A stretch of 12,909 nt of DNA from IMG/VR virus record IMGVR_UViG_2579779007_000005; one strand, given 5' to 3'. The DNA is from a virus. Lineage: Duplodnaviria; Heunggongvirae; Uroviricota; Caudoviricetes. The notes beneath the pieces are model-generated. The model ran no database searches. It saw only the letters and a program-made list of their open reading frames with translations, and was not told the origin of the DNA. The translations under genes were made by a program, and so were the position numbers. Below are positions 1 to 12,909 of this stretch, one piece after another (the stretch's first letter is position 1; each line of letters begins with the position of its first letter).

Positions 1-163
1 AGTTTGCTCCTGCCATAACGTGAAGAAGCAATGACCTGATGGTCTGTGACTTCCCTACGCTGGCATTATCCAGATCAGGTGATACGGGTATTTCTTACTA
101 ATTTTTGTTATCAGTTGATAATTAATAAGTTTTTAAGCATATAAGAATTAAAAACCTCAAAAA

Positions 164-230
164 TGACCACACAACTGACCACACATTTCGTTGAAGCCCT
201 ACGAACAACGACGAACAATAACAAACAAAA
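164..230. repeat. Tandem direct repeats near the left end: TGACCACACA x2 and 10-bp-phased ACGAACAA x2 with a degenerate third copy
   Basis: TGACCACACA at 164-173 and 176-185. ACGAACAA at 201-208 and 211-218, followed by the degenerate ACAAACAA at 221-228. Confidence 0.4.
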
Positions 231-616
231 GGGAAATTTGCTGGCAGTTTTGCTTAACCGTTATCATTTTTCGGCTATCCGCTATGAAGCTGGTGGATGA
301 TCACGGATAATCCGTTATGTGGATCCCCATATCGGCATCAGGCCCACCAGCGTGAAGCGTTTTTCATTTTTCGCGGGTATAAAAAATCGATGGGGCTGGC
401 AGTCCAGAAGACGTCAGGGTACAGAGATTTGACCCGCCCCTCCCTGTGCATAAGCACAATAAGTAACCGAAGGCGGAATTCCGCCCTCGGTACTCATATA
501 TGAGAAACGATATTTCTTCCACCGATACCCTTTATTTGGGTATCGCGAGTAAGCCCCAAAATCTGGGTGTTACTCTTACTACCCAAACTACGGGTAGTTT
601 CCGTAGTTTCATGGTC

Positions 617-636
617 GAGTTGCAGATCTGCAACTC
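617..636. repeat. Perfect 20-bp palindrome GAGTTGCAGATCTGCAACTC
   Basis: Exact dyad symmetry centred on AGATCT, in non-coding DNA, with no flanking T-run so not a typical terminator. Nearby hairpins: CGATACCC-tttattt-GGGTATCG (524-546) and AAACTAC/GTAGTTT repeats (585-609). Confidence 0.4.
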
Positions 637-775
637 ACCCACCAGCGCAAGCAGAGCCACTAAATGATACGATATGAAGTGATACAAATCAGTAAACCAC
701 TTCAATTTTAAAAGACGCTACTCAACACAGTAAAGCGCCTTTTATTATTGTTTATATGCTTTCGAAAACACAAAT

Positions 776-798
776 AAAAAGCACCAGTATGGTGCTTT
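776..798. terminator. Bidirectional rho-independent terminator downstream of the 822-1130 cargo gene
   Basis: Plus strand AAAAA-AGCACC-AGTAT-GGTGCT-TTTGTGCTTTT: 6-bp stem (780-785 / 791-796), with an A-run on one side and a T-run on the other. Confidence 0.55.
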
Positions 799-821
799 GT
801 GCTTTTAACGAGTCCAAATAC

Positions 822-1130
822 CTAGTACTCAGGAAGATTTTCTAAATTATCCTTAGATGTACCATTGGCTCTAGTTGTAATGTAATCAATGTTGTTAACA
901 CGGTCTTTAACCACTTTTTGACCCTTCTTCCACTTACCGTCATCACCTATGAAAATGGTGTAAAACGTATAACCACTATCGATCTTATTCACTACCCACT
1001 GCCGTGTTTCTGATACCCCTCCCCCAACAGTATCCCCCTTATCAACATGCACATACACATGGGTAATGTGAGTGTGCTTGTCGTTATATCGGACTTTAGA
1101 AATAAGGTAATCAGCCCATTTATCAATCAT
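822..1130 (-). CDS. AT-rich cargo gene of unknown function (about 102 aa from ATG 1130; the ORF extends to a TTG at 1184, giving 120 aa)
   Basis: ORF immediately downstream of terL, with visibly lower GC than the packaging genes. The ATG at 1130 has a GGTGG SD-like sequence; the TTG at 1184 has AGGAAG at about 9 nt. Stop TAG 824-822 is followed by a terminator. No recognisable domain. Confidence 0.45.
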   Translation of the reverse strand: MIDKWADYLISKVRYNDKHTHITHVYVHVDKGDTVGGGVSETRQWVVNKIDSGYTFYTIFIGDDGKWKKGQKVVKDRVNNIDYITTRANGTSKDNLENLPEY

Positions 1131-1279
1131 ATTCCACCATAAGTTTGAACAGGAAAAGTCCTGCAATACTCTTATAAACAACAAAACAGCGGCTTCCTAC
1201 CCCACGATGGTAATATAGTGATCTAGAGCAATTTATATTTCCGATAACATCGATATAACCCCACATTTACACTCTATTC

Positions 1280-2941
1280 TCAAATCCCATTAAATAAAGC
1301 CAACCGTTCTTTGTGGCTATCGCTCATATCGAATGCAAATTCCTCATGCTCTGCCTGGAATGTGCCAAACGCCATCAGCGCCGCAACGCTCGGGTCTATC
1401 TTGTTGGATGATTTTTTCTTGTTCGGCTTGATATTGGCGTTCGCGTCACTCTGCATCACAACATTACTCATTGACCAAGCCATCACCGGATCACCACGAT
1501 GTACAATCACCTTCCGGTTAACAAAAACTTCGAACGATTTCGCCGCCGGACTGAAACGAAGGTATGTTTGCGGGAACGGCTCCACCTCAAATCCTGCACC
1601 CTGTAGCTGCGTCCTCAAGTGCGTGGCGTTCCATGTATCGAAGCCCACCAGCCTGATATTGAAATTCTCTGCATCCACCATGATGTCATCACGGATACGG
1701 TCATAATCAATGCAGTCACCCGGTGTTGTGCGTATCCAGCCCGCCTTTACCCACTGGCGATAGATGGCGCGGTTTTTATTGGCGGGGTTCTGTAGCTGAA
1801 ATTCTGGTAGATAGTGACGGGAAACCAGCATAATCTTTTTACCGACCGGGAAGGCATAGCACACGCTGGAAATATCGCTGGTTGATGATAAGTCCAGCCC
1901 CGCGTAGCACTCCTGCCCGTATAAATCCGCCTCCGCGAACGTTCCGGCGCACTCCGCCCATGCACCGTTACCCATCCACGGCGTAGCCCCCTGACACCAG
2001 ATATTGAATCGCTTGGTGAGCATTTCCACCCACTGCGACGGAATACCCCGCGCTTTCTGGATGGTTGAGGCCAGTTTTTCACGATCTACGGAAACATCGA
2101 TATTGGGATTCGCCTTTATCCACATCGCCGGATCGTCAACCTCGCTTTCATCATCCAGCTCATAAATCAGAACGAACATGGATTCGTTCACCTCTTCACC
2201 ATCCAGTATCTGGCAGCAATAGTCGTAGTGTTGTTTACAGGCTGAAACAACGTTGCTCCCCGATGTGGTGATGGCAAATAACAGCCCCTCTGGGCGTGCC
2301 CCCATTCCCAGTTCAAGCGCGGAATAAACACCGTTGTCAGGGTGCAGGTGATATTCATCCACAATGGCAAGGCTCGGGTTTGTACCTTCAATGGTTGCCG
2401 CTTTTGCTGCCAGCGGCTTTAACAGGCTGTTGGTTTTCGGGTGTATCACCTTGTGTGCCTGAATATTTACCCGCTTTCGTAACGGTCGGGATAAAAGGCA
2501 CATCTGACGCGCATCATCAAACACGATCCGCGCCTGATCACGACTCACGGCGGCGGTGTAAATATCCTGCTGCCCGTTTTCCATAACCAGAAACCAGTTA
2601 GCCAGGATAGCGGCGACCGTGGATTTGGCATTTTTTCGCGGTACTTCAATGAATGCGCTGGTGTATTTGCGCCGTCCGGTGGCCTTAACCTTAAAGCCCA
2701 GGATGCACGCAAAGGCGAACTGCTGCCACGGCTCCAGCTCAATGGGGCTACCACGCATTGCGCCTTTTACGTGCGGACACACCCTGGAAAAGGCAATAAA
2801 CCGCTCAACGACCTCCGGATCGAACGTGTAAAGGGGGTTTTCAAGGTCAGAAAAATACCGTTTAACGGCCTGTTTCAGTCGTTTACAGGCCGTAATTTTG
2901 CCGTTTTTTACGCCTTCTGCGTACTCATGCCAGGCGGTCAA
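1280..2941 (-). CDS. terL: Terminase large subunit, HK97-like (553 aa), apparently TTG-initiated
   Basis: Conserved N-terminal region WHEYAEGVKNGKITACKRL, Walker-like VPRKNAKST, and a C-terminal nuclease-like region. The most upstream in-frame start is TTG 2941-2939, preceded by GAGGA SD at a 5-nt spacer. There is no in-frame ATG/GTG before residue 63. It overlaps terS by 17 nt. Confidence 0.9.
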   Translation of the reverse strand: MTAWHEYAEGVKNGKITACKRLKQAVKRYFSDLENPLYTFDPEVVERFIAFSRVCPHVKGAMRGSPIELEPWQQFAFACILGFKVKATGRRKYTSAFIEVPRKNAKSTVAAILANWFLVMENGQQDIYTAAVSRDQARIVFDDARQMCLLSRPLRKRVNIQAHKVIHPKTNSLLKPLAAKAATIEGTNPSLAIVDEYHLHPDNGVYSALELGMGARPEGLLFAITTSGSNVVSACKQHYDYCCQILDGEEVNESMFVLIYELDDESEVDDPAMWIKANPNIDVSVDREKLASTIQKARGIPSQWVEMLTKRFNIWCQGATPWMGNGAWAECAGTFAEADLYGQECYAGLDLSSTSDISSVCYAFPVGKKIMLVSRHYLPEFQLQNPANKNRAIYRQWVKAGWIRTTPGDCIDYDRIRDDIMVDAENFNIRLVGFDTWNATHLRTQLQGAGFEVEPFPQTYLRFSPAAKSFEVFVNRKVIVHRGDPVMAWSMSNVVMQSDANANIKPNKKKSSNKIDPSVAALMAFGTFQAEHEEFAFDMSDSHKERLALFNGI

Positions 2942-3281
2942 GCTCGTCCTCTTCCTCTGTTTCCGGTGGATTTCTGCGGCGGCTTACCGGGTCAAAACCC
3001 AGCAAAGAAGCCATTTTGATCATTATTCTTTCTGCGTCAGCCTTTGCGCTCAGTGCGGGGTTTCTGCTCTCGCTGCCCTGACTGTTAACAATGCTGAACC
3101 CGCGCGTCGCAAGGTCTTCGACGGCTTTGCGGTATATGGAGTAGTTAACACAATACAGTTCCAGATTGCTCCAGTCGGCGGGGGTAAGGTCTTCCCGCCC
3201 GGAAAGCTGGCGCGATTTTTCCTTCCACTGCCTGACCGCGATTTCATCCAGGTAAGCGGGGGCTTTTGGTGGTCTTGCCAT
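2925..3281 (-). CDS. terS: Terminase small subunit (118 aa)
   Basis: The start is taken as the internal ATG 3281-3279 (MARPPKAPAYLDEIAVRQWKE...) rather than the ATG at 3422, because the upstream 47 codons read like AT-rich intergenic DNA. P27-type TerS-like N-terminus and acidic C-terminal tail (ETEEEDELDRLA). Stop TGA 2927-2925 overlaps terL. Confidence 0.75.
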   Translation of the reverse strand: MARPPKAPAYLDEIAVRQWKEKSRQLSGREDLTPADWSNLELYCVNYSIYRKAVEDLATRGFSIVNSQGSESRNPALSAKADAERIMIKMASLLGFDPVSRRRNPPETEEEDELDRLA

Positions 3282-3332
3282 GTTCTTTTTTCGTCCAATT
3301 ATTTTCAAAAAAATTACTGTGCACAAAAATTT

Positions 3333-3392
3333 GAGGGGGCGGTCGGTGTCCGGCAGGGACGGTTTCGTCCTGAAAACCACCCCCACCCCCTC
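3333..3392. other. Candidate cos/packaging-site element in the HNH-terS intergenic region
   Basis: Inverted repeat GAGGGGGCGG (3333-3342) / CCACCCCCTC (3383-3392) with one mismatch, flanking the palindrome GGACGgtttCGTCC (3357-3370). It lies 50-110 bp upstream of terS inside a 288-bp non-coding gap (3282-3569). Confidence 0.3.
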
Positions 3393-3569
3393 TGACGGCC
3401 TCACCAGCGATTGCGAAAACATTCCATGACCTCGCGGTCACGGTCGGTTAATCGCTTCGCTGTGGTGCGTTTTGTGCGCCCTGTCCTGTTGGCTTTGTGC
3501 TCTGTCTCCTGTGTCTTCCATGTGTCACGCTGCCTTATCAGTCCACGTATCAGCCTGGTTTGCTCCTGT

Positions 3570-4010
3570 TCAGTCATCATCACCATACATCCAGTCGTTA
3601 CGGTGTGCCGCCCGTTCTTCCTGCTCGCGATACATGCCCGCTTTACGGTTTGCTTTCGTGGCTGGATCTTCCCATGTCGTCTTACGGTTGTGGCACGTCT
3701 GGCACAATGCCTGGTGATTCCACTCAGGCCAGAAGAGAACATCACCGCCGCCATTGATGGGAATGATGTGATCCACCACAAGAGCTGGTGTATAAATACC
3801 CTTAGCCAGACAACGCACGCATAACGGGTTTTTGCTCAGGTACAGGGCGCGGTATTTGTCCCACTGTCGGGAATACCCACGTGCGCGGCGGTGTCCCCGT
3901 CTGGCATCCTCTGCACGCCATGCAGCCCGCCTGTGCTCTTCACACTTGCCGGACTTCACGCGCTTATTACAGCCCGGCTCAGTGCATCGCCTTAATGGTT
4001 GCCACGGCAT
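3570..4010 (-). CDS. HNH endonuclease, terminase-associated (146 aa)
   Basis: HNH/zinc-finger motifs: CVRCL...DHIIP...N...H...CQTCHNRK and N-terminal CTEPGC...C. It lies directly upstream of terS-terL, as in HK97-like cos packaging modules. Confidence 0.85.
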   Translation of the reverse strand: MPWQPLRRCTEPGCNKRVKSGKCEEHRRAAWRAEDARRGHRRARGYSRQWDKYRALYLSKNPLCVRCLAKGIYTPALVVDHIIPINGGGDVLFWPEWNHQALCQTCHNRKTTWEDPATKANRKAGMYREQEERAAHRNDWMYGDDD

Positions 4011-4312
4011 CAGTACACCCCCACATCACGATAAACCGACCAGAGCGCAGAAATAGCCATAGGCAGTTCCGAGTGCTCAACTGGTGAAACCGCTTCCCGG
4101 TTCTCGTACAGAAAAGCGATGTACATCAGGCAACCAACACGTATTGCCGGGGTAAATTCCAGGCCGTCTTCAAAACGTTTCCCGATATGCTTCTGGCAGG
4201 CTTCCAGCGCCGCATCGGTATATATTTGCAGAAGTTCAACCTCACCATAAAAATCATCATCAAGGCGAAGATGGGCCATTACTTCATTAAGCGTAATTCT
4301 GGATTCACTCAT
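4010..4312 (-). CDS. gp6-like head-tail connector/adaptor protein (100 aa)
   Basis: ATG 4312-4310 (MSESRITLNEVMAHLRLDDD...) overlaps the portal stop by 8 nt; its TGA overlaps the HNH ATG (TGATG). Size and position match phage gp6-like connectors. Confidence 0.65.
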   Translation of the reverse strand: MSESRITLNEVMAHLRLDDDFYGEVELLQIYTDAALEACQKHIGKRFEDGLEFTPAIRVGCLMYIAFLYENREAVSPVEHSELPMAISALWSVYRDVGVY

Positions 4313-5519
4313 CTTTTTCACCTTTAATTTCCACAGTCTGCTTCCATGCCTGGCTGAACTCGTCACCCCCTTCACGCGGCGGCATACCCTCACGCTCACG
4401 GGCTTCGTTCGGATTCATGATCCCGTTCTTAATCCCTTTCTCATACGTGGCATAACGTTCGGTGGGTGTGGCGCGTAATAAATCGGCTGAATCAAACTCA
4501 ACCAGATAACGGGTACCAGGTACGGGAGAAGCCACCAGCAAAGCGGCCTTGATTTGCTGTTCGAAGTTCGCCAGCCATGGGCGCATTGTCATGGTCAGAA
4601 ACGCGCGGCTTGCCTCGCTGAAATTGCTGTAGGTGCTGTTGCTGTATTCCTGCAGAAAAATAGGCGATACGTTGAACATGCGGGCGATGTCTTCAATGGA
4701 GAAGCGACGGGAGGCCAGCCATTCCGCATCCTGGTTACTCATTCCCAGTTGCTTGTAATCCATGCCCCCTTCAAGGATTGGCGTTTTTCCGGCATTTTTC
4801 GCCCCCTTGTAGCGTTCCAGAGCATCTAATGCCTGTTTACCTTTCACGCCGTCCAGCCATTCGCCTGACGTGATAATCCCTGCCGCCATCATGCCATCTT
4901 TCATAATGCTGGCTCCGTGGCGCTGTTGAGCAAGGCCAAGCCCAAGTGCCTCACGGCAAATCGTGACGGGGGAGCGCCCCAGAAAGCCATCATCCGAGGC
5001 ATAGCGGAGATGCAGAACTTCTTCCTGTAAATACGTGCGCACCGTTCCTGTATAGGGTTCGGTGATGGTATATCGGTATTTGTGTGCGCCTGTGCGTTCC
5101 GGTACAACACACCCCGGCGCATAAGGATGAAGTGATTTTGGCTGCCCGTCCCGCCCCCACTCAATAACCGCATAGGCGTTACCGTTCAGCAGGCAGTGAC
5201 GCATCATTGTGCGTTTAAACTGGTAAGGTGTCTGGCATGAATTAGGCTGCTCATTCAGCAGAATATCTACCGGGTGACTGTCCAGCCATTCCCGCGCCTC
5301 TCTGCCCTTGTCATTACGTACCAGATACAGATAACACGGCATCGTGGCCACCGCCTCAGCGATGACAGAAACCGCGTTCATCACTGCAGGCAATGATTCA
5401 GCCGTCCCGGCAGAAACATATTCTCCGGATCCGGTATTCGGTACGCCGGACAGCGCCAGAAAATCATCAATGGACAGGTTACGCTGCTCGCTTTTTTTAC
5501 GACTAAAAGGCCACCACAT
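4305..5519 (-). CDS. HK97-family portal protein (404 aa)
   Basis: ATG 5519-5517 is tightly coupled to the protease stop; the TTG at 5609 listed in the track is rejected. Size and position fit a portal. The stop overlaps the connector ATG. Confidence 0.8.
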   Translation of the reverse strand: MWWPFSRKKSEQRNLSIDDFLALSGVPNTGSGEYVSAGTAESLPAVMNAVSVIAEAVATMPCYLYLVRNDKGREAREWLDSHPVDILLNEQPNSCQTPYQFKRTMMRHCLLNGNAYAVIEWGRDGQPKSLHPYAPGCVVPERTGAHKYRYTITEPYTGTVRTYLQEEVLHLRYASDDGFLGRSPVTICREALGLGLAQQRHGASIMKDGMMAAGIITSGEWLDGVKGKQALDALERYKGAKNAGKTPILEGGMDYKQLGMSNQDAEWLASRRFSIEDIARMFNVSPIFLQEYSNSTYSNFSEASRAFLTMTMRPWLANFEQQIKAALLVASPVPGTRYLVEFDSADLLRATPTERYATYEKGIKNGIMNPNEAREREGMPPREGGDEFSQAWKQTVEIKGEKDE

Positions 5520-5520
5520 A

Positions 5521-6081
5521 TCACAACCCCGCCAGGTCAGCCCAGCGATGACGATTATTTCCTGCCGGGCGTAATTCAGGGTGCAGTGCAAACAACGAAC
5601 GGTGGGCAATCTCCACGCCGGATTCGGGATAAGCAGGCATTGACGTTATCGTGATTTCACGGAGTTCTGCAGCGGTAACAGTGCGCAGATACGGTTTTTG
5701 CGCGATATTCCACTCCTCGCATAATGCGCGAAAGCCAAAGCTCATTCCTGTAATGTCGCCACGCTCCACCAGCGTAAGCACATCTTTTCCAAGCTGGGTA
5801 TTTGGCGGTGTCAGTTCAAAACGTAACCCGGTGTTATCCTCAGTCAATACCAGAGTGCCGGATTTGGTGCGCCCCAGCAGTTGGGTATAGTCATGCTCAT
5901 ACAGGCAGCGCACATCATTACCCGCCACCAGATAGTCAGCAAAAGCCCCCGGCGTGAACTGTTCGCGGAATTCGTCCCAGATAATTTCTGAAAGGCTGTT
6001 CCAGCGAACGGCATATCCCACCAGCTTTTTATTGCTGGCGGTCAGTTCAGATGTGCGGATTTCAAAATCGGTGTTTTTCAT
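5521..6081 (-). CDS. HK97-family prohead maturation protease (186 aa)
   Basis: ATG 6081-6079 with AGGGGA SD. The N-terminal pattern ...KLVGYAVRWNSLSEI... resembles HK97 gp4-type proteases. It sits between the capsid and portal genes; its stop (5523-5521) is 1 nt from the portal ATG. Confidence 0.8.
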   Translation of the reverse strand: MKNTDFEIRTSELTASNKKLVGYAVRWNSLSEIIWDEFREQFTPGAFADYLVAGNDVRCLYEHDYTQLLGRTKSGTLVLTEDNTGLRFELTPPNTQLGKDVLTLVERGDITGMSFGFRALCEEWNIAQKPYLRTVTAAELREITITSMPAYPESGVEIAHRSLFALHPELRPAGNNRHRWADLAGL

Positions 6082-6098
6082 CGGTGTATCCCCTGAAG

Positions 6099-6124
6099 CT
6101 AAAAAAGGAGGCCGAAGCCTCCTT
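6099..6124 (-). terminator. Intrinsic terminator with a UUCG tetraloop immediately after the capsid gene, upstream of the protease
   Basis: Minus-strand RNA reads UAA-UGAGC-AAGGAGGC-UUCG-GCCUCCUU-UUUU: an 8-bp stem (plus 6105-6112 / 6117-6124), tetraloop, then a U-run (plus A-run 6101-6106). It lies 19 nt before the protease ATG. Confidence 0.55.
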
Positions 6125-6129
6125 GCTCA

Positions 6130-7275
6130 TTACTCACCAGCCTGAATTTCCAGAATCTTGATGGCGTTCGAATCCACCACACCACCGCCCAGATATTTCT
6201 GGGTATAGATGTTAATGAATCCGGGTTCGCTGAAGTCCGGACGGGTACGCGTACCGGTTTCATGGTCAACGATGAAATAACCGCGCTTAAAGTCACCTAC
6301 TGCAATCACACCGTCCGGAATAAATTCCAGATATTCAACCGGAAGCCCCAGCAGAGAATCAGGATCACCAGCCTGTAAACGATCGCGCCAGATGTAATCA
6401 CCAGTGGCATTTTTCAGTTTTTGTGCGGAGGCGGCTGTATTTGAGTTCATCACCCATACAGCTTTTTTGCGGTACTTATTGCGCAGCGTAAATTTCAGGT
6501 CAATCAGCATGTCGGCGCTGAGACTGCCAGTAACTTTTTTCGTCTGGAGCGTACCGAAAGGACGGGTTTTGTCGTTATCCGCAGTGCGCGGGAACGCCAG
6601 GAAACCTTTAGCTTTTTTCTCGCCATCACCGGAAACCAGATCCGTTTCTTCGGTATCAACGAAAGTGTCGCCAATTTCAGAAGATAACCAGCTCATAATA
6701 TCGACTTCGGAAAAATCGATAATTTCCTGAGTGGTTTTCGGGTAAGCGTAGATCGGATACAGGCGGATGCTGACTTCGTTCAGTTTCGGCGTTGCCGTCT
6801 GGTTACGTGCCGCACCTTCCTCGCCATGCTCAACCACCGCGCCACCAGCGGAAACCAGTTGCTTAAATTCATTGCTGTGAATGGTTTTAACAGTACAGAT
6901 TTTACGCATCACCGATTCATCAGAAAGCTGACGCATAATTTCTCTGTTCAGTTCCGGGATAACCGTATAACCACCATCAGCCGGGACACTGCCGGACAGG
7001 TTGCGGGTTTCCCCGGTCAGAATGTAAGAGCGCAGTTCGTCTTTGGTGATTTTCTCTTCGACGGAAACACCTGGCTGGTTACGTTCTTCATCCGCAACAG
7101 CTTCAAGACGGGAGATTTCTGTGTCGAGGGAATCGGCTTTTGCACGCAGTTCATCAAACTGTTTGCCCTCGTCATCGTTCAGGCTGCGGTTTTCACTGTC
7201 GGCTTTTTCCAGCAGGGAGCGCATCTGGTTTTTCAGGGCGTTTTTTTGCTGGCGGAGTTCGATTAATTTCTTCAT
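6130..7275 (-). CDS. HK97-fold major capsid protein with an N-terminal coiled-coil delta (scaffold) domain; 381 aa
   Basis: The N-terminus MKKLIELRQQKNALKNQMRSLLEKA...ISRLEAVADEERN is a typical helical delta domain, followed by an HK97-like body. ATG at 7275 is chosen over the in-frame TTG 7362 and ATG 7350 on homology-type grounds; the start is uncertain. Stop TAA 6132-6130. Confidence 0.85.
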   Translation of the reverse strand: MKKLIELRQQKNALKNQMRSLLEKADSENRSLNDDEGKQFDELRAKADSLDTEISRLEAVADEERNQPGVSVEEKITKDELRSYILTGETRNLSGSVPADGGYTVIPELNREIMRQLSDESVMRKICTVKTIHSNEFKQLVSAGGAVVEHGEEGAARNQTATPKLNEVSIRLYPIYAYPKTTQEIIDFSEVDIMSWLSSEIGDTFVDTEETDLVSGDGEKKAKGFLAFPRTADNDKTRPFGTLQTKKVTGSLSADMLIDLKFTLRNKYRKKAVWVMNSNTAASAQKLKNATGDYIWRDRLQAGDPDSLLGLPVEYLEFIPDGVIAVGDFKRGYFIVDHETGTRTRPDFSEPGFINIYTQKYLGGGVVDSNAIKILEIQAGE

Positions 7276-7465
7276 GAAGGTTTTCTCGTATTGGTTAAGA
7301 TTCAGGACGTGAAACCAACACGGAGGGAGCGCGCCCGACACTCCCGGCATCTCGCAGATCAACCCAGCATCGCGCAGGGGTCAGGCGGCATTGTGGCGGC
7401 TCACGTCTGAGTGCCACGCTCCAACATATACATAAAAATCAGTATGTAAACACCTGTCAGTCAGA

Positions 7466-7493
7466 CCGAACAACCACGAAAGAACACGAACAA
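7466..7493. promoter_or_regulatory. Three 10-bp-phased direct repeats (CCGAACAA / CACGAAAG / CACGAACAA) between the divergent capsid and cargo promoters
   Basis: CGAACAA at 7467-7473, CGAAAGA at 7477-7483 and CGAACAA at 7487-7493, spaced one helical turn apart. The same ACGAACAA motif recurs in tandem at 201-218. Confidence 0.35.
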
Positions 7494-7497
7494 ATAA

Positions 7498-7528
7498 TTT
7501 ACAAAAGAAGTAAACCATGGCCTATTAT
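7498..7528 (+). promoter_or_regulatory. Candidate sigma70 promoter of the 168-aa cargo gene
   Basis: -35 TTTACA (7498-7503), 19-bp spacer, -10 TATTAT (7523-7528). The spacer is long, so this is tentative. Confidence 0.3.
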
Positions 7529-7559
7529 TGCTGTCTCTGACTACAACAAAGGACGCATC

Positions 7560-8066
7560 ATGAATTTAAGCGCAATGGCATACCCTGATACTTTCATAAT
7601 TAATGGCGAATCATTCAGAGGTAAAAGAAACGCAAAAGAAAACAAGGTATTAATTCCATATACAAATGAACCGGAAGTAACTATTGGTCAACACATTATC
7701 CAGCGTGTCGGTAAAAACGAGATAAATCTAAAAATTATAGATATGAAGTTGCTTCCCAATGGAACCCTCAGACAGGGAACCAACCATCCAAATATGTTGA
7801 CTCTCTATATTGAAAATATCACGGGAAATGAACATATGACGCCAACTAAAAGTAATACATTTAACATTGGTTCAATTAGTGGTGATCAAGTGCAGATAGG
7901 TGAGCATAACCATATGCTGGTAAACATCAGCATCACTGAACTGGTTGAAAAAGTCGCTAAATCGGGGGATGTACAAGCCAAATCAGTATTAAAGCAGTTA
8001 CTGGAAAACAGTACCGTTGCCAGCATTGTTGGGGCTGGCGCAAGTGCCCTAATAGGCTTACTGTAA
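7560..8066 (+). CDS. AT-rich cargo gene of unknown function (168 aa) with a C-terminal hydrophobic Gly/Ala-rich tail; candidate accessory or defence-type effector
   Basis: ATG 7560 with AAGGA SD at a 6-nt spacer. It is the only substantial plus-strand gene in the island and is visibly more AT-rich than its neighbours. The C-terminus STVASIVGAGASALIGLL looks like a glycine-zipper membrane segment. It is bounded by its own promoter region and a terminator. Confidence 0.7.
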   Translation: MNLSAMAYPDTFIINGESFRGKRNAKENKVLIPYTNEPEVTIGQHIIQRVGKNEINLKIIDMKLLPNGTLRQGTNHPNMLTLYIENITGNEHMTPTKSNTFNIGSISGDQVQIGEHNHMLVNISITELVEKVAKSGDVQAKSVLKQLLENSTVASIVGAGASALIGLL

Positions 8067-8072
8067 AAAAAT

Positions 8073-8093
8073 GGCCTGGATTTTACCAGGCCT
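8073..8093. terminator. Bidirectional rho-independent terminator between the convergent 82-aa gene and the 168-aa cargo gene
   Basis: Stem GGCCTGG (8073-8079), loop ATTTTAC, stem CCAGGCC (8087-8093), flanked by AAAAAAA upstream and TTTATTATTTT downstream on the plus strand. Confidence 0.55.
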
Positions 8094-8101
8094 TTATTAT
8101 T

Positions 8102-8350
8102 TTACCGTTTCACGGGATCGCGCATTCTGCGCCTTATTTTCCACAGATATTCGATCATTGCTTCCACCTGCTCACGGTTGGTTGCGAAAATTTCCCCGGT
8201 CAGTGAGCTACGCAGAAAATCATGATGATCCACAAAAAACAACGCATCGGAAGAAAGCAGACGGCGATATTTTTTTGCTGTCATGGTTTCCAGATCATCA
8301 AAATCATGAAACTTTTTATGTTGCTGGACTTCTTCAAATGTCACTGGCAT
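8102..8350 (-). CDS. Hypothetical protein (82 aa)
   Basis: ATG 8350-8348 preceded by a G-rich SD (minus strand CAGGGGGGGG); stop at 8102, followed by a hairpin terminator at 8073-8093. Confidence 0.5.
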   Translation of the reverse strand: MPVTFEEVQQHKKFHDFDDLETMTAKKYRRLLSSDALFFVDHHDFLRSSLTGEIFATNREQVEAMIEYLWKIRRRMRDPVKR

Positions 8351-8367
8351 GCCCCCCCCTGTTGTCG

Positions 8368-8793
8368 CTAAAACGGTATGTTGTCCCCGTACGGATCATC
8401 GTGCTGACCCGTCTGCTGTTTTGCCCTGTTCAGTGCGTCAGTCGCCTGGTTCTGCTGGCCTTTTTTGCCGCCTGGTCGCACCGTTCGCGCACTGATTACG
8501 CTGTCTGCGATAACCTGCCAGCCTTGCCGAGTTTCGCCGTTCTGGCCTGTCCACTGACTTACCTGCATGTTACCCGCCACGCTCACCAGTTCGCCTTTGT
8601 GGTGTTTTGCCAGTGCTTCGGCCTGTCTGCCAAACGCCAGAACAGAAAGCCACATCGTCACCGCACCATCATCAGCCTGACTGCATGGCAGGGGTACTGC
8701 CATACTTACCATCGCCATTTGTGTACCCTTGCTGGTGGTCTTTAACTGCGGGTCATTTGCCAGCCGCCCGTAAGCGGCTATCTGTGCTGTCAT
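8368..8793 (-). CDS. ssb: Single-stranded DNA-binding protein (SSB)-like, 141 aa
   Basis: ATG 8793-8791 with GGAGGG SD. OB-fold-like N-terminal segment (IAAYGRLANDPQL...WLSVLAFGRQAEALAKHHKGELVSVAGNMQVSQWTGQNGETRQGWQVIAD), a Gly/Gln-rich linker, and a C-terminal ...DDPYGDNIPF resembling the SSB acidic DDDIPF tip. Confidence 0.65.
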   Translation of the reverse strand: MTAQIAAYGRLANDPQLKTTSKGTQMAMVSMAVPLPCSQADDGAVTMWLSVLAFGRQAEALAKHHKGELVSVAGNMQVSQWTGQNGETRQGWQVIADSVISARTVRPGGKKGQQNQATDALNRAKQQTGQHDDPYGDNIPF

Positions 8794-9035
8794 GATTCCA
8801 TCCCTCCGGTGTTAACGTTGATGGTTGTCACCTGTTCCGCTTCGGCAATCTCCCGCTCTGTCAACGTGGCAAAATTTGCCGCCGCCGTGGTCATTAATGC
8901 GCTTATCAGTTCGGGATGTGCTTTCGCGTATCCTTCCCCGGCGTTGCGGTCGATGATTTTTATCGACACCCTTAACCAGTGTTCCGTCAAATCAAGAGCG
9001 TGCGATTGTGATTTTTTTGTGTGCTTCGCTGTCAT
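8790..9035 (-). CDS. Hypothetical protein (81 aa)
   Basis: ATG 9035-9033; its stop overlaps the SSB-like ATG (8793) in an ATGA arrangement, implying translational coupling. Confidence 0.5.
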   Translation of the reverse strand: MTAKHTKKSQSHALDLTEHWLRVSIKIIDRNAGEGYAKAHPELISALMTTAAANFATLTEREIAEAEQVTTINVNTGGMES

Positions 9036-9080
9036 AGGCTTTATCTCACAGCAGTAAATTAAAATTTTTGCGTTTTAACC

Positions 9081-9310
9081 CTTCACCTGTTCACCTTTTG
9101 ATATTTTCTCTTTTAATTCATAATGTTAATTGGTGAACAGTTTCACAAAAACTATTCACCAACTGTTCACCACTGTTCACCCTTGAAGCTCAATAAACAA
9201 TCAAAAAGGTGAACAGTGAATAGTTTGGTGAACAGTTCATAAATAACTGTTCACCCTATAATATACTGATATAAAAGATATTTATGACAGGGTGAACAGT
9301 GGTGAACAGT
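9081..9310. repeat. Iteron array, candidate origin of replication
   Basis: Nine perfect copies of the 9-mer GGTGAACAG or its complement CTGTTCACC: plus-strand CTGTTCACC at 9087, 9163, 9173 and 9247; GGTGAACAG at 9132, 9208, 9227, 9291 and 9301. Degenerate copies at 9081, 9152 and 9217. AT-rich spacers (for example 9256-9290) separate them. The array sits directly downstream of the primase/helicase stop. Confidence 0.6.
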
Positions 9311-9322
9311 TATTCCATAAGT

Positions 9323-11140
9323 TTAATTTTTGCTATCGTCATTAGTGACCGATACACATGATGGCATCCAGTCTTCTGATTCCTCCGTCAGTGTCACGTT
9401 TGAACGCAAACCGTGCTTCGTTTTCCGTTTCATATACTCCCTGCCATATTCCGCCATTGCCCCCGGCATATCTTTACCGAAGCGCGTCAGTGTTACAGGT
9501 TTACCAAACCCATGTGCCCTCATATAAGCCAGATAGGCATGATAGAGATACCTGCGTGGGCTGAATGGCACAATTTCAGCATTACCCACTAACAGGCCAT
9601 CACACATTACCGACGCCATGAGATAGCCGCAGAAGTCCACCAGCGAATCCCCCTCTCGCTTTATCGCCAGTGCTTCTTCAGATTTCTGCTGCTCATATAA
9701 CAGGCGTCTGGCTTCGTCCTGGTTAGCAAACCGTGTAAGCAGATGGCGAATCACTACCGCCAGCTCACCTTCTATTTTTTCCGCCAGCATTGGATCACGT
9801 TCGTTCTCCGGTACAACTTCCGAAAAATTGAATATCACCCGACGACGTGAGATCCCCCCGCTGCGGTCACTGAATGACATGGCGTTATTGTTAACCGCCA
9901 GCACTACTGCCGGAATACGCGTTGAGTAGGGGGCTTTGTGTTTCGGGTCAATTGCCACCTTGTCACCGCCTGTAATAGCCTTAATCCCTGCCCCATCACC
10001 AGCGTAGCGGGTCATATCCGGCATGATAATCAGCGAAAAGCCAACCACTAACGCGCGTTCCCTTGCATCTTCCAGCGCCTTCATGCTTGCCGATACTGTG
10101 TTGGCCTTACCCGCCAGCATGGTGCAAATCTCCGCCATCACGCTTTTACCACTTCCCCCTGGACCTGTTACCTCAATGAATAACTGCCAGTCGTACCGGT
10201 TCGCCAGCACCATGAATAATGCAGCCAGTACGCGATCCGCCTTGCGGTCATTCTCAGCCACCGAACGGCGTAACCACTTCCAGAAATTCGGCGCATGTGT
10301 TGCCAGCGTTTCCCCCTCTGCTGGTGGGCTGAAAGGTAATTCACTGGCAATTAACAACCAGTCGTTTTTGTTATGCTCCCGAAAATTACCTGTTCTGGTA
10401 TCAAATACCCCGTTACTGAATCCAATCAGGTTACGGGCTGTATTCCCCATTACAGGCAAACTTAACTTCATGGTATCGACCGCCGATTTAATGGCGTTCT
10501 GCGAATAGCTGATCTCCGCATCAATGAAAATCTGTGCCATAGCTCGCTGTAATTCTTTATCCTGTACTGGCTCCCATACAACGCCGTTGTAATGGTGAAC
10601 AGTGTCAGAGTCAGCATGAATCGCCAGTTCACCGCCATAATGTGCCAGGAGAACTTCGCCGCGTTGACTTGCTCCCATCTGGTTAAGCGCCAGTGATGAA
10701 GCGTTATCGTCTTTTACCCGCTCTTTTTTCTTTACAGGCAGTTCAACTACCTTTTTCTTTTCCGCCTGCTCTGCCCGTTCACGTTCCAGATATTCGCGCC
10801 AGTTCTCCCGTTTCTGGCTGTGCATTCCTTCAGGGTAATAATCAGCATCCCTGACACCTGCCACTGCCAGTTTCTGCCCGATGGTATTAACAAGCCCCGG
10901 ACGCAATAACCCCGCCTGATAGAGACGCACGCGATAGCGTCCGTCCGGTACGATTTGCAGGTTGTCCAGTTCGGCAAGTTGTTGCTCTCCAAGCCAGACA
11001 GGTGGCACGTTATCGCCAGCCAGTCGCCCGTCCTGTTCCTGCCACTGTTTCGCATGTGCCCACGCATCACTACCCGCAAAAATGATGACTTCCGTCATTT
11101 TGTCACGCGGCTGGTGTTTTAAATTTGGCGCTTTTTTCAT
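9323..11140 (-). CDS. P4-family primase/helicase-type replication protein (D5-like NTPase C-terminal domain); 605 aa
   Basis: Walker A GPGGSGKS and a Walker B-like LVVGFSLIIMPD are typical of the phage/plasmid primase P4-family C-terminal domain. The ATG at 11140 has a GGAGAG SD and ATGA coupling to the upstream gene, and is preferred over the GTG at 11155 listed in the ORF track. An iteron array lies immediately 3' of the gene. Confidence 0.85.
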   Translation of the reverse strand: MKKAPNLKHQPRDKMTEVIIFAGSDAWAHAKQWQEQDGRLAGDNVPPVWLGEQQLAELDNLQIVPDGRYRVRLYQAGLLRPGLVNTIGQKLAVAGVRDADYYPEGMHSQKRENWREYLERERAEQAEKKKVVELPVKKKERVKDDNASSLALNQMGASQRGEVLLAHYGGELAIHADSDTVHHYNGVVWEPVQDKELQRAMAQIFIDAEISYSQNAIKSAVDTMKLSLPVMGNTARNLIGFSNGVFDTRTGNFREHNKNDWLLIASELPFSPPAEGETLATHAPNFWKWLRRSVAENDRKADRVLAALFMVLANRYDWQLFIEVTGPGGSGKSVMAEICTMLAGKANTVSASMKALEDARERALVVGFSLIIMPDMTRYAGDGAGIKAITGGDKVAIDPKHKAPYSTRIPAVVLAVNNNAMSFSDRSGGISRRRVIFNFSEVVPENERDPMLAEKIEGELAVVIRHLLTRFANQDEARRLLYEQQKSEEALAIKREGDSLVDFCGYLMASVMCDGLLVGNAEIVPFSPRRYLYHAYLAYMRAHGFGKPVTLTRFGKDMPGAMAEYGREYMKRKTKHGLRSNVTLTEESEDWMPSCVSVTNDDSKN

Positions 11141-11436
11141 TTCTGCTCTCTCCACGCGGCAATCATGTTTTTCAGTTCCTGTAGTTTTTTATCAACATCC
11201 ATACATGACACATGGTTATTTCTGGAAAGCGGGATTTCCCGCCTGAATCTGCTAATAAAGATCTCCACGTTCAGCGAACTATGAAATGAATAGCCATCAC
11301 GAATAAAATACACACGGTCAAACATCAGTTCTTTTACCGTTACTCTGTTACCGTTCTTATCCAGATAAATAGCGCCGGGGATAATTTTGGGGTGTGCATA
11401 ACCGCTGGCAGTCAAGCCAGATAAATATGTTCTCAT
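11137..11436 (-). CDS. Hypothetical protein (99 aa)
   Basis: ATG 11436-11434 lies 6 bp after the upstream stop, with a GGGGA SD-like sequence. Its TGA (11139-11137) overlaps the primase ATG (11140-11138) in an ATGA arrangement. Confidence 0.55.
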   Translation of the reverse strand: MRTYLSGLTASGYAHPKIIPGAIYLDKNGNRVTVKELMFDRVYFIRDGYSFHSSLNVEIFISRFRREIPLSRNNHVSCMDVDKKLQELKNMIAAWREQK

Positions 11437-11442
11437 GATTAT

Positions 11443-11763
11443 TTATCCCCGATTTGAATCAGTATTCGCTTTCTTTATGGCATTTAATGCATCTGTGGCA
11501 TTTTCAATGGTGCACCGTAACGAAATATCAAACTGCCCAAGCATTGCCAGTAACAAACCGATATTACCCATATCAATGCGCATAGCCTTTTCGTCATAGT
11601 CCTCATTTTCTGACGCATGCCACATCAGGCTACCAATTGACGCAATACCCATTGATATATTGTCAGTAGCCCCATCCGCAGCGGAATAAACCTTTTTAGC
11701 AATATCATGCTCACAGTTAAAATGCGGATTAATCAGGTACTGGTAATTTGACATATCAGGCAT
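11443..11763 (-). CDS. Hypothetical protein (106 aa)
   Basis: ATG at 11763 overlaps the stop of the upstream 67-aa gene (translational coupling); stop TAA 11445-11443. No recognisable motif. Confidence 0.55.
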   Translation of the reverse strand: MPDMSNYQYLINPHFNCEHDIAKKVYSAADGATDNISMGIASIGSLMWHASENEDYDEKAMRIDMGNIGLLLAMLGQFDISLRCTIENATDALNAIKKANTDSNRG

Positions 11764-11959
11764 GGCACACCCCCTGACGAATACGGGCGGCGAATACCAT
11801 CACGCAGCCAGCCGGGGATTGCTGGCGTGCTTCCTGTTCGCTGGTGGCCACGATGTGAATCACGCGCGGTTGTGCGGTGCTCAGGGCGATAAAACGCCAG
11901 ATGTATTTATTCAGGTCGTGCGAGTCCCGCCCTTGCGGGTGTGTGGTATGATTTCTCAT
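11756..11959 (-). CDS. Hypothetical small protein (67 aa), first gene of the minus-strand early operon; faintly reminiscent of Icd-like small proteins found near primases in P4-like islands (unverified)
   Basis: ATG 11959-11957 preceded by GAGGT SD; stop TGA 11758-11756 overlaps the ATG of the next gene at 11763. This is the only credible part of the 306-aa track ORF 11756..12676. Confidence 0.45.
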   Translation of the reverse strand: MRNHTTHPQGRDSHDLNKYIWRFIALSTAQPRVIHIVATSEQEARQQSPAGCVMVFAARIRQGVCHA

Positions 11960-12055
11960 AGCTACCTCGATACGCTTTCTATCGTTGGTGGTTAGAAGCC
12001 CGGTTAGTGTTAGCGCACTGCCGGGTTTCGTCGTTTCTGCACCTTGCATCAACAA

Positions 12056-12108
12056 GGTGTTAAACACCAATTTAAGCCTAGGTGTTAAACACGTCAAGTG
12101 TTGAACAC
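12056..12108. promoter_or_regulatory. Three near-palindromic operator sites (GTGTT-N-AACAC) in the divergent intergenic region
   Basis: GTGTTAAACAC at 12057-12067, GTGTTAAACAC at 12082-12092 and GTGTTGAACAC at 12098-12108. The third overlaps the candidate -35 of the RHH promoter. Confidence 0.5.
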
Positions 12109-12129
12109 TTATTTTTTTTCCTGCATACT
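12101..12129 (+). promoter_or_regulatory. Candidate sigma70 promoter of the RHH gene
   Basis: -35 TTGAAC (12101-12106), 17-bp spacer, -10 CATACT (12124-12129); lies about 30 bp upstream of the ATG at 12159. Confidence 0.3.
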
Positions 12130-12158
12130 GCATTTGTTTTTTGTAAGGGGTACACAAC

Positions 12159-12338
12159 ATGGCGACAAAAGCAGTAAACGCAAAATCACAAACAGTTGCG
12201 GCAAGGGTTCCGCATGAAGTTATGAACAATGTTGAGGCGGTAAAAATGCCTGGTGAAAGTACAGGGCAGTTTGTAACAGCAGCATTAAAGCGAGAAGTTG
12301 AATACCGCCAGCGTCGCAAGGCCAAAGAGCAGGAGTAA
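12159..12338 (+). CDS. Small ribbon-helix-helix (Arc/CopG/MetJ-type) DNA-binding protein, putative repressor; 59 aa, below the ORF-track cutoff
   Basis: ATG at 12159 is preceded by SD AAGGGG (8-nt spacer) and an in-frame TAA at 12144-12146; stop TAA 12336-12338. The sequence TVAARVPHEVMNNVEAVKMPGESTGQFVTAALKREVEY fits the RHH pattern (beta-strand with R-V-P, helix A, G-x-S/T turn, helix B). Three palindromic operators lie directly upstream. Confidence 0.5.
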   Translation: MATKAVNAKSQTVAARVPHEVMNNVEAVKMPGESTGQFVTAALKREVEYRQRRKAKEQE

Positions 12339-12395
12339 CCATCACCAGCGCCGTGGTGCGGTGAACTGTGGCGCACAGGGTTACAGGTATCTACG

Positions 12396-12575
12396 ATGAC
12401 TGACAAATCATTAAAGAAATTATCCTCATCCAAGAAAAAACAACGCAAAAATGCGGTAAACGAACATGAACCGGAGAGATTCGCACCATGTGCGTTTATC
12501 CTTGAGAAGTACCTTAAAGAGTATTCTAGGAAAATACGCTCATTGCAGGCATGGCAGCGAATCGAGCCAGACTGA
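12396..12575 (+). CDS. Hypothetical small basic protein (59 aa), possibly co-transcribed with the RHH gene
   Basis: ATG at 12396 with only a weak AGG SD; stop TGA 12573-12575. It lies between the RHH gene and a plus-strand terminator at 12640-12667. Lys/Ser-rich N-terminus; no recognisable domain. Confidence 0.25.
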   Translation: MTDKSLKKLSSSKKKQRKNAVNEHEPERFAPCAFILEKYLKEYSRKIRSLQAWQRIEPD

Positions 12576-12639
12576 TAGCATTGCCCACCAGCCAACAACC
12601 TGGTATTCTGGATATGCTCAAGTTTAGTGTTATGCCACT

Positions 12640-12667
12640 GGCGACCGCCCTTGGTCGCCTTTGTTTT
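12640..12667 (+). terminator. Rho-independent terminator for the plus-strand RHH transcript
   Basis: Stem GGCGACC (12640-12646), loop GCCCTT, stem GGTCGCC (12653-12659), followed by TTTGTTTT. The minus strand has no T-run after the same hairpin, so it is probably unidirectional. Confidence 0.5.
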
Positions 12668-12684
12668 ATGTGTCATAGCCCCCC

Positions 12685-12909
12685 CTACGCTGCCTTACCT
12701 GAATTAACGCGGTCACGGCTTTGCACCCAGTCCATAACTTCGGAAAGCAACCAGCCTACAGAACGCCCCCCAAGATTACGGCGAGACGGAAAGCCCCCTT
12801 TCTTCTCCAGTTCGTAGCGTGTAGTACGGCTGACGCCTGTTAACTTACGACATTCATCCTCACGAATTACGCGATCTGTTAGTGATTGAAATTGTGTATT
12901 TTGATTCAT
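12685..12909 (-). CDS. alpA: AlpA-family (Xis-like winged-helix) transcriptional regulator; its ATG is the last 3 bases of the window, so the N-terminus could extend beyond the edge
   Basis: 74-aa ORF ending at TAG 12685-12687. The segment LTGVSRTTRYELEKKGGFP...GGRSVGWLLSEVMDWV matches the HTH plus Trp-containing wing pattern of prophage AlpA/Xis-like regulators. It sits at the head of the replication genes, as in PICI-type islands. Confidence 0.7.
   Translation of the reverse strand: MNQNTQFQSLTDRVIREDECRKLTGVSRTTRYELEKKGGFPSRRNLGGRSVGWLLSEVMDWVQSRDRVNSGKAA

Follow-up and report, generated by a model that had tools for sequence, protein, structure and literature searches.

A predicted one-way terminator within a conserved alpA-strand open frame: the P4-like control region of a capsid-forming phage-inducible chromosomal island of Escherichia coli

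Introduction

Gram-negative phage-inducible chromosomal islands (PICIs) have been called unidirectionally transcribed and whether they possess a global repressor is said to be unclear (PMC6092414, PMC10111431). In relatives of the element considered here a helper phage turns on the alpA promoter (PMC6092414, PMC11773190), and AlpA is the helper-induced master activator, which also stimulates its own promoter (PMC6092414). The locus raises the question of what becomes of a transcript that leaves alpA when the genes immediately downstream lie on the opposite strand and a hairpin stands between the two. The initial annotation had described the layout as convergent, and that description is upheld: alpA on the minus strand faces a plus-strand operon of two small genes, RHH and ORF2 (Table 1). 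The best explanation overall, to which we would give a probability of roughly 0.6, is a P4-like control by two promoters, in which translated read-through from alpA passes the terminator of the RHH operon and enters an early operon that is subject to repression by the RHH product.

The element and its control region

The window, i.e. the whole stretch of 12,909 nucleotides that was analysed, represents the control region of an E. coli phage-inducible chromosomal island, one that forms capsids and is related to P4; the family has been described previously (cf-PICIs; bioRxiv 10.1101/2022.09.08.507074). The window has the features of a capsid-forming Gram-negative PICI, namely int, alpA, a primase and a capsid/portal/protease/HNH/terS/terL module, and no tail or lysis genes were found within it, in both cases on the basis of open reading frames, Pfam matches and the RefSeq annotation of an identical locus, where the context reads int-DUF6387-alpA. 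The primase is 50% identical to P4 alpha, and the control region appears to share its design, including a pair of promoters, with the left operon of satellite phage P4. Of 5426 complete E. coli genomes, 1655 contain sequence related to 12330-12700, and a comparable layout was found in at least four further genera (Xenorhabdus, Proteus, Pectobacterium and Serratia). Apart from the frame of 306 codons discussed below, the longest unannotated open reading frame in the window is one of 165 aa.

Table 1. Features of the control region, with their positions in the window and the basis on which each was assigned
Feature	Position	Strand	Basis or remark
alpA	12685..12909	-	AlpA/Vis-family regulator; presumed first gene of the minus-strand read-through unit
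Long open frame, eta-like, 306 codons	11756..12676	-	ORF list and translation; 0 stops
G-rich Shine-Dalgarno-like run AGGGGGGG with ATG (12676-12674)	12674..12686	-	candidate translational coupling site
Putative one-way intrinsic terminator of the RHH-ORF2 operon	stem 12640-12659, T-tail 12660-12669	+	sequence, fold, conserved orientation
Motif GCATTGCCCACCAGCC	12578..12593		directly 3' of the ORF2 stop
ORF2, conserved basic protein of 59 aa, second gene of the plus-strand operon	12396-12575	+	tblastn, PHROG
RHH, small DNA-binding-type protein of the YlcI/YnfO family	12159-12338	+	NF041551; candidate immunity repressor
Predicted RHH-operon promoter (TTGAAC, 17-nt spacer, CATACT)	12101..12129	+	inferred from reading of the sequence
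Three 13-bp palindromic putative operators	12056..12109		one repeat family
Predicted early promoter, PLE analogue (TTGACG, 17-nt spacer, TAAATT)	12069..12097	-	consensus match
Candidate cis-antisense sRNA against the icd-like ribosome-binding site	11944..12040	+	fold, covariation
icd-like gene, 67 aa, first gene of the early operon	11756..11959	-	lies in frame within the 3' end of the long open frame

The alpA product matches Pfam Phage_AlpA (PF05930, E 4.8e-16) and PHROG 2790, 'excisionase and transcriptional regulator', and is 45% identical to P4 Vis (E 5e-18); the gene ends in TAG (12687-12685) and its promoter lies outside the window. The antiterminator mechanism of the Pseudomonas aeruginosa protein called AlpA was considered and set aside as not transferable, that protein being larger, 21Q-like and of no stated relation to the Phage_AlpA family, so that the common name is a coincidence.

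The terminator between the convergent units

Downstream of ORF2 by 65 nt, and 25 nt from the alpA stop, the stem GGCGACCGCCCTTGGTCGCC is followed on the plus strand by TTTGTTTTAT. The stem is GC-rich, of 7-8 bp with 6 G-C pairs (a 7-bp GC stem according to RNAfold), and is perfectly symmetric in the window allele. Its 61-nt context folds at -19.7 kcal/mol (z = -3.8), and none of 200 shuffled sequences folded as well (RNAfold). In the minus-strand reading AGUGGCAUAACAC comes after the hairpin (the 3' flank has also been read as AGTGGCATAAC) and a U-run is missing, since the plus strand lacks an A-tract 5' of the stem. It had been proposed that a T-run accompanies this hairpin on the plus strand only and that it should therefore stop the RHH transcript and let that of alpA pass; the first point is confirmed, with the tail extending to 12669, and the second is supported in part. 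The ORF2-alpA spacers of E. coli genomes and IMG/VR contigs fall into 44 distinct variants, and 42 of these have a canonical terminator for RHH-strand transcription, built from one or other of several hairpins that are unrelated in sequence. A terminator on the alpA strand is present in only five of the 44, and in none of the 39 canonical variants; those five spacers adjoin a distant alpA-like gene (31-38% identity) which has a terminator of its own. In other alleles the U-G pairs of the stem become A-C mismatches on the alpA strand. A scan of the minus strand from alpA to the early operon yielded no convincing terminator, the only structures reported being the operator palindrome and, at 12214..12197, a 5-bp stem with a loop of 8 nt. 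To judge from its stem and one-strand U-tract the terminator is unidirectional, with the qualification that hairpins without a U-tract can pause polymerase or terminate it in part.

The motif GCATTGCCCACCAGCC was present in 10 of the 10 spacers compared, including those with unrelated terminators. A search of 12340-12700 against Rfam gave no known RNA, only noise. A 20-nt similarity between 12004-12023 and 12624-12643 was considered as a seqA/seqC-like pair and rejected, since it did not covary from allele to allele (mean alignment score 6.6 for matched and 6.8 for mismatched pairs).

An open frame through the opposing operon

The alpA stop is followed at a distance of 9 nt by a Shine-Dalgarno sequence and ATG, an arrangement that is matched in the relatives L002-L005, L008 and L009 (TAA-AGGGGAG-CAT-ATG). 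The frame opened by this ATG, which stands 14 nt before the stem, crosses the hairpin, both plus-strand genes in antisense, the operators and promoters and a leader, and then continues in frame into the icd-like gene. It contains no stops, as against 14 and 17 in the other two minus-strand frames; to a frame with no stops a null model gives a probability of about 0.001. Of 68 distinct relatives, 42 have one open frame across the whole interval; in the other 26 the open frame takes in most of the interval and changes frame or ends before the icd-like start, and in-frame fusion with the icd-like gene is therefore not essential. In the Xenorhabdus, Proteus, Pectobacterium and Serratia loci there are 0-1 stops in this frame compared with 16-29 in the others, and among alleles the frame stays open through operators, terminators and insertions that are not homologous to one another. 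Values of dN/dS for the minus frame are intermediate (0.34-0.49), and are uninformative as to translation since its wobble positions coincide with those of the plus-strand genes. The conserved read-through frame, the P4 vis-eta/kil layout and the predicted, operator-covered early promoter had no place in the initial annotation.

There is evidence from a relative that transcription does extend beyond alpA. EcCICFT073, the prototype, has the same layout as the window, and its reporter pJP1290 is AlpA-dependent and helper-induced (PMC6092414). Primer mapping places the end of pJP1290 at position 10200 of locus L013. This point is 486 nt from the alpA stop, with two hairpins in antisense orientation lying in between, and is still 43 nt away from the stop of ORF2; on the same mapping the reporter is taken to be the 'ORF3' fusion of that paper, ending within the alpA-strand open frame that 'ORF3' represents. 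AlpA-dependent transcription thus reaches at least 486 nt past alpA in this relative, in a plasmid-borne construct of a different allele that covers no RHH gene or operators. The result could be accounted for just as well by a promoter downstream of alpA that AlpA activates. Taking the terminator, the open frame and the reporter together, it is probable, largely on grounds of sequence, that alpA transcripts run, and are translated, through the one-way terminator into the early genes.

The same observations have to be weighed against the view that the terminator is an insulator only, which keeps RHH-operon transcription away from alpA and int, whilst alpA transcripts end soon after the stop codon through Rho or pausing. 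AlpA would then act in trans, by activating the early promoter directly or by counteracting the repressor, and the long frame would be a relic of a P4-type eta. Such a view accords with the fact that the early operon has a predicted sigma-70-like promoter of its own, with the presence of a rut-like, C-rich and G-poor stretch in the alpA-strand RNA (at about 12400-12200, C/G up to 1.85), with the finding that alpA has its own terminator in the five variant elements, and with the knowledge that AlpA binds DNA and activates its own promoter at least (PMC6092414). We nevertheless consider it unlikely, as a stop-free frame that has outlasted repeated replacement of operators, terminators and insertions across five genera does not look like a relic, the Shine-Dalgarno sequence and ATG directly after alpA are conserved, and the EcCICFT073 reporter detects AlpA-dependent transcription through two hairpins.

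A second possibility is that the frame is kept open because its product matters, as a functional protein of a Bro network or of the Eta type with a C-terminal Icd/Kil domain, selection then being on the protein and not on anti-polarity. An Icd-like domain does exist at the C-terminus, the Eta of P4 has been named as a gene product, versions from CFT073, Proteus and Pectobacterium have Bro-N- or AntA-like segments upstream, and the zone after alpA has been treated as one of Bro-N network genes (PMC10111431). In the window, however, neither Pfam nor PHROG has a family that matches the 239 residues preceding the icd-like part, and a Bro-N domain in particular was rejected for want of any match in either collection; the 'BRO-N' pseudogene that PGAP annotates in L003 probably stems from reference proteins which extend into the long frame, as in CFT073. 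This upstream part consists of translated promoters, operators and terminators, and because the underlying DNA is non-homologous between alleles there is no conserved protein sequence in it. When the departure from the icd-like frame in 26 of the 68 relatives is added to this, a function residing in the protein seems improbable.

It might also be supposed that in vivo the hairpin terminates transcription from either side and that alpA and the RHH operon are convergent units with a common terminator. Convergent gene pairs in E. coli often share one hairpin, and the symmetry of the stem in the window allele would suit such a role. The U-tract that termination of the alpA strand would call for is missing, the A-C mismatches of other alleles fall on that same strand, ribosomes starting on the long frame so close to the stem would cover it, and the EcCICFT073 reporter passes two hairpins of this kind; the supposition is therefore very improbable.

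The RHH operon, its operators and the early promoter

The RHH product matches the NCBIfam model YlcI_YnfO_N (NF041551) with an E value of 2.1e-16 and 59.7 bits against a cut-off of 30, and belongs to PHROG 949. Homologues occur across the Enterobacterales, one of them named a CopG-like RHH protein by UniRef. There are 25 protein alleles, in which the variation lies in the N-terminal segment, and dN/dS in the plus frame is 0.22-0.24. An AlphaFold model of the monomer (pLDDT 78) is all-helical, with helices at 19-28 and 35-58 and an N-terminal segment of low confidence. Comparison of the protein with the PDB gave no match, either by fold (Foldseek) or by sequence (profile search), and a permissive Pfam scan gave sub-threshold matches only; the label 'RHH', for a ribbon-helix-helix repressor of the Arc/MetJ/CopG type with its beta-alpha-alpha fold, is plausible. 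ORF2, which is unannotated in the identical RefSeq record, is 52-78% identical at full length in relatives (tblastn), matches PHROG 21027 (E 5e-30) and has in the plus frame a dN/dS of 0.32, the lowest of the frames tested. Used as a query it identified one locus in the scan of genome contigs and 80 in IMG/VR. PGAP does sometimes annotate the minus strand instead (a 247-aa hypothetical protein in O157:H7, Icd-like proteins of 134-246 aa, Bro-N pseudogenes), but the notion that the plus-strand genes are artefacts and the minus-strand frame the only real gene, with the hairpin incidental inside it, is scarcely credible and can be regarded as ruled out by the low dN/dS of the plus frames (0.22-0.32), the match to the YlcI/YnfO model (E 2e-16) and its homologues, the covariation of operators with RHH allele, and the good Shine-Dalgarno sequences, positioned -10 and terminator on the plus strand.

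Three putative operators, GGTGTTAAACACC (12056-68), GGTGTTAAACACG (12081-93) and AGTGTTGAACACT (12097-109), overlap the predicted early promoter, which itself lies inside the long frame and the -35 position of which is conserved among alleles. The predicted RHH-operon promoter is below the threshold of the promoter scan, and the position of its -10 is conserved in other alleles as (C/T)ATA(C/T)T. The operator sequence tracks the RHH allele and not the alpA allele: locus L005 has an alpA identical to that of the window, yet a different RHH and different operators.

The icd-like protein matches NF033153 (E 5.4e-20), as does P4 Kil (E 1.6e-21), and the relation between the two is one of this NCBIfam profile solely; a tblastn search with the icd-like protein against phage records produced one match, which was not P4. 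Opposite its ribosome-binding site lies the candidate antisense RNA, with an extended -10 (TGgTATGAT, 11944-52), a pair of hairpins and, at about 11995-12029, a terminator hairpin whose tail is rich in T. It folds at -36.5 kcal/mol (z -4.4), and its structure is conserved and strand-specific, in that 16 alleles display three compensatory pairs and numerous G-U pairs, for which the opposite strand would have C-A. Against the Rfam family SymR (RF01809) it scored 32.8 bits, below the gathering score of 61.

Comparison with known systems

The closest parallel is the left operon of P4. AlpA and Vis, the Icd-like protein and Kil, and the primase and alpha are homologous pairs in the same order, and in both elements a long open frame leads from the vis/alpA stop past an early promoter inside it, in the window a predicted one, to kil or its icd-like counterpart, in frame at the end. 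The P4 frame (8812..8168), Eta, and that of the window (12676..11756) both end in an NF033153 domain. When eta is translated in P4, PLL transcripts activated by the helper are able to pass a terminator controlled by immunity (PMC10111431, citing Forti et al. 1999). The window differs in having an RHH-like gene and ORF2, with their one-way terminator, on the opposite strand inside the eta-like frame, as well as putative allele-specific protein operators on the early promoter and a candidate cis-antisense sRNA on the kil-like leader. C4/CI and isrK/seqA RNAs had no match in the window in an Rfam search with E up to 10, which detected both in P4 and in locus L008; the YlcI/YnfO gene appears to replace the CI RNA of P4. 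L008 itself combines the RHH module and P4-type C4/isrK RNAs inside one open frame of 456 codons.

EcCICFT073 and EcCIEDL933 share with the window the order int-alpA-...-primase-ssb, followed by capsid, protease, portal, HNH, terS and terL, and the backwards RHH-ORF2 module is present in EcCICFT073 and in the O157:H7 element. In the PICI literature searched, the module, its operators and the one-way terminator are undescribed.

Other systems offer more partial analogies. In the immI region of P1 and P7 (c4 RNA - icd - ant) a small gene of the Icd family likewise heads an operon; in P1 the translation of icd governs downstream transcription and an RNA targets the icd ribosome-binding site. There the regulator RNA is processed from the same strand, whereas the candidate RNA of the window would be a separate transcript of the opposite strand, with a protein repressor in addition. 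In systems of the coliphage 186 pR/pL type facing promoters give transcripts that overlap across a regulator gene, and the stronger, induced one can suppress the other. The likeness is by analogy only, in the opposing promoters and the overlap across a regulator gene; in the window the overlap would amount to about 500 nt and two whole genes, with one direction protected by a terminator and the other, it is proposed, by translation. The Stl/Rpr-Str pair of Gram-positive PICIs (SaPIs) is similar in that a repressor gene diverges from the operon it controls, with operators between. Its proteins are unrelated, however, the putative repressor gene of the window points towards int and alpA as an antisense gene within a long frame, and induction in relatives of the window needs the activator AlpA and not only an anti-repressor.

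A possible switch

We infer a switch in which RHH repression, translation-dependent anti-polarity, arrival of the read-through at the early operon and interference would each have a part. In the quiescent state the RHH-like protein would be made from its own plus-strand promoter and, on the three operators, would cover the -35, -10 and start site of the early promoter, thereby keeping the icd-like/kil gene and the replication genes off. The RHH-ORF2 transcript would stop at 12640-12669 and would therefore not run antisense into alpA and int. Upon induction, polymerase on the minus strand would meet the hairpin in the orientation that has no U-tract and continue. Ribosomes that finish alpA may restart at the ATG just downstream and translate the 306-codon frame, which would prevent both formation of the hairpin and loading of Rho on the C-rich stretch. 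The alpA transcript would then reach the early operon whatever the state of the repressor, as PLL does in P4 when eta is translated, although operator-bound repressor could act as a roadblock to this polymerase. Convergent passage over the RHH promoter, together with RNA antisense to the RHH-ORF2 message, may reduce the amount of repressor and so lock the switch.

A wider proposal, which is offered tentatively and somewhat against the odds, is that the master repressor of Gram-negative PICIs is this 59-aa YlcI/YnfO (RHH-like) protein with its allele-specific operators, the gene for which lies backwards, with ORF2, inside a leader frame whose only reason for staying open would be that ribosomes can thereby accompany helper-induced alpA transcripts through the immunity region. 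As the one-way terminator makes the convergence asymmetric, read-through from alpA would bypass the repressor and silence its gene, giving a switch of the flip type.

Implications

The inconsistent automatic annotation of this zone, where the same DNA has been called an Icd-like protein of 67-246 aa, a Bro-N pseudogene or a 247-aa hypothetical protein, is explained by the layout described here. PICI-type islands mobilize virulence and defence genes and are being engineered as delivery and diagnostic vehicles. The present analysis provides a concrete, testable circuit, the parts of which would be a candidate repressor whose operators can be identified, a terminator that acts one way, a translatable read-through path homologous to P4 eta and a candidate antisense RNA.

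Island identity and gene content

E. coli A41 carries a chromosomal island that is identical in sequence to the window; it adjoins rcnR and has the gene order int - DUF6387 - alpA and onwards. Its gene content (see table) is that of a capsid-forming phage-inducible chromosomal island (PICI), the same content having been described for these elements (bioRxiv 10.1101/2022.09.08.507074). A dense array of iterons in both orientations, downstream of the primase gene, is likely to be the replication origin of the island. An opposite-strand ORF of 168 aa, located between ssb and the capsid module, is a possible accessory gene. At the left end, which is AT-rich and lies past terL, the TPP riboswitch aptamer is matched in part, with no central helix (34.3 bits; gathering score 54.3; E 0.0012); this could be due to chance or to flanking chromosomal sequence.

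Features of the window, and terminator types of the ORF2-alpA spacer in the window and its relatives
Feature	Position	Strand	Sequence or remark
alpA	12909..12685	minus	
Terminator hairpin	12640-12659	plus	
16-nt motif	12578-12593		GCATTGCCCACCAGCC
ORF2	12396-12575	plus	
RHH-ORF2 hairpin	12342-12386	plus	
RHH gene	12159-12338	plus	YlcI/YnfO family
Predicted RHH promoter	12101-12129	plus	TTGAAC-17-CATACT; palindromes overlap
Predicted early promoter	12097..12069	minus	TTGACG-17-TAAATT; palindromes overlap
Three 13-bp palindromes	12056-12109		
Candidate antisense RNA	11944-12040	plus	~80 nt
Long open frame	12676..11756	minus	306 codons
icd-like gene	11959..11756	minus	
DUF4222 gene		minus	
D5/P4-alpha-type primase	11155..9323	minus	
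Iteron array	9084-9315	both	GGTGAACAGT / ACTGTTCACC
ssb		minus	
168-aa ORF	7560-8066	plus	
HK97-type capsid, protease, portal, connector, HNH, terS, terL		minus	
TPP-like match	35-169	minus	
Window-type terminator		plus	GGCGACC..GGTCGCC with TTTGTTTTAT
O157-type terminator			GGCGGCTCC..GGGGCCGC with TTTTTTTAT
CFT073- and L010-type terminators			tandem pair

A predicted one-way terminator, and transcription beyond alpA in a relative

The initial annotation gave correct coordinates for the RHH gene, the hairpin and the alpA layout, and the T-run that it assigned to the plus strand only is borne out, the stem being followed by TTTGTTTTAT on that strand and by AGUGGCAUAAC when read on the minus strand. 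In its 61-nt context the hairpin has a z-score of -3.8 and beats 200 of 200 shuffles in folding; the alpA stop (12687-12685) is 25 nt from the stem. A terminator scan of the minus strand from alpA to the early operon gave no convincing intrinsic terminator. Relatives of 12330-12700 are present in 1655 of 5426 complete E. coli genomes, and the comparison set consisted of 12 annotated loci and 80 IMG/VR loci. On the RHH strand, 42 of 44 distinct ORF2-alpA spacers carry a canonical terminator, formed by several hairpins unrelated in sequence; the one-way design has therefore been selected and is no accident of the window allele. Only five of the 44 carry one for the alpA strand, all with a distant alpA-like gene (31-38% identity). 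In these five IMG/VR contigs (L028, L029, L038, L046 and L065) the alpA-like gene has its own strong terminator 14 nt past its stop and the long open frame begins only at least ~590 nt downstream, which makes them naturally occurring departures from the read-through layout. The 16-nt motif directly 3' of the ORF2 stop is kept in every spacer type compared, even between spacers with unrelated terminators. A clear hairpin (z -2.4) lies between RHH and ORF2 in the O157:H7 allele (L007 1390-1416, plus strand), its window counterpart being non-significant (z -0.7).

The anatomy, conservation and homologies are results of the present analysis, and AlpA dependence and helper induction have been shown in relatives only. 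The layout of EcCICFT073 matches, with alpA followed by backwards ORF2 and YlcI/YnfO genes and then an icd-like gene, and its open frame on the alpA strand has 428 codons. Mapping of the published primers places the end of reporter pJP1290 486 nt past the alpA stop and 43 nt before the ORF2 stop, beyond two antisense-oriented hairpins; that of pJP1288 is the alpA stop itself. Expression of pJP1290 is alpA-dependent and helper-inducible, the inducing phages being lambda and phi80 (PMC6092414), and therefore alpA-strand transcription passes the hairpins in EcCICFT073 on a plasmid, although a promoter close behind alpA and activated by AlpA would explain the reporter equally well. The earlier proposal that alpA transcription could run antisense through the RHH gene into the early operon is partly supported, by the lack of a minus-strand intrinsic terminator and by this reporter, but needs to be recast.

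A long open frame on the alpA strand

The alpA read-through path is a conserved, putatively translated ORF, which was overlooked in the initial annotation. No stop interrupts the frame between that of alpA and the 3' end of the icd-like gene; the remaining minus-strand frames have 14 and 17 stops within 11960-12676, this one none. A null model in which the codons of the plus-strand genes were resampled and the non-coding parts dinucleotide-shuffled predicted 6.9 stops on average, with P(0 stops) at ~0.001, most of the improbability coming from the non-coding parts (P ~0.002). No other unannotated ORF in the window exceeds 165 aa. In 42 of 68 distinct relatives the interval is covered from end to end by a single frame, in phase with the icd-like gene; in most of the others the frame covers the antisense of both plus-strand genes and the promoter region, and stops or shifts a few tens of nt before the icd-like start. 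It outlasts non-homologous swaps of operators, terminators and RHH alleles as well as insertions of 130-400 nt, and in islands of Xenorhabdus, Proteus, Pectobacterium and Serratia, located via RHH homologues, there are 0-1 stops compared with 16-29 in other frames. The frame starts at an ATG (12676) 9 nt past the alpA stop with AGGGGGGG upstream, the common allele having TAA-AGGGGAG-CAT-ATG at the same site. At ~12400-12200 the RNA of the alpA strand is rich in C and poor in G (C/G up to 1.85), and Rho-dependent polarity is therefore a credible selective reason for the open frame.

RefSeq annotation of this frame in relatives is inconsistent (L007 1080-1823; L002/L003 927-1331; L008 324-1064; L003 1502-1757; L010/L011), the names including a 247-aa hypothetical protein, Icd-like proteins of 134-246 aa and partial Icd-like/BRO-N pseudogenes. 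ORF2 is often unannotated, including in the window-identical record.

Plus-strand genes and a candidate repressor

The gene termed RHH, for a putative ribbon-helix-helix fold, scores as a member of the YlcI/YnfO family (E 2.1e-16). Of the frames compared, the gene's own has the lowest Nei-Gojobori dN/dS, both for RHH (0.24 and 0.22 in two length classes) and for ORF2 (0.32); the long minus frame shares its wobble positions with the plus-strand genes, so that its values of 0.34-0.49 are as expected, and the remaining frames give 0.7-2.7. On present evidence the plus-strand genes are real. The RHH-like protein has 25 protein alleles varying mainly at the N-terminus, with a conserved C-terminus. 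Its length classes are of 59 aa and 101 aa (L005, L009 and others), the latter with a 42-residue insertion preceding the conserved basic C-terminus. In an AlphaFold monomer model the protein is helical and its N-terminus poorly defined; searches of PDB and Pfam gave no significant match. Going by called genes alone, ORF2 is apparently absent from the Xenorhabdus, Proteus, Pectobacterium and Serratia elements.

The three palindromes co-vary with the RHH allele and not with that of alpA: in relative L005 alpA is identical to the window's, RHH is 44% identical and the repeats are entirely different. Allele-matched palindromes over both predicted promoters fit an immunity repressor on divergent promoters, making the RHH protein a candidate for that role.

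A candidate antisense RNA

Facing the ribosome-binding site of the icd-like gene, the plus strand has what looks like a small antisense RNA gene, with an extended -10 (TGgTATGAT, 11944-11952; TGgTATAAT in several alleles). The predicted RNA folds into two hairpins (-36.5 kcal/mol, z = -4.4), and the tail of the terminator hairpin is T-rich. Three compensatory pairs are seen in this hairpin among 16 alleles, along with many G-U pairs that become C-A mismatches if read on the opposite strand. Rfam SymR scores 32.8 bits, under its gathering score of 61. If real, the RNA would act in cis as the P4 CI and P1 C4 RNAs do on kil and icd.

Relation to P4 and proposed mechanism

The window AlpA is 45% identical to P4 Vis and the primase 50% identical to P4 alpha, and the icd-like protein (E 5e-20) and P4 Kil (E 1.6e-21) both belong to NCBIfam NF033153. 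In P4 the long ORF eta begins at the vis stop and kil is its in-frame 3' end; the window shares this nesting, with the icd-like gene in frame at the 3' end of the long ORF. A "Bro zone" behind alpA has been noted in Gram-negative PICIs (PMC10111431). The window differs from P4 in being without P4 immunity RNAs: Rfam searches for C4 and isrK found neither in the window or nine other loci, whereas P4 and L008 (E. coli CREC-629) were positive in the same search. The L008 locus is a hybrid (567-755) of an RHH-operator module with C4 (CI) and isrK (seqA) RNAs. Its RHH and CI-type modules stand in tandem within one open frame of 456 codons, and that both immunity types occur inside it speaks for an exchange of such modules within the eta-like ORF.

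The window appears to hold a P4-type two-promoter control region. The RHH protein would repress the early operon, and the alpA read-through transcript, shielded by translation, would reach that operon and may interfere with RHH expression. The read-through principle is already known from P4 (Forti et al. 1999, as summarised in PMC10111431). No description of the backwards module was found in the literature searched; it appears to replace or supplement RNA immunity. What sets the window apart from P4 is this backwards operon for a candidate protein repressor, closed by a predicted one-way terminator.
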